DNA of 64,000 bases from Negativicutes bacterium (GTDB lineage Bacteria; Bacillota; Negativicutes; JAAYSF01), in the NCBI GenBank assembly GCA_028707635.1, contig JAQWAQ010000002.1, positions 11,802 to 75,801 on the forward strand, read 5' to 3'. The position numbers and the translations under genes were made by a program. Shown piece by piece: positions 1-64,000 of the stretch. Under the pieces are notes generated by a model. That model worked only from the letters and a program-made list of their open reading frames with translations. It made no database searches and had not been told where the DNA came from. The stretch's first letter is position 1. The number at the start of each line of letters is the position of its first letter.

Positions 1-1226
1 GTCAGGGATAATAATGTCAATAATATCGTCAACCGTGATAATGCCTAGAATAACTCCTTCGCTGTCCACAACAGGCACAGCAAGCAGACTGTACTTATTG
101 ATAATATCAACAACCTTCTGATGATTATCATCAGGCTCAACCGCGACCACTTTGGTATGCATAATATCATGAAGATAGGTTTCAGGCGCTGCCACGATCA
201 GTTCACGCAGCGATAACACGCCCTGTAAATGTTCTTCTTCATCAGTAACAAATATGTAATAAATCGTCTCGGCCGCAGGCGCCAACTCGCGCAAGCGATT
301 GATCGTCTGGCCGACTGTCAACCGTTCAAAAAAGCTTACGTATTCAGTCGTCATCAAGGCCCCAGCAGTATCTTCCTCATACTGCATCAGCTCGCGTACT
401 TCTTCAGCATCTTCTAGTTCCATCAGATTTAACAAGCCCTGCGATTTTTCCTCCGACAGCTCACCTAATATATCAGCCGCTTCGTCAGGCGGCATCTCTT
501 CCAATATGTCTGATGCCCTGTTTTCATCCATGTGTTCAATAATCTCAACCTGGGTATCAAGATCCATCTCGGACAACGCGTCAATGGCCTGCTGTTCTTC
601 AAGATTATCGATAAATTCAGCCCGACGTTTATAATCCATTTCCTCAAGAATATTGGCAATATCAGCTGGGTGCAGCTGACCAAGCTGCTCTTTGTCCCGG
701 ACAAGCTGAAGGACTGATGTGCGTTTCTCCAGCGGTTTAATATGTTCAAACCCTAATAGCTGGTTCTCCCACCGTTTAAATAAAAATTCCAAGCCAAGCC
801 TTCTGAATAAACCCCGCACTCCAATATCAACGGCGACCAACACCATACAGCGGCGTTCTTTCTGCACCACCCACGACAACGTTATATCATTAACACGGAC
901 AAGGCGCGAACCTTTTAAATCAATAATCTGCTTATCAAGCAGCCATTTACTAATATAAATATCTTCATCCTTAAGCGGAATGACCTGTTGTTCAGTAAAA
1001 CCGTTTACCAAAACAAGCCCTTTATCACTGAAATTTTCGACCCGATCTATGGGAATCAGTTCATGCTTCTTTCGAGCATACTTGATGCCAACGACCTGCG
1101 GTGATGCGCTGTCCCAGCGCATTGCCATATCTTTGACACTGCCCAGTTTACGCCCAGCTGCATCATAAATCGCTTTGCCCTGCAAAGAACTGAAATAATA
1201 CGCACCAAGAACTGTTACGGCATTCA
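1..1226 (-). CDS. mgtE: Magnesium transporter MgtE, N-terminal cytoplasmic part (PRC-barrel-like extension, MgtE_N, tandem CBS); membrane domain lies beyond window start
   Basis: Minus-strand frame open from ATG at 1224-1226 (RBS AAGGAGGG upstream) to position 1 with no stop. Translation contains ...EMDYKRRAEFIDNLEEQQAIDALSEMD... and a CBS pair (...VLGIITVDDIIDIIIP). It is missing from the ORF track only because no stop occurs in the window. An M-box leader lies immediately upstream. Confidence 0.75.
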
Positions 1227-1357
1227 TGCTATTCCCCTCCTTCACCCCCGGACTCCGGTCCGCGGTTTATCTTATGAGCGTGTAAGGCAAAATGCCCTAC
1301 TGTGTAATTAAAACTATGATAAGGTCCGGAATCCACCAAACCACCTCCTTCTAAAGA

Positions 1358-1572
1358 ACCCTAAAAACAAAAACATAAGGCCTCGGAAAACCGAAGGCCT
1401 TACTATAAGCACGTTTGACCTTCCCTCCTCGTTGAGCTTTAGCACTATATGACGTAGAGAATTCTCAGCCACATTAAGTAAAACCTTAATCCGATAATAC
1501 CTGTTCAACCCATTGGCGTCTTTCGACGTTTCCGGGCAGTGGCCTATATTCATACAGGAGCCTCACCTAACA
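1358..1572 (-). promoter_or_regulatory. M-box (ykoK-type) Mg2+ riboswitch with intrinsic terminator expression platform, leader of mgtE
   Basis: Minus strand reads GTTAGGTGAGGCTCCTGTATGAATATAGGCCACTGCCCGGAAACGTCGAAAGACGCCAATGGGTTGAACAGG...GGTTTTACTTAATGTGGCTGAGAATTCTCTACGTCATATAGTGCTAAAGCTCAACGAGGAGGGAAGG, which closely tracks the B. subtilis mgtE M-box as I remember it. It is followed by the hairpin TAAGGCCTTCGGTTTTCCGAGGCCTTA and a T-run (1358-1401). Confidence 0.8.
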
Positions 1573-1603
1573 GAGAAACTTTTAAATTATACAAGTCATT
1601 ATT

Positions 1604-1633
1604 ATTATATGCTTCGGCTTGATAGCCCGTCAA
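1604..1633 (-). promoter_or_regulatory. Sigma-A-type promoter for the mgtE M-box leader (-35 TTGACG, 18-nt spacer, -10 TATAAT)
   Basis: Reverse complement of 1604-1633 reads TTGACGGGCTATCAAGCCGAAGCATATAAT. A TSS would fall about 25 nt before the aptamer. Confidence 0.5.
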
Positions 1634-1638
1634 TTTTT

Positions 1639-1803
1639 ATTATGCATTTTGGAATAATCGATAGATAGGCAATGCAAGGCCTAGAATAATCATAACATAT
1701 ACGCCGTAGGCGCCTACTTTGTTGTCATTATCCTTGAGCCACTGCGCAAAACTATACGCATGAACAGCAGCCAATATGGCTATGAGTATTGATAGGTACT
1801 GCA
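1639..1803 (-). CDS. Small two-helix membrane protein (54 aa), candidate germinant-receptor D-subunit-like protein
   Basis: ATG at 1801-1803 preceded by AACAGGAGGG. Translation MQYLSILIAILAAVHAYSFAQWLKDNDNKVGAYGVYVMIILGLALPIYRLFQNA. Sits 14 nt downstream of the GerAC-like gene; below the 60-aa ORF-track cutoff. Confidence 0.45.
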
Positions 1804-1816
1804 TAGCACCCTCCTG

Positions 1817-3082
1817 TTAATTGTCACTACCATTAATCGGGGAAGTCTTCCACATGAGACCGGTTCGCCGGATCCTAGTCTTAACCGTAACATCAATGTC
1901 TGCTTTGCTATATAAATCAGCCCAATCAATCTGCATAAACTCATTGTAGGTCCGGAAGTTCTTCCGCGCAGGATAGCCAAACCCGACAACATCGGCCCGC
2001 ATACCTTGCGTCTTATGCAGCATAGTGAGGATATCCTGCTTAATCGTTTGTGAAATATGCTCCTCAAGCAACTTGCGATAGTCTTCCCTTTCATAACTAA
2101 CGCCGCTGCCTATAGAGCTTATCTCCCCTTCCAAAAATATTTCTCCCTTTAACTTTGCCTGATCATTGTGAATATCAGCATCTAGCTTAGTATTTCGGCC
2201 TAACCGCAAATTCAGGACTATATGCTTACCTGCAACAAGCGGGTCATCAATAGTAAAAAAGGGGTTCTGCAAATTATTTCTTAGAATAGCCATCATTCGA
2301 GTTTCCTGATTCGTAAGCTTGCCCACCAACTTATCTTCCCGGAATACGGCGGTGCCAAGAAACTCGGCGAGATTGGGTTTTTCTTTATCAGTCTCCTCCT
2401 CGCCCCGCGGTATCTGGCCTGCTAGATAGTCGTCAACCGAATCAGATGGTTTCTTCGGAATAGAAGATGCCTGTTCAGAATCTTTGCCACTGATTCCGGC
2501 CAATACAGCAATAGGCGCAGCGCTGCCGCTTTTCATCCTGCTATAAAAGTCGTGCAAATTAACACTCGGAAAATAGCTTGATTGATCAGCACTCAGCAAT
2601 ATTGTTTCGTAGTAACGTGACACCACCAACTCCATCTTGGGCTTATTCTTGCTAATAAAATTTTGGGCCGTATCATCATTTACAATAATTATTTTCATTC
2701 CGCCTCGAAATTCTCTAAATCGCATAAAAACTCCAAGAACCTCACCCAAGCCTTGTCGCGCTAGCGATTCGCCAATGATCAAAACTTTGGTATGCGATAG
2801 ATTTAGCGTTCGCGCTACAACCGAATTAAATAAATCGCGAGCTTCAGATGTGCTTTCAGCTGTTAACGTGATGGATAATGCCGGTTCACCTGATGCACCT
2901 TCACCGGTTAATGCCCGGGGTATAGCCATCTGATAAGTCACATCGAGCTTGCCTTCTTGCTTGCTCTTATCAAGCCCCATGACTAACACATATGCAATAT
3001 CATCAGTCTCTTGCCCCCCAAAACAGCCTGCGGTGAAAACCGCTGCTAATATCATCAGGCTTACTATAGCCAGTCTTAACAC
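1817..3082 (-). CDS. Spore germination protein, Ger(x)C family lipoprotein
   Basis: 421 aa with lipobox ...AAVFTAGC and typical GerAC-family length; third gene of an A-B-C operon with overlapping stops and starts. Confidence 0.8.
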   Translation of the reverse strand: MLRLAIVSLMILAAVFTAGCFGGQETDDIAYVLVMGLDKSKQEGKLDVTYQMAIPRALTGEGASGEPALSITLTAESTSEARDLFNSVVARTLNLSHTKVLIIGESLARQGLGEVLGVFMRFREFRGGMKIIIVNDDTAQNFISKNKPKMELVVSRYYETILLSADQSSYFPSVNLHDFYSRMKSGSAAPIAVLAGISGKDSEQASSIPKKPSDSVDDYLAGQIPRGEEETDKEKPNLAEFLGTAVFREDKLVGKLTNQETRMMAILRNNLQNPFFTIDDPLVAGKHIVLNLRLGRNTKLDADIHNDQAKLKGEIFLEGEISSIGSGVSYEREDYRKLLEEHISQTIKQDILTMLHKTQGMRADVVGFGYPARKNFRTYNEFMQIDWADLYSKADIDVTVKTRIRRTGLMWKTSPINGSDN

Positions 3083-4176
3083 TTGGTGCCCCTCCCTTTC
3101 TTCTGTTTGAAGGAGGCAGCCGCTATAATTACTGTTGGTATACCGTAAAGGCCAATATTAAAATAAGTCGAAATGAGGATTCCATCCCAAATAAGGACTG
3201 TCGTAATATCCGGGGGCATCATGGCGATTTGAGCAAGAAAGATACCAACAATTGGGATCAATGGCCGCATTGTGGGCAGATTGAGAAGCCGAGTAATGAG
3301 ATAAAGCCCCATGTAGAAGTTAATCGCCAAAGCAAACACCCCGGCAACAACCCAGAGAATGATAAACAGGGCTTCAATGTGCTGAATATAACGGCTCAGA
3401 TAAACTAGCCGGGCCATTTCAAAGAACGGTAAAACCTTCTCTCGGGCTACCTCATTACCAAAAGTCAGCGAAAAGCCCAGGACAGTTACCACCTTTAGAA
3501 TCGTGCTCAAGCCAAGACCCCAAATAGCCACCTGTCTCATTGTCTGTGCGCTTTGAAAGGCCGGTGCTAAAATGATAATCGCAAAGCTTCCGGCTCCCGC
3601 ACCTGCAAAGATCAGCCCGACCGGAATGACTTTCTCCAAGCCTGTCCCTTGCCACGGCAAGAGATTGTAATAGTTATAAGAAGGTATGAGTAGTAATACC
3701 ACTAAAATCAACGCCGAAATTGAAAATGGCATTATTATGTAATTGCTCCTAACAACGCCTTCAAGTCCCGGATAGATCACCACAGCAGCCACAGCGATGT
3801 AGAGTAGAACAACCACCGAAAATTCAATATTAGGGAGTGCAGTAAGTAATGTATTCTCGGCAAACTGCCGCAATATCAATACCGAATCGCAAAAGAATAG
3901 ACCAACATAGTAAAGAGCCACAATCCAAGCACCAACTTGCCCCAATAGTTTGCGGCAAACAGTGTATAAATCACCCGGGAACTTACTCAGGACATAGGTC
4001 ATAGCCACTAGCATTACAATGCCCGCCACACCACTGACAAGCGGAATTAGCCAAGCGGCACCAGCCCCCTGTTCAATCGTCTGTGCCGAAGTCGACAAAA
4101 ATACAAACGGGATAGTGATCATGTATATAAGCGATATCCCTGCTGCTACCCCCATTTGCCCTGTCTGGTAGCTCAT
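3076..4176 (-). CDS. Spore germination protein, Ger(x)B family (APC-superfamily permease)
   Basis: Polytopic membrane protein MSYQTGQMGVAAGISLIYMITIPFVF... The ATG overlaps the GerAA stop (TAATG) and a GGAGGGAGGAGG RBS lies upstream. The ORF-track start at 4215 is probably an upstream extension. Confidence 0.8.
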   Translation of the reverse strand: MSYQTGQMGVAAGISLIYMITIPFVFLSTSAQTIEQGAGAAWLIPLVSGVAGIVMLVAMTYVLSKFPGDLYTVCRKLLGQVGAWIVALYYVGLFFCDSVLILRQFAENTLLTALPNIEFSVVVLLYIAVAAVVIYPGLEGVVRSNYIIMPFSISALILVVLLLIPSYNYYNLLPWQGTGLEKVIPVGLIFAGAGAGSFAIIILAPAFQSAQTMRQVAIWGLGLSTILKVVTVLGFSLTFGNEVAREKVLPFFEMARLVYLSRYIQHIEALFIILWVVAGVFALAINFYMGLYLITRLLNLPTMRPLIPIVGIFLAQIAMMPPDITTVLIWDGILISTYFNIGLYGIPTVIIAAASFKQKKGRGTKC

Positions 4177-6053
4177 TATTCCTCCTCCCTTCCGGCCGGC
4201 GGTTCGGTAATCCATTTACGGCTAATGTGCGGCTGTCGCCGTTGATTTCGAGTATTAAGAGCATCCGGCCGCATTTCCTGCCGGAAAACAGGTCCACGTA
4301 GAACAGTATCAAAGCCAGGCTTTGTTTTGGGACCGATCGGTACCATGTAGGGCATTCCGAATGATTTCATACTGCTCAAAAGAACAGAAACCAGCAACAA
4401 AGCTATCGCGACCCCGACTAATCCGAGTGTTGCCCCTAGAAGCAAAAAACCAAACCGCAAAACTCGAAACGCTGATGACAGCCGGTAGTCGGGTATTGTA
4501 AATGATGCCAGGCCAGTAATGGCAATAATAATAACCGTTATTGGACTTACAAGATTTGCTTGGACAGCTGCTTGACCTAAAATAAGCGCACCGACAATAC
4601 CAATAGTCGAACCCAGCAAGCCCGGTATTCTAAGTCCTGCCTCACGAATTAACTCAAACGCTAATTCCATAAGAACGACTTCAAAGGCAGCCGGGAAGGG
4701 AACCCTTTCCCGCGCACCGGCGATCGCGAGAGCTAACTCAGTGGGCAGCGCCTCTTGATGAAAGTAGATAATCGCCAGATATGCCGCAGGTAAAATAACG
4801 GCTAGAATTGTCCCAATCAGCCGTACGACCCGCATAAAATCCCCCATCGGCCGTTTTATACTAAAGTCCTCAGCCGAATGAAAAAAAGTGAAAAAGCTAA
4901 CCGGTACCAAATGAACAAACGGTGTACCATCGAGAAGAATAGCAACCCTGCCTTCAGCAAGATGAGACGTCACTCGATCGACACGCTCAGTAGACAGCAT
5001 CTGCGGAAAAGGAATCGTGGGATGATCCTCGATAAATTGCTCTAAAACTCCTAAATCATTAATATAATCTGTTGATATATTGTCGATTCTTCGCTTTACT
5101 TCAGCAACTAATTTAGGATTGGCTACCGACTTCAAGTACATAAAAGCGCACTTTACCGGAATCCGGTCTCCGACAGGAATAATTTCGGTAACAAGATCAT
5201 TCGTCTGCATCATTGACCTAATAAGACCAGTATTGACTCGCAAGGCTTCAGCAAAGGCAGCCTGTGCCCCCCGGACCGACTGCTCAATCTGTGGACGTTC
5301 GGGGCCACGATGTTCAAACCCCTTTGTCTCAATAACAGCCGCCCCCGGCACACCTTCAATAAACAGCACGCTATCGCCGCTATTGAGCCCCTCGGCTACT
5401 TCCTTGAACATGGTAGCCTTTTTAGCTTGATTACTGGGCAGACACTCATCGACAATATAAGTCAATAGCTCTTGACCGCTAATTTCCTTCGCCAGATCAT
5501 CCCACTTCATCAAAGGCTTGAGAACACTCTGATTGATTACCTGTTTATCAATAAGGCCGTCTACAAAGATAAGCATAGCTTTGACCGGCATTGGCCCTGG
5601 AATTATAAAGTCCCGCATTACGATGTCTTTGTTGGTCGGCAAGTTATACAGCTCTTTAATAATTCTCGCATTTTCATCGATTCTAGCGCTCACAGACCGT
5701 TCAATCGGTTTTAAATCATGATCATAGCTTAAGAGAATCGGCTCAACCTCGCGCTCCTGTTCTTCAAGAATCTTGAGTTTTTTCGCCACTTCCCGTACTC
5801 TTGACAGATCCTGATTATTAATAGCGACTTGTGCTTTCTCCATAAGCGCACGCAGCTCGCTAGCATATTTCAACTGCGAGTCAAGTTCTTGGGCCGCGGT
5901 TTCTAGCCCCTGCTTTGCGTCAGGTAAATAATCTTGTCCTTTATCGTCGACCGTCTCATTAAGAACAAAAGGCCGGGGCAAACGTGGCGGCTGATAAAGC
6001 AGCATGTTTTTCAAAAAATAAACCAGATCCGATAGAACATTGTTTCCCACCAC
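4176..6053 (-). CDS. Spore germination protein, GerA (A-subunit) family, with about 150-aa coiled-coil N-terminal extension
   Basis: GerA-family core (...VPGAAVIETKGFEHRGPERPQIEQSVRGAQAAFAEALRVNTGLIRSM...) and C-terminal TM helices. 625 aa, longer than typical A subunits. Confidence 0.8.
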   Translation of the reverse strand: MVGNNVLSDLVYFLKNMLLYQPPRLPRPFVLNETVDDKGQDYLPDAKQGLETAAQELDSQLKYASELRALMEKAQVAINNQDLSRVREVAKKLKILEEQEREVEPILLSYDHDLKPIERSVSARIDENARIIKELYNLPTNKDIVMRDFIIPGPMPVKAMLIFVDGLIDKQVINQSVLKPLMKWDDLAKEISGQELLTYIVDECLPSNQAKKATMFKEVAEGLNSGDSVLFIEGVPGAAVIETKGFEHRGPERPQIEQSVRGAQAAFAEALRVNTGLIRSMMQTNDLVTEIIPVGDRIPVKCAFMYLKSVANPKLVAEVKRRIDNISTDYINDLGVLEQFIEDHPTIPFPQMLSTERVDRVTSHLAEGRVAILLDGTPFVHLVPVSFFTFFHSAEDFSIKRPMGDFMRVVRLIGTILAVILPAAYLAIIYFHQEALPTELALAIAGARERVPFPAAFEVVLMELAFELIREAGLRIPGLLGSTIGIVGALILGQAAVQANLVSPITVIIIAITGLASFTIPDYRLSSAFRVLRFGFLLLGATLGLVGVAIALLLVSVLLSSMKSFGMPYMVPIGPKTKPGFDTVLRGPVFRQEMRPDALNTRNQRRQPHISRKWITEPPAGREEE

Positions 6054-6191
6054 TTCACCCTCCCATCAACCATTACTGGATATTATGCTCAGGTTTGCCT
6101 TTTTTAAACAGAGTGGTTTTCGGCCGCAAGAGTAACGGGGGTCAGGCCTTGCATAATTGCATTTCAGGCTACTCCTAACTGGGCAACGGGG

Positions 6192-6776
6192 TCATAATCC
6201 CTTAACTCGCGACTCGTTTAATTCCCCATCACGATACCAGCTCGCTTTCCCTCTGATTATATCTCCGCCGCTACCAGGCTGATCACCGTCTTTCAGAAAC
6301 CACAGATCCCAGCGTTCCCAGGTGGTATCAGGCCCATAATCATCAAGATTAGCAGCCTCGGCATGGGTCATAACATGAGCCCCATTAAGCGGAATATCCA
6401 TACAAGTGCAAAGCACTGCCACAACTTGAGCCAGACATTCAATCTGTATATCAGTAGGCGGCTCATCACCAAGGCTGTTTGAAGTTGCCCCAGCACAGCA
6501 CGCCAGCGCGATTCCGATAGCCCCAGTATTGCGCCGCCACGTATGGGCTTTAATCTCAGCCAAATTATCTGCCGTGATATACACGCTGCCATCGGCATCA
6601 ATATTGATGTGATAATCATCATAGAACTGGCCATAACGACCAGCTGTCCAATGCAAGTAAAGCTTGGCTTCCCTATCGACCGACCGAGCTGTTTGCCATA
6701 ATTCATCACGATCAGTCAGGGCCCGATCGCGCAACTCACCTAATGAAATAAACTGGCCTCTTACTAATCCTGCCAT
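6192..6776 (-). CDS. N-acetylmuramoyl-L-alanine amidase, amidase_2/PGRP-like domain protein
   Basis: 194 aa ...LYLHWTAGRYGQ...AHTWRRNTGAIGIALACCAG... resembling the amidase_2 fold; GAGGAG RBS upstream. Confidence 0.5.
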   Translation of the reverse strand: MAGLVRGQFISLGELRDRALTDRDELWQTARSVDREAKLYLHWTAGRYGQFYDDYHINIDADGSVYITADNLAEIKAHTWRRNTGAIGIALACCAGATSNSLGDEPPTDIQIECLAQVVAVLCTCMDIPLNGAHVMTHAEAANLDDYGPDTTWERWDLWFLKDGDQPGSGGDIIRGKASWYRDGELNESRVKGL

Positions 6777-6895
6777 AAGTTCATCTCCTCTCTACTGCTT
6801 CCCAAGTCTCCTACCTATTCCTATCATGGTAAAAGCCTCACTTCATTTTATTCAGAACCATCAATCTGAGTTACGAATCTACTGAGGAAATTAAA

Positions 6896-6931
6896 AAACC
6901 TCCACCGTTTTAAACGGGAGAGGTTAACTTT
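6896..6931 (-). terminator. Intrinsic terminator after the PHP phosphatase gene
   Basis: Hairpin CCTCTCCCGTTTAAAACGGTGGAGG followed by TTTTTTAATTT on the minus strand. Confidence 0.5.
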
Positions 6932-7702
6932 CTATTTCACATAATAGGCTTGTCTTTCTTTAAAATACACTGCCTTGAGCCCGCAGGCTGCTGCTAAAGC
7001 CATACCGTCTGCTAAGCCCCGGCCGATATCAGCCGGCTTGTGTGCATCAGATCCGACGGTAACTAACTTGCCGCCTAGTTCAGCAAAGCGTTTATAAATC
7101 GGCATAAGAAGATCTATCGACTTCTGATCAGTAATCCGCCGCGTATTAATTTCAAGTGCTTTCTCCTGCTCAACAACAATCTTGAGAACGGCATCAATAG
7201 CTTCAGCGAACTCATCATAATAAATCTCCGGATCACTAAACCGGGCATACCGGGCTATATAGTCAATATGGCCCAGACTGTCAATAAAATCATAGCATTT
7301 CATGCACTCCAGCATGGCCTCAAAATAACGACTGTAAACATATTGCTTGGTATGGCTGCAATAAAATGATTCATGATAAATATCAATATTGTCAATTACA
7401 TGAATAGACCCGATCACAAAGTCAACCTCGACCTGCCGAACCAAGTCGCGATTATCCTGGAGGCAATCATTCCGCATACCGATTTCAATCCCCAGCAATA
7501 CATCATCACGGCGAAATTTACTATACGTTGTCAGATATTCATCGACATCAAACTGAAAGGCATTGGAATCAGGATAACCTAAATCCATATGTTCAGTGAT
7601 GATAATGCCGATACTCTGCTCCTGTCCTTTACGAATCGCGTCTTCTATTTTCATTGTTGAATCTGTCGAGAAGGTGGTATGCATATGAGTATCAAACAGC
7701 AT
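6932..7702 (-). CDS. Histidinol-phosphatase, PHP family (HisK/HisJ-like)
   Basis: 256 aa starting MLFDTHMHTTFSTD...; PHP-domain His/Asp pattern and typical length. Confidence 0.75.
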   Translation of the reverse strand: MLFDTHMHTTFSTDSTMKIEDAIRKGQEQSIGIIITEHMDLGYPDSNAFQFDVDEYLTTYSKFRRDDVLLGIEIGMRNDCLQDNRDLVRQVEVDFVIGSIHVIDNIDIYHESFYCSHTKQYVYSRYFEAMLECMKCYDFIDSLGHIDYIARYARFSDPEIYYDEFAEAIDAVLKIVVEQEKALEINTRRITDQKSIDLLMPIYKRFAELGGKLVTVGSDAHKPADIGRGLADGMALAAACGLKAVYFKERQAYYVK

Positions 7703-7783
7703 GTAAAAACTCCTTCCTACTGCAGTTTCTTGTTATTAGTATCGTCAGTCAACTCGGATTAAATGTTGTCGTTAACAGGCCTA

Positions 7784-8032
7784 TTAATTATCATTTAAAT
7801 AGTTTTTCCGTTTTTTTGAAGCAAATAATTGGCGAAAGCCAGCAATGCCATTGCTAAAAGCAAATAACGCAGCACCCCATAAGGCTATTCCTGGTAAAAT
7901 CTCTCCTTCTGTCCCAATAATAAAAAGCCCGGCCCCAAAGGCAACAAAAGCCATTATTAAATGAAAGCTAAAATGAAGCAGCCAAAACCAAGAAAACCCC
8001 CGAAGACTAGGGCCTTGATACTGCGCCTTCAT
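7784..8032 (-). CDS. Small membrane protein (82 aa), hypothetical
   Basis: Internal ATG at 8030-8032 preceded by GGAGGTGA; two predicted TM helices. The longer ORF-track version (to 8230) has no RBS. Confidence 0.45.
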   Translation of the reverse strand: MKAQYQGPSLRGFSWFWLLHFSFHLIMAFVAFGAGLFIIGTEGEILPGIALWGAALFAFSNGIAGFRQLFASKKRKNYLNDN

Positions 8033-8129
8033 AGCATCACCTCCGCTGTTATTATTATACCAGTATATGGTTAGTCTATGACACATCAATTTCTTCAAAT
8101 AGTAAAAACTAACTCTGGAGGTGACATAT

Positions 8130-8519
8130 ATGGACGGAGTAGTTTGCACTAATTGCCACACTTGGCTGGCCATCGACCTCGAAACCTGCCCTAGTTGCGG
8201 CACCGGGATTGTTTTAGATGGAGAAACCAAAAATGTAATTGACCGTCTTCAGCCTAATTGTCTCATTCACCGTTATGCCGGCTCTGATCTTTTAGAGCCA
8301 GCTGTATTTATCAAGGAAGGAAAGGTCAATGCTAAAGTTGCGACCAAATTAAAGGAATATGCCAAACCGCTGACAGTACCCAAAAACGAAATATATACCT
8401 TTAGCCAAGACACTTTGAGCTCCATCCAGGCTTTGCGCAACGAACGGACAGCTACAATCATGCGCTATGACCAGCTTATTGAATCACATTGGAAAAGCCT
8501 AAAACCATATAAAATTTAA
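8130..8519 (+). CDS. Hypothetical zinc-ribbon protein (CTNCHTW...CPSCGTG)
   Basis: ATG at 8130 seven nt after GGAGGTGA. A bidirectional terminator follows. Confidence 0.5.
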   Translation: MDGVVCTNCHTWLAIDLETCPSCGTGIVLDGETKNVIDRLQPNCLIHRYAGSDLLEPAVFIKEGKVNAKVATKLKEYAKPLTVPKNEIYTFSQDTLSSIQALRNERTATIMRYDQLIESHWKSLKPYKI

Positions 8520-8555
8520 GGAAAATCGAATCATAGTTGTACTTTCTAGTCGAAC

Positions 8556-8595
8556 GAAAAATCAGCTAGTCAATAAAGCTAGCTGATTTTTTATT
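8556..8595. terminator. Bidirectional intrinsic terminator
   Basis: AAAAATCAGCTAGTCAATAAAGCTAGCTGATTTTTT: perfect hairpin flanked by A-run and T-run, between convergent genes. Confidence 0.7.
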
Positions 8596-8622
8596 GTATT
8601 TATCGTATTTATTGATATCTCT

Positions 8623-9765
8623 TTATTTATACCATTCGGCCGAGGCGGCACCAACGGCAGCACCTGGCTGAACTTCGTAGCCAAGACTGATCAACGCTCG
8701 CTCTACAGCATTCAAGGTTACTACTACTTCAGCAAAGCAGATATTCCCCATATGGCCAATGCGGAAAATCTTGCCTTTAAGAGAACCTACGCCACCAGCA
8801 ACAACTAAGCCGAATTCTTCCATCTTGGCCCTGAATGCAACATCGTCAATCCCTGCAGGATATTTAACAACTGAAAGAGTCGGCGCTAGCGCTGCGGGTT
8901 TAGTAACAGGCTCAAGACCAATGGCAGCCAAACCGGCGCGAACACTGCGCCCGATAAGATCATGGCGGGCATAGCGGGCTTCCAAGCCTTCTTCAAGAAT
9001 CATTTTAACTGATTCATTAAGAGCCACAATATGATTTACTGGTGGGGTCGAGAAATAATTTGACGGGTTATCCATGATCGGCAACCAATTTTTAATGTCA
9101 GTATAGTAGCCAGCCACAGTGCCCAATTCTTCGCGACGCGCTACTACTTTATCACTCAACGCCAGCATAGTAAGCCCCGGCGGTGTCCCAAAAGCTTTTT
9201 GACAAGTGGTAACAATCATATCAATACCATAGTCTTTCATTGGCTCAGCGATACCGGCACTGGCGCATACACCGTCAAGAATAAACAACACGCCATACTT
9301 TTTCGCCAATTCACCGACTTCCTTAGGCTGAGACATAACGCCTGATGAAGTATCAACATGAGTCAGCGTCATGGCCGCATATTTTTTTGCAGCCAATTTC
9401 TCTTCAATTTGAGCCAGTGGCACTCTTTCACCATCCGGACAATTAAGTACATCGACATTGATGCCCAAGGCCTTAGCCATTGGAACAAATCGGTCACCAA
9501 AAACGCCATGGGTAACAACCAGCAGATCCTCACCCGGACGAACAGTGTTGACAAGGCCCATTTCCATCGACAACGTACCGGCTCCGCCGATGACAATCAT
9601 ATGATCGGCCTGGAAGATTTGCTTTAATCCGGCTAGGCAATCCTTATATATTTTTACAAACTTTCCAAAAGTATGTCCGTATGTCTGTACGGCCATCGCC
9701 TGTCTAATGGGTTCGGCTACAGGAGTCGGACCCGGAATCATAACCAACGGCGCCTGTTTAATCAC
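8623..9765 (-). CDS. Class V aminotransferase (serine-pyruvate / alanine-glyoxylate aminotransferase family)
   Basis: 380 aa, ...MIPGPTPV... at the N-terminus and a class-V PLP-fold architecture. GTG start with AAGGAG RBS. Confidence 0.75.
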   Translation of the reverse strand: MIKQAPLVMIPGPTPVAEPIRQAMAVQTYGHTFGKFVKIYKDCLAGLKQIFQADHMIVIGGAGTLSMEMGLVNTVRPGEDLLVVTHGVFGDRFVPMAKALGINVDVLNCPDGERVPLAQIEEKLAAKKYAAMTLTHVDTSSGVMSQPKEVGELAKKYGVLFILDGVCASAGIAEPMKDYGIDMIVTTCQKAFGTPPGLTMLALSDKVVARREELGTVAGYYTDIKNWLPIMDNPSNYFSTPPVNHIVALNESVKMILEEGLEARYARHDLIGRSVRAGLAAIGLEPVTKPAALAPTLSVVKYPAGIDDVAFRAKMEEFGLVVAGGVGSLKGKIFRIGHMGNICFAEVVVTLNAVERALISLGYEVQPGAAVGAASAEWYK

Positions 9766-9895
9766 ACATGACCACTCCTTCTATCCAATATAAATCCTTC
9801 TTCTAGTATTATAGGACGATTCATTAAACTCCTGCCTGAATTATCCATATTTTTCGATATTAAAAATTTACCCGATGACTACGCCGCACTAATGC

Positions 9896-10594
9896 TCACT
9901 CTCGTTCTTCATAATATTGCAGCAGTTCCCCGACCGTCACCAAGGTATAGCCTTCAGCCCGTATACGATCTATAATAACCCCAACTGCGGCAGCTGTCTG
10001 AAGATCATACTGTCCATCGTGCATCAACACAATGCTGCCCGGCTTAATTTTTTTCATGACATGATTTACAATTTGATTTACACCGGGCCGACTCCAGTCA
10101 CGCGTGTCAATCGACCACAGCACCGTCCGATAACCCCGGCGCAAAGCGTCCTGAACAACTCCATCATTGTATCCCCCGCCCGGCGGGCGAAACAGTACCG
10201 GCTTCGGTGCCGCGATCATGATGGACCGTTCTGCTTTTTCAAATTGCTCAGCCCGCTCCTTGGCATTTAGCTTAGAGATGAAAATGTGATTGTAAGCATG
10301 TGAACCGATTTCATGACCATCAGCCACCATTTGGGCAAATAATGCTGGATTCTCATCAACACTCTGACCCAGTACAAACATTGTCGCCTTAACGTCCTTT
10401 TCCCGCAATATCGCCAGCAGCTTAGGCGTCGAATCTGGGTGCGGTCCGTCATCAAAGGTAAGGGCAATTACCTTGTGAGTTGTCGGCACGCTTTTAATTA
10501 AACCATCATTGCCAAGATAGGCCTCAGCCATGATGAGCACGGTAAAAATCAAACTAAACGCAATTCCGAAGTGGCTAAGCCGACGGATTCGCAT
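9896..10594 (-). CDS. Polysaccharide deacetylase (NodB domain; PdaB-like sporulation-type)
   Basis: N-terminal TM, then ...HKVIALTFDDGPHPDSTPKLL...GSHAYNH...: NodB catalytic motifs. Confidence 0.8.
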   Translation of the reverse strand: MRIRRLSHFGIAFSLIFTVLIMAEAYLGNDGLIKSVPTTHKVIALTFDDGPHPDSTPKLLAILREKDVKATMFVLGQSVDENPALFAQMVADGHEIGSHAYNHIFISKLNAKERAEQFEKAERSIMIAAPKPVLFRPPGGGYNDGVVQDALRRGYRTVLWSIDTRDWSRPGVNQIVNHVMKKIKPGSIVLMHDGQYDLQTAAAVGVIIDRIRAEGYTLVTVGELLQYYEERE

Positions 10595-10758
10595 ACCATC
10601 CCTCCTCCATATTTGACAAGCGAAAAAATGAGACTTGTATCAAACTATATCTATATATATTCGGAAAGATAAAGCATCATTCGACACATCAGGCAATATA
10701 AATTTACTAATTGCTTACTTCTGCCCTTAGCGTTGCTTATCAGAGGAGGATAGTTGGA

Positions 10759-11919
10759 ATGCTTGGTAAAACAAAACTTGTCATTATCATTTTTTTTGTC
10801 TGTTTGGGACTGGTTTGCCAACACGCAGCTGCTGCCAGCCCGCCGCAAATAAGCGCCAAGACTGCAATTCTGCTGGACGCCAAAACAGGGCAAATCATCT
10901 ATGATAAGCAAGGCAGTCTGCGCTGCGCTCCAGCCAGCACGACTAAAATTCTGACTGCCATTATTGCCATCGAAAGCGGCCGGTTAGACGAGGTGGTCAC
11001 TGTCAGTGCCCGCGCCGCCGGAACAGGCGGTTCTTCTCTCCAGCTGTACGCAAATCAGAAAATCCCCTTACGCGAATTAGTTACCGGTCTTATGCTTCGC
11101 TCGGGTAATGATGCGGCGGTAGCCATTGCCGAACACTTGGCCGGATCGGTCGATAATTTCGTCCTGCTGATGAATCATACGGCGCAGCAATTGGGTGCCT
11201 ATAACAGTCATTTTCGCAACCCCAACGGGCTTAATGCTCCCGGCCATTTTTCAACAGCTTTTGACTTGGCCTGGATGGCCCGTTATGCCCTGACCAATAA
11301 GGAATTTGCCGATATCGTTAACACCAGAGAAACGACCATAGAATGGCTGGATCACAAAGGCCACAGCCGCGACCGAAATTTACGCAATACCAATAAACTG
11401 TTATGGATGCTCGAAGAGGCCGATGGCGTTAAAACAGGCACAACTGGGGAGGCCGGACCCTGTTTGGTCTCGAGCGCCACCCTCGGCAGCCAGAAACTGA
11501 TCGCCGTCGTCCTCCACGACCACTCCCGCTGGTACGACTCAATGAAACTGTTGAAATACGGCTTTGATAACTTCGATCTGTATGAATACGCTGAGCAAGA
11601 TGCTGTACTAGCCCCACTTGCTGTTGAGAAAGGTACCCAACCGACCCTTGATGCCATTGTGGCCAGTCCAGCTGCCCTTGTCGTCCCAACCGATGATTTT
11701 CAGTATGTCACAGTCGAAGTCGATTTACCGGAAAAAATAAAAGCCCCTGTTTATAAGGGGCAAAAAATTGGTGAAATTGTATTCTTTGTTCGTGAGAAGG
11801 CCGTAAAATCAGTTGACCTTATTGCCGGTCAAGAAGTCCCCGAAAAAACAGCCACGCGGATTTTTTTCGCGCACCTGCTTGAAACCTTCCGCTGGTTGTC
11901 AGGTTGGGGTGTATTGTAA
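10759..11919 (+). CDS. D-alanyl-D-alanine carboxypeptidase (PBP5/DacB/DacF family) with signal peptide
   Basis: SxxK (ASTTK), SGN (LRSGND) and KTG (VKTGTT) motifs. ATG at 10759 after GAGGAGGA. Confidence 0.8.
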   Translation: MLGKTKLVIIIFFVCLGLVCQHAAAASPPQISAKTAILLDAKTGQIIYDKQGSLRCAPASTTKILTAIIAIESGRLDEVVTVSARAAGTGGSSLQLYANQKIPLRELVTGLMLRSGNDAAVAIAEHLAGSVDNFVLLMNHTAQQLGAYNSHFRNPNGLNAPGHFSTAFDLAWMARYALTNKEFADIVNTRETTIEWLDHKGHSRDRNLRNTNKLLWMLEEADGVKTGTTGEAGPCLVSSATLGSQKLIAVVLHDHSRWYDSMKLLKYGFDNFDLYEYAEQDAVLAPLAVEKGTQPTLDAIVASPAALVVPTDDFQYVTVEVDLPEKIKAPVYKGQKIGEIVFFVREKAVKSVDLIAGQEVPEKTATRIFFAHLLETFRWLSGWGVL

Positions 11920-11938
11920 AAGGGGAAAACATCTCCTA

Positions 11939-12718
11939 TTACCTTGGTTTTCGATAAAAGAATGGTAGATAATGCTCAAATCCAATATCGCGAAAGTTTA
12001 AAATAGCCTCGGTGCCGCCCACAAACAAAACGCCACCCGGTTTGAGTGCTGCCAGAAACCGGCGATACAGCGCATCTTTTGCTTCTTCGGTAAAGTAAAT
12101 GACAACATTGCGACACAGGATGAGGTCAAAGCCTGTTTCAAAGGCATCTAAGAGCAAATTATGTTTTTTAAACTCCACCAGTCCCTTAATATCATTGCTG
12201 ACAGAATAGTTAGTTCCTTCGAGTTTAAAATATTTTGACTGTCTGGCATTAGAAATATTTTTATATTCGGTTGTCGTATAAACTGCCTTACGCGCTTTTT
12301 CCAGCATCTCGACGTCAAGGTCGGTCGCCAAAATCCGATGCTTTGTTCCAGGTGTCATATCTTTTAGAATCATGGCCAGAGAATACGGCTCTGCTCCAAT
12401 CGAGCAGCCGGCACTCCAAATATTAAGTCTTGCATTTTTAGCTAGAAGATCAGGCAGCACTTTTGTTTCCAGTTCGGCAAATTTCTCAGGTGTGCGAAAA
12501 AATTCAGTCACATTAATCGTTAGGTAATCAACGAATTCTTTATACAGCTTAGGATTAGTATTGAGCATATTGAAAAACTCCAGGTAGCCGCCAGCCCCTT
12601 GGCGATTCATGAAATTCCCAATTCGGCGCTGCATCTGGGTAGGTTTATAATCATTAAGATTAATATTGGATTTAGAATTAAACTTCTGTTTGAAAGTTTC
12701 CCAGTCTTGTGTACTCAA
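11939..12718 (-). CDS. cheR: Chemotaxis protein methyltransferase CheR
   Basis: 259 aa with SAM-binding ...NIWSAGCSIGAEPYSLAMIL... and a CheR C-terminal domain. Confidence 0.85.
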   Translation of the reverse strand: MSTQDWETFKQKFNSKSNINLNDYKPTQMQRRIGNFMNRQGAGGYLEFFNMLNTNPKLYKEFVDYLTINVTEFFRTPEKFAELETKVLPDLLAKNARLNIWSAGCSIGAEPYSLAMILKDMTPGTKHRILATDLDVEMLEKARKAVYTTTEYKNISNARQSKYFKLEGTNYSVSNDIKGLVEFKKHNLLLDAFETGFDLILCRNVVIYFTEEAKDALYRRFLAALKPGGVLFVGGTEAILNFRDIGFEHYLPFFYRKPR

Positions 12719-12912
12719 TCTATACCCTCCACCTAGTTATTTACGCCCCGAATCTGCGATTTAAGGCTCTATCTGCTACTATACTTCGACATACATAAAG
12801 TTTCTCCTATGCTAATAAGACAAATATGCATTAGATGGTTATACAAAGGAAGGGGACTGTCACACTAGAAATAGTGCGGCGGCCCCCTTCTTCTGCTATT
12901 CGATTTGACCTA

Positions 12913-14025
12913 TTATTCCGAAACATAATGCCGCGGTACGCGTTTACCAACAAGGCAAATAACCTCATAGTTGATTGTGCCAAGCTTATCAGCAATCTCC
13001 TCAGCCGGTAATTCAGCTCCGCCAAATAGTAACGCAACATCCCCCTGACTCACTCCAGGAATATTGGTTACATCAACCATGCATTGATCCATACAAACAC
13101 TGCCAACCACTGGCGCTCGTTGACCGCGAATCAGCACACTGGCTTTACCTGACAATTGCCGCAGCCAGCCATCAGCGTAACCGACTGGCAAGGTGGCAAT
13201 CCGACTTGCTTTTTGGGTATAAAAATTTTGGCCATAGCTTACCGAAGCATTTGCAGGAACATCTTTCACCAAGCTCACCTTGGCTTTAAACTTCATTGCT
13301 GGCTTAAGATCAAGTTTTTTATCTACTTCATTAGACGGCCAAAGGCCGTACATAATAATCCCCGGCCTCACCATATCAAGATGAGTCTCAGGCAGATCAA
13401 GCGTCGCAGCACTGTTGGCTATGTGCTTGATAGGAATTTGTATCCCTTTTGCCTCAATCATCGCCAAAGCCTCTTTAAATCTACCAAACTGCTCCAGTAC
13501 ATAGGCTTTATCCTGACTATCGGCAGTAGCAAAGTGTGAATAAACCCCTTCCAGCTCGATTCCCGGCAGCTTGGCAACAGCTTCTGCAAAGTCACCGGCG
13601 TCTTCAGGGCGAATCCCAATACGGTTCATACCGGTATCAATCTTTAGATGGATCTTGGCTTTCTGACCAACAGCCACGGCTGCGTTGGATATCGCCTCGG
13701 CAACATCATAATTAAATACTGTCTGGGTGACATTATTATCAACAATTTGAGCAGCCTGACGCGGCGGGGTATACCCAAGTACAAGAATGGGGATTGTAAA
13801 ACCTTCCCGCCTAAGATCGATGGCCTCATTTAAAATGGCAACCCCCAAATAGTCGGCTCCAGCGTTCATCACTGTCCTAACAACCGCAGAAGTACCATGT
13901 CCATAAGCATCTGCTTTAATAACAGCACAAATCTTGGTTGATGGTTTTATATATTGTCTAATTCTCCTTACGTTATGAGCAATCGCGGCAAGATTTATTT
14001 CCGCCCATACGGGACGTTCAAACAT
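12913..14025 (-). CDS. alr: Alanine racemase
   Basis: 370 aa with the PLP-lysine motif AVIKADAYGHG and Alr C-terminal domain. Confidence 0.9.
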   Translation of the reverse strand: MFERPVWAEINLAAIAHNVRRIRQYIKPSTKICAVIKADAYGHGTSAVVRTVMNAGADYLGVAILNEAIDLRREGFTIPILVLGYTPPRQAAQIVDNNVTQTVFNYDVAEAISNAAVAVGQKAKIHLKIDTGMNRIGIRPEDAGDFAEAVAKLPGIELEGVYSHFATADSQDKAYVLEQFGRFKEALAMIEAKGIQIPIKHIANSAATLDLPETHLDMVRPGIIMYGLWPSNEVDKKLDLKPAMKFKAKVSLVKDVPANASVSYGQNFYTQKASRIATLPVGYADGWLRQLSGKASVLIRGQRAPVVGSVCMDQCMVDVTNIPGVSQGDVALLFGGAELPAEEIADKLGTINYEVICLVGKRVPRHYVSE

Positions 14026-15232
14026 GCTCTATTCCCCCTAGCAAACCTGGCTTATGACCAAAATCATTCCAGGCAGCAACCCTTTGTTCGGCATCGACTT
14101 GCCCAATCTGGCCGTCGATGAGCACCCATTCCGGCTTGGCAGCCAGCAGCAGCGGGTGCTCACTCCAAACAACTAAATCGGCATCTTTGCCTGGCTCGAT
14201 ACTGCCGATGCGATCTTGCAGTCCTAATATCTTGGCGGCATTTATAGTAATTGCCTTCAAGGCATCCTCTTCCGGCAGACCAAACCGCGCCGCAATCCCG
14301 GCATAGACCGGCAGAAACTTGCTTGGTACAACAGGATGGTCGCTCATAAGCGCAAAAAGCACCCCATGTTCGGCCAAAAGGGCTGGTGCCCGCCATGAGG
14401 ATTCTTTGAGTTCTAATTTAGCCTTAGTAATCATGAGCGGCCCCAATACAACACGCGCCTGATGCTCAGCCAGTACATCAGCGATAAGATGCCCCTCGGT
14501 CGCATGTTCAATAATGATATCAAGATCAAATTCAGTCGCGATCCTAAGAGCGGTAGAAATATCATCAGCGCGATGAGCGTGGGCGCGAATCGGCATTTCC
14601 CGCCGTAATACCCGGACGATTGCTTCCATCGCATAATCGAACTTGTGATCTTTACTATCAACCTTCGCAAGATATTCTCGGCCTTTTTGCAGCGTTTCTC
14701 TGATAAGAGCGGCTGTCGCCATACGAGTTACCGGCATTTTTTTCTTGTCACCATAGGCCCGGCGCGGGTTTTCACCAAATGCGACTTTAAGCCCGGCGTA
14801 CCTTTTGACAATCATCTGTTCAACACAGGAACGCGGCCGGGTTTTAATGATCATGCACTGCCCGCCGATTGGATTAGCACTACCTGGCGCCACCATGACC
14901 GTCGTTATCCCACCGCCTACCGCTTCGGCCAGACCGACATCAGCCGGATTGAGGGCGTCAATCACATCAAGGGCCGGTGTAACCGGATCACTGATTTCAT
15001 TGACATCTTCGCCCGACCAGTCCAAAGATTCAGCGTAAACACCGAGATGAGTATGCGCATCAATAAGGCCTGGCGTTACAACCTTGCCGGCAACATCAAT
15101 ATGTTTACAGTCGTCAGGAAGCTTTATCCCTGCCCCTACGGCTATTATTTTTCCATCATCAATCAGAATAGTGCCGCCCTTAAGTGATTGACCGCACATT
15201 GTAAAAATTGTTCCACCAGTTAAAGCAATCAT
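14018..15232 (-). CDS. Amidohydrolase family protein (metal-dependent hydrolase, TIM-barrel)
   Basis: ...VVTPGLIDAHTHLG... metal-binding motif. ATG at 15232 with AAAGGGGA RBS preferred over the ORF-track start at 15262. Its stop overlaps the alr start by 8 nt. Confidence 0.65.
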   Translation of the reverse strand: MIALTGGTIFTMCGQSLKGGTILIDDGKIIAVGAGIKLPDDCKHIDVAGKVVTPGLIDAHTHLGVYAESLDWSGEDVNEISDPVTPALDVIDALNPADVGLAEAVGGGITTVMVAPGSANPIGGQCMIIKTRPRSCVEQMIVKRYAGLKVAFGENPRRAYGDKKKMPVTRMATAALIRETLQKGREYLAKVDSKDHKFDYAMEAIVRVLRREMPIRAHAHRADDISTALRIATEFDLDIIIEHATEGHLIADVLAEHQARVVLGPLMITKAKLELKESSWRAPALLAEHGVLFALMSDHPVVPSKFLPVYAGIAARFGLPEEDALKAITINAAKILGLQDRIGSIEPGKDADLVVWSEHPLLLAAKPEWVLIDGQIGQVDAEQRVAAWNDFGHKPGLLGGIEHV

Positions 15233-15280
15233 GTTTGAATCCCCTTTGTAATTAGCCTGCAATATTGTTCGGTAACAAAC

Positions 15281-15439
15281 TTACTTCACCTTTTCATAAG
15301 CAACAATCAACTCGTCCAGTTGAGCACTCAATTGAGCGACTTCGTGATCAACGAAATTACCTTTTTTATCAATAACAAGTTGATGCAGCTTTTCGCGCAA
15401 CTCCTCAATTTGTACTTTTAGGCTGTTTACATCTGCCAT
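15281..15439 (-). CDS. Spo0E-like sporulation regulatory protein (52 aa)
   Basis: MADVNSLKVQIEELREKLHQLVIDKKGNFVDHEVAQLSAQLDELIVAYEKVK, a Spo0E-family helix-hairpin pattern. ATG at 15439 preceded by AGGAGTAGTGAAA; overlaps the 3' end of hypB by 35 nt. Confidence 0.55.
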   Translation of the reverse strand: MADVNSLKVQIEELREKLHQLVIDKKGNFVDHEVAQLSAQLDELIVAYEKVK

Positions 15440-16106
15440 TTTCACTACTCCTGTTTTGCTTTTTTTTAACTTGTGTTTTAAGCCAATGATACCATTCATC
15501 AAGCCCCTGCCCGGTGCGGCATGAAGCAGTGACCAGAGTTGCTTCGGGATTAATTCCTTTAATATCGTGCATCGCAGCATCTAAATCAAAATCTGTATAA
15601 GGCAGCAAATCAATTTTGTTGATTAAAACAGCTTGTGACTTACGAAAAACCAGTGGATACTTTAAAGGCTTGTCTTCCCCTTCAGTAACGCTTAGTACTG
15701 TTGCTTTGGCATCTTCGCCGATTTCAAATTCCGCCGGACAAACCAGGTTACCAACATTCTCAATGATGATCATATCCAAAGATGATAAATCTAAACCACT
15801 GATCACACTATTAATCATACCTGCATCAAGATGACACCCACCGGCAGTATTAATCTGAATAACAGGTACACCCTGACGCTCAATGCGCTCAGCATCTTTG
15901 CTTGTAAATAAATCCCCCTCAATAACGGCCAGCCTGATATCAGCTTTAAGCGCCGCAATTGTTTTTTCCAGCAGGGTGGTCTTGCCACAGCCAGGTGAAC
16001 CAAGCAGATTAAGAACGAAAATCCCCTGTGAAGATAATTTTTGATTTACAGTGTGGGCAAGCTGGTCATTGGCATCCAGAATATCCGTCATTACCTTAAC
16101 TTCCAT
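15405..16106 (-). CDS. hypB: Hydrogenase nickel incorporation GTPase HypB
   Basis: P-loop GSPGCGKTTLLEK plus CH motifs; start overlaps the hypA stop. Confidence 0.85.
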   Translation of the reverse strand: MEVKVMTDILDANDQLAHTVNQKLSSQGIFVLNLLGSPGCGKTTLLEKTIAALKADIRLAVIEGDLFTSKDAERIERQGVPVIQINTAGGCHLDAGMINSVISGLDLSSLDMIIIENVGNLVCPAEFEIGEDAKATVLSVTEGEDKPLKYPLVFRKSQAVLINKIDLLPYTDFDLDAAMHDIKGINPEATLVTASCRTGQGLDEWYHWLKTQVKKKQNRSSENGRCKQPKSTN

Positions 16107-16447
16107 TACTCTACCTCCAAATGTTCCACAGTAAGTTCGCGACCCGAAATAATCTCAACTGAAGCTGATTGACACTCCGGGCAGATAAAATAGTAACCCG
16201 ACACAGAAAATTCCTTGCCGCAGTCACGACACAATCCGATCAGCGGTTTTATCTCAATCTCTACATTGGCTCCCTCAGCAATCGAACCGACTGCCAAGGC
16301 CTCAAAACAAAACAAAAGCGAATCAGGTTCTACATGCGTCATTTTACCGACTTGCAGTTTAATTCGCCCAATTTTAACAGCGCCATGCTGAGCGGCCGTT
16401 TTCAGTGCAACATCTAAAATGCCTTGCGCAAGCGCCATTTCATGCAT
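16106..16447 (-). CDS. hypA: Hydrogenase nickel insertion protein HypA
   Basis: 113 aa starting MHEMALAQ, with zinc CxxC...CxxC (CRDCG...CPEC). Confidence 0.85.
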   Translation of the reverse strand: MHEMALAQGILDVALKTAAQHGAVKIGRIKLQVGKMTHVEPDSLLFCFEALAVGSIAEGANVEIEIKPLIGLCRDCGKEFSVSGYYFICPECQSASVEIISGRELTVEHLEVE

Positions 16448-16637
16448 AAATTCACTTCCATAAGTTTCATATTATATAGAGTCATTCTCTTTTTATTGGA
16501 TTTTCCCTTTTAATTTCCATTTACAACTTTCCGCTTTCCTTGGCTTTGCATCTGGAACTATTTTACATAACTCATACGCATAGTTCGATAGCGTTTGGCT
16601 GATAATATTATTACAATCAAAAGGAGGTGATTTATGA

Positions 16638-16907
16638 ATGGCTAGAAGCAGAAAACCTGTTAATCCACAATCTGAAAACGCTCTTGATCGCATGAAATTT
16701 GAAGTGGCCTCCGAATTAGGCATTGCTGAAACCGTCCGCCAAAGCGGTTGGTCAACAATGACTTCTGCGGATTGCGGTCGTGTAGGCGGCCAGATGGTTC
16801 GCCGCATGATAGAGCAGTATGAATCAGGTATGGGTGGCACTACAACAACAAATGCAACCACTGGCAGCACAATGACTGCCCAAATGGATGCCAACAACAA
16901 ACCTTAA
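16638..16907 (+). CDS. Small acid-soluble spore protein, alpha/beta type
   Basis: MARSRKPVNPQSENALDRMKFEVASELGI... SASP signature. RBS AAGGAGGTGA; a terminator follows. Confidence 0.85.
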   Translation: MARSRKPVNPQSENALDRMKFEVASELGIAETVRQSGWSTMTSADCGRVGGQMVRRMIEQYESGMGGTTTTNATTGSTMTAQMDANNKP

Positions 16908-16913
16908 TGTTTC

Positions 16914-16943
16914 AGGCGGCTAAATGCCGCCTTTATTTATTTC
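16914..16943 (+). terminator. Intrinsic terminator after the SASP gene
   Basis: AGGCGGCTAAATGCCGCCT hairpin plus TTATTTATTTC. Confidence 0.7.
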
Positions 16944-16957
16944 ATTCCCAGTATCTG

Positions 16958-18934
16958 CTAGCGAGCCTGAAAATATACCCGAACTTCGCTCGCTACATCC
17001 ACAACGGTATTCGGTTGAATACTTTGACTGGCTGCTATCCCCGATCCTTCGGGAATCATCCCCAGACCGGCCTTGGAAAGAAGCTCTCCGGCCTGGCGCA
17101 AGGTTTTACCGCGCAAGTCAGGTACAATGACCTTACCGGCCGGGACAGGTTTCGTCGGCGGCGCAACAACTGGTGCTGCCGTTTTATAAGTGGGCTTAGG
17201 AAGAATTGGCTGCGCTTCTAGGGGATGAACATTAAGATAGCGTAATACCTTGGCAAAAATTTCACCAGCTACCGGAGCCGCAATTTCCCCCCCATAATAG
17301 GCACCGTTGGGGTCATCGAGAACGACCAGCACCACAATTTGTGGGTTTTCAACAGGCGCGAAACCAACGAACGAGGCAATATAGCGACCGGCATAATAGC
17401 CTCTGCCATCTTCACGTGGTTTTTCAGCAGTTCCCGTCTTACCAGCAATCCGGTAGCCTTTAACTGCTGCCCGCTTGGCGCCTCCCTCACTGACTACCTT
17501 TTCTAGCATTTCAGTCAGGGTTCTAGAGGTATCAAGACTAATTACTTGTCGTACAACCTGGGTTGAAGACGCGCTATAAATTGAACCGTCTTCGTTCTGG
17601 ATTTCCTTAATAATGTGCGGCCTAAGCAATACGCCGTCATTGGCAATCGCGGCCATGGCCGTTGCCAGTTGCAGCGGGGTCACGGCAATACTTTGCCCGA
17701 TTGACATTGTCGCCAAGTCAGATTCACGCATATTTTCGGGCTTAAACAAAATCCCTAACCCCTCGCCCGGTAATTCAATATTAGTTGCCTCCCCAAAGCC
17801 AAAGGCCCGGGTATAATTGGTCAGGCGAGTCGCACCTAAGCGCATGCTTAAGTGGACAAAGCCGGTATTAATTGAATTCTTCATAACATCAATAAAAGTA
17901 ACACTGCCGTAACTATCCCCGCTCCAGTTCTTTATTCGGCGGCCTGATACCTCAACATAACCGGTGTCCACAAATCTATCATTAGGCTGAACAAGCCCTT
18001 CCTGCAAAGCCGCAGCCGCAACAATACTTTTGAAGGTTGAACCAGGTTCATATAGACTGGCTACAGCACGATTTCTCCAGTTATCTGAACTGTATTTATA
18101 AAAACTATTAGGATTAAAGGTCGGCCTATTGGCCATCGCCAGAACATCCCCTGTACGAGGATTCATGACAATAACGGTTGCCCCTGCAGACCGGGTACTG
18201 GTCATAGCCTTGTCCAAACAGTCCTCAACAATAAACTGAATGGTGGCATCTAAGGTTAAATAGACATTTTTCCCTTGTTTCGGCGGAGCAAAAGTAAAAA
18301 CAGACTGAAATATGGGAATGCCCCGACTGTCAGTATCAACAACATGCTTAGCTAAACTCCCCTTGATCGTTCCGTCCAGGGCCATCTCAAGACCATCTAG
18401 CCCGACATCGTCTGTCCCGACAAAACCCAATACCTGAGCTGCTAATGTTTCATTCGGATAATAACGCTTGCTTTCCTCAATAAAAGCAAACCCTTTTAGG
18501 CTGTGATCCTTAATAATCGCGGCAATTTTATCTGAAACGTCTGGGTCAAGCGTTCGTTTAATCCAAACAAACCGGCCGTCTTCAACAAGCTTTTTTTGTA
18601 TCTCACTTGCCTCCATAGTAAGAACAGGAGCCAAGAGATTAGCAATTTCACTAGAATCCCGTTGGTTCGTTTTCGCCTCTTCCGGATCCACGTACAAAGA
18701 CTTTGCCAGAAAGCTTACGGCCATTTCCCGGCCATTACGGTCGAAAATTGTTCCACGCGGCGACAAAAGCCCCCGTTGGTCCTGGACCTGTCCCCGGGCC
18801 TTTTCCGATAACTGCTCCCCCTGTACAAATTGAATCCAGGCTAAGCGTCCCGCCAGCATAAATACTGCCACGATAACGATTGTAATAAATATGGCAATTC
18901 GTTTGCGCAAACCTTTGCCTGTTGCTCCCGTCAT
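16958..18934 (-). CDS. spoVD: Class B penicillin-binding protein with C-terminal PASTA domain (SpoVD / PBP2B-like)
   Basis: 658 aa with N-terminal TM, transpeptidase SxxK/SxN/KTG motifs and a single PASTA (...VPDLRGKTLRQAGELLSKAGL...). Confidence 0.75.
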   Translation of the reverse strand: MTGATGKGLRKRIAIFITIVIVAVFMLAGRLAWIQFVQGEQLSEKARGQVQDQRGLLSPRGTIFDRNGREMAVSFLAKSLYVDPEEAKTNQRDSSEIANLLAPVLTMEASEIQKKLVEDGRFVWIKRTLDPDVSDKIAAIIKDHSLKGFAFIEESKRYYPNETLAAQVLGFVGTDDVGLDGLEMALDGTIKGSLAKHVVDTDSRGIPIFQSVFTFAPPKQGKNVYLTLDATIQFIVEDCLDKAMTSTRSAGATVIVMNPRTGDVLAMANRPTFNPNSFYKYSSDNWRNRAVASLYEPGSTFKSIVAAAALQEGLVQPNDRFVDTGYVEVSGRRIKNWSGDSYGSVTFIDVMKNSINTGFVHLSMRLGATRLTNYTRAFGFGEATNIELPGEGLGILFKPENMRESDLATMSIGQSIAVTPLQLATAMAAIANDGVLLRPHIIKEIQNEDGSIYSASSTQVVRQVISLDTSRTLTEMLEKVVSEGGAKRAAVKGYRIAGKTGTAEKPREDGRGYYAGRYIASFVGFAPVENPQIVVLVVLDDPNGAYYGGEIAAPVAGEIFAKVLRYLNVHPLEAQPILPKPTYKTAAPVVAPPTKPVPAGKVIVPDLRGKTLRQAGELLSKAGLGMIPEGSGIAASQSIQPNTVVDVASEVRVYFQAR

Positions 18935-19028
18935 ATAATACGCAACCTTTCACTCTGAACTGTTTCTGTAACTATAATTCGCGCCAATAGAGTGTATCCC
19001 TGCTTTCACATAGTCCACAACGACTCGA

Positions 19029-19067
19029 TAAAGTGAGACTTGATTCAGATGGAGTTTTAACTCCACC
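19029..19067 (+). repeat. Copy A of a conserved intergenic 21-nt motif AAAGTGAGACTTGATTCAGAT (+ AACTCCAC)
   Basis: Near-identical to copies at 23027-23047 (reverse orientation) and 44511-44538. Confidence 0.6.
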
Positions 19068-19096
19068 TGGATCCTAGTCGAACCGTATCCAGGGAC

Positions 19097-20266
19097 TTAG
19101 CTGCCCTGGTCAGGGCTCGGCCCAAGAAAGACGGCAAACGCAATCAAGCCGCTCAAAGCAATAGCACTCCCCAGATAAAACATCATCTCAAAGCCAAATC
19201 GCTCACCCAGCGCCCCTAAAAGAACAGCACCGGCCGTAATCCCTAGATCCATAAATGAGGTAAAGAAACCTAAGGCGCTGCCCCGATCCCGCGGAGGCGT
19301 ATAATCAACAACCAACGCATTCAGGGTTGGCATAAAGGCACCAAAGCCAAGACCAAACAGCCCGCCGATCAGAGCCAACTTAAACAGGCTGTCAATACCA
19401 GGCAATAAAAAAGTTGCAATGACCACGAGCGCGATAAACGGCATAACGAGCTTCCGGCGGCCGATACGATCTGACAACTTACCGACCAATACCCGGCTCA
19501 TAATCGTGCTAATCGCATAAACCGTAAAGAAGATGCCGAAATCCTTAATTCCGCGCTGGGGCACAAATAACGGCAGAAACGTAAAAACAGCGCCGTACGC
19601 CGTTGCCCCACCAAGCAAAGCTAGCGACGGTACGATAACACCCCGTCGCCTGACAAGTTCAAACGTAGTGGCCGGTCTAAAGCTCTTTCCGGACCCATGA
19701 TTAATTTCTTTAAGAAAAACGACTGCGACCAAAGCAATTCCCGCTGCCAATGCAGCAAGACTAAAAAGATAATTAAAATTCCCAGTGGCGCTAATCAAGG
19801 TAGTTCCCCAGGCTGGAAACAACGCCATGGCCACAATATTTGAAGTTCCATAAATCCCGATTACTTCACCCCGACGCTGCGGCGGGGCAATATCAGCAAT
19901 ATAGGCAGCCGATGCCGCCATAAAGCAGGCATGAGCAAAGCCGTGCGCCGCTCGGGCTGCATAAAGAAAAGGCAGTGTCTCAATATAATTATAAAGAATA
20001 AAAAACACAACAAAAAAAGCACTGCCCAACAACATAAACCGTTTATGACCATACCTATCGACCATCTTACCGAAGTAGGGCCGAGCGGCCACCGCCGCAA
20101 GGGTAAACCACCCCATCACCATACCAACCTGGCTTGGTGAACCACCTAAAACACCAACATATTGCGGTAAGGTCGGCAACAAGAAATAAAAACTGCCGAA
20201 ATAAAAGAAGTTGGCAAGACAAAGCAAAACAAAATCCCGTGACCACAGTCTAAACTCACCACCCAT
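19097..20266 (-). CDS. MFS transporter
   Basis: 389 aa with 12 predicted TM helices and an MFS signature ...GKMVDRYGHKRFML... Confidence 0.75.
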   Translation of the reverse strand: MGGEFRLWSRDFVLLCLANFFYFGSFYFLLPTLPQYVGVLGGSPSQVGMVMGWFTLAAVAARPYFGKMVDRYGHKRFMLLGSAFFVVFFILYNYIETLPFLYAARAAHGFAHACFMAASAAYIADIAPPQRRGEVIGIYGTSNIVAMALFPAWGTTLISATGNFNYLFSLAALAAGIALVAVVFLKEINHGSGKSFRPATTFELVRRRGVIVPSLALLGGATAYGAVFTFLPLFVPQRGIKDFGIFFTVYAISTIMSRVLVGKLSDRIGRRKLVMPFIALVVIATFLLPGIDSLFKLALIGGLFGLGFGAFMPTLNALVVDYTPPRDRGSALGFFTSFMDLGITAGAVLLGALGERFGFEMMFYLGSAIALSGLIAFAVFLGPSPDQGS

Positions 20267-20394
20267 TTGCCTCGCCCCCTTTCCTTTTCTATTTTAGCAC
20301 AAACTAAATATAACATAATCACTACCTTGTAGTCATATATTCTAAATTAAACGCACTTTATTATTTTGCTAAACCAAAAAGGACTTGCACTCCC

Positions 20395-20428
20395 ATTGAC
20401 ACTCTAACAACCTATAAAGTAAAATAGA
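20395..20428 (+). promoter_or_regulatory. Sigma-A-type promoter (TTGACA-N18-TAAAAT) for the dapB-like gene
   Basis: TTGACACTCTAACAACCTATAAAGTAAAAT. Confidence 0.45.
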
Positions 20429-20458
20429 GTTGTCAGTAATTTTTTAGGAGGTTGGTAG

Positions 20459-21274
20459 ATGAAAACAGCGCTGATTGGATTGGGCAGGACAGGAAAAAAT
20501 GTCGCCGAATACTTGATAAAGCAGGATACCCTTGCAATGGTGTTGTGTCGACAAAGTAGTCCAAATGCCAATAAGGATATTGGCGAGATATTGGGCAGTA
20601 ACCTTACAGGGATTACTGTCGAAACAATCGACCACCTGGAACGCAAACTTTTCCATAAGCAGCCTGATGTCCTGATCGATTTTTCTGGTCACACCTTTCT
20701 AAAGGAAAATATCCATACCTTAGCAAAATGTGGGGTAAATGTCGTAACAGCGGTTACCGATTATGAGCCGGCCGAGATAGAAAGGCTCCGAATCTTTGCC
20801 GAAAAAGGCAATATCGGTATTGTAATGGCCCCCAATATTACCTATGGTGTCAATGTTATGATGCTGATGGCTGAAATCGCCGCCGAGCTAATGGGCGACT
20901 ATGACTTTGAAGTATTCGAAGAGCACCATAAACACAAAAAAGACCGCCCCTCGGGAACGGCCAAAAAGATTGTCAATAAGATCAGAACAGGCTTACTGGA
21001 AGAAAAAGAAATCCCCGAACATGTTGTGAGAGCAGGAGGTATCGTTGGCAAACATAAAGTTCTTATTTGCGGCGAATTCGACAAAATTGAAATCTCACAT
21101 GAATCTTTTTCGCGAGTTGCTTTTGCCGAAGGTGCTTATAAGGCCGCTAAGTTTATCAACGGTAAAACCGGGTTTTATGAAATGAGTGACATCTTTGAGT
21201 ATGAACGCCAGCAACGACGTCAAATAGTTATCCAACATCAGCCAACTGAGTTTGAAAAAGAAGATCCAGCGTAG
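20459..21274 (+). CDS. dapB: 4-hydroxy-tetrahydrodipicolinate reductase (DapB family)
   Basis: N-terminal GxxGxxG (MKTALIGLGRTGK) and DapB signature EEHHKHKKDRPSGTAKKI. Confidence 0.65.
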   Translation: MKTALIGLGRTGKNVAEYLIKQDTLAMVLCRQSSPNANKDIGEILGSNLTGITVETIDHLERKLFHKQPDVLIDFSGHTFLKENIHTLAKCGVNVVTAVTDYEPAEIERLRIFAEKGNIGIVMAPNITYGVNVMMLMAEIAAELMGDYDFEVFEEHHKHKKDRPSGTAKKIVNKIRTGLLEEKEIPEHVVRAGGIVGKHKVLICGEFDKIEISHESFSRVAFAEGAYKAAKFINGKTGFYEMSDIFEYERQQRRQIVIQHQPTEFEKEDPA

Positions 21275-21340
21275 TATTAATGAACCGAGGTGTTTTTAAA
21301 CATACCATGAATACAAGTGAAATAGACTTAATAGTATAAT

Positions 21341-21383
21341 AAGACTACCTTCCCAAAAGGGTTGGTAGTCTTATTATTTGTTT
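21341..21383 (+). terminator. Intrinsic terminator after the dapB-like gene
   Basis: AAGACTACCTTCCCAAAAGGGTTGGTAGTCTT plus ATTATTTGTTTG. Confidence 0.65.
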
Positions 21384-21472
21384 GAGCATATTGACAAAGG
21401 ATTTTTTGCGCAAGTATTGAAGTATGAGAATATAATGCCGACTTAGGCCAGGCAACGAAAGGGAGGAATAAT

Positions 21473-21775
21473 ATGGCTATTGATGCAATTGTACTCCATA
21501 CTAATGACAATGTAGCAACAGCGGTGCAAGAGTTAAAAACGGGTCAGCAAGCTACTATTCGACTAGGCCGCGAGTTAAATCAGCTTACCTTGGCAGAGAA
21601 CATTCCTTATGGACACAAATTCTCCATACGAACCATCAGCCTCGGAGAAAACATCCTGAAATATGGCGAGGTCATTGGCCGGGCAACAGTGCAAATTGAA
21701 GCCGGTCGCCATGCGCATGTGCAGAACATTGAAAGCCTGCGTGGCCGCGGCGACTTGGGCAAGGAGGAACAATGA
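21473..21775 (+). CDS. UxaA-family hydrolyase small (SAF-domain) subunit, altronate/galactarate dehydratase-like
   Basis: 100 aa with an N-terminal SAF-like domain; stop overlaps the next start (ATGA). Confidence 0.7.
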   Translation: MAIDAIVLHTNDNVATAVQELKTGQQATIRLGRELNQLTLAENIPYGHKFSIRTISLGENILKYGEVIGRATVQIEAGRHAHVQNIESLRGRGDLGKEEQ

Positions 21776-22935
21776 TGGAGTTTATGGGTTATCGCCGCGC
21801 CGACGGCACAGTCGGCACACGCAACTATGTTGGCATTTTGTCTGCCGTCGTGTGTGTCAACGAAGTAGTAGAAGCAATTGCCAGCCAAGTCCAGGGTGCG
21901 GTTCGCTTCACGCACCACCAGGGCTGTTGCCAAACGCCGCTTGATATTGGCCGAGTTAACCACGCACTGGTTGGACTAGGACGAAATCCTAATCTGCATT
22001 CAGTCATCATTATCAGCCTGGGGTGCGAGAGCACCGATCTGTCTGGAGTGATTGAAGGTATTCGAGCCAGCGGAAAACGTGTCGAACATCTCACCGTCCA
22101 AGAAGTCGGTGGAGCAGCCCGCACCACAGCACAAGGAATTTTAATGGCTCAGGACATGGTCCGCGACGCCTCACTGCAGCAGAGGGAGCCCTTCCCCATC
22201 AGCGAACTGATGTTGGGAATGAAATGCGGCAGTTCTGATACGACGTCAGGCTTGGTACCAAATCCGGCGATTGGCGTTGCTTCCGATTTATTGGTTGAAG
22301 CTGGCGGGACGTCAATCCTTGGTGAAGTCACTGAATTTATCGGAGCTGAACATATTTTGGCTCGCCATGCTGCAAATGAACAAGTCGCCCAGGGCATCTT
22401 GAACCTAGTTACACGCATGGAGGCACGGGCCATGGCGGTTGGTGAAGATATTCGCGGCGGACAACCGACAGGCGGCAACATCAAGGGCGGGCTTACCACT
22501 ATCGAAGAAAAATCACTAGGAGCCATTGCCAAGGCTGGTAATGCGCCTATTCAGGCAGTATATGAATATGGCGAACGTCCACAGGTAAGAGGACTTGTTG
22601 TCATGGATTCACCAGGACGCGAACCCGAAATACTGACCGGTCTAGCCGCTGCGGGCTGCAATGTTATCGCTTTTGCCACAGGCCGAGGTGCGCCGCAAGG
22701 CTTTCCATTCGTACCAGTACTTAAGATTACCGGCAGCCGCACGGCCGCTGAGAAGATGAGCGATCACATCGATATGAACCTAAGTGCCGTAATTGACGGC
22801 GGCGACACCATTCCCGACGCCGGACGGCGTATTCTAGAGGAGTTAGTAACAATCGCCTCAGGTGGTATGACAAAAGCAGAAATCTCCGGCTATACTAACT
22901 CGATGGATATTTATATGCTCGGACCGGTTATTTAG
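21772..22935 (+). CDS. UxaA-family hydrolyase large subunit (D-altronate/galactarate dehydratase C-terminal domain)
   Basis: 387 aa ...YMGYRRADGTVGTRNYVGIL..., typical of the UxaA/GarD C-terminal region. Confidence 0.75.
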   Translation: MMEFMGYRRADGTVGTRNYVGILSAVVCVNEVVEAIASQVQGAVRFTHHQGCCQTPLDIGRVNHALVGLGRNPNLHSVIIISLGCESTDLSGVIEGIRASGKRVEHLTVQEVGGAARTTAQGILMAQDMVRDASLQQREPFPISELMLGMKCGSSDTTSGLVPNPAIGVASDLLVEAGGTSILGEVTEFIGAEHILARHAANEQVAQGILNLVTRMEARAMAVGEDIRGGQPTGGNIKGGLTTIEEKSLGAIAKAGNAPIQAVYEYGERPQVRGLVVMDSPGREPEILTGLAAAGCNVIAFATGRGAPQGFPFVPVLKITGSRTAAEKMSDHIDMNLSAVIDGGDTIPDAGRRILEELVTIASGGMTKAEISGYTNSMDIYMLGPVI

Positions 22936-22950
22936 CAACTTAACATTTAA

Positions 22951-22992
22951 GGGCAGGTACCTTGTTGTTTTAAACAGTGTACCTGCCCTTTT
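22951..22992 (+). terminator. Intrinsic terminator
   Basis: GGGCAGGTACCTTGTTGTTTTAAACAGTGTACCTGCCC plus TTTTCAT. Confidence 0.75.
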
Positions 22993-23026
22993 CATAAGCA
23001 GCGGCTACCAAGATTCAGATGAATTT

Positions 23027-23047
23027 ATCTGAATCAAGTCTCACTTT
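23027..23047 (-). repeat. Copy B of the conserved 21-nt motif (reads AAAGTGAGACTTGATTCAGAT on the minus strand)
   Basis: Followed by the perfect 9-bp inverted repeat GATTCAGAT-AAATTC-ATCTGAATC. Confidence 0.6.
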
Positions 23048-23105
23048 ATTTCCGGCTTCGTAGTAATATAGAGATATTTGCAAATTATTTTAAAGGGGGA
23101 TTATT

Positions 23106-23435
23106 ATGGCTGCCAAATATCATGATATAAAAATTACCGTATTAAAAAAACTCGAAGTCCCTGATATTCACAAAGAATATGCTGCTGACGGTGTTCACAC
23201 CCAATGTGCCAAATATAAGGAAGGCCACGAATATATTTGTAAGAATGTTGTAAAGCCCGATGGATTCTGTTCATGGGCTTGGGTGGCTGTTCAGGATAAA
23301 GTTGTTTTTCTATCCCTTGGTCATGATTATCCTTGGATTAAACAAAAAGGGTTCGAAATCGTATGCTGTGCGGACGGGCTTCATCCTGTACTTTACAAGC
23401 TAGAGCGACTCCCCTTCGACTCGAAAGAACTATAG
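23106..23435 (+). CDS. Hypothetical Cys/His-rich 109-aa protein (possibly TIGR04076-like)
   Basis: ATG after AAAGGGGGA. No clear domain from sequence alone. Confidence 0.45.
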   Translation: MAAKYHDIKITVLKKLEVPDIHKEYAADGVHTQCAKYKEGHEYICKNVVKPDGFCSWAWVAVQDKVVFLSLGHDYPWIKQKGFEIVCCADGLHPVLYKLERLPFDSKEL

Positions 23436-23464
23436 CCCTTGATAATAATACACACTGAACATCG

Positions 23465-23500
23465 AAAAGCTTCACGGCCAAAACCGTGAAGCTTTTTGTC
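23465..23500. terminator. Bidirectional terminator between the hypothetical gene and nuoN
   Basis: AAAAGCTTCACGGCCAAAACCGTGAAGCTTTTTGTC. Confidence 0.7.
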
Positions 23501-23528
23501 TAAATGGTTTTTTAAATTGACCGCTCTT

Positions 23529-24941
23529 TTACCACAATGCCTGGGCAGCAAAATTCGCCAACTTGGCCAACGGTCCTGGGTATATGCCTATAAACAAGCT
23601 AGCCAGCAAGCTAATCACCGCAACAACCTGTAATGATCCACGAACAACAAACTCTTGCTGATCCCTTGCTTTACTATACATCGTTTTAACAACAAGCATA
23701 TAGTAGTACACTGAAATCATCGACATGACAAATCCAAGTATAACCAGCCACAAGTATCCTTTGTCAGCGATGGCCGTAAATAGATATAGCTTTCCGACAA
23801 AACCGGCCATTGGAGGAAGCCCAGCCATGGATAGTAAAGATATTGTCATAACCACCGCCAATAGCGGTGATTTTTGTGCCAATCCGGAAAAGCCCTCAAT
23901 CTCATCGGAACCATTATGGTTCTTAACAGCCGTCGATACCGCAAATGCTCCGGCAGTAGCGAACATATAAAGCACAGCGTAAAACAGCATCCCCTTGACT
24001 CCAGCTACATTCCCAGCCAATAATCCGGACAAAATATAACCAGCCTGGGCAATTGAAGAATACGCTAGCATTCGCTTAATATTCGTCTGCCAGATTGCGA
24101 CTACAATCCCAACAATCATACTGGCCGCAGCTAACAAACTGACAATCGTTGCCCAATACTCTTGCAGATCAGAAAAAGCGATCAAAAACACACGAATTAG
24201 AACTGCAAAAGCAGCCGCTTTAGAGCCCATTGCCAACATGGCAGTAATGGGAGTAGGCGCACCTTCATAAACATCGGGAGCCCACATATGAAAAGGCACT
24301 ATCGACAATTTAAAGCAAAGCCCAGCTAACATAAGACCCATGCCCAGCAGCATAGCCGGACTGGCAGTCGCCTTAACGGCAATCTGACTCAGAACTAGAC
24401 TGCCGGTAAAGCCATAAACCCAGCTCATGCCATACAGCATGATGGCACTCGAAGCCGCGCCAAGCATTAAATACTTCATCCCAGCTTCACTTGACTTTTT
24501 GCTGCGCAGCTCAAATCCAACCAGCGCATAAAAGACAATTGCCATCAGTTCCATTCCAATAAACATTGTTATTAAGTCATTGGCTGAAGCCATCACCATC
24601 ATACCCAGTAAGGCAAACAACAATAACGCGTAGAACTCGCCACTATTCTGGATCCATTTTTCAACATACTCAACAGAAAACAACAGTGTCAAAAAAGTCG
24701 CCGCCAAAAATAGCTGTTTAAAAAACAAAGCAAGGTTATCGACTACAAAAAGGCCCTGATAGACTGTGGCTGCTGCGCCATATTGCGTCATACTATGCAC
24801 TAGAATCGCAAGAACACCACAAGCTGCTATATAGCCCAAACTGCGATGCGTTTCTTGACGTGGTATCAATACGTCAAAGATGATAATCAGCAAACCGAGT
24901 ACGAGAACTGCGATTTCACTGGTTAAGAGTGCAATGTTCAT
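23529..24941 (-). CDS. nuoN: NADH-quinone oxidoreductase subunit N
   Basis: 470-aa polytopic antiporter-like subunit; last gene of the nuo operon. Confidence 0.85.
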   Translation of the reverse strand: MNIALLTSEIAVLVLGLLIIIFDVLIPRQETHRSLGYIAACGVLAILVHSMTQYGAAATVYQGLFVVDNLALFFKQLFLAATFLTLLFSVEYVEKWIQNSGEFYALLLFALLGMMVMASANDLITMFIGMELMAIVFYALVGFELRSKKSSEAGMKYLMLGAASSAIMLYGMSWVYGFTGSLVLSQIAVKATASPAMLLGMGLMLAGLCFKLSIVPFHMWAPDVYEGAPTPITAMLAMGSKAAAFAVLIRVFLIAFSDLQEYWATIVSLLAAASMIVGIVVAIWQTNIKRMLAYSSIAQAGYILSGLLAGNVAGVKGMLFYAVLYMFATAGAFAVSTAVKNHNGSDEIEGFSGLAQKSPLLAVVMTISLLSMAGLPPMAGFVGKLYLFTAIADKGYLWLVILGFVMSMISVYYYMLVVKTMYSKARDQQEFVVRGSLQVVAVISLLASLFIGIYPGPLAKLANFAAQALW

Positions 24942-26473
24942 TGGAAAACACCTCCCAGCAAAGTCGGTGCCGCGTGCAACTGATTCAGAAGCGGCATGAG
25001 CGGCTCTACACCGCTGTTAACCATCCCCATCAACAATTGCGGGAAAACACCAAATACGACTAACACAGTCCCCAGTACGACAAGCGGTATCAACTCGACT
25101 CCAGATACATCACGGCAAGCGTCAAATTCTTCACGCCGCGGCCCGAACAAGACATTGGCCAGCACCCGTAATATATAAAGAGCTGTGAAAACAATCCCCG
25201 AAATCGCCAGTAAAGTATAGAAAGGATATTCTTTAAAAGCCCCCACAAAGATCGTAAACTCGGGAATGAATCCAACTAACCCCGGCAATCCCAATGAGCT
25301 CATCCCCGCGATCATAAGTCCTGTCGCCACGCGCGGCATTTGATGAGCTAAGCCGCCTAAATCAGGAATATGGCGTGTCTGCGTTTTGTCATAAACCTGA
25401 CCAATCAGAGCAAAAAACAACGCACACATGACGCCATGCGCAAACATATTCGCAACAGCGCCATCAATGCTGATGACATTTAAGGCCGCAAAACCGATCA
25501 ATACATAGCCCATATGGGAGATGGACGAATACCCGACAAGATATTTTAAATCTTTTTGCACTAACGTAATAAACGCTGCATACAGAATATTGACTACCGC
25601 TACAAGCGCAATAAAAGGTGCCCAAAATTTAGCCCCTAACGGTAAGACCAATAACCCTACCCGGATCAAACCGTAGCCGCCCACCTTCTTTAATACACCG
25701 GCATGCAGCATCGATACCCCCGTGGGTGCCGCTGCATACCCATCCGGCGCCCAACTGTAAAGCGGCCACATCGACAACGTAGAGCCAAAGCCGATCAACA
25801 AAAGGAAAAAGACAACGATTTGAACATGCTCTGATAAATTGCCCAGCGCATGAGCCTGAGCCAGCGCTTCCATGCTAAAGGTCCGCAACCCGGCCGGATA
25901 TGCGTTAAGATATAACGCAACAACTCCCGCCAGTAAAAAAGCTGAACCGATTAACAAGTAAATCGTTAACTTCATCCCAGCATATTCTTTCGTCACGCGT
26001 TTATCGGAACCCCACACAACAGTCATAATATACGTCGGGATTACCCATAATTCATAGAATAGTAAAAAAATAAGTAAATCCTGGGTAACAAACGTTCCGG
26101 CAGCCCCAACCACTAAGACCAGTAATTGAATAAAAAATTCTTTAGGACGCTCATTCACGTTCCAAGAAACAAAGACAGTCGAAAATCCAACCAACATCGT
26201 TAAGAGAAGCAACGGTAAAGAAATACCATCCACACCTAACGCATAGTGTACGCCTAAGTCTGCGACCCAAGGAATATCCTCAGTAAATTGCATACCTGCT
26301 AAGGCAACATCATAAGCCCAATAGGCATATACTGTTAAGCCGAGAGCAACGGCCATGGTAACCGCTGCAATCATTTTCATCATCTTATTCGCCTCACGCG
26401 GAAGGAAAAACAAGACGAGAATCCCACAAATAGGCGTCAATAAAATCGCTGTTAATAACGGAAAGTTAGCCAT
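24938..26473 (-). CDS. nuoM: NADH-quinone oxidoreductase subunit M
   Basis: Antiporter-like subunit. Start MANFPLL at 26473 with GGAGGTGG RBS, preferred over the ORF-track start at 26539. Confidence 0.85.
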   Translation of the reverse strand: MANFPLLTAILLTPICGILVLFFLPREANKMMKMIAAVTMAVALGLTVYAYWAYDVALAGMQFTEDIPWVADLGVHYALGVDGISLPLLLLTMLVGFSTVFVSWNVNERPKEFFIQLLVLVVGAAGTFVTQDLLIFLLFYELWVIPTYIMTVVWGSDKRVTKEYAGMKLTIYLLIGSAFLLAGVVALYLNAYPAGLRTFSMEALAQAHALGNLSEHVQIVVFFLLLIGFGSTLSMWPLYSWAPDGYAAAPTGVSMLHAGVLKKVGGYGLIRVGLLVLPLGAKFWAPFIALVAVVNILYAAFITLVQKDLKYLVGYSSISHMGYVLIGFAALNVISIDGAVANMFAHGVMCALFFALIGQVYDKTQTRHIPDLGGLAHQMPRVATGLMIAGMSSLGLPGLVGFIPEFTIFVGAFKEYPFYTLLAISGIVFTALYILRVLANVLFGPRREEFDACRDVSGVELIPLVVLGTVLVVFGVFPQLLMGMVNSGVEPLMPLLNQLHAAPTLLGGVFQ

Positions 26474-26474
26474 C

Positions 26475-28379
26475 TTAGTAACCACCTCCACATAAGACGC
26501 CTTTGAATAACGGATTGAGCAGAAGCAACCCTGCCACAATCAGCAATGCCGCTCCAAACATGATGTAGCCATACCGCTGCATATTTCCTGTTTGCTTGCG
26601 GCGCAGCCAGTCGCCTAATTGCAGCGATAAATGAGCCAGCCCATTCACAATACCTTCGATAACATAAATTTCAATCCAATATAAAAGCTTGCCGAAGCCA
26701 TCAACAAACGTATGATTCAACCACAAGTACAACTCATCAATATAATATTTGTGATAACTTAGGTTGTATAAGGCGCTAAAACGCCTCGCTAGCTTATCAG
26801 ATGTAGCCTTGCCAGAACCGTAGATAAACCAAGCCAGCGCCATGGCCGCTACTGACAATACAGTCGACGTTCCGGCAATCGTCCAATTCAGTCCCATGTG
26901 TAAAGCCGGACCAAATCGCACCCAGTCGCCGAAATGATAGGCATAAGGTATATATCCGCCAATTATCGCAAGAATACCCAGCACGACCAAAGGAATCCGC
27001 ATAGATACAGGTGCTTCATGCGGATGATTATCAGGTTTCTCCGGTCCGCAAAAGACGACAACCAGCAATCTTGTCATGTAAAAAGCCGTCATAAAAGATG
27101 TCAATACAGCGATAACATACAACGGCATACTGACCTGTGAAGCCGCCAGTAAAATCTCATCCTTGGAAAAGAAGCCGGCAAACGGCGGAATGCCGGATAT
27201 AGCAAGAACACCAATTGTCATGGCGGCAAAGGTAACCGGCATTTTATGCCGTAAACCACCCATGGCAAAAATATCATTTTTATCCGGTAAACCATGCAAT
27301 ACTGCACCGGCAGCCAAGAACATCAATGCTTTAAAAAAGGCATGAGTCGTAAGATGAAACATCGAAGCCGTAACACTTCCAACACCAAGCGCCAGCATCA
27401 TATAACCTAATTGGCTGATTGTCGAATAAGCTAAAATCCGCTTAATATCCCGCTGGGTAAACGCAATACTTGCGGCAAAACAAGCTGTGAACGCCCCAAT
27501 CCAGGCTATTACCTCCATCGCATTAGGCAAAACACTAAATAAGAAGAAGGCCCGCGCTACCAAATACACCCCCGCGACAACCATGGTAGCGGCATGAATC
27601 AATGCCGATACCGGTGTCGGCCCCTCCATCGCATCAGGAAGCCAAACGTGGAGCGGAAACTGCCCGGATTTACCAATTGGACCAAGAAATATGAGCAGAG
27701 CCACAACTGTAAGCAGTCCTGTACCCTGCTGCGCAACATACGCAGGCACAGACACGCCTAAGTGTTGAAAATCCAATGTGCCAAATAAGATTTGTAACAG
27801 CACGATACCGATAAGCAAACCGAAATCACCAATACGGGTAGTAATAAACGCTTTCTTAGCAGCTTCCCGTGCGGAAACCTTATGGAAATAATAGCCAATC
27901 AACAGGTAAGAACACAAGCCAACTAATTCCCAAAAAACATACAGTTGGACGAAATTAACCGCAATGACTAAGCCTAACATGGTAGCGGAAAACAATGATA
28001 AGTACGCAAAAAAGCGTCCAAATCCCGCATCGCCTCGCATGTATCCAATCGAATAAATTTGCACCATCAAAGATACCAGGGTAACAACGATTAACATCAC
28101 CGCCGACAGCGGATCAATATATACCCCCATATCAATCGTCAGCCCTGGTATAACAAGCCAAGGCATTCGCTGAATTAAGGGGTTATCGACTGTAATCAGC
28201 TGATCGATCACTCCATAGCCTACTCCCAATGCCAGTACAAAACTGAGCAGGCTCATGCAAACAGATACAGCCGCCGATAATACAGGAATACGCCGCAAGA
28301 AAAGCCCTACTATTATAAAAGCTATGACTGGCAATAATGGGATCAGCCAGGCATGATGCAATGCATATTGGCTAAACAA
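26475..28379 (-). CDS. nuoL: NADH-quinone oxidoreductase subunit L
   Basis: 634 aa, longest antiporter-like subunit with a C-terminal extension. Confidence 0.85.
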   Translation of the reverse strand: MFSQYALHHAWLIPLLPVIAFIIVGLFLRRIPVLSAAVSVCMSLLSFVLALGVGYGVIDQLITVDNPLIQRMPWLVIPGLTIDMGVYIDPLSAVMLIVVTLVSLMVQIYSIGYMRGDAGFGRFFAYLSLFSATMLGLVIAVNFVQLYVFWELVGLCSYLLIGYYFHKVSAREAAKKAFITTRIGDFGLLIGIVLLQILFGTLDFQHLGVSVPAYVAQQGTGLLTVVALLIFLGPIGKSGQFPLHVWLPDAMEGPTPVSALIHAATMVVAGVYLVARAFFLFSVLPNAMEVIAWIGAFTACFAASIAFTQRDIKRILAYSTISQLGYMMLALGVGSVTASMFHLTTHAFFKALMFLAAGAVLHGLPDKNDIFAMGGLRHKMPVTFAAMTIGVLAISGIPPFAGFFSKDEILLAASQVSMPLYVIAVLTSFMTAFYMTRLLVVVFCGPEKPDNHPHEAPVSMRIPLVVLGILAIIGGYIPYAYHFGDWVRFGPALHMGLNWTIAGTSTVLSVAAMALAWFIYGSGKATSDKLARRFSALYNLSYHKYYIDELYLWLNHTFVDGFGKLLYWIEIYVIEGIVNGLAHLSLQLGDWLRRKQTGNMQRYGYIMFGAALLIVAGLLLLNPLFKGVLCGGGY

Positions 28380-28407
28380 TTTTTTCCACCTACTCTCTCA
28401 TGCAATC

Positions 28408-28716
28408 TTACCAGCGCATCTCATTAAGTCTTGCCGCATGTACTGTGTTACGATCACGATATACTCTAAAAACCATTGCCAATCCTATCGCAACTTCAGC
28501 GGCCGCTACCGCAATCGTAAATATAACAAAGACTTGTCCTGTTAAAACATCTGGTGTAATGAATCGCGAAAAGGCAATTAAATTAATATTTACAGCATTC
28601 AGCATCAACTCAATACTCATTAAAATACCTACGACAGTCCGCTTAGTTAATAGTCCATACAATCCGATTGCAAACACCATAGCGGCAACTGTTAAAAAAT
28701 GAGCCAATCCAATCAT
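28408..28716 (-). CDS. nuoK: NADH-quinone oxidoreductase subunit K
   Basis: 102 aa, three TM helices. Confidence 0.85.
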   Translation of the reverse strand: MIGLAHFLTVAAMVFAIGLYGLLTKRTVVGILMSIELMLNAVNINLIAFSRFITPDVLTGQVFVIFTIAVAAAEVAIGLAMVFRVYRDRNTVHAARLNEMRW

Positions 28717-29225
28717 TCTTCATCCACTCCTTTTGCAAGAACAATCGCACCAATCATCGCTGCCAGTAAGAGGACTGCTGCCACTTCCATGGCAATCATA
28801 TAATCGGTTAGAATTAACCGGCCAAGGACTGCGGGAGTATCTTGAACAGCACCCGCGCTGGAATAATTCCAAGGTGTAGTAGCGATGACGCCCAGAGTAA
28901 CCGCAACAAACAAGCCACTTATCAGTCCAATCAAGCGAGATGGAGCATCCGCCTCCGAATGATTAGTGCCATGCCGAATACTCCGTCGCGTCAGCATCGT
29001 CCCAAGAACAAAAACAATCGCAATGGCCCCATTATAAACAAGAAGTTGGACTGCTGCCAGAAAATCAGCCTGCAAAAGCACATACAAGCCGCTTACGCCA
29101 ACAAAGCATAACGCCAACAGCAGTGAGCTATGCACAAGGTCGTTTTTTGTCACAACGCCCACTGCGGATGCCACAGTCACGGCTGCAAATATGAAAAATG
29201 CGGCAGTATAAGCCCATTCATTCAT
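28713..29225 (-). CDS. nuoJ: NADH-quinone oxidoreductase subunit J
   Basis: 170-aa membrane subunit; overlapping stop/start. Confidence 0.8.
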   Translation of the reverse strand: MNEWAYTAAFFIFAAVTVASAVGVVTKNDLVHSSLLLALCFVGVSGLYVLLQADFLAAVQLLVYNGAIAIVFVLGTMLTRRSIRHGTNHSEADAPSRLIGLISGLFVAVTLGVIATTPWNYSSAGAVQDTPAVLGRLILTDYMIAMEVAAVLLLAAMIGAIVLAKGVDEE

Positions 29226-29701
29226 CCAGCAGCCCTCCCTTGTCGGGTTTTCTCTTGCTCATCCATTTCAGGCTTACCTGTGCCGAACGATTCCTCTGCG
29301 GCCGTTACTGATTTTTGCTGTGAAATGGATAAACAGTCAACGTCTAAATCTTCGCGAAAGTATCGGGCATTTTCATAATTTTTATCCCAACAAATTGCCT
29401 TTGTTGGACATGCCTCGGTGCAAAAATTACAATACAAACATAAGCCAGAATGATAGACATACGATGTTAAGTACTTCTTCTTATCTTCATTCACAGCAGT
29501 CGTCAACTCAATCACATGATTTGGGCAAGCCATTGCACACAGTCCGCATGCAATGCACTTTTTATGATCCAACTCAAGCTCGCCGCCGCGAAAACGCGGT
29601 GACATAGGTAATTTTGCTTCAGGATATTGTACAGTTCCCTTCTTGCTAAAAAACGCTTTTAAGGTAAGACTCATTCCTTTTAATAGTCCTTTACCCCTCA
29701 T
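29222..29701 (-). CDS. nuoI: NADH-quinone oxidoreductase subunit I (2x[4Fe-4S] ferredoxin)
   Basis: Two CxxCxxCxxxCP motifs (CIACGLCAMACP, CLYCNFCTEACP). Confidence 0.85.
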   Translation of the reverse strand: MRGKGLLKGMSLTLKAFFSKKGTVQYPEAKLPMSPRFRGGELELDHKKCIACGLCAMACPNHVIELTTAVNEDKKKYLTSYVYHSGLCLYCNFCTEACPTKAICWDKNYENARYFREDLDVDCLSISQQKSVTAAEESFGTGKPEMDEQEKTRQGRAAG

Positions 29702-29713
29702 AACTTATCCCTC

Positions 29714-30751
29714 CTAACTCAAAAGCTGATAAATATACATACCGACACCGGTAATCACAACATTGACCAACGCCAGGGGCAGCAATACCTTCCAGCCAAG
29801 CGCCATAAGCTGATCAATCCGCAACCGGGGAAACGTCCAACGAAACCACATGAAAAGAAAAACCATTCCAGCGACCTTAAGGAAAAACCACACCCAACCC
29901 GGCAACCATGGGCCGTGCCATCCACCCAAAAAGAGGGTGGTCGCAATTGCCGAAACCGCGAATAAATTGGCATACTCGGCTAAGAAGAATAGGGCAAAGC
30001 GCATGCCGGTATATTCAGTAAAAGGGCCTGCTACTATTTCCGACTCACCCTCGACTAAATCAAACGGCGCCCGATTAATTTCAGCTGTTGCTGTAATAAC
30101 ATAAACAACAAAGGCAATTGGCTGTAACACAATAAACCAAACATTCTGCTGTGCTGCGACAATATCACTCATCCGCATCGAACCCACCATCATAACGACT
30201 CCCAGGATAGAAAGCACCATAGGAACCTCATAACTTAACATTTGAGCTACAGTCCGCATACCACCGATCAAGGCATACTTATTATTAGAGGCCCAACCAG
30301 CCATCAAAAAAGGTAAAACAGCCTGTGAAGACACCGCTATAAAATAGAAAATACCAATATTCAAATCAGCAAAAACAGCCTGATTATCAAACGGAAAAAC
30401 AGCATAGGCAGCGGCCGCCGGGATAAACAGTATCATAGGCGCTAGAATCCACATCCATTTGTCAGCACCGGCAGGCATAATATCCTCTTTCGACATCAAC
30501 TTAAACATATCAGCGATGGTCTGCAGTAGCCCATAGGGGCCGACACGATTCGGGCCTGACCGACTTTGCATAAAGGCACTGACTTTACGCTCGCCATATA
30601 CCAAGACAACTGCCGTCATCGAAATAATCCCAAAAATTACACCAATATTAATAAGGCTCATACTGATATCTACATACTGCGCTGGCAAATAGTGACCTAA
30701 AATATCGCGCAGCATTTCTGCAATAACATACAACCCTGTTACCTCTTGCAT
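29714..30751 (-). CDS. nuoH: NADH-quinone oxidoreductase subunit H
   Basis: 345-aa membrane subunit with a ...[14 protein letters not shown]... signature. Confidence 0.85.
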
Positions 30752-30776
30752 ACTTTACGACTCCCCTTTGTAAAAA

Positions 30777-31874
30777 TTAGCAATCCACTTCCCCCATCAG
30801 TGAATCTAACGTAGCCAACACAGCGACAACGTCAGCAATCAGCAAGCCCTGACAAGTTTCATTCAACGCCTGGAGATTAATAAAGGAGGGGCGGCGCACA
30901 TGGATGCGATAGGGTTTCGGTGAGCCATCACTAACAATATAATAGCCTAACTCGCCGCGGGGATTTTCAATAGAATGGTAAACATCACCAACTGGTGGTT
31001 TCAATACCTTCGGAACCTTTGCCATAACCGGCCCCTCTGGCAATTGCTCTACCGCCTGGGCAATAATACTCGCACTTTGCCGCATTTCTTCCATCCTGAC
31101 AAGATAACGATCCCAGCTGTCACCAGTTTGTCCTAGCGGAACACTAAAATCAAATCGGTCATAAATACCGTAAGGCTCAACCTTCCGCAGATCATAATCA
31201 ATCCCCGAAGCCCGTAGCGAAGGACCTGTCAGACCAAACTTCATGGCTTTCTCACCGCTAATAATTGCATTGTTTTTTAACCGGTTATATAAAATCTCAT
31301 TGCCTGTTAACAAGCCGTGATTTTCTTCCAACATCGCAGGAAAATCCGCTAAGAAACATTGCAGCGCAGGAATGAATTCAGGTGGCAGATCAGCTGACAC
31401 ACCGCCAAACCGGATATAACTATAAGTCATCCTCGCGCCGCAGGCCATATCAAACAAATCTAAAATACGTTCACGATCACGAAACCCAAACATCATACCT
31501 GTAGAAGCACCGAGATCAATCGCCAATGAACCCATAAAAATCAGATGACTGGCAATCCTATTAAGCTCAACCATAATAATCCGCAAATATTCAGCCCGTT
31601 CGGGAATCTCAATCCCCATCAGTTTTTCAACTGTCTGACAATACCCTAAATTATTTCCCATTGATGAAACATAATCCAAGCGATCCGTATAAGGAATAAA
31701 CTGGACATACGTACGACTTTCAGCCAGTTTTTCAATGCCGCGATGTAAATATCCCATATGGGGTATAGCTTCAACTACCTGCTCACCATCTAGTTCCAGC
31801 ACGACCTGTAACACACCATGCGTACTAGGATGCTGCGGCCCCATATTTAAAGTATACGTTTCTGTCTTTAACAT
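30777..31874 (-). CDS. nuoD: NADH-quinone oxidoreductase subunit D (49-kDa)
   Basis: 365 aa starting ...[14 protein letters not shown]... Confidence 0.85.
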
Positions 31875-32350
31875 GAATGATTACCTCCGCCCCCTGGCAG
31901 CTGCCCAGCACCCGCCTTAAACGATTTACGCAAAGGATGTTCAGTAAACTCAGCCGGCATTAAAATACGCCGCAAATCCGGATGCCCGGTAAATGTTATC
32001 CCTAATAAATCATAGACCTCCCGCTCCTGAAAATTGGCTGAGGGCCAAATCGACGTCACAGAAGGCATTTGCGAATTCTCTGCCGCACAGCGGGCTTTTA
32101 TTGTAATCGAGTGACGAAGCGGCAAGGAATATAAATGATAAACCATTTCCATGTATTCCAAATAATCCACCGCTGTCAAATTCCGCAGCATATCAAATTG
32201 ATACGCCTCATAATTCTTGAGAATCCCGAGTATCTTAAGCAGATATTCCGGCTCAACCAGCAGAAACTGCTGCTTGTCCTCCCCAATGATTTGGGTCTCA
32301 CGTGAATACTGTGCTTGGATTTCAGCCAATAGCTCATTATTATTACTCAT
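31868..32350 (-). CDS. nuoC: NADH-quinone oxidoreductase subunit C (30-kDa)
   Basis: 160 aa; position between nuoB and nuoD. Confidence 0.8.
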
Positions 32351-32862
32351 AATGTTTTCCTCGCAACATTAGGATCCTGAATCTTCCGTTTTAGTTCCAA
32401 CATCCCATGAATCAGTGCCTCCGGCCGGGGCGGACACCCTGGAATGTATACATCCACTGGCAGAATCTGATCAACACCGGGAACAACAGAATACGAATCT
32501 GCAAAAGGCCCGCCGGTATTGGCACAACTGCCCATCGCAATAACATACTTTGGCTCAGGCATCTGCTCATACAACCGTTTTAGCGGACCAGCCATTGCCC
32601 AAGTCAATGTACCTGCCACAATCAACAAATCAGCCTGTCGTGGCGAAGCGCGAAAAACCTCATAACCGAATCGTGACAAATCAAACCGCCCAGCTGCAGA
32701 TGACATCATTTCTATCGCACAACAAGCGAGGCCGGAAGACAACGGCCACAATGAATTACTTCGCGCCCAATTCAATACCGCATCAATACTTGTTACAAGA
32801 ATATTTTTCTGCAGCAACTCATTTTCTTGCTGCTCGCGTTCTGAAAAAGTCGTTACTTCCAT
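32347..32862 (-). CDS. nuoB: NADH-quinone oxidoreductase subunit B (20-kDa, N2 cluster)
   Basis: ...[12 protein letters not shown]...[10 protein letters not shown]...GCPPRPEAL... cluster ligands. Confidence 0.85.
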
Positions 32863-33209
32863 TCCAAAGCTCCTTTCTTCCAGGCATATCCCAGTCCCAC
32901 TAATAAAATACTGAGAAAAATAAACATTTCAACAAAGGCGAACGTTCCCAATTCCTGAAACTTAATGGCCCAAAGATATAAGAAAACAGTTTCAACATCA
33001 AAAGCGACAAATACTAACGCATACAGAAAATAACTGGCTCTAAATTGCACCCAAGTTGTACCAACCGTATCCACACCACACTCATATGGCAAGGATTTCT
33101 CTACCCCTGGATCACGAGGTCGAAGCAGAAACGCTGTCCCTAGCGCTAAAAGCGGAAACACTAAGGCAACGATCAGCAATAACCCTACATTTCCAAACTC
33201 TTGTAACAT
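32853..33209 (-). CDS. nuoA: NADH-quinone oxidoreductase subunit A
   Basis: 118 aa with three TM helices; first gene of the operon. Confidence 0.8.
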
Positions 33210-33469
33210 ATTCTTTCTCCCCCTTGTAAAACATTAAATATTCTGAATTTTGTCAGAAAGGTTATTGTATACAGTATTCAGTGTTGCTACTATTTTATTA
33301 TTTATTTTTATATCTGTCACATTACCTTTTGGTCATAAATCGACAAATTTCTCTAAAAACCATCATTTTTTAATTCCTTGCTTCTCCTAATAGCCTGTTT
33401 TATACAATTAGGCCCTTAATTAAAACGAGATGCCACATTTAAAATTGCCAACGAAAGTACTACATAAAT

Positions 33470-33510
33470 AACTGGACCCCGTCATTGACGGAGTCCAGTT
33501 AAAACCATTT
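33470..33510 (-). terminator. Intrinsic terminator after cotJC
   Basis: Near-perfect palindrome CTGGACTCCGTCAATGACGGGGTCCAG followed by a T-rich stretch on the minus strand. Confidence 0.55.
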
Positions 33511-33567
33511 TGCTTTTTCAGCTATCTACTTGATAGGGGGCACTTCAAAAACTGGCGGTTGTTTTGA

Positions 33568-34173
33568 TTACTCTTCTTTCTTTTCCCTATCACACCCGCA
33601 CCACATGTGCTTTGAGGTGGCCATCCACTCCTGGACATCGTTCAGGGCTTCGCCGAAGCGCTGGAAGTGGACTACTTCGCGCTGCCACAACCATCTTAGG
33701 GTATCCTTCGCTAACTCGTCGTCAGTGCAGGCAATAAGATGTTCATACGTTGAACGGGCTTTTTGCTCAGCCGCCATATCCTCGGTTAAATCGGTAATAG
33801 GATCGCCCAAACAGGCGATGTATTTTGCGGTCCAAGGAACTCCATTCGCATCTGTCCAGAATAAGCCGTTATCATGCTGAGTATACTGGCCTTCCCAACC
33901 GGCCTCTTTAAAATCTTCACAGGTCGCGCCATCGGTAAGCTTAAACACAAGGCCTGCGATCATTTCCATATGGGCCAGTTCTTCGGTCCCAATATCAGTC
34001 AAAAGCGCTTTTATTCTATCGGTCGGCATCGAGTAACGCTGGTTTAAATATCTTAGTGAAGCTGACAGTTCTCCGTCTGGGCCGCCGTATTGAGTGATAA
34101 CCATTTTGGCAAATTTGACATCAGGGCGGCAAACTCTAACTGGGTGCTCCATCTTTTTTTCATATATCCACAT
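33568..34173 (-). CDS. cotJC: Spore coat protein CotJC (manganese-catalase family)
   Basis: MWIYEKKMEHPVRV... ferritin-like Mn-catalase fold; follows cotJA-cotJB. Confidence 0.85.
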   Translation of the reverse strand: MWIYEKKMEHPVRVCRPDVKFAKMVITQYGGPDGELSASLRYLNQRYSMPTDRIKALLTDIGTEELAHMEMIAGLVFKLTDGATCEDFKEAGWEGQYTQHDNGLFWTDANGVPWTAKYIACLGDPITDLTEDMAAEQKARSTYEHLIACTDDELAKDTLRWLWQREVVHFQRFGEALNDVQEWMATSKHMWCGCDREKKEE

Positions 34174-34195
34174 AACCTTTTCTTCCCCTCCCTAC

Positions 34196-34456
34196 CTATA
34201 TTTCCCACGGCCAGGGTCCTTGGATCCATTGCCATTCATTCTTTTGGCTGAAGCCACCATGCCCGAAGTGCATCAGTGGTCCAAATTCTTCTTCGTATTC
34301 TTGTACAAGTACTCTGAGACGTTCAACGGCACAATTATAATCATTGATGGCCTCTGTATCACAGGGATGGGTGTCGAGATATAAATTGAGTTCAATCGCC
34401 ACAAACTCCATTTCTTGAACCCTTCTAAGCATTGCTACCTGCTTTTCGCAGTTCAT
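34196..34456 (-). CDS. cotJB: Spore coat protein CotJB
   Basis: 86 aa MNCEKQVAMLRRVQEMEFVAIELNLYLDTHP...; CotJB family. Confidence 0.8.
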   Translation of the reverse strand: MNCEKQVAMLRRVQEMEFVAIELNLYLDTHPCDTEAINDYNCAVERLRVLVQEYEEEFGPLMHFGHGGFSQKNEWQWIQGPWPWEI

Positions 34457-34477
34457 TATTATTCACCTCCGCTACTA

Positions 34478-34696
34478 TTACTCTGGTATCGGATATACAC
34501 CCCAAAGTTCAGGGAATAAAGTGCCTTTCATCAGCGCTTCCTGCGGACTAAATGCTTTATCGTAGTACTGCCATGGAACATAGGCATGGGCCAATATCAT
34601 TCTTTGCGGCATCATTCCCTTTTTCATGGACATTTCATCCATGTCGCCCATCTCATCACAATCTTCTTGCCACATTGGATAACTTTTCTTTTTCAT
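34478..34696 (-). CDS. cotJA: Spore coat-associated protein CotJA
   Basis: 72 aa MKKKSYPMWQEDCDE...LAHAYVPWQYYDKAFSPQEALMKGTLFPEL... ATG at 34696 after GAGGAGG. The ORF-track start at 34897 is an upstream extension. Confidence 0.75.
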   Translation of the reverse strand: MKKKSYPMWQEDCDEMGDMDEMSMKKGMMPQRMILAHAYVPWQYYDKAFSPQEALMKGTLFPELWGVYPIPE

Positions 34697-34769
34697 AGCC
34701 AGCCTCCTCTCATGAAATCTACTATATCTTATGTCAATTTTCTGCTCCTTGTTACTTGGCGAAAATAAA

Positions 34770-34810
34770 AAAATCCGATTTCTGTTATCTACAGAATCGG
34801 ATTGCTGTAT
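34770..34810 (-). terminator. Intrinsic terminator after the PspC-domain gene
   Basis: 12-bp stem AATCCGATTCTG-TAGATAA-CAGAAATCGGATT plus T-run on the minus strand. Confidence 0.6.
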
Positions 34811-34815
34811 TTTTC

Positions 34816-35097
34816 TTATGCATTGCTCGGCATAATGAGAAAAGCTAAAACGTATAGTATTATTCCAAAACCTCGATAAAAACTGGACACCGTCCACAAA
34901 AGCCGAATGAGGGTAACGTCAAATCCTGTATAATTGCTCACACCAGCACATACACCAAACACCATTCCATGGGACGGATCAAGTACCAAATGCCTGGCAG
35001 CTGGCAAAACATTGTTCATTGCACTCCCGTCATTCACAAACTGCCAGATCGTCAGACCACTCAGCAAATACGCACCTAGACGAATAATTCCCAGCAT
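34816..35097 (-). CDS. PspC-domain-containing membrane protein
   Basis: ...HGMVFGVCAGVSNYTGFDVTLIRLLWTV... PspC signature. The start is uncertain (35097 or 35019). Confidence 0.6.
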   Translation of the reverse strand: MLGIIRLGAYLLSGLTIWQFVNDGSAMNNVLPAARHLVLDPSHGMVFGVCAGVSNYTGFDVTLIRLLWTVSSFYRGFGIILYVLAFLIMPSNA

Positions 35098-35162
35098 ATC
35101 ACCGTACCGCCTCTCCCTACTGCTCTATTAACAGTATTGCCGGGAAATTTGCAGTTTAAACT

Positions 35163-36335
35163 CTAACTATTCGACGGTGTTACGAGCCGTAACTTTTTCG
35201 GGGCCGGAGGCGGCTGATTGTCTTCTTTACGCTTTTTAACGGTAGCGCGGCGGCTAACACTGATTAGTAGGCCAATAGCACAAAAATTGACAACAAGCGA
35301 TGTCCCGCCAAAACTGATAAAGGGCAGCGGTACGCCAACTACCGGTAGTAAACCGGATACCATGGCAATATTAATAACCCCTTGACCAACGACAATCCCA
35401 ATTGCGCCTATAGCCAGCAACTTACCAAACCCATCCGACGCAACAGCTGCTATTTTAGCGCCGTAAATACCAAGCAGGGCAAGCAAGACCAAGACAATAC
35501 CAGCACCAATAAAGCCCATCTCCTGACACAAAACAGCAAATGCAAAATCGGTATGCGCTTCTGGCAAGTAATAAAATTTACTTGTACCCATTCCCAGCCC
35601 AGTACCCCATAGACCGCCTGATCCAATGGCCATCAATGACTGCACTGTCTGATAACCGATTGAATCCTGATAAGCCCAAGGGTTAAGCCAAGCATAAATG
35701 CGGTCGGCTCGGTACGAAGCAACAAGCGACAACATTACTACCGCCGCCGTTCCGCCACAAACCAGCAGAGCGATTTGATGCCTCGGCAGCCCTGCAATAA
35801 GGTAGATCAGCAGACACAATCCAATAATAATCATCGCGGTTCCCATATCAGGCTGCTTAAGAACAAAACCAAATGTAATAAAACTAAACCACAAGGGTGC
35901 GCTGAAAAGATCAATTTTTCGATTACGATCAAGACGCGGCCCCAGGTAATTGGCTGTTATAATGACAACGGCCAGCTTAGCAATTTCAGAAGGTTGAAAT
36001 TTAATTCCTGCCAAATCAAGCCAGCGTCTGGCACCATTGGCTTCGGCCCCGCCAAAGTGCACAGCAACCAGCAGACCGATTGCTGCCAAACCAATAGGTA
36101 CAACGAATTTCCTTAAAATATGATAATTCATTCGACCAATTATCAACATTGCGACAAACCCAATCAAAAAAAACATCATGTGTCTTTTGAGAAAAAAATA
36201 ACTATCATGTAAAAGCTGTCCGGCTAGTACAAAACTGGCACTAAAGACATTTACTGTGCCAATCACAAATAGTATTAAAGTAATATAAAAAACTGCTTCA
36301 GTATGATTAGCCCATAGCTTTGTCGGCTTGTCCAT
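35163..36335 (-). CDS. SEDS-family peptidoglycan glycosyltransferase (FtsW/RodA/SpoVE)
   Basis: 390 aa with 10 TM helices and the SEDS motifs ...GVPLPFISFGGTSL... Confidence 0.8.
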   Translation of the reverse strand: MDKPTKLWANHTEAVFYITLILFVIGTVNVFSASFVLAGQLLHDSYFFLKRHMMFFLIGFVAMLIIGRMNYHILRKFVVPIGLAAIGLLVAVHFGGAEANGARRWLDLAGIKFQPSEIAKLAVVIITANYLGPRLDRNRKIDLFSAPLWFSFITFGFVLKQPDMGTAMIIIGLCLLIYLIAGLPRHQIALLVCGGTAAVVMLSLVASYRADRIYAWLNPWAYQDSIGYQTVQSLMAIGSGGLWGTGLGMGTSKFYYLPEAHTDFAFAVLCQEMGFIGAGIVLVLLALLGIYGAKIAAVASDGFGKLLAIGAIGIVVGQGVINIAMVSGLLPVVGVPLPFISFGGTSLVVNFCAIGLLISVSRRATVKKRKEDNQPPPAPKKLRLVTPSNS

Positions 36336-36514
36336 TCCTTTGCCCCCATAGCGCCTGGTAGCGTTAGTTCATCATCCTTATTATAGTAGAAAATTTTGTT
36401 CCCGCCAAGCCTAAAGACACTTTGGGTAGTAGCATCACACTCTATACTGCATATGATACAAAGCGGATAACTGCTGGCCGAGCTCACCGCCAGCTATGAT
36501 AAGAGGTGATTTGT

Positions 36515-37468
36515 GTGGAAATGACACCCTTCAACCTATTGGTGATTGATGTATCCAGTCATGCCCTGCTCTTAATTGACGCTCTTACAGGTCAAGCCCT
36601 TTCCAAAATGCCTTACCCTCCTGAGTATACGCCAGTCGGACTGGCCGTAACTAGCGACCTGGGAAAGGCCTATCTCCCTGCTGTAGACCAAAGCAGCGGC
36701 GGCGCGGTGTTTGCCGTCAATCTTAAAGCATGCTCACTTTACCAGCTACCGATCAAACTGCCACACCCCCTACAGTTCGCACTTGCTCCTGATAATAACA
36801 CTGTATATTTCACTGCGCCTGACGGCATTCTCTACAGCCTTGATACGATAGCGCTAAAACTAACTACATGCGGCCAGGCAGCAAATCAGGCTTGTACTTG
36901 TATCGGCCTGGCTGTAAGCAGCGAGAATGTTTACAGCGCGTGGGAAAGTGACAATAGCGGTGTAATCGCTGTATTTAGCCAGAATGGCGAACTGACAAAT
37001 GAGTATCCGGTCAGTGGCATTCCAACCAACATCGTTTATGACAAGAGTGGAGTGGTCATGGTTCCCTTTACATCAAATGGAACATATGGTGAAGGACTGT
37101 TTATCGTCCGCATCCACGAAAACTGTCCGCCCACCATTCTTACCATCCAATGCCCAGCCTGCGCGAACAGCAACGGGGCCTACCCCTGTCAAGCTACCCT
37201 TGCGCCTGATGGGCAGACCGCATATGTTGTCAACGAAGACAGCGGTTCAGTGACCATCATTGACCTCACTACAGGCACTGTTGTTGATCATTTCAGTGTC
37301 GGCCGATCTATATCAACACTAACTGTTTTGCCTGATGCCCATTTCGGTGTGGCCTCCAGTAATATGTTCGGTGACTTGGCCCTGATCGACCTTGTGAACG
37401 GCCGACTGCTTTCCTTCACCACTGATAACCACGAATTCTTGAGTTCAATCGCCGTTTTACCAAGATGA
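36515..37468 (+). CDS. YVTN-family beta-propeller repeat protein (YncE-like), no signal peptide
   Basis: Repeated about 40-aa units (...TAYVVNEDSGSVTIIDLTTGTVV...). Start is ambiguous (GTG 36515 or ATG 36521) after AAGAGGTGA. Confidence 0.55.
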   Translation: MEMTPFNLLVIDVSSHALLLIDALTGQALSKMPYPPEYTPVGLAVTSDLGKAYLPAVDQSSGGAVFAVNLKACSLYQLPIKLPHPLQFALAPDNNTVYFTAPDGILYSLDTIALKLTTCGQAANQACTCIGLAVSSENVYSAWESDNSGVIAVFSQNGELTNEYPVSGIPTNIVYDKSGVVMVPFTSNGTYGEGLFIVRIHENCPPTILTIQCPACANSNGAYPCQATLAPDGQTAYVVNEDSGSVTIIDLTTGTVVDHFSVGRSISTLTVLPDAHFGVASSNMFGDLALIDLVNGRLLSFTTDNHEFLSSIAVLPR

Positions 37469-37475
37469 AAAAATT

Positions 37476-37512
37476 CCCTGCTATGTTCCTCACATGGCAG
37501 AGAATTTTTTTT
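37476..37512 (+). terminator. Intrinsic terminator between convergent genes
   Basis: CCTGCTATGTTCCTCACATGGCAGAG plus AATTTTTTTTT. Confidence 0.6.
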
Positions 37513-37519
37513 TGCTTTA

Positions 37520-38671
37520 TCATTTTCCAAGCGGCCGCGGCCATTTTCCACCCCATTTGTATTTAGGCGGTTTTTGTTTGACTGGGGCTGTTTTATGCGG
37601 CTCCGGGGAATTGCAATCATCATCGATATCATCTTCTATGCCTTCTATGTCTTCTATGTCGTCCATGTTAACGGCCGGTGATTTATATATATTGAAATTG
37701 GCTTGCGGTTCCTCACAGTCCTCTTCCTCATAACATGCTTCTTCATCATGATCTTCGCAGTCCTCAACAGTTTCGCCACATTCGATAACCGGGTCAGAGC
37801 AAATTTCTTCTTCCATATCTTCGATGGCCTCAACGACTTCGCATTCCGGCTCAGTAGCTGTTACGCATGTTATAATACCCTTTTCCATCATGGCAAGAAT
37901 CATGAGAAAATGTTCAGCCTCACGGCGTACATGGTCGGCGAGCATTTCAGGAATTAATCCCACTAGCTTACACTGCGCAATCATCTCCTGGACAGCCCGT
38001 TTAAAGTCACGCAACTGACGGGTTGATGTATGAACATCCTGCAAAAATCGCCTAAATGATGGCACATCATTCTCATTGTGACTGAGCATGCTGGCAAAAT
38101 CATTACTCTGCAATAAAAGCGCATCGAAATCTTCGCTAAATTCGCGAGCCGTTGAAACTAGTGATCGCTCTGACGGGTCAATAAGGTGACTCATCAGGGC
38201 AGCATGTTCACCCATGATACGCACCCAAAAAGACGTCTCCTGCGTCTTGGCGGCTGCCTTTAGCCCAGGCCGGCCAGTGCGCATTTTATCAAATAAGCGC
38301 ATAACGTACTCCGCTTCTCGGGCCAAATGATCATACTGAATTGGAAAGATAGAACCGGCAAGCTTACAAGTCAACTTGAGCCGTAGAAGATGCCGCTTGA
38401 ATCGGTGAAATTCGCACACAACATCATAAGCATCACTGACTAATTCTTTGAATTTTTTTTCATTCTGTACCCGTTCGGCTCGATTACCAAGAGTATCGAA
38501 TTCCCGGATAAAGTTTTGGGCCTCATTGATAAGGTCGGTTCGGTCACAAGGTAGACCCATCTTAATAAATAGAGCATGTTCCTGCATAATATCTAGCCAA
38601 AATCTAACCTCTTCAATATTCAGAGGTTCCAATGGTTGCGGAACAGTATGAATGATCGGCTGACGCGGCAT
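37520..38671 (-). CDS. Tandem DUF2935-domain protein with Asp/Glu/Cys-rich C-terminal tail
   Basis: Two repeats of the ...FW..IM.EHA.F... unit. C-terminal 100 aa are about 45 % D/E and include DIEDIEGIEDDIDDD, encoded by 9-bp tandem repeats. Confidence 0.55.
   Translation of the reverse strand: MPRQPIIHTVPQPLEPLNIEEVRFWLDIMQEHALFIKMGLPCDRTDLINEAQNFIREFDTLGNRAERVQNEKKFKELVSDAYDVVCEFHRFKRHLLRLKLTCKLAGSIFPIQYDHLAREAEYVMRLFDKMRTGRPGLKAAAKTQETSFWVRIMGEHAALMSHLIDPSERSLVSTAREFSEDFDALLLQSNDFASMLSHNENDVPSFRRFLQDVHTSTRQLRDFKRAVQEMIAQCKLVGLIPEMLADHVRREAEHFLMILAMMEKGIITCVTATEPECEVVEAIEDMEEEICSDPVIECGETVEDCEDHDEEACYEEEDCEEPQANFNIYKSPAVNMDDIEDIEGIEDDIDDDCNSPEPHKTAPVKQKPPKYKWGGKWPRPLGK
37634..37669. repeat. 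4 x 9-bp imperfect tandem repeat (TTCTATGYC) inside the acidic tail coding region
   Basis: ttctatgcc ttctatgtc ttctatgtc gtccatgtt. Confidence 0.7.
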
Positions 38672-38756
38672 TGTAACACTCTCCCATCTTGCAAAATGAT
38701 GTTCTCTTACATTCTCTATTACAATATATGCCGCGTCTTACTTTTATGCTATAAGT

Positions 38757-39401
38757 TTACGGAAAAACCACTTCACAACGGTTAATTTTCATTCCAAGCC
38801 CGCTAAACTTTTGTTCATATTCAGTCATGATATTTCCCACAGCAAATTCACTATTGTGTAAATCATAAGTTACATTCTCGACAATTAGACCGGCTTCACA
38901 AAATTGCTCCAGGGAGAAATCAAATAATGGCTTGTTATCTGTCTTAAAGATGAGTCGGCTCCCACTTTTTAAAATCTGCCGGTATTTATTAAGGAAATTG
39001 ACATGAGTCAACCGGCGCTTAGCATGCCGTGCCTTAGGCCAGGGATCGCAAAAGTTGATATAAAGCTGATCAATTTCGTGCTCAGCAAAAATGTCCAAGA
39101 TGTTGTTGATATCAAAGACAAGCAGCCTTATATTATGCAACTCCTTAGCCGCCGCCTTTTGAGCTGCATAGAACAGAACATCAACCTGGGCTTCAATACC
39201 AATGAAGTTGCTATTTGTAGTCAACGCTGCTGTTTCAGTGATGAATCCGCCTTTTCCTGTACCAAGTTCAACATGAAGCGGCGCCCTACGGCCAAAAACC
39301 TCCTGCCACTTTCCTTTGGCACTGCTATCAGCGTTTTGGTGAACAAAGTGAGAATATTGGTTTATTGCCTCGGCAATCCAGGGTTTTTTCCGCAAACGCA
39401 C
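38757..39401 (-). CDS. trmB: tRNA (guanine46-N7)-methyltransferase TrmB
   Basis: ...ELGTGKGGFI...CDPWPKARHAKRRL... TrmB signature. Confidence 0.85.
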   Translation of the reverse strand: MRLRKKPWIAEAINQYSHFVHQNADSSAKGKWQEVFGRRAPLHVELGTGKGGFITETAALTTNSNFIGIEAQVDVLFYAAQKAAAKELHNIRLLVFDINNILDIFAEHEIDQLYINFCDPWPKARHAKRRLTHVNFLNKYRQILKSGSRLIFKTDNKPLFDFSLEQFCEAGLIVENVTYDLHNSEFAVGNIMTEYEQKFSGLGMKINRCEVVFP

Positions 39402-39417
39402 TTAGAATCCCGCTCCT

Positions 39418-41328
39418 TTATTCTTTTGATAATCCGTATTTTTTCAAATATCGATATAAGGTTACTCTGCTGACATCAAGCATGTTCGCCAGCCGGCTGA
39501 TATTGCCGCCGGCCGCCTGCCACGCCTTTACAAAGACTTCCTTGTCCTCTTTCCAGGCATTTCCTACTGGTGCATCGGCCAAAAGACTAATGTTGGTCGA
39601 TTTAATGGTATCACCGATTGTGTTAAAAAAAGCATGTTCAACAACACCCTGCAGTTGTTTAATATTACCTGGCCAATCATAATGCATCAATAACTCTGCT
39701 GCTTCAGCAGCAACATTTTTGTTTTTCAATTGATGCTGCTCGGCAACTTCACCGATAATGTGGCTGGCCAAAAGCGGAATATCCTCGCGCCGTGCTCGAA
39801 GCGGCGGGATTCGGATGACACTCTTAGACAAAAGCTCATATAAATCGTTGCGAAAAACACCTTTATCAGTCAAACGTTTGAGGTCGCTGTCACAGGCCGA
39901 AATTACGCGAACATCGATATTCCGCTTAATATTTTCGCCAACTCTTGAGCTAATCCCGCTAGTCAGCACTCCGGTCAGTTTAGCGGCCACCTTAGCCGGC
40001 ATTTTCTCGATCTCGTCAAAAAACAACGTCCCACCGTTGGCAAGTTCTAGCTTTCCTGGCCGGCTTTCATCAGTGCCCTCAGCCGTTCCAAATAATTCAA
40101 CCTCCAGCAACTCGGGTGTATGGGCCCCGCACATCACGGAAATCAACGGCCCTGCGGCCCGACTACTGCCCTGATGAATACCGTGAGCCAACCGTTCTTT
40201 GCCGGTACCAGGTTCACCCTGCAGCAACACATTATTATTATTACGGGCCACCCGTCCGGCCTTTTCCTGCATGCTTACGAAACTCGGAGCCTGACCAACC
40301 ATACTATTCAGATTATACCGAGCCTTATAGCCGACCGCATGGGCAACAAGTGTCCTTAAATCTTCAATCGGCATCGTTACAGCTACAACACTATTAATAA
40401 TATTATCCTGATCCCGCTCAAGCGGCACAACGGTAGTAATGTCTTCATATGTCTTATTGGCGGTAATCCAGGTGACTTCCTTATTATAAGACGGAATCCC
40501 CTTAAAGCCTTTAAAGAGCGGCGTGTGCCGATAATTAAGCACAACACTACTCAAATTTGGCAAATCATCGCCTTCGGTATCCTCACTGATCTTGGCTAGA
40601 CGGCTTCGGCCAAGCTTGTTTGTATAAACAACACTACCCCCTGGTACAATGTGGTATACCGCGAAAGGCGCAGCATCCAAAATAGCGTCCCGCGCCTTTA
40701 AGTGCCACTGCATACTAAGATGTTTCTCCAGGGCATACTTCATACTCAGCAATAACGAGACAATCGCATTATAGGGCAGCACATCCTGATCAACCGACAC
40801 CAGCGTCAATATGTATTTTAGTTCGCCGTCGACTACGACAGGCGTTGAACACGCATCACCGTCTTGACAATCTCGCACCCACATTTCGGGTCCAAACATT
40901 AAGAAAGTCGTTTTATGTTCATAGGCAATACTAATACTGGATGTCCCAATATCCCGCTCGGATAATCGCATCCCTTCCACTTCACCAGGTGTTCTTTGGA
41001 AAAACGGCATAGCATAATTTTTTAGCGAATAGCACTCATTATCCAAGATAAACAAACTAAGGTTATAACTATTAAAGTATTCACTAACCTCATTGTATAA
41101 CCCGTCCAAATAGCCAATCGCATCCTGATGGGTTTTTCGACGATCGGCCAATTCCTCTTTGCTAAGCCGCACCGCCGGCGGCATGGTTTCGTTGGCAATA
41201 CCACGCGCCCGGCTCCTCTTCCACGACTCGGCTACCCACGGATGGGTATTAGGGTCAAGGACACCCTCCTCGGTATACTTACGATAATAGTTTTCTAACT
41301 TCTCCCGACTACGCCGCTCACGAATCAT
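39418..41328 (-). CDS. Sigma-54-dependent transcriptional activator (sensory PAS/GAF-like N-terminus, AAA+ sigma-54 interaction domain, C-terminal HTH)
   Basis: Walker A GEPGTGKERLAHGIH and an ...ELFG... GAFTGA-type region; C-terminal Fis-type HTH ...RLANMLDVSRVTLYRYLKKYGL. Confidence 0.85.
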   Translation of the reverse strand: MIRERRSREKLENYYRKYTEEGVLDPNTHPWVAESWKRSRARGIANETMPPAVRLSKEELADRRKTHQDAIGYLDGLYNEVSEYFNSYNLSLFILDNECYSLKNYAMPFFQRTPGEVEGMRLSERDIGTSSISIAYEHKTTFLMFGPEMWVRDCQDGDACSTPVVVDGELKYILTLVSVDQDVLPYNAIVSLLLSMKYALEKHLSMQWHLKARDAILDAAPFAVYHIVPGGSVVYTNKLGRSRLAKISEDTEGDDLPNLSSVVLNYRHTPLFKGFKGIPSYNKEVTWITANKTYEDITTVVPLERDQDNIINSVVAVTMPIEDLRTLVAHAVGYKARYNLNSMVGQAPSFVSMQEKAGRVARNNNNVLLQGEPGTGKERLAHGIHQGSSRAAGPLISVMCGAHTPELLEVELFGTAEGTDESRPGKLELANGGTLFFDEIEKMPAKVAAKLTGVLTSGISSRVGENIKRNIDVRVISACDSDLKRLTDKGVFRNDLYELLSKSVIRIPPLRARREDIPLLASHIIGEVAEQHQLKNKNVAAEAAELLMHYDWPGNIKQLQGVVEHAFFNTIGDTIKSTNISLLADAPVGNAWKEDKEVFVKAWQAAGGNISRLANMLDVSRVTLYRYLKKYGLSKE

Positions 41329-41493
41329 ATGTACCTCCGTTTATATATCATAATACTTGACATAGCGCCAATTGTTATATACTTTGCCTCTAATTCTATC
41401 AAGGCAATTACCATGATGCAATACTTACCTTTTTTCTTTCCTGGTATCTAATATTCCGCACGTTAAAAACAATTAACCAATTTTATCTAAAAA

Positions 41494-41533
41494 TAACCCA
41501 GGCGGCTTCACCTGGGTTATAACAACTTGCCTA
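41494..41533 (-). terminator. Intrinsic terminator after the chemoreceptor gene
   Basis: AACCCAGGTGAAGCCGCCTGGGTT plus ATTTTTAGA on the minus strand. Confidence 0.65.
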
Positions 41534-43330
41534 TCAAGTTCGATATTGATTAATATCTTCACTAAAATTCTCAATAACACTCTTAAATTCTCGAATCTTA
41601 TCCATCATATCTTGAAGCTTATCATTATAAATCGCCACAGAAGCACTCACCTCTTCAGTAGCTGCTGAGTTTTCCTCGGAAATAGCCGCCAGCGACTCAA
41701 TCTTCCCGTAAACCTCACTGAGACCGGACATCTCATGTTCCAGCTTACCAATCATGTCAACAATATTATCAGCAACATGATGAATATTACCAACGTTTCT
41801 AGTATTGTCAGCAACGACCTCGTCCAATTGCCGACTTTCAGCCGCCAGAATATCGTATTCATCCTGAATCATGTCAACAACACCGCTGATAATACTCATT
41901 AGCACCTCTAGGTCACTGGCAATAGAGGTAGAATGCTGTTCGGACTGCTCGGCCAGCTTGCGTACCTCTTCGGCCACAACGGCAAAACCACGGCCATGTT
42001 CGCCAGCCCGGGCCGCCTCAATCGCAGCATTTAAAGCCAACAAATTCGTTTGACCAGCAATAGCTGCCACCATGCCGGTAATCTCCGTAATTTTAGTCGC
42101 CTGTTCCTTTAAGTTTGACGTTGATTGCTTCACATCAGCAAATTTCTGCATGCTATTCGCCAATTTTGAACTTGATGCCTGAACCTCTTGAAACCCTTTA
42201 TTGATCTCATTTACCGCCATCTCTAGCTGCTGCTTGTTACGTGTTTGCTCAGTTACTACAGTTGTCAGCGTTTCAAGATTTCCATTTAGAATGCCAACAG
42301 CATTTTCAGTTTCCTGTGCTTGATTGGTGGCGGCTGTCGCCACATCCAGAACAACACCGGAAATTTCATTTGAAGTCCCTCGCATACGGTCAGCCAAGCC
42401 ATTAAAATTATCAGCGTATTGATTCATTTCGTCACTGATACCCTTAAAGCCGATAAACTCTCGCTTTACGCGTTTTTTATAGTCGGACAGGGCCTCGCTC
42501 ACTTCTTCAAACTCATCACCGGACTTAAGTTTGGTTTCGGTAAAATACAAATGATCCTGAATTCCTTTAATTTCATCGCGAATTTGTTTAAACGGCTGTA
42601 ACAAAACGCTAGCTCCAACGCCCGCAGCAACCCCACCAACAACAGCTGTCCAAATGGGAATAGGAATACCTACAATCGTCAAACCACCATTAATAAGGGC
42701 CGTTAGAACAGCAGCTGCGATGCCAATCTTAGTCGGCAGGCTTTTTACAACCCCCAGTGACAACATCTGGTTCATTCTATAAGTGACAGTATGAGTAATC
42801 GGCTTAGAAAAACCTACTTTAATTTTCATTGAATCAGCCGATGATTCAATAATCTCAGTTGTGATCTCTTCTTTGAAATGCTCGGCCGCTCCAGCAAGCA
42901 GACCTTTAAGATACCCAAACATCCCGCGCTGTGAACGATAACTCAAAACAGCCTCAAACTCGGATATTGGCTTGATTAACAACTCCGGTGGCTTTGCGCC
43001 AGGAATCCTTTTGACCACAACAACATGAACATCATACATCGAGCGCAAGAACGAATAAAGACTCTCTTGCTTAAAAAAGGCCGGGTAAATATTAAAAAAA
43101 GTGACGACATTATCCTTGCCAATTATAAGCCAGATCTCATCTTCCGTTTTCCCTGTATGCTGCGCCAGAAAGCCGACAAATCGCTTCGGCTTAGCGTCCT
43201 CAACATCCTCAGTCGGCAAGAAAATTTTATCACCTAACCATCCGGCATATTCCATCGCCTGAGTTGTTAAATCGTCACCCCAAACCTTACGTGCAGTACT
43301 CACCCACGTTCCAACAACAGTACCTTTCAT
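41534..43330 (-). CDS. Methyl-accepting chemotaxis protein with N-terminal H-NOX (heme NO/O2-binding) domain
   Basis: N-terminus [20 protein letters not shown]... closely parallels Thermoanaerobacter Tar4H H-NOX as I remember it (MKGTIVGTWIKT...), including the Y-x-S-x-R heme-propionate motif (YRSQRGM) and the distal Tyr (…GMFGY). It is followed by TM, HAMP and the MCP signalling domain. ATG at 43330 after GGAGTGA. Confidence 0.8.
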
Positions 43331-43545
43331 ATATGTCACTCCAATTAACTAAAATTTCCTTTTATATACATTAAAACTTATTTCGCGATTCGTATCCCTT
43401 TTCCTGTTACACCTTGCCAATAATTATTGTTTTTTAACATAAATTTTCATATAGTCCTAAAAACTACTGTTCTGTGACCCAAATCACTGACAAATTGAAA
43501 GCCTAGTGTATAATGAAAGCAAGAGTTTGCATAAGGAGGGATTTT

Positions 43546-44211
43546 GTGAGTTTGCCTCTTTCAAAAGTTCCATTTTTAAAAAAGCGAGTTAAATTTCCGG
43601 TTACTCCCCATATCCCCGGTGGCCTGACAAACCCCGACCAGTTGCGCAATTTGGCCGCAGTCGCCGAAAAGTACGGCGGTACGCTAAAAATTGTCGGTAA
43701 CAGCATTACTATTATGGGTCTCAATCTTGTCGACGGCGAAAAAGCCCTCGCCGAGTTAGGTGCTAAACCTGAATCATTCATCGCCAAATCGGTACGCCCA
43801 GTCAGCATGTGCCCTGGCAAGCCCAACTGTCCTATGGCCCAGCAAGAAAGCACCGAGCTTGGGCTAGCCCTTGATGAAGAATTTTTCGGCCAAGACGCCC
43901 CAGCGAAAATCCGCATCGGCGTAAGCGGTTGTCCTAATTGCTGTGCCGAGGTATTTGTTAAAGATATCGGCCTTTATGGTACGGCAAAAGGCTATGTATT
44001 GGCGGTAGGCGGCAATTCCGGCCGCAAAGCGCAGATTGCCCAAGTTGTTGCCGACAATATACCGGAACAGGACGTCGCGTTAATAATCCGCAATATCCTT
44101 GTCTACTTCCGGAACAATGGCCAAACAAAGGAACGGCTTGGTCAAACCATTGAACGACTTGGCTGGTATGACTTTAAAACAACGGCAATTCCTGAACAAT
44201 ATCGCAAATAA
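43546..44211 (+). CDS. Nitrite/sulfite reductase ferredoxin-like half-domain protein (NirA/SiR 4Fe-4S-siroheme region), about 220 aa
   Basis: ...SMCPGKPNCPMAQ...GVSGCPNCCAE... Cys motifs typical of the NIR_SIR 4Fe-4S domain. GTG start after AAGGAGGG. Confidence 0.55.
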   Translation: MSLPLSKVPFLKKRVKFPVTPHIPGGLTNPDQLRNLAAVAEKYGGTLKIVGNSITIMGLNLVDGEKALAELGAKPESFIAKSVRPVSMCPGKPNCPMAQQESTELGLALDEEFFGQDAPAKIRIGVSGCPNCCAEVFVKDIGLYGTAKGYVLAVGGNSGRKAQIAQVVADNIPEQDVALIIRNILVYFRNNGQTKERLGQTIERLGWYDFKTTAIPEQYRK

Positions 44212-44213
44212 CA

Positions 44214-44258
44214 CAAAGAAAGAGGGAACAGCTCATCGGCCGTTTCCTCTTTCTTTTG
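44214..44258. terminator. Bidirectional intrinsic terminator
   Basis: AAAGAAAGAGGGAAC-AGCTCATCGGCC-GTTTCCTCTTTCTTT, a perfect 15-bp stem. Confidence 0.75.
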
Positions 44259-44269
44259 CTTAAAATGGG

Positions 44270-44461
44270 TTACTTACTCCTTAGCCACTTATCCGTCATA
44301 TCCTTTATGACTTGCCGCATCATTCCCGCCCGACATTCCGGACAATGTACACTCCAATCCGCTTCACTGTCTTTTCGATCGACGGTGAGAAACTTGCGGC
44401 CGCATGTCTTGCAAATTTGCCATCTCGTCATTCCGCCTACGGACACAATCTCACCTCGCAA
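44270..44461 (-). CDS. Small zinc-ribbon protein (CxxC...CxxC), hypothetical
   Basis: ...WQICKTCGRKF...VHCPECRAG... Start uncertain (TTG 44461, GTG 44446 or ATG 44431); no strong RBS. Confidence 0.35.
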   Translation of the reverse strand: MRGEIVSVGGMTRWQICKTCGRKFLTVDRKDSEADWSVHCPECRAGMMRQVIKDMTDKWLRSK

Positions 44462-44510
44462 TTTGTATTGATTGGTAAATTATATGCACAAGCTTGATGC
44501 TTTATGATAC

Positions 44511-44538
44511 GAGTGAGACTTAATTCAGATAACTCCAC
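44511..44538 (+). repeat. Copy C of the conserved motif (GAGTGAGACTTAATTCAGATAACTCCAC)
   Basis: Shares GTGAGACTTRATTCAGAT plus AACTCCAC with copy A. Confidence 0.6.
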
Positions 44539-44659
44539 AAAAAAACAATTATATGCTTGCTTCGGGGCATTTAGACCAATTATTTAAAATAAGACTTTAA
44601 GTTTGTCTGGTTTTAAGATAAAATGATGGTGTATATTCACAATGAAAAGGAGCCTTGCT

Positions 44660-45175
44660 ATGGGCGAAGAACTTATCTATCAAATCTTAACCCATCTGGA
44701 AAGTATGAATGACCGGCTGCGCGGCCTGGAATCTGATATTTCCGGTATAAAAGCAGGTCAATCTCGACTCGAAGCCGATTTTACAACTGTTAAGGCAGGC
44801 CAATCCAGACTCGAAACCGATGTTTCAGCTATTAAGATAGGTCAATCCAGACTTGAAGCTGATGTTACAGCCGTTAAGACGGGTCAATCCAGACTTGAAG
44901 CTGATACTGCAATTGTTAAATCGAGTCAGATAAAACTCGAAAATAACTTAACTACTAAAATTGATGTTTTATTTGATGGCTGGCAGCAACATGAAGACTA
45001 TGCCGCCCGCAATACCGAGCACCTCGACAGACTAGAATCTAAGCTGGACAGCCTCGAACTTGCAACAACCAAAATGGCCGTTGTTCAAGACCAGCACACC
45101 GACCTTTTACATATGCTTAAAACGCGGTCTGCCACGCACGAAAATGAAATATTGGCCCTCAAACGGGCAAAATGA
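44660..45175 (+). CDS. Coiled-coil repeat protein with five 14-aa tandem repeats (xxxVKAGQSRLEAD)
   Basis: ATG at 44660 after AAAAGGAG. 42-bp DNA repeats from 44738 to 44947; no TM segment. Confidence 0.55.
   Translation: MGEELIYQILTHLESMNDRLRGLESDISGIKAGQSRLEADFTTVKAGQSRLETDVSAIKIGQSRLEADVTAVKTGQSRLEADTAIVKSSQIKLENNLTTKIDVLFDGWQQHEDYAARNTEHLDRLESKLDSLELATTKMAVVQDQHTDLLHMLKTRSATHENEILALKRAK
44738..44947 (+). repeat. 5 x 42-bp in-frame tandem repeat
   Basis: Units ...AAGGCAGGYCAATCYMGACTYGAAGCYGAT... repeated head to tail. Confidence 0.8.
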
Positions 45176-45176
45176 T

Positions 45177-45216
45177 AAAAAGCCTTTGCGATTTCTGTCG
45201 CAAAGGCTTTTATTTT
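45177..45216. terminator. Bidirectional terminator, copy 1 of a duplicated hairpin
   Basis: AAAAGCCTTTGCGATTTCTGTCGCAAAGGCTTTTATTTT. Confidence 0.75.
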
Positions 45217-45251
45217 ACCTAAAAGGTAATCAACCGGCACAATACCCTAAT

Positions 45252-45464
45252 TTAGCATTCCCGCCGATAATGCATACACTTACATTTACGTCTGATGCGA
45301 CAATGCCGGCAAAGACACTCGCCATAACTACTCTTCATACATTTACGGCATAAACAGCCTTCCCCAAATTTAGTTTCATAACCACACTTAGGTTCGCAAT
45401 TGTATTCCTCATCGTCATCATACCCGCCATTGCCACAACTGCAACCATATTTATAATCCTTCAC
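45252..45464 (-). CDS. Cysteine-rich small protein (70 aa, 17 Cys), hypothetical
   Basis: GTG start 8 nt after AAGGAGG. MKDYKYGCSCGNGGYDDDEEYNCEPKCGYETKFGEGCLCRKCMKSSYGECLCRHCRIRRKCKCMHYRREC. Confidence 0.5.
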   Translation of the reverse strand: MKDYKYGCSCGNGGYDDDEEYNCEPKCGYETKFGEGCLCRKCMKSSYGECLCRHCRIRRKCKCMHYRREC

Positions 45465-45546
45465 TAAAATGACCTCCTTATTTCTGTCTAATTCATCTTA
45501 TGTTAATACAAAAGATATGGTTACAGAGGTTTATAAAATTAATGCT

Positions 45547-45585
45547 AAAAAGGCCTTTGCGATTTTATCGCAAAGGCCTTTTATT
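45547..45585. terminator. Terminator after modA, copy 2 of the duplicated hairpin
   Basis: AAAAAGGCCTTTGCGATTTTATCGCAAAGGCCTTTTATT, near-identical to copy 1. Confidence 0.75.
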
Positions 45586-45602
45586 AACCCAAAAACAGAT
45601 TA

Positions 45603-46421
45603 TCATCTTTCCCTTAATCCCTTTCGCATAACAAACCCATATCGTTCGAAAACAGTACGGCTCTCGTCACTTTGCAAAAATGCTAAGAAATCCTTAGCCG
45701 CCTTTTCCTGTTTTGTCCCTGCTATAACAGCTGCTGAATAAACGATAGGATCATGCGCACCGTACGGAACCATTGCAACGACCTTCACCTTATCACTTAA
45801 TAACGCGTCTGTACTATAGACGATACCTGCATCAACATTACCGGTCTCAACATACGTCAGGATGCTTCGAACATCTTTGCCGTATACGAGTTTGCCCTTG
45901 ATATCGTCCCAAATGCCCAGCTTTTCCAACACCTGCTTGCCGTATTGGCCGGCTGGTACACTTGCTGGCTCACCCAGGCCTATCTTTTCAACATCCTGTC
46001 GTAATAAATCCTCAAATCGGTTAATCTTTAGACTTGACTGCACCGGCACAACTAAAACAAGCGTATTTTCAGCCACCTTTATCCGCGTGGCCTGGTTTAT
46101 CATGTTTTTCGCCGCCAAGTAATCTAAATGCTTAGGCGCCGCGGAAATAAAAACATCAACAGGTGCCCCATATTCAATTTGCCTTTGAAGCGAGCCAGAG
46201 CCACCCCAATTTAGAACTAACTTAACATGAGGATTCTTCACCTCATAGTTTTTTTGTACCTCACTGATAACATCTTTCATGCTCGCAGCAGCCGAAACAG
46301 TAATTTCAACAGAAGGAGGGGCCGTGTTTGATACGGCTTTCTGTTGACTAGTTGCACAACCGGCCAACAGAACCACAAAATACAACACAAGGATAATTGA
46401 TATTATTTTTCTGCGCATCAA
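45603..46421 (-). CDS. modA: Molybdate ABC transporter substrate-binding lipoprotein ModA
   Basis: Lipobox LLAGCA and ModA fold motifs ...LNWGGSGSLQRQIEYGAPVDVFISA... No modB/modC genes are adjacent. Confidence 0.8.
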   Translation of the reverse strand: MMRRKIISIILVLYFVVLLAGCATSQQKAVSNTAPPSVEITVSAAASMKDVISEVQKNYEVKNPHVKLVLNWGGSGSLQRQIEYGAPVDVFISAAPKHLDYLAAKNMINQATRIKVAENTLVLVVPVQSSLKINRFEDLLRQDVEKIGLGEPASVPAGQYGKQVLEKLGIWDDIKGKLVYGKDVRSILTYVETGNVDAGIVYSTDALLSDKVKVVAMVPYGAHDPIVYSAAVIAGTKQEKAAKDFLAFLQSDESRTVFERYGFVMRKGLRER

Positions 46422-46768
46422 AGTTCCCCCTTGTATAATATACCTCTAATTCTATTCTTTTCAGCGCAGATTTTCAAAGATATTATGCAAAAATTTAATA
46501 TACAAAATTTTATATATTTTTTGTATACAATATAAAATATTCCTTGCCGAACTATTCTGTCTATGTTATTATTTAATTGTACTTCCTCTATATAAGGCAG
46601 GTTGTACTCGGAGTTACAGCCTGCCTGGTTTCTTGGCTTTACAAAATAGCACAATTACTTCCTTTACCTAAACAAGGTCAGCTTTTTAAGCTGACCTTGT
46701 TTGTTTTGCCATGCAGGGCGCACAAAACAAACAGAGCCTGTAGAAAATCTACAGACCCTTGATTTCAT

Positions 46769-46816
46769 TGGAGCCGATAGCAGGATTCGAACCTGTGACC
46801 CTCTCATTACGAATGA
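46769..46816 (-). tRNA. 3' fragment of a tRNA-Thr(CGU)-like gene (anticodon loop to CCA end): prophage attachment-site core (attR-type duplicate)
   Basis: Minus strand reads TCATTCGTAATGAGAGGGTCACAGGTTCGAATCCTGCTATCGGCTCCA: anticodon stem-loop (U33, CGU, A37), T-arm GGTTCGAATCC and acceptor 3' strand plus CCA, but no 5' half upstream. Phage genes start immediately beyond it. Confidence 0.6.
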
Positions 46817-47109
46817 TTGTTAAATTGCATTTAATTGTATTATGTTGTCTTATCATCCAGTAAATGCAATAAACTATGCATATCGTGTACGTAGGTATAT
46901 TCTATAATATAAAAGCAATGGACACACCTTTGGACACAGCTTTTAATGTTCGATAAACCACTGTCCTGTTAAGTCATCACAAAATAAATATACTTCCTCG
47001 CCATGTACCTGGCAAGTGTATCTAATACCATACCCTCCACCTTTGACGGTGCCTTCCGAACGTCAAGGACCCGATTTATTCCGAACAATACCAGTAGGTA
47101 TGCGGAATC

Positions 47110-47787
47110 CTATCCTAAGCTTTGCCTTGCAATTCTTATTATCATTTCTTCATATCCCCATTCAGGATTAATTATAGGAGCATGGCTATATTCACTTGGT
47201 ATTTTTAAACTTTTATCTTCAGAAATTATTGCGACAACATGCCAAGGATCAAAATTGAAATCGCCTAATATTCTCCACTCTCTTTCCCAAGAAAAATCGA
47301 AGTCTTTATCTTTATTAAACATATGAGTTAGTGCTCCAATTTCCGGAAATCCGTCATTGAAGTTATTAGCCTTCGAATTATTATATATTGTCCAGTAAGA
47401 AGAAATCATCCTTTTATTTTTCCCATTTGCGTATATACACGGGCTGCCATGATAATAGGATTCTATATCTGACTTGTTAAATATTACTCCGTAAGGTTGA
47501 AAATTAATAGATCTACCCTCAATGTTAAACATGTTCTTAACTTGATTAAGAGGAGTTTCAGTCATACAAGTGACATGAAACTTTTTTCGATTACTCAAAG
47601 CTTGAAGTTTTAAGTCACTTTCAAATAAACAATAGTGATTTTTTGCATAAATAGTATGTGAAGACAAAATTGACAGTAAATTTTCAGGAGCTAGTTTACC
47701 CTCAAAATCTTTAGTTAAATGAACAACAAATCGTGATATATCTTCACGTCTCGCCTTTGCGCCATTGATATACTCTGCTGCCCCCAT
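47110..47787 (-). CDS. Hypothetical 225-aa protein with conserved-looking DFDFSWEREWR motif; candidate abortive-infection/defence cargo
   Basis: Own AGGAGG RBS, AT-rich codon usage, no recognisable housekeeping domain. Lies between the att core and the lysis cassette. Confidence 0.4.
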   Translation of the reverse strand: MGAAEYINGAKARREDISRFVVHLTKDFEGKLAPENLLSILSSHTIYAKNHYCLFESDLKLQALSNRKKFHVTCMTETPLNQVKNMFNIEGRSINFQPYGVIFNKSDIESYYHGSPCIYANGKNKRMISSYWTIYNNSKANNFNDGFPEIGALTHMFNKDKDFDFSWEREWRILGDFNFDPWHVVAIISEDKSLKIPSEYSHAPIINPEWGYEEMIIRIARQSLG

Positions 47788-47915
47788 GTTAAACCTCCTA
47801 TTATGAAAAAGTCTAATATTTAATATTTAATATTATTATTATGTTTCCTGCTTGCCTTATTTAATTTTAGGTTTTTACGTAAATAAGGAGCCGCCTATAG
47901 TGTAGACGGCTCACA

Positions 47916-48113
47916 TTATTTTATCACTCTTATTGTCCTCGGACAGTTAGGCTCATGAGCAATGTAGCCTTGCTGTTCGAGCAAGTATAGGTAACGATGG
48001 ACGGTTGCTGAACTACTAAGGCCAACGCCGGCAGCGATCTCGCGGACTGTTGGCGGATATGGATGATGGTAATTTTTAATGAAGTCTAAAACCTCGGCGA
48101 GTTTGTTTGCCAT
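47916..48113 (-). CDS. LexA N-terminal winged-helix DNA-binding domain protein (65 aa, no S24 peptidase domain)
   Basis: MANKLAEVLDFIKNYHHPYPPTVREIAAGVGLSSSATVHRYLYLLEQQGYIAHEP... matches the LexA_DNA_bind pattern. ATG at 48113 after GAGGTGA; a hairpin terminator lies downstream. Confidence 0.6.
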   Translation of the reverse strand: MANKLAEVLDFIKNYHHPYPPTVREIAAGVGLSSSATVHRYLYLLEQQGYIAHEPNCPRTIRVIK

Positions 48114-48213
48114 ATTAATCACCTCGGTTTCATTATAGAGCGGGTGTTCGTAAATGACAAGCGGGAATAAACAGAAAATGCCGCACCCTGGAGGATGCGG
48201 CTTGACAGAGTAA

Positions 48214-48759
48214 TCAATTATTCTCTTCCAATTTATTTCTACGTAGTATTTCACGCCAATCACTAAAACTAAATGATGCATTATCTATATTTAGTGGTTT
48301 AAATAAGTCCCGGTATTCTTCTTTAATTAATTCTGGATATTTAAGAAAAAACCACGCATTAAATACCTTAAACTCTGCCGAAACAACATAATTTTTACCT
48401 TCAACTATACTTAAGCAACGAATAGCCTCCCAAATATTAAATTCATTAAGCCCAGTTTCAAAATCAATTAAGAGCTTTCCTTCTTTTAAATCTTTATCGG
48501 CATGCTTAAAGAAGTTCTTTGATTCATTAAGTTTATTGTACAAAAATTTTCGATGTTCTTCTTTTACAAAAACGTTATCGTAATGAAGCGTTAAATAATT
48601 TACTTTAGCATCTGTACTATTAATGTGATCGTTTAGTATCTGGAGAGAAGCACCGACTAATGTATGTATAGAAATTTGATCTCTTTCTTCAAAGAAGAGA
48701 TTAATTGCCTCTATTAACTGTGACCTAGCTGCTCCAACTTTAGTAACCGGAATCTTCAT
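48214..48759 (-). CDS. Hypothetical 181-aa protein, co-operonic with an upstream XRE-HTH gene
   Basis: ATG at 48759 preceded by GGGAGGGAAG, 25 nt after the HTH stop. No domain recognisable by eye. Confidence 0.4.
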   Translation of the reverse strand: MKIPVTKVGAARSQLIEAINLFFEERDQISIHTLVGASLQILNDHINSTDAKVNYLTLHYDNVFVKEEHRKFLYNKLNESKNFFKHADKDLKEGKLLIDFETGLNEFNIWEAIRCLSIVEGKNYVVSAEFKVFNAWFFLKYPELIKEEYRDLFKPLNIDNASFSFSDWREILRRNKLEENN

Positions 48760-48783
48760 ATATTCTTCCCTCCCTCTCCCCGG

Positions 48784-48990
48784 CTACTGCTGGGGGTCTT
48801 TCTTTTTCCAAACGATTTCACAGCCAAGCACATCAGCAATATCCTCGGCCTCCGACAGCCGCAAGGAATCACGCCTAAATTTATTACTCAAACTTTGCAC
48901 AGATACCGGCTTGCCATATTTGACAGTAAGCAATTCGGCAACTTCGGTCATTGTCTTGCCGGACTCTATGATTTTAGCTTTTATATTCAT
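48784..48990 (-). CDS. XRE-family (Cro/CI-type) helix-turn-helix protein, 68 aa
   Basis: ...KTMTEVAELLTVKYGKPVSVQSLSNKF... HTH. GAGGTGG RBS; divergent from a strong plus-strand promoter. Confidence 0.65.
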   Translation of the reverse strand: MNIKAKIIESGKTMTEVAELLTVKYGKPVSVQSLSNKFRRDSLRLSEAEDIADVLGCEIVWKKKDPQQ

Positions 48991-49008
48991 CTTACCACCT
49001 CAATATTA

Positions 49009-49096
49009 TTATACATTTAGTTTTAAATATATTCAACTATATTTAAATAAAAATGTTTAAAATACTATTGACTATTTAAATGTATTCGTTTATAAT
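49009..49096. promoter_or_regulatory. Divergent back-to-back promoters with repeated ATTTAAAT operator-like boxes (switch region)
   Basis: Plus: TTGACT (49068-73), N17, TATAAT (49091-96). Minus: TTGAAT, N17, TATAAT with TG extension (49009-49036). TATTTAAAT-like boxes at about 49022, 49041, 49056 and 49072. Confidence 0.55.
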
Positions 49097-49130
49097 TAAA
49101 TCATAAGATAAATAAACGGAGGCGGTAAGG

Positions 49131-49298
49131 ATGACATTTAAAGAATTTAAAGAACAGCACCCCGGCGGCTACTATTTAAGAGCCGCTGAAGACAAAAGAA
49201 GTTTGTATGGAGATTGCGATAATTTGATTGTTGATAATTATCTTTATCAGCCGTTAAATGGAATCTACACAGTTTACTTGATTGGGAGCATTTGACAA
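49131..49298 (+). CDS. Small hypothetical phage protein (55 aa)
   Basis: ATG after GGAGGCGG, downstream of the strong promoter. Below the ORF-track length cutoff. Confidence 0.4.
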
Positions 49299-49377
49299 AA
49301 ATAGCAGAGTGACGGCCCACCCGGGCCGGTAATGCGGCAAGCGGGGTCACAAGCCCACCGCGAAAGGAGCGAACACA

Positions 49378-49560
49378 ATGAAACTAGAAGGTTACGCCGG
49401 TATATGTACCCACTGCTTCGAGCCGGTCAAGAATGGCGAGGAATACCGATTTCCCGGCAGCACGACGACATTCCACGCTCGCTGTGTAGAGTCGAACCCA
49501 AACAGCTATTATATCCGCAGAGAGCGCCGCCGATCAGCGAAACGTATCGCCAGTAAATAG
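49378..49560 (+). CDS. Small Cys/His zinc-finger-like phage protein with basic tail (60 aa)
   Basis: GAAAGGAG RBS. ...CTHCFEP...FHARC... then RRERRRSAKR. Confidence 0.45.
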   Translation: MKLEGYAGICTHCFEPVKNGEEYRFPGSTTTFHARCVESNPNSYYIRRERRRSAKRIASK

Positions 49561-49629
49561 GCGGTTTTTTTCTGCCTAAATAAAAAAGCCCACCTCCAAC
49601 CGTTACGGCTGAAAGCGGGCTATGCTTGT

Positions 49630-49668
49630 GGTTGTTTCCGTTTTGGAAATAACCACTTTTATTTATCA
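49630..49668 (+). terminator. Intrinsic terminator after the small plus-strand genes
   Basis: GTGGTTGTTTCCGTTTTGGAAATAACCAC plus TTTTATTTATC. Confidence 0.6.
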
Positions 49669-49707
49669 ACAAGTATATGCAGGCTCCCCAGCAGCGCCGG
49701 GCACCAC

Positions 49708-50232
49708 TTAAAATTTATAAACCAATCCAGCACCATAAACATCTTTACCAATCACACCAATAACATTGTCCCGCCCGATCACCGCTGCAGGTCCATGATT
49801 CGTTGCTATACCGCCAATCATGTTTCGTTTCTCTCGAGCCTTGGAGAGTTCGTTCACCATATCGGATACATCTAGTTTCGCTGTGGTATTCTCGCTAATG
49901 ACTAACTTACCTTTTTCGAATTTTTGCGTTTCGCCCGTCAGCGTGTCAAGCTGCGTTTCCTTGCCGTTTACGTTAACAATAATTTTTGCAGGGTCTGATT
50001 TAATCTGCACATCGGTATTTTCGCCCTGCTCTTTGGCAATGTACTCAATAATTTTCTCTGTTTTAACCTCACCAGCAACGTAAATCGGCTTGTCAACCGT
50101 CTGCGTCGTTGCGACAGTTCGCGGAAAGAAAACGTAAGCCACCAGACAGCCCACAATCAATCCAATTATTAATGGTAATACGTTTCGCTTAACAAACGAT
50201 GAAACCCTGTCAGCGTTAATCTGTGGAAGCAT
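49708..50232 (-). CDS. Membrane-anchored hypothetical protein in the lysis cassette (N-terminal TM, 174 aa)
   Basis: Start overlaps the endolysin stop. TM helix VLPLIIGLIVGCLVAYVFF. Confidence 0.45.
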   Translation of the reverse strand: MLPQINADRVSSFVKRNVLPLIIGLIVGCLVAYVFFPRTVATTQTVDKPIYVAGEVKTEKIIEYIAKEQGENTDVQIKSDPAKIIVNVNGKETQLDTLTGETQKFEKGKLVISENTTAKLDVSDMVNELSKAREKRNMIGGIATNHGPAAVIGRDNVIGVIGKDVYGAGLVYKF

Positions 50233-50743
50233 AATCAGTTACCCCCCTTGCAATTGCGGCGGCAAAGTCTCGTTTGTTGTTGATGAGCAATTTTTCGTCA
50301 TCTTCGTTGGAAATAAACGCCAATTCAACCAGTACAGATGGCATATCTGTATTTTTCAGAACGTAAAATCCTGCTTCTTTTACGCCGCGATCCACGACCG
50401 GTAACGAACTGACGATTTGTTTTTGGATACACGTTGCTAATTTTCGTCCCGCTGACGATCCGTAGTAGTGGAATGTTTCTGTTCCACGCGCGTCAGGGTT
50501 AGCCGCCGCATTACAATGGATGCTAACAAATATATCAGATTGATTAAAATTCGCACCACTAACAATTGTCTCGAGTGAGTCGCTCTGACTCACTATAACT
50601 TCATGCCCAGCGGTTTCTAAAAATTCAGCGACCATCAGGCCAACGTCAAAAGCAATGTCTGATTCTCGCGTCCCTGCCGGACTCACCGCTCCGGGGTCGG
50701 GGTCGCCGTTGGGGGCGTGGCCTTGATTGATAAAATCTCTCAT
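50216..50743 (-). CDS. N-acetylmuramoyl-L-alanine amidase (amidase_3 catalytic domain only), phage endolysin
   Basis: ...DIFVSIHCNAA...GTETFHY...VLVELAFISN... amidase_3 signature. No cell-wall-binding module is present. Confidence 0.8.
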   Translation of the reverse strand: MRDFINQGHAPNGDPDPGAVSPAGTRESDIAFDVGLMVAEFLETAGHEVIVSQSDSLETIVSGANFNQSDIFVSIHCNAAANPDARGTETFHYYGSSAGRKLATCIQKQIVSSLPVVDRGVKEAGFYVLKNTDMPSVLVELAFISNEDDEKLLINNKRDFAAAIARGVTDYASTD

Positions 50744-51153
50744 AATTTAACTCCTTTCTCCTCTCTGATTTGGACGAGCTTATCACGCAAAAACGAAGGT
50801 ATATATTCTCCCCAGCCAATGCGGTCAATGTTCTCTAACAAACTTGACAATTCAACAATAGCAAACCCAAGAAAAACAGCAGGCCGCAATAAATGCAAGC
50901 CTGCCGCAGTATCAAACTGATTTGCCAGAATTATAGCCCCAAAGATAGCAACCTTCTTCATCATCCCTTTAAAGCCAATTCGTGAACTTATATTTTTATT
51001 TTTCCACGCGGCGTACATGCCTGTTAAATAATCCAAGCCTGATAGTATCGCCAACGAAATAACCTGTTGATCGATACCACCTATTGCCGTCCCAAACCAT
51101 GCCCCCGCAACAGCTCCTACTGACATTATTTTAATTTCTGTAGTTGTGTACAA
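50740..51153 (-). CDS. Phage holin (holin family 4_1-like, 3 TM)
   Basis: 137 aa starting ...MSVGAVAGAWFGTAIGGIDQQVISLAILSGLDYLTGMYAAW...; directly upstream of the endolysin. Confidence 0.75.
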   Translation of the reverse strand: MYTTTEIKIMSVGAVAGAWFGTAIGGIDQQVISLAILSGLDYLTGMYAAWKNKNISSRIGFKGMMKKVAIFGAIILANQFDTAAGLHLLRPAVFLGFAIVELSSLLENIDRIGWGEYIPSFLRDKLVQIREEKGVKL

Positions 51154-51194
51154 ATTATCCCACCCCCCAATAAAAAATAGAGCCTACTTGGCTC

Positions 51195-51317
51195 CTATTC
51201 TGTAATCAATCTCTCTGCCACTGCCTCCCGATATTCTTCAGGCACATCGGTTTCAAGTACCATCCGGCCAGCTTTGACCAAATAGGCATAGGCTGTTATT
51301 TTCCAAGATATTAGCAT
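51195..51317 (-). CDS. XkdX-like small phage protein (40 aa)
   Basis: MLISWKITAYAYLVKAGRMVLETDVPEEYREAVAERLITE. GGAGGG RBS; below the ORF-track cutoff. Confidence 0.45.
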   Translation of the reverse strand: MLISWKITAYAYLVKAGRMVLETDVPEEYREAVAERLITE

Positions 51318-51318
51318 G

Positions 51319-51552
51319 CTATTTTCCCTCCAATGCATCTAGTTTCGCAGACAAGGTAAGGATTGCCTCCCACATGTCCGCTGTGGATTGGTCTACTGGC
51401 GGCGTGACTACTTCCGGCTCAACCTTTCCCCAAGTCCCATCATCTTTAGCCACATAATCAACACCGGGGCGTTCTGACTGCATCTCAATAAATCCGTCCG
51501 GGCAACTGCCCCCAACCTGCTGAAATGATTCGCCTACTTTCGCATATATCAT
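51319..51552 (-). CDS. Hypothetical small phage protein (XkdW position)
   Basis: 77 aa, tightly packed between the tail fibre and the XkdX-like gene. Confidence 0.4.
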   Translation of the reverse strand: MIYAKVGESFQQVGGSCPDGFIEMQSERPGVDYVAKDDGTWGKVEPEVVTPPVDQSTADMWEAILTLSAKLDALEGK

Positions 51553-52733
51553 GTTATCAGCCCCCTATTTTTCCACACTTTCACACGGCATGGCGCTGAC
51601 TGCAATCCATTGTTATTGCCTGTATCATATTCAACACTGCCGCCGCAATAACTTGCGGAAAAAAATAAGCCTGTTCCTAATGTTCGTACTATTATTTTAC
51701 TGTGATCTGCGTCTGATTGACTCGCCGTGCCTCCATAGGCGTAATTTGTACCACCAGTACTTGCCCTGGTTGAGACATATATAGCAGTCCATTCGCCGTT
51801 AACCTTTAGCTCTAATTGGCAAGTAACATAATAATCGGGAAACGGATTGTCGCATATATATCTTGTATTTGGAGCAACATTTGCAGGACTGGCGGCAGTT
51901 CCTCCGTTGGGGTAGATAAACACAAACCCTGTTTCTGCTGCGTTGAGCTTGTTCGCCACTTCGTTCGCCAGCGTGGTAAATGTCGCAATGGAAACGCAGT
52001 CCTTTATATCCCTTACCCGCCAGCGCACTGTACCGTCTGTGACCTCTTCGCCGACTGCAGGCCATGCTGGTTCTACTGCCGCCGTTGTACCGGCTTGGAT
52101 GCATTCTAGGTATGCGTAGCTGGGTAAAGTTGGCGAATATGCAATGTCGCCGACTGTGTATGTGGTGGTGTTTTGACGTAGATGCAGCAGGTCGGCGTGG
52201 GCTGCTGTGCTGGTGTTGTGGGCGATCATTAATTCGGCGTGGGCATCTTCATCGGTATTGTGCTGCTGTAATATATTAGCCGTTATCAATCCATCCATAG
52301 AAATATTCGCGGTTATAATGGCCGCGTTGGAAAACGCTAAATTAATCACTAACTCCTCTGACACAGCGACCGATCCACCAGCGGCTGGTAGGAAATCGGG
52401 CGCACCATCCGCTGTGTAAGCATAAAGTATTTCACCCAAAACGGGATCTTGAGCAAACACTCCTAACTCACGTACATAAAACCCTGTTTCCAAATCATCG
52501 TTTGTAACTATCCCGAATATCTTACATACACCTGATTCCATCGGCGTTAATGATGATATATCAACAATTTGTTTTGGTGCTACCAGGTCGTTTAGCGTAT
52601 CGACTGTTTGACCGGCCCCTAGGGTACCATCCCCAATTTTCAGCTTTGTAATGTTCATAACTGTACCGGCTTCAACCTTTGCCTGCAAGGCTCTGCCCTT
52701 TGCCGTTAGTACAGTTCCACTCCAATTAGGCAT
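51549..52733 (-). CDS. Phage tail fibre / tail-collar fibre protein (XkdV-like)
   Basis: 394 aa with an N-terminal XkdV-like region (MPNWSGTVLTAKGRALQAKV...) and a divergent C-terminus. Confidence 0.65.
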   Translation of the reverse strand: MPNWSGTVLTAKGRALQAKVEAGTVMNITKLKIGDGTLGAGQTVDTLNDLVAPKQIVDISSLTPMESGVCKIFGIVTNDDLETGFYVRELGVFAQDPVLGEILYAYTADGAPDFLPAAGGSVAVSEELVINLAFSNAAIITANISMDGLITANILQQHNTDEDAHAELMIAHNTSTAAHADLLHLRQNTTTYTVGDIAYSPTLPSYAYLECIQAGTTAAVEPAWPAVGEEVTDGTVRWRVRDIKDCVSIATFTTLANEVANKLNAAETGFVFIYPNGGTAASPANVAPNTRYICDNPFPDYYVTCQLELKVNGEWTAIYVSTRASTGGTNYAYGGTASQSDADHSKIIVRTLGTGLFFSASYCGGSVEYDTGNNNGLQSAPCRVKVWKNRGLIT

Positions 52734-53367
52734 TTATTTCAACTCCTTTAAACTGATAAATCGCGCCGGCAGTATAGACTGTGCCCGTGATTTTCGGTGC
52801 ACGGAATGCCGCTGGCATAATCTCGACTGTACGCATGCTACTGACCGCGCCGCCAGTATAGACTGTGCCGAACATCTCCCGATGAAGCGACAGTCCCTCA
52901 AGCCATGAGCGCGTGTTTTTAACCGTGTCAATGGCTTTTTTCAATCGCGGGTACATCTCGGCAGTTACTTGACCGTTAATTTTAATCACTCGGAAATAAT
53001 ACGGTTCGCCGCCATAGTCAAACCACTCTTGGACTACCGCATCATTTAAAATCGCTTTTACTACCTGTTCAACTGCCCAGGGTGTACCCTTGCGACGGTG
53101 CTGGGCAATTGATGTTTTAACCAGACTCCGTTTTTGCGCCAGGCTGATTCCTGGCTCGTAAAAATCTACATGCCATTGCCAGGCAAGCGCGTCAATTACA
53201 TCCTCGGCCAGCTCGTCAATGCGCGAAATCAATAGCACTATCGGGATTGCCGCTGTAACGGCCTGTAGTTCGCTTTCCAATGCCGCGACAGCGGCCTGAA
53301 CTTCGGGATCATCCCGAATACTAGGAGGAACTAGGTCAATTAACCGAATCGCAGAAATATCAACCAT
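52726..53367 (-). CDS. Phage tail protein, XkdU / P2 gpI-like (DUF2313)
   Basis: 213 aa; synteny after baseplate J. Confidence 0.6.
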   Translation of the reverse strand: MVDISAIRLIDLVPPSIRDDPEVQAAVAALESELQAVTAAIPIVLLISRIDELAEDVIDALAWQWHVDFYEPGISLAQKRSLVKTSIAQHRRKGTPWAVEQVVKAILNDAVVQEWFDYGGEPYYFRVIKINGQVTAEMYPRLKKAIDTVKNTRSWLEGLSLHREMFGTVYTGGAVSSMRTVEIMPAAFRAPKITGTVYTAGAIYQFKGVEINA

Positions 53368-54469
53368 CGGTCAACCCTCCATAGGTAACAGTGGGGTTAT
53401 CAGCTATAGCCACCTGATATTTTTCCAGAGCCGTAAATATCGGCAATGTAACTTCCGCCCGATCGGCGCCGGCAGCGCGTACCCGCCAGATCAGTTCCGA
53501 GGGATTGATATCACGGCCCAGCTTAGATTTTTGCCAGAGTACATAATCGGCAACAGCCTGGGCGACAGCTGTCTGAATCGCAAGGCTGGTCGTGGCATCT
53601 TCATGGCTGATGTAATAAGTCATATTAATGTCATACTCGACAGTTTCAGGCGCAAGCACTGTCACATGATCCGTTAGCGGCCGGACTTTCTTATCGTTAA
53701 CAATATCAAAAACGCTATTAAGCATCTCGGTTCCTGGTATTTCCCCTTCGAATAATAACGGCCGCAACTCTACTTCACCGGCAGCGGGACTGCGTACAGA
53801 TACATCGATGATTGTCTGTGATGCCGACATTGCCCAAAAGCGATATGCCCCATCCGGCCCAGCAACTGAAAACGATTCCGGCGCCTGTCTGATCCGCTCT
53901 CGATAAGCGTCATCCGCTTCCTGATCTGCTCCGCCTGCGCTCTCCGTTATATTTACAACCGACTGAAACCACTGAAATGGATCGACTAATTTATTAATCT
54001 GACCAGGCTGATAGCTGTTACCTTTGGTACCTAACTCAGTGCAGACTGCATCGACATCTATAGTGGTTCCACCACTCACAACTAACACAGCCTTAGTAGT
54101 TGCGAAAAATATGTTATTACCCGGTGTAACCCTAGTCCCTGCTGGAATCGCTACGCCTTGAGGCTGTGCGGCCGAGATAGTAAAACGCAATGTTGTTAGT
54201 GCAGCCGAAGCCGGCAATCTATCTGTACCAACTAACACGCCGATATGGTCCAAAAAATTACCATTGGAATAAGCAAGCAAATTCATTTTTGCGCTGTAGT
54301 CAATAAGCACTCGCTGCTGAACTATAATAGCAGCAACAGATTGTAAAAATAGCCGGACTGGATCACCTGGTGCAAGTGTCCTCCCGGCTATTGCTTCATA
54401 TGTAGTTATTACCGCTGTTTCAATTTCCTGTGTAGACTTTTCCGCGAAATTAATTTCAGGTAGATTCAA
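53360..54469 (-). CDS. Baseplate J-like protein (XkdT)
   Basis: 369 aa with Baseplate_J family features; synteny. Confidence 0.75.
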   Translation of the reverse strand: MNLPEINFAEKSTQEIETAVITTYEAIAGRTLAPGDPVRLFLQSVAAIIVQQRVLIDYSAKMNLLAYSNGNFLDHIGVLVGTDRLPASAALTTLRFTISAAQPQGVAIPAGTRVTPGNNIFFATTKAVLVVSGGTTIDVDAVCTELGTKGNSYQPGQINKLVDPFQWFQSVVNITESAGGADQEADDAYRERIRQAPESFSVAGPDGAYRFWAMSASQTIIDVSVRSPAAGEVELRPLLFEGEIPGTEMLNSVFDIVNDKKVRPLTDHVTVLAPETVEYDINMTYYISHEDATTSLAIQTAVAQAVADYVLWQKSKLGRDINPSELIWRVRAAGADRAEVTLPIFTALEKYQVAIADNPTVTYGGLTDG

Positions 54470-54773
54470 TGATTTTCACCCTCACTTTCGGGATGAGTTT
54501 ACCGTCTATGCCATCGCCTTCATAGGTTACTTTCGTTACTTTAACGCGTGGCTCCCATCGCTGGACGGCTGTAATGATTTCTGATGTTAACTTGGCCTGT
54601 GCAACCGGTATTGGCTCGTCAAGCATTGTTGCTGTAACACCAAACTCACGATTAAGCGGTACTGAAAACTTCGGTGTAGATAAAATAATTCTAACGTTCT
54701 GTATAATCTCTTCAATTACCGTTGGACTAAAGTTAACCCCCGTTGTCTGGTTTAAAGTAATCACGTATTCCAT
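54456..54773 (-). CDS. Baseplate wedge protein, gpW/gp25-like (XkdS-like, DUF2634)
   Basis: 105 aa; position before baseplate J. Confidence 0.6.
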   Translation of the reverse strand: MEYVITLNQTTGVNFSPTVIEEIIQNVRIILSTPKFSVPLNREFGVTATMLDEPIPVAQAKLTSEIITAVQRWEPRVKVTKVTYEGDGIDGKLIPKVRVKIIEST

Positions 54774-54776
54774 ATG

Positions 54777-55178
54777 CTACACCTCCGGTAAGACATACTC
54801 TTTTAGTGCAATATCTACGTTAGCTATTACCAAACGACCGTTGTTATCGATATGCGTCCAATCCTCACTAAGGGATTCAATGAGCCACTCGTTATCAGTG
54901 ATAGGTTGGTCGTTTACTATTAGTTGCGCCGTTATGCCTTGGTCTCGCATATTCCGCAACCTAGCCAATTCGTCCACGGGGGTAATTCCCATAGAAGCAT
55001 CAAGCCGCATTGAAAAAGATATTTGCTCTAAGCCTGGACCGATAAATTCAGTTACCGGCTTTTTCCCAATGATTTCATGAGTTGCTGTTCGTGCCGTTGC
55101 CTGTCGTTTAAATCCATTAAATGTTCGGATTAAATTAGCCGATGTTTCAAATACTACATCTCCATAACTACCTATCAT
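54777..55178 (-). CDS. Phage tail protein, XkdR-like (DUF2577)
   Basis: 133 aa; synteny. Confidence 0.5.
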   Translation of the reverse strand: MIGSYGDVVFETSANLIRTFNGFKRQATARTATHEIIGKKPVTEFIGPGLEQISFSMRLDASMGITPVDELARLRNMRDQGITAQLIVNDQPITDNEWLIESLSEDWTHIDNNGRLVIANVDIALKEYVLPEV

Positions 55179-55190
55179 ATCGGCCCTCCT

Positions 55191-55655
55191 TTACTGCGGT
55201 TTGCCTGTTGCACTGCCAATGCTTTCCGGATGAATGTGGTTAACCAGGCTAATACCATTCACAATTACGTCACCCGTTGCCCCAGTGATGTTAACCGCCC
55301 CCACTGTATTTATAGTGAGCGTACTGGTTTCTCTATCGTATTCGATTGTCGTACCATCTTCAAAGCTCACATGCCGTTTTTTTGCATTGCTAACCGGCGG
55401 GGTGTCGGTCGCAGAATAAAAAGCGCCGAGGCAAAAACCTTGGGCGATTCCGTTCGGTAGGAATAAGCAAACAACATGCTCTCCCGGATCAGGCATGCAG
55501 TAGTCTTTATTTTTTAGAGTTTGCTGTACCAGCACCGGCAAGTCATACGATACTAACCCGCTTTTATCTTCGAATGCTACCCTGACCGTTGCTCGCTCTG
55601 GGTCAATCGATGAAACCCGCCCAACTCTTACTATGTTTTTTAGTACATTACTCAT
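55191..55655 (-). CDS. Baseplate spike / assembly protein V-like (gpV OB-fold)
   Basis: ...VRVGRVSSIDPERATVRVAFED... is typical of the Phage_base_V N-terminus. Confidence 0.65.
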   Translation of the reverse strand: MSNVLKNIVRVGRVSSIDPERATVRVAFEDKSGLVSYDLPVLVQQTLKNKDYCMPDPGEHVVCLFLPNGIAQGFCLGAFYSATDTPPVSNAKKRHVSFEDGTTIEYDRETSTLTINTVGAVNITGATGDVIVNGISLVNHIHPESIGSATGKPQ

Positions 55656-56674
55656 TAGTAACCCTCCAATACCCTGCGCAAATCAATCTGCGTAGTGTAT
55701 CCGCTGCCGCCACTATGACTGGCTTGTTCAGTAAAATACTTACCATCAAACACACCGAAGCCCTCAAGCAGCACTGTTACGCCTCCGACTAAAGCCAGTT
55801 TTCCGAGCAAGGTCATTGACACCTTAACTTCTTCCTTATTTTGCTGCCTCAACCGTTTTTTTGCCAGCTTTTCAGCTTCCTGTACACTAGCTACTTGTTC
55901 ATTAATAACAAGCTTTTTGCCAGTTGCCGGTCTATTTGGAGGGACATACAGATACTCTATATTGTCGTTACTATCAGAATTATGGTATTTGACTAGGCAT
56001 GAAGAGTAGATCTCACGTGTAGCCGATATTGCGCTATATCTTAGAATATTTGTAACTCCTCGCTTGATGGTCATGACCGGCTCAAGCTGTTCGTATTTGC
56101 TATCGTCAAATATTACTATTTGTTGATCAGTGACCTTGAGCGACAGGCCAGCACCATCGCACAGCTTTTGCAAAAATGATAAATCGGACTGCTCTATCTG
56201 CTCAATGCGGTCGTGCCCGGGGTCGTCCTCCGTATCATAAATAAGCTTAAGCCCCGCCCCGCTAGCAATGTCATTCGCAATTACGGATAGCTTAGTCTTT
56301 TCCCATGCCCGGGTTTTAACTTCCCCGCGCAATGATGATGATTCAGGAACGGAAACAGCTTTTATTGTTACTGTTTCCGGAGATCCACTGCATTCGATTT
56401 CATCAATTTCAAATGTACCGCATGGCAGCGTCTCTTCGTTGCCGTTTTGTTCCCAGTTACTTGTGATGATTGATGCCTCTAGGGTGGCACCCTTCTCTGG
56501 AAACCAATCATTTTTCCAGAGCCCCTGTCTATCTTCGAGAGTAATTTGCAGATCATCAGCCTTGCCGCTTGCATTATCGGTGTAACTAAACGAAATCAAA
56601 TACCGCTCTAAATCTTCCGAGATATCAGCATTGTTGTACTTAAGCTGTAATTTTGCTCGGCGAGCTTTCATATT
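55655..56674 (-). CDS. Phage tail protein, late-control-D / XkdQ-like
   Basis: About 340 aa. Start MKARRAKLQ at 56674 overlaps the LysM-like gene stop. The ORF-track start at 56722 is probably an extension. Confidence 0.6.
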   Translation of the reverse strand, partial: NMKARRAKLQLKYNNADISEDLERYLISFSYTDNASGKADDLQITLEDRQGLWKNDWFPEKGATLEASIITSNWEQNGNEETLPCGTFEIDEIECSGSPETVTIKAVSVPESSSLRGEVKTRAWEKTKLSVIANDIASGAGLKLIYDTEDDPGHDRIEQIEQSDLSFLQKLCDGAGLSLKVTDQQIVIFDDSKYEQLEPVMTIKRGVTNILRYSAISATREIYSSCLVKYHNSDSNDNIEYLYVPPNRPATGKKLVINEQVASVQEAEKLAKKRLRQQNKEEVKVSMTLLGKLALVGGVTVLLEGFGVFDGKYFTEQASHSGGSGYTTQIDLRRVLEGY

Positions 56675-56879
56675 AAGCCCTCCGTTTCCATGGCGGCAGT
56701 TTTGTTGGCGATGGTGTTGCAATCTCTGGTACCTTTAGCCGAACATTTGCAGAAAAAAACACCGTCTCGCGGTGTTCAGGGTTAGCATCAATTAACGTGT
56801 TCATATGCATTTCACTACCATACACCTTATATGAAATCATATCCCAAGTGTCTCCCTGGGTTGTTATATACTCACGCAA
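56673..56879 (-). CDS. LysM-like tail protein X (XkdP-like)
   Basis: MREYITTQGDTWDMISYKVYGSE...NVRLKVPEI: LysM-like fold motif. Confidence 0.6.
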   Translation of the reverse strand: MREYITTQGDTWDMISYKVYGSEMHMNTLIDANPEHRETVFFSANVRLKVPEIATPSPTKLPPWKRRA

Positions 56880-59103
56880 AGCTAACCCTCTTTTCTTGAT
56901 GAATTACGGCGGCCAATTCGCCCATGAAGTCTTTTTGAGCACGTCTTAACATCTGCTCATTTTCTCGGGTATTGCCTCCTTGCAGGACTGGTGCGAAGGT
57001 TACTTGACCAATGCTTATTCCTCCGCCCTGCCGAACACCAAGCATCTCGCCTGCTTGTTGCCACAGCGATAATGCCCTCGGACTGCCATCAAGAGGTATA
57101 GCCGCTTCCGCACTGTTCTCTGCAAATGTTGTCAAGAATGCTCCTTTACTATATATCCCACCAGAAGCGTTTGTCGCAACGTTTGGAGCATTTACTGCTA
57201 TGCTTTCGCCACCGCCAAACATCGATTTGATTTTTCCTGCTAGCCAACCAACTTTGTCACCTATATTTTGCAATATGGCTGCTGCGTTAGGGAAAGTAGA
57301 CTGAAACGCAGCCCACGCGCTATCAATGGCATCACGAACAGTATCAAAATGCTGATATAGTAAATATACACCGCCAGCCAATAGGGCAATACCAGCAATA
57401 ACTAGGCCAATAGGGTTGGCCATCATTGCTGCATTCCACAGCCACTGACTACCCGCTGCTATGCGCGTTGCAGCGTTTACAAGTAGCAACTTTCCTGCAT
57501 ACAGCCCGATATCAAGTATGAGCTTACCCATTCGAGCCCCCCACAAGGCTGCATTCCATAACCACTGGGCAGCAGCAGTTAATTTAGTTGCCACCTGAAC
57601 TTTTGTCAGAAAGTTAACCAGCGACAAAGCAGAACTAGCCACGCCACCTAACACCCAAACTAAGCCGCCTAAAACAACGCCTAAGGCCAAAGCCGCTGCG
57701 GAGCCAAGCGCAAGCACGTTTGTTAGCTTGGGATATTTAGCCGTAAAGGCCTGTACTCCCTCTAAGAAACCAGACAGCCTTCCACTTACAGATTGAATGA
57801 CCGGCAATAGATTATTCCCTATAATAATAAATGTCCGCATAAGCGCTGCCTGTACTCCTTCAAGCTGTTTTGCAGTCGTTTTAGACATAACTTCGAATTC
57901 TTTGCGAACACTACCTTTAGCCGCTTCATCGTTAGCTAGTTTGATTGCACCTAAGAACTTATCATAGTTACCTGTTAATTTGGATACTGTATCAATATGT
58001 TCTGCCCCAATTAATTCCGCCATGACATTGTTTCGCGAAGCCTGATCAAGTTGGTTAATGCGATTAAACAAATCAAGGATAGCACCGTCAGCATCTTTTA
58101 TAACATTAGCCTGCAGCTCTTCTGCGCTCATGCCAATCGTCGCAAGTGCGTTTTGAAAACCCTTAGCCTGCGTTGGCGCTGCGGCGAACTTTGTAAGCAT
58201 AGCATTTATAGCCGTACCGGCAACTTCTGCACGTTCACCCGCGGCAAGCAACCCCGCTCCCAAACCCACAGTCATGCCCTCGCTCATTGTAGGTGCTAAG
58301 TTTTTTATAGCGCCCGCGGTTCTGTTCATAAAATTAATTAAATCCGGGCCCGTTGCCAACGTCTGATCATCCACATAGTTAATTTTATCGGCTAATGCTT
58401 CCAGTTGTGCGATGCCTTTTTCTGTGCCTAGATTATAGCCTAAAGCCGTACCGATTTTCGCCATGTCAGTAGTGATTTGTTCTGCCGGCATTTCAAAGGC
58501 TGTCCCCATCATGATGCCCATCTCGGTGATTTTGGCGAGGTTTTCAGTACCTTTAACTCCCGCCCGTGCTCCTAGCGCGTAGGCATTAGCAATGTCGGAC
58601 GGACTTTTCATAAGCGTTTTGGATAGGCGGAAGATATCCTGCTGGGCTTGCTTACCGATTGCAGTAAGCTCACCGGCTTCATTACGCGCACCGTCAACCT
58701 GCTTAGCGACTCCCGCCATTGCTGTTTCAAAGTTAACGCTTGCCATAACAGGACCGCTAAATATAGCACCGCCAATAGCAGCAGAGCCCATGGCCACATT
58801 TTTGGCACCAGACTGGATCTTTTCTGCTTTGCTTTGCAGCGCCACTACCCGAGAATACTTTTTTTGCGCAGCTTCAGCTTTATCCAGCTGTGATGCCAGC
58901 TTTTCATATGATGCTGCATATTGATAGACTGATATAGCGCCGCTTTTCTGTTGCTTTTCCAGTTCCTTCATCTGCGCTTTTAATCCGCTAACCTTTGTAT
59001 TGAGCTGACTCATATGATTAGCAGCACCTGTAAACGCGGAGCCAAAAGAACTATTGACTTTTCCTAGAATATTGAATGCAATTTCATACATTTTACCGGC
59101 CAT
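56872..59103 (-). CDS. Phage tail tape measure protein
   Basis: 743 aa, Ala/Gly-rich coiled-coil with central TM-like segments; follows the chaperone frameshift pair. Confidence 0.85.
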   Translation of the reverse strand: MAGKMYEIAFNILGKVNSSFGSAFTGAANHMSQLNTKVSGLKAQMKELEKQQKSGAISVYQYAASYEKLASQLDKAEAAQKKYSRVVALQSKAEKIQSGAKNVAMGSAAIGGAIFSGPVMASVNFETAMAGVAKQVDGARNEAGELTAIGKQAQQDIFRLSKTLMKSPSDIANAYALGARAGVKGTENLAKITEMGIMMGTAFEMPAEQITTDMAKIGTALGYNLGTEKGIAQLEALADKINYVDDQTLATGPDLINFMNRTAGAIKNLAPTMSEGMTVGLGAGLLAAGERAEVAGTAINAMLTKFAAAPTQAKGFQNALATIGMSAEELQANVIKDADGAILDLFNRINQLDQASRNNVMAELIGAEHIDTVSKLTGNYDKFLGAIKLANDEAAKGSVRKEFEVMSKTTAKQLEGVQAALMRTFIIIGNNLLPVIQSVSGRLSGFLEGVQAFTAKYPKLTNVLALGSAAALALGVVLGGLVWVLGGVASSALSLVNFLTKVQVATKLTAAAQWLWNAALWGARMGKLILDIGLYAGKLLLVNAATRIAAGSQWLWNAAMMANPIGLVIAGIALLAGGVYLLYQHFDTVRDAIDSAWAAFQSTFPNAAAILQNIGDKVGWLAGKIKSMFGGGESIAVNAPNVATNASGGIYSKGAFLTTFAENSAEAAIPLDGSPRALSLWQQAGEMLGVRQGGGISIGQVTFAPVLQGGNTRENEQMLRRAQKDFMGELAAVIHQEKRVSFA

Positions 59104-59105
59104 TT

Positions 59106-59534
59106 ATTTCCCCGCCTTCTTGCTTGTTTCATTTACGACGTCTAACCAATCCCACAAATCCGGCAACGTCATGTCAAGCCAATAAGTGATAGCAGTATGC
59201 GTTTGCTGGGCCATGTAAACTGCAATTTTACGCAACTCACGGGTTAAATTCTTGATCCCTATTCGAACAAAAAATTTGCCACCTGCAACGTTACACGCGA
59301 AAATTCTTTACCGGGCAAAGCGATAATCATGTCTGCTGACATTTTAGATGCTTTGGCAGCAAGGACAGCCTGGTAGGTTTTCGACAGCTCCATAACTGGC
59401 GACTTATCACCTAAGGCGCGCGCTTCTGTTGCAGCATCAATTAAGTGCCGCCCGGTCAGTGCGTCTAAATTGAGATCCAGACCTTCAAAAGTTTTTCCTT
59501 CAAATTCAAAAGGTTTATCAAATGTGATTTTCAT
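59106..59534 (-). CDS. Tail assembly chaperone (XkdN-like) with programmed -1 frameshift extension (G/GT-like pair)
   Basis: 0-frame ORF 59259-59534 ends ...ANFLFE*. A -1 frame continues open from the slippery T TTT TTG (59268-59274, minus strand) for 52 codons (FFVRIGIKNLTRELRKIAVYMAQQTHTAITYWLDMTLPDLWDWLDVVNETSKKAGK), stopping 2 nt before the tape-measure ATG. Confidence 0.65.
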
Positions 59535-59556
59535 GTTTTCATTCCTCCTGTATAAT
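59528..59556 (+). promoter_or_regulatory. Extended -10 promoter (TGTATAAT) for the tail-module moron
   Basis: CCTGTATAATG at 59548-59556 with a weak -35; RBS AAGAGGTGA follows. Confidence 0.5.
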
Positions 59557-59576
59557 GTTAGTAAGAGGTGATAGCA

Positions 59577-59840
59577 ATGACGGCCATAATTATTTTGATC
59601 GGGTTGTTATTCAGCGTTTTGAGTGGTTATTTGTGTTTTGGATTAGCAGATGCGTTCTTTAAGACTTATTGGGTAAATTGGCTATTTGCTATGCTCGGAT
59701 CTGGGGTTGTCCTTCTGTGCACTTCATATATACTGTTTGCCAACACCCCCACACAACAGCAAAAAAAATCCTCTCGATCAAGCATGCCGCCTCTCTTGCT
59801 AGGCATTCTCCTCGGCTCCTGGTGGAGCAATAAAGAATAA
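59577..59840 (+). CDS. Moron: small membrane protein (87 aa, 2-3 TM) encoded antisense within the tail gene cluster
   Basis: ATG at 59577 eight nt after AAGAGGTGA. Own promoter and own terminator (59847-59885). Translation MTAIIILIGLLFSVLSGYLCFGLADAFFKTYWVNWLFAMLGSGVVLLCTSYILF... Confidence 0.6.
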   Translation: MTAIIILIGLLFSVLSGYLCFGLADAFFKTYWVNWLFAMLGSGVVLLCTSYILFANTPTQQQKKSSRSSMPPLLLGILLGSWWSNKE

Positions 59841-59846
59841 AAAATC

Positions 59847-59885
59847 AAGGCCGCATTTCCCAACGGAGTGCGGCCCTTTCATTTT
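59847..59885 (+). terminator. Intrinsic terminator after the moron
   Basis: AAGGCCGCATTTCCCAACGGAGTGCGGCCCTT plus TCATTTT. Confidence 0.7.
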
Positions 59886-60405
59886 AGACCAAGCCTAAAG
59901 CTGCCCGGACGGACGATAAATAGTCTACACCTTGAATGTTGCAGATGTAATTATATTTATCAATTTCAACCATGACCTCGCCACTTAGTGTGATCTTAAT
60001 ATATACAACTTCGAACTCACTTGATGCATCGCCCCCTGAACCAATGTCAAGCTTGCCGAGATCCGTTTTCTTTGGAATTGCCTTTACAACTACTTTAAGC
60101 GGTTGAGTTACATATTCACCCGTACCCGCGTTATATACCTGAATAGCACCTCGCAAATCAAGCGAATGGGATTTCTGTTGAGCTAGGCTAATCAGCGGCC
60201 TTGTAACAGTCCGCCAGTTTAACGTCAGCGTCATGCTGCCAAAATGCCCCAGCACAGGGCTATCAACTTCACCAGCAATTCCTGCACCTTTGACAGTGTC
60301 AGTCATCGGTTCAATACTGGGGAGCTGTACGTCAGCCACTCCCAGAAGGTCAGTTCCATCTTCGTAGACGCGGAAGCTAATTAGTTTTTCTGGTACCTGA
60401 TTCAT
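59884..60405 (-). CDS. Phage tail tube protein (XkdM-like)
   Basis: 173 aa, immediately downstream of the sheath gene. Confidence 0.75.
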   Translation of the reverse strand: MNQVPEKLISFRVYEDGTDLLGVADVQLPSIEPMTDTVKGAGIAGEVDSPVLGHFGSMTLTLNWRTVTRPLISLAQQKSHSLDLRGAIQVYNAGTGEYVTQPLKVVVKAIPKKTDLGKLDIGSGGDASSEFEVVYIKITLSGEVMVEIDKYNYICNIQGVDYLSSVRAALGLV

Positions 60406-60421
60406 TCAATACACCCCCTTA

Positions 60422-61870
60422 TTAACTGAATAATGTTTCGAGATATTTCGGGTCATACTCAAGGATAAAGTCAATTTCCCGAGCCGGCGATGGCGGGGTA
60501 ATGTACACATGGAAACGAGCGATACCATCCATCAAGTCAGTCGTCGGATTTTCATCTTGCTGAAATTCTACGCGTCCACCGAGGATAAACTGACGCGCTG
60601 CAAGGCCGTTCAGCCAGATATTGGCGCTATCGACAATCGTTTCAATAAGTCGTTTGTTGAGCGGGTAGTCAACTTTCTGCCAAAAGGTTTGAATGAGTGT
60701 GTTGCCAATCCAATCAAACATCCGGCGAATCGGAATAAATGCGTCTTTCGGGTCAGTGACTGACGGATAAACGCCTGTACGATTGCCCCAGGCTTTCCAT
60801 CCACCAATAAAGTTCAAAGCCGTAATAACGCCTTGGCCGTTTAAATAGGCCGCCTGATCGGGCCCGAGTAACACTTCGGTTCCGTCTGTGAGTACCGCAG
60901 CATTCGCCTGCAGGTTCTTGTTAGACGGGCTCACATAAGGTATATCCTCGTTATCGGCATCCGTTTTGCAAATTGCACCGGCCAGCTGGGTGCTAAGATG
61001 GAATATTTCATCGCCTAGCTTGACTTTCGGCCAGCAAACTACCTGACGGTTTGCAACATAATTATTAGTTTCTTTCCATGCGGCAACATCAGTATATTTT
61101 TTGACTGTGTCGGTTGGTACATCGGTAAGTGCTATACACTTAAAGTGGCTGTTAATGTTTGAGGATTTAGCAACCATGACAGCAGCAACAGCTGGGTCAT
61201 GTGACCAACCCGGCGCCAGAATCATGCCCGGTAACAGACGAAACATCGGGAATATGTTATTGATTAACTCCAATCCCTCATAAGCGCCGGTAGTGTCATC
61301 AATCCCGCCGACGATATCGCCAGAATCAACTGCTGTTGGATCTAATTTGTCATATGTTGCTAGCAGTGACGCCTGCTCTGCAGGAATGCTTCCATTTGCC
61401 AAACGGGTAATAACCACTTTGCCGTCATCATCGAAGGCCGCAGTATAGTCTGTGTTCTTGACTAATGGCTGCCCCGCTTCGACCAGTTTTAATACCAGCG
61501 TGCTCAACACTACATTTGCGCTGATAATGCCTTTGCCAGTTGTTAACGTTACTGCTTCATTCGTCACAGCAGTTTTGTGTATTTCCGGGTCCAACACGTT
61601 AACCAACACCACCGGTGCAACGTTAAACAATGCAAAATGCGATTTAATAAATTCGCATAAGGTATAGTTAGTCCAGTCGTCAGAATAACCAAACGCCGCT
61701 ACTGCTTCTGCGTATGTGTAGCACAGCACTGGTTTATTCACCGCGGCCGGATCAGTCGCTAGATGCATCGGCGCAGTACCGAATACTACCGGCAGCCCTG
61801 CGCTCGTCCTCACTGGGGGCACGATTGATGTCGGAACCTCCGAGGAATGCACGCCATGTTTATAGGCCAT
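60422..61870 (-). CDS. Phage tail sheath protein (XkdK-like)
   Basis: 482 aa, MAYKHGVHSSEVPTS... is a typical sheath N-terminus. Confidence 0.85.
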   Translation of the reverse strand: MAYKHGVHSSEVPTSIVPPVRTSAGLPVVFGTAPMHLATDPAAVNKPVLCYTYAEAVAAFGYSDDWTNYTLCEFIKSHFALFNVAPVVLVNVLDPEIHKTAVTNEAVTLTTGKGIISANVVLSTLVLKLVEAGQPLVKNTDYTAAFDDDGKVVITRLANGSIPAEQASLLATYDKLDPTAVDSGDIVGGIDDTTGAYEGLELINNIFPMFRLLPGMILAPGWSHDPAVAAVMVAKSSNINSHFKCIALTDVPTDTVKKYTDVAAWKETNNYVANRQVVCWPKVKLGDEIFHLSTQLAGAICKTDADNEDIPYVSPSNKNLQANAAVLTDGTEVLLGPDQAAYLNGQGVITALNFIGGWKAWGNRTGVYPSVTDPKDAFIPIRRMFDWIGNTLIQTFWQKVDYPLNKRLIETIVDSANIWLNGLAARQFILGGRVEFQQDENPTTDLMDGIARFHVYITPPSPAREIDFILEYDPKYLETLFS

Positions 61871-62145
61871 TACTTAACACCGCCTTTCAAAACTTCCTGA
61901 TACCACGTATTTTCAGGTGTACCCTTCGTGGATATGACTTGTTCTGTTTTGGCAAGATCCACTACCGGAACGAAAAGTAATTTAATCGCTGGGCACTTCT
62001 CGAACACATCCTTTAGATGTGCCGGTAAGCCGCCTTTATAAACGGCATACCGTTGTAATATACCGCCCGGAATATTCGGGCCACAATATATGAGCCGCTC
62101 CGGTTTTGCCGGTGCGACAGTTTTCTTAGTAGTCGCCATAGTCAA
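61870..62145 (-). CDS. Hypothetical phage protein (tail/head-tail joining region)
   Basis: 91 aa, tightly coupled upstream of the sheath. Confidence 0.4.
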   Translation of the reverse strand: MTMATTKKTVAPAKPERLIYCGPNIPGGILQRYAVYKGGLPAHLKDVFEKCPAIKLLFVPVVDLAKTEQVISTKGTPENTWYQEVLKGGVK

Positions 62146-62608
62146 CCTCCTCTATTGGTTGTGCAATTGTCCATGTAGTTGTCATCCAAGCAACCCAGTA
62201 TGGCCAGGGCTGATCTTCAGGCATCTCTGTTTTGATTGGGAGCTCAAGCCTAAATTTCTTACCCAAAGTACGGTTTCGCAACAATTCTTGGCGTATTCGC
62301 TCCAATACTTCAAGCGGATCACGCCAGCCCTGCCCATGTTTGGAATACGTTGTGGCGATGATGCGAATAGTGGCGGTTCCTGTCTGTTGGCTGTCCTCGC
62401 CAGTTAGAAAACGGGCAATAACGAAGGGCACCGCTTTTTCTGTTTCATCTTCTGGCGGCCTGCCTGGTTTTGGTTCGTCATCATCCAGAAACCCTGAAAT
62501 AATGATTGGCGCTCTCGGCTCCCCTTTTTTTACTTCCAGAATTAACTCTTTTGTCGCTTGTCCCACTAATATACAAAGTTCATCGACTAAAAGTAACGGT
62601 GTACTCAT
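62126..62608 (-). CDS. Hypothetical phage protein (tail completion-like position)
   Basis: 160 aa; synteny only. Confidence 0.4.
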   Translation of the reverse strand: MSTPLLLVDELCILVGQATKELILEVKKGEPRAPIIISGFLDDDEPKPGRPPEDETEKAVPFVIARFLTGEDSQQTGTATIRIIATTYSKHGQGWRDPLEVLERIRQELLRNRTLGKKFRLELPIKTEMPEDQPWPYWVAWMTTTWTIAQPIEEVDYGDY

Positions 62609-63168
62609 TTTCCTACACCTCGCAAAATACGATTGATCTCATGATCAAGACGATCATTTACTCTGCGTATTGCACCCGCTTCAACATACCGGGACACTGA
62701 CGGGTTGCCGACCATTTGCGCAACTGACGGGCCATAGTGCTGCGTTATAGGGAATCGTTTGTTGCCTTCGCGCCTGAATACACCGACATGCCCGCTCGCC
62801 AGTTTTGCTATGAATGTTTTGGGTATTACCCCGCCACCGGACCGTTTTACCTGCGCATGAACCCCTTCACTCGGGCGCTTTTTAGTTACCCTACCAGGAC
62901 GCAGTTTAAAATACGATAACGCTCTGGGACGACCACGCGCGACGATCGACGCACTTAAATCCATTTTATTTGCCCTTCGAATATCAATTGTTTCTCTGAC
63001 ACGACCAGCAGTAATAACATACTCCTCTCGTACTTGACGAACGATATCCGTACGCGCCCCTTCTGCTGCCCGATTTATAGCGTTTGATAATGCTTTCGGC
63101 AATGCTCCGGGGATATGGCCTAGCAGTTGCTGGGCTAGTTTCATTTTGTTTTCAGTGATCTCAATCAT
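62605..63168 (-). CDS. Phage head-tail joining protein, HK97 gp10-like
   Basis: 187 aa; basic profile and position. Confidence 0.45.
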   Translation of the reverse strand: MIEITENKMKLAQQLLGHIPGALPKALSNAINRAAEGARTDIVRQVREEYVITAGRVRETIDIRRANKMDLSASIVARGRPRALSYFKLRPGRVTKKRPSEGVHAQVKRSGGGVIPKTFIAKLASGHVGVFRREGNKRFPITQHYGPSVAQMVGNPSVSRYVEAGAIRRVNDRLDHEINRILRGVGK

Positions 63169-63488
63169 CCCCGGTTCGCCTCCAGTTCAATTTCTAACAT
63201 ACCGCCCGCTGCCGCGCAATCAATAACCATGTACCATTCACCGTCTACTGTCATTTTCTGATCTTGTTCAGGACGATAGCCTAATTCAGATTCGCTGATA
63301 AAAACTGTTAGCTGGCGGGCATATATCCCGTCAAAGTTTTCACTCTGACGGGTGCCGCGTTGCTTTGAGATATCCTCGTCAATTATGCAGGCGATTTGCT
63401 GGCCGTTGATATTGTGCATACCGGCGAATTTATCGGTATTAAGAAAGACCGCCGAAATGTCGGCGGCCATTATATCCTTGAAATTCAT
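63165..63488 (-). CDS. Phage head-tail adaptor / head closure-like protein
   Basis: 107 aa; synteny. Confidence 0.4.
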   Translation of the reverse strand: MNFKDIMAADISAVFLNTDKFAGMHNINGQQIACIIDEDISKQRGTRQSENFDGIYARQLTVFISESELGYRPEQDQKMTVDGEWYMVIDCAAAGGMLEIELEANRG

Positions 63489-63817
63489 TAGCCGATTTTT
63501 ACACGGGCGGTCGCGCCAGCTTGCAATTTTGTTGCAACGCAGATGCCCGCCTTCGTGTTGCTGGTATCAGTTTTAGTCAGCACGCTGTTGGTGTCATCCC
63601 AATAAAGCACATCGCCAACTGCAAAAGCGGCAGTGGTTACAGCAGCGCACTCATACACACCAGTAATGGCAACCGCACCGACAGCACCGTTTGTAATGTC
63701 TGTTTGAGCCACGCCTACGCAGCTAACTAATGGAATTACTTGTCCGACAACAATATCAGCAGCGGCGGTATAATCAATTACTGCACCGCCTTGAATAAAA
63801 GTCGCTTCTTTAGCCAT
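63488..63817 (-). CDS. DUF2190-like phage protein (head-associated)
   Basis: 109 aa, MAKEATFIQGGAVIDYTAAADIVVGQV... Gly/Ala/Val-rich beta pattern. Confidence 0.45.
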   Translation of the reverse strand: MAKEATFIQGGAVIDYTAAADIVVGQVIPLVSCVGVAQTDITNGAVGAVAITGVYECAAVTTAAFAVGDVLYWDDTNSVLTKTDTSNTKAGICVATKLQAGATARVKIG

Positions 63818-63834
63818 GTTTTTATCCCTCCAAA

Positions 63835-63868
63835 ATTATTTTAATATGTAAAAGGCGGATTTGCCGCC
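63835..63868 (-). terminator. Intrinsic terminator after the capsid-region gene
   Basis: GGCGGCAAATCCGCC hairpin followed by TTTTACATATT on the minus strand. Confidence 0.5.
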
Positions 63869-63880
63869 CCCATCACTATG

Positions 63881-64000
63881 CGCCTGCGTTCTTGTACAGG
63901 CCGCGATAATCAAGCACTGCTGCGCCGAATTCGTAGCGGACTTTGTAATCGATGCCGTCGACTTCAAAGCCTGTCCGAGTTTCCATATACGGAGCATCAT
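63881..64000 (-). CDS. 3' end of a phage structural gene (probably major capsid protein), partial
   Basis: Minus frame reads ...DAPYMETRTGFEVDGIDYKVRYEFGAAVLDYRGLYKNAGA*; the gene continues beyond the window. Confidence 0.4.

Follow-up and report, generated by a model that had tools for sequence, protein, structure and literature searches.

A short motif recurring in intergenic regions of a Negativicutes genome as the probable 3' arm of a bcr1-like mobile repeat

Recurrence of the motif ahead of three genes

Three intergenic regions within a 64-kb stretch of Negativicutes DNA, which we call the window, carry nearly the same short sequence. Each copy lies 50-100 nt 5' of a start codon and reads toward the gene, as the initial annotation had observed, which raises the question of whether the sequence is a control site common to these genes or a part of something larger. 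The 18-mer GTGAGACTTGATTCAGAT occupies 19033-19050 (+) and 23027-23044 (-), and its one-base variant GTGAGACTTAATTCAGAT lies at 44513-44530 (+); we refer to these copies as A, B and C, respectively. All three are located where they had been reported, apart from the trivial shift that the 21-mer of copy A starts at 19030 and not at 19029. The recurrence exceeds chance, as had been claimed: ATCTGAATYAAGTCTCAC(T) occurs three times in the window, a count reached in none of 100 dinucleotide-preserving shuffles, and only 0.06 matches are expected per window when up to three mismatches are allowed. Copies A and C also share a downstream AACTCCAC, which is present at 19058-19065 in copy A, 7 nt after the motif, and at 44531-44538 in copy C, directly after it. 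The spacing differs because the repeats described below fall into two subfamilies that differ by an 8-nt indel, AAAACTCC. A weak fourth site had been proposed at 10629-10644 (-). This site is a 14-mer with two mismatches, for which 0.8 occurrences are expected, and it is absent from the matches of both the profile HMM and the covariance model; we therefore reject it as a copy and place it outside the repeat family.

One explanation offered for the motif was a transcription-factor site, or a UAS that replaces a -35 element, through which the genes for a spoVD-like PBP, a 109-aa protein and a zinc-ribbon protein would be co-regulated. The placement of the three window copies, all directed toward a nearby start codon, is in line with such a site, as is the lack of a convincing predicted sigma-70-type promoter in the interval from the motif to each of the three genes. 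The motif itself had been judged to fit neither sigma-A nor the sporulation sigma factors, and we reached the same result: no sigma-70-type hexamer pair lies within or beside it, and ECF, sigma-54 and sporulation-sigma patterns, inspected by eye, revealed no fixed spacing to any downstream conserved box. However, the conserved unit is approximately 130 nt rather than 21 nt in length, and what had been taken for a self-standing unit of 21-28 nt is really the last 21 nt of that longer repeat. The arm GTGGAGTT and a subfamily indel are both common to copies A and C, an indication that these arose by copying and did not converge on a binding site. Of the 55 copies that could be scored, 32 direct the motif end at the start of a gene and 23 at the end of one, and the Dendrosporobacter motif is antisense to its two neighbours, which share one strand, so that neither position nor orientation is consistent with a regulatory site. 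Furthermore, the copies belong to a known repeat family, the bcr1-like elements, which speaks against a regulatory site. The regulatory-site reading is not supported by these results, and we consider it extremely unlikely. Of the options put forward initially, a small repeated element was the closest, whereas the transcription-factor site and the UAS lack support.

The full-length repeat and its fold

A metagenome scan with the query AYCTGAAYYAAGTCTCACT returned 71 loci, approximately 50 of which lie on 11 contigs (1.95 Mb) of assembly VSSQ01, and approximately 110 nt 5' of the motif are also conserved across these loci. The motif is the 3' end of a non-coding, dispersed, intergenic element of approximately 130 nt, with full copies ranging from 108 to 164 nt. 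A profile search of the fetched loci identified 80 distinct copies, including 69 in the VSSQ01 contigs, and none of the 80 lies within an ORF of at least 90 aa. Fifty-three are full-length, 21 consist of the 3' end only, three of the 5' end only and three are of other kinds; the excess of 3' over 5' fragments is biased, since the loci were collected with the 3' motif. The VSSQ01 contigs may derive from the same population as the window organism, because NCBI records the MFS protein encoded in the window on a 451-kb contig of a 'bioreactor metagenome' and the window contig is absent from the scan results.

The consensus of the element is TTTAT-CCGATGAC(C/T)AA(G/C)CCGCTCT - variable hairpin module(s) - AGAGCGGCTAAGTCCCTGGATACGGTTCGACTAGGATTCAGGTGGAGTT[AAAACTCC]ATCTGAATCAAGTCTCACTTTAT, and the presence or absence of the 8-nt AAAACTCC in stem-loop 2 defines the two subfamilies. 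At its 5' edge, a TTTAT-like pentamer precedes TATCCGATGAC; the linker ACGGTTCGACTAG connects domains 1 and 2; and the hairpin of domain 2, GGATTCAGGTGGAGTT-AAAA-CTCCATCTGAATC, is followed by the tail AAGTCTCACTTTAT, such that the 3' edge reads ...TCACTTTAT. The 5' pentamer is TTTAT in 34 of the 53 full copies and a one-base variant in the others, and the 3' pentamer is TTTAT in 47 of 53. In none of the 19 copies with a deviant 5' pentamer does the 3' pentamer show the corresponding change. Four of the 53 full copies run straight into another left end, forming head-to-tail pairs that share one TTTAT, and copies decay through internal and 5' deletions. By eye, TATCCGATGACTAAG at the left end and ATAAAGTGAGACTTGA, the right end in reverse complement, have only GA(T)GACT in common, and the element ends do not form terminal inverted repeats of the type found in classical, DDE transposase-dependent MITEs. 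Short palindromes made of two facing right ends (ATAAAGTGAGACTT...AAGTCTCACTTTAT, approximately 56-60 nt) were observed at loci L011 (2897-2956), L047 (734-793) and L081 (1319-1378), and these may represent a minimal derivative of the family.

Minimum-energy folding gave a single two-domain shape for members from VSSQ01, other metagenomes, a C. tetani plasmid and Dendrosporobacter, and the shape is retained in the last three despite a completely different hairpin-1 sequence. Domain 1 consists of an outer helix (ATCCG..GAC / GTC..CTGGAT) around the helix CCGCTCT/AGAGCGG, with one or two variable hairpins, and domain 2 is a long hairpin that ends in a short single-stranded ...TTAT tail and contains the motif as its 3' strand. 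In a 55-sequence alignment, standard pairs fill 93.5% of the cells, compared to at most 47% with slid partners, and 18 of the 47 pairs feature changes on both sides; none of 500 shuffles reached the observed values. The T/C variation within the motif (CTGAAT/CTGAAC) co-varies with GGATTCAG/GGGTTCAG. The fold of the element is supported by these compensatory changes. With fixed G.T pairs set aside, G.T mismatches (91) and A.C mismatches (72) are similar in number, and therefore the data do not indicate which strand folds. Similarity between hairpin 1 (ACTCCCGCTT...AAGCGGGAGT, inside CCGCTCT/AGAGCGG) and hairpin 2 (GGATTCAGGTGGAGTT...) is limited to a 5-mer. A search of Rfam with a full copy at E<=10 returned only chance matches to microRNA-like hairpins. 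The 3' end of a group II intron (domain V/VI), which had been suggested by ...ACGGTTC..., was considered as an identity and discarded, as the domain V pairing does not form.

The arrangement of the neighbouring genes relative to the element was evaluated for the same 55 scorable copies. Both flanking genes are co-directional with the element in 24, both are opposite in 12, and the genes are convergent in 11 and divergent in 8. Compared with the local gene-strand majority, the orientations divide 33:34. Read in the orientation of the element, 38 copies have a positive GC skew and 29 a negative one, in contigs with strong local skew (|skew| of 0.1-0.2). The orientation of the element is random with respect to both gene strand and GC skew.

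The window copies and the site of copy A in relatives

A profile HMM built from 35 full copies matches the window at only three places, which are copies A, B and C, all 5'-truncated. Copy A (19028..19108, (-)) spans profile positions 52-132 of 132 (nhmmer E=5e-27, 89.5 bits) and holds the linker GCTAAGTCCCTGGATACGGTTCGACTAGG, a complete stem-loop 2 and the ...GTCTCACTTTAT end. Over approximately 80 nt it is 90-97% identical to approximately 40 copies at other loci. The motif within it (19030..19050, (-)) runs from the 3' strand of stem-loop 2 (ATCTGAATC-A-AGTC-TC-ACT) into the TTTAT terminus. Copy A is located between an MFS transporter gene (19097-20266, -) and the 658-aa spoVD-like PBP gene (16958-18934, -). 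Copy B (23007..23049, (+)) is a relic that covers profile positions 82-132 and retains only a shortened stem-loop 2 (GATTCAGAT-GAATTT-ATCTGAATC) and the AAGTCTCACTTTAT end (nhmmer E=7e-7; covariance model 32.6 bits, E=8e-6). It follows a dehydratase gene and its terminator and precedes the 109-aa ORF (23106-23435, +) by 57 nt. Copy C (44508..44538, (-); nhmmer E=7e-4, profile positions 94-128) reads GTGGAGTT|ATCTGAATTAAGTCTCACTCGTAT and is a relic from the subfamily without AAAACTCC; of stem-loop 2 it retains no more than the 3' arm and the tip of the 5' arm. Its junction GGAGTT|ATCTGAAT also occurs in at least 12 full-length copies, and it is positioned upstream of the 63-aa zinc-ribbon ORF (44270-44461, -). 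Copies A and B end in TTTAT, whereas the terminus of copy C is mutated, with CTCGTAT in place of CTTTAT.

Domain 1 is absent from all three window copies, and most of domain 2 is likewise missing from copies B and C, which shows that the window contains decayed, 5'-truncated 3' fragments of the element. These fragments would have no dedicated regulatory role. They are most readily viewed as inert relics whose remaining hairpins may influence transcript read-through or stability at most. Short-read contigs of the strain from which the window derives break inside copies A and B, with L014 starting at 19072, L015 at 19083 and L016 exactly at 23027, within copy B. Such breaks are expected of a multi-copy repeat, and the repeats explain why short-read assemblies of the window organism are interrupted here. 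Copies A and B were also considered as the inverted ends of a transposon enclosing 4 kb with the MFS, dapB and dehydratase genes. This candidate was rejected, as copies A and B each represent a truncated remnant of a 130-nt element, and the different gene order in relatives also opposes it.

The history of copy A was traced through relatives whose MFS homologues are 79-81% identical to that of the window and whose gene order, MFS-PBP-PHP-SASP, is the same. At four such loci the MFS-PBP spacer is without the element, meaning that site A is empty, and the spacer of one relative contains an ordinary terminator. The MFS proteins of the relatives end in ...GPSPSLENVK* or ...GPHPSHTAK*, whereas that of the window ends in ...GPSPDQGS*. 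The last codons and stop of the window gene (CAG GGC AGC TAA, 19097-19108, (-)) come from copy A, whose GCTAAG is the source of the stop codon; the sequence upstream of 19108, judged by its translation, encodes a transmembrane helix and not the element. These comparisons show that copy A arose by an insertion together with a deletion, which replaced the last MFS codons and the terminator. One of the same-order relatives carries a partial copy elsewhere, which places the family in that genome at different sites.

The same loci bear on the regulation of the PBP gene. Upstream of their orthologous PBP genes, the relatives have no copy of the motif and instead conserve another block, GCAGGGA(A/T)AC...GCGCGAAT(A/T)ATA. 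In the window this block occupies about 18957-19000 (-), between the relic and the start of the PBP gene. It is kept in all four relative loci that have no repeat, and its conservation suggests that it is probably the real promoter/operator region of the spoVD-like PBP gene. Absence of the motif from these upstream regions is further evidence against a transcription-factor site. For the window, a false lead is removed, in that the three genes are not joined by a common control site.

Several other features of the window were observed in passing. The GC skew is uniformly and strongly negative (-0.07 to -0.19), the G+C content is 42-47% and most genes lie on the (-) strand; the uniform skew and the strand preference indicate that the window falls wholly within one replication arm. 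An M-box (magnesium) riboswitch is located at 1417-1581 (-) with 163.8 bits. A type-P5 twister ribozyme (RF02684) is located at 49303-49358 (+), with 50.3 bits against a gathering score of 37.6, and is flanked by small ORFs at 49131-49295 and 49378-49560, both (+). At the gathering score, Rfam matched nothing in the window besides these two, both of which lie away from the motif, and the window contains no tRNA or tmRNA genes.

Relation to bcr1 and other mobile elements

The closest counterpart of the element is bcr1, a group A bcr repeat whose original description confined it to the Bacillus cereus group (Okstad 2004; Klevan 2007; Kristoffersen 2011). According to the summaries of that work in PMC3184786, PMC6542083 and PMC6199540, bcr1 is approximately 155 bp long with TTTAT at both ends, forms two independent stem-loops with compensatory changes and is transcribed, often within UTRs, while the related bcr3 correlates with mRNA decay rate. 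The same summaries describe features of a mobile element and a mechanism that is possibly site-specific, and bcr1 is proposed to be moved in trans at TTTAT sites. The B. anthracis Bcr1 sequences (PMC2267715 supplement) begin ATAAAGTGAAACTTTAATCAG, and the reverse complement of our element begins ATAAAGTGAGACTTGATTCAG. Full bcr1 copies were also read on plasmids of B. cereus (FM1) and B. mycoides. At the terminus, ...CTGAATCAAGTCTCACTTTAT in our element and ...CTGATTAAAGTTTCACTTTAT in bcr1 are alike at 17 of 21 bases, and both elements start with TTTATCC...; the linkers are GGTTCGACTA and GGTTCAACTA, respectively. Local alignment of the element to bcr1 scored 37, compared to 15.1 +/- 2.2 (maximum 29) for 2000 shuffles, which places the true score approximately 10 standard deviations above the shuffled ones. 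A covariance model, R1, built without any Bacillus sequence, matched bcr1 on the B. cereus FM1 and B. mycoides plasmids with 57.9 and 57.4 bits (E ~1e-11) over positions 1-131. A narrow, sequence-only profile HMM of the present copies gave bcr1 only 7.9 bits, which is not significant. Homology is called on the basis of the structure-aware model, the shuffle test and the Clostridium copies that bridge the two groups.

Members of the family were found across several classes of Bacillota. A C. tetani plasmid carries one full copy, and a C. beijerinckii plasmid is matched at different places by our element and by the right end of bcr1. Outside the B. cereus group, a Pseudalkalibacillus hwajinpoensis plasmid (locus L091) contains two full bcr1-type copies, at 403-556 and 749-905; with R1, the Pseudalkalibacillus copies reach 68-69 bits, again across model positions 1-131. 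When one genome per species was scanned, 13 matches were obtained, mostly chance matches in unrelated taxa, and the only real ones are in Dendrosporobacter sp. and 'Firmicutes bacterium UBA5324', where the motif adjoins a hairpin or makes half of a 56-nt palindrome. In a viral scan, all matches were bcr1 copies within prophage regions of the B. cereus group. Taken together, the family spans Bacilli, Clostridia and a Negativicute genus, which contradicts a restriction to the B. cereus group. We found nothing in the literature on such repeats in Negativicutes or Clostridium.

Two side observations were made in the fetched loci. In B. cereus-group prophages, two partly deleted bcr1 copies surround a small ORF for a Cys/Gly-rich peptide (...CGGCGRCGGFRCGGFRCIGCFGCFGCGGCGGCGGC...), as in L095 at 530-1235, and this bcr1-flanked ORF is also present in L097, L104, L108, L110, L118, L119 and L124. 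Separately, the 18-mer of the motif also lies, without any relation to the repeat, within a near-identical stretch, ...CCCGAGAAAAAAT-ATCTGAATCAAGTCTCAC-TCGGGCTTAGTGCAGGACAAAGG..., at L002 (6564), L010 (3847) and L013 (6220), and the stretch also occurs at L033, L051, L065, L075 and L083. Its occurrence in MAGs labelled Aminicenantes and Eubacteriales and in several metagenomes suggests that a gene or element has been widely transferred.

Based on these findings, we conclude that the motif is very probably the 3' arm of a structured, intergenic mobile repeat of approximately 130 nt that is homologous to bcr1, with the window copies being decayed fragments that have no dedicated control role. 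Mobility is inferred from the distribution of the element and from the empty site A. The element would spread as a non-autonomous mobile element, which may insert at TTTAT sites and would be moved in trans by a separate enzyme. The fetched loci, approximately 600 kb in total, revealed neither a transposase or recombinase adjoining a copy nor a longer element that has these ends. The ORFs beside twelve right-end-only and two left-end-only copies appear, from reading their translations, to be ordinary cellular genes.

A more specific account of this mobility is that the element is a PATE-type derivative of the IS200/IS605 group, for which a Y1 (HUH) TnpA would move single-stranded DNA and insert it 3' of TTTAT, perhaps with a guide-RNA-like transcript that serves TnpB in trans. 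The element resembles PATEs in having subterminal hairpins without clear terminal inverted repeats. The deviant 5' pentamers that are not mirrored at the 3' end depart from the pattern that a target-site duplication would give, and the single TTTAT shared at head-to-tail junctions also agrees with this account. ISGst2 has TTTAT as its documented target-adjacent motif, and so do some IStrons, with group A IStrons inserting after TTTAT, ATTAT or TTGAT. In Geobacillus, the right end of ISGst2 stops at TTCAC, and gene-less PATEs exist (bioRxiv 10.1101/2023.03.14.532601); for comparison with that right end, bcr1 ends ...GTTTCACTTTAT. However, a single TnpA normally acts on a pair of similar hairpins, one at each end, and the left and right hairpins of our element are unalike. 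A strong bias toward the lagging-strand template is usual among IS200/IS605 insertions, and the orientation of our element shows no bias relative to GC skew. Also against a PATE are the lack of tnpA or tnpB near any copy, the lack of an Rfam match even at E<=10 and the G.T mismatches, which are not clearly commoner than A.C once fixed G.T pairs are excluded. We therefore regard a PATE-type origin as unlikely. A broader form of the idea, to which we assign only an outside chance, is that bcr1-type elements constitute one ancient superfamily in Bacilli, Clostridia and Negativicutes-like Bacillota that is moved by a TTTAT-specific Y1/HUH transposase resembling those of IS200/IS605, with the right-end domain as the recognition hairpin and perhaps as a guide-RNA-like scaffold. 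If true, this would answer how bcr1 moves, a question that is approximately 20 years old.

The conserved fold could alternatively mean that the element is primarily a functional structured RNA, such as a stabiliser or terminator module in UTRs or a small RNA family, which acts on neighbouring transcripts. The two-domain fold with compensatory changes across classes of Bacillota favors this possibility, as do the reported transcription of bcr1, the correlation of bcr3 with mRNA decay and the sense orientation of all three window copies relative to the downstream gene. Nevertheless, orientation relative to neighbouring genes is random over the whole set, locations are not conserved between relatives, many copies are truncated, and the window copies have lost domain 1 and, in two cases, most of domain 2. 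The hairpin is also not an intrinsic terminator, because no U-run follows it. Weighing these points, we find a primarily RNA-level function very unlikely and retain the mobile bcr1-like repeat as the best explanation. The present evidence indicates recognisable relatives of bcr1 in distant Bacillota that keep the TTTAT edges, the two-domain fold and the right-end sequence, and a comparative set of such relatives could help to find the mobilising enzyme.

Compared with other known systems, the element shares with Correia/NEMIS, ERIC, RUP, BOX and REP/BIME sequences a dispersed, intergenic and hairpin-forming character, and, as with classical MITEs and REPs, copies are often co-transcribed with their neighbours and break short-read assemblies. 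In contrast to Correia and ERIC sequences, it lacks long terminal inverted repeats; in contrast to REPs, it lacks a GTAG or CGTC tag; and it differs from classical MITEs and REPs in its fixed TTTAT edges and in showing no detectable sequence similarity to them. The PATEs of the ISGst family in Geobacillus stearothermophilus, compared by description only, are likewise small and non-coding, have subterminal hairpins and no obvious terminal inverted repeats, abut TTTAT at the left end and occur in many copies presumed to be moved in trans. Our element departs from them in its differing left and right hairpins, the absence of a replication-strand bias, a right end that stops at TTTAT rather than TTCAC, and the absence of linked tnpA or tnpB. 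Relative to bcr1, the host is not a Bacillus; the G+C content of the window is 45%, a nuo operon is present and the nearest named protein relatives belong to Desulfocucumis and Sporomusaceae. Hairpin 1 is unrelated in sequence to that of bcr1 and is modular, with one or two interchangeable small hairpins, and our element has two subfamilies that differ by the 8-nt indel in stem-loop 2. Both elements are nonetheless of one size class (108-164 nt here and approximately 155 nt for bcr1), carry TTTAT at both edges, adopt a two-stem-loop fold with compensatory changes, are strictly intergenic with many partial copies at locations that vary between relatives, and share a homologous linker, stem-loop 2 and terminus.
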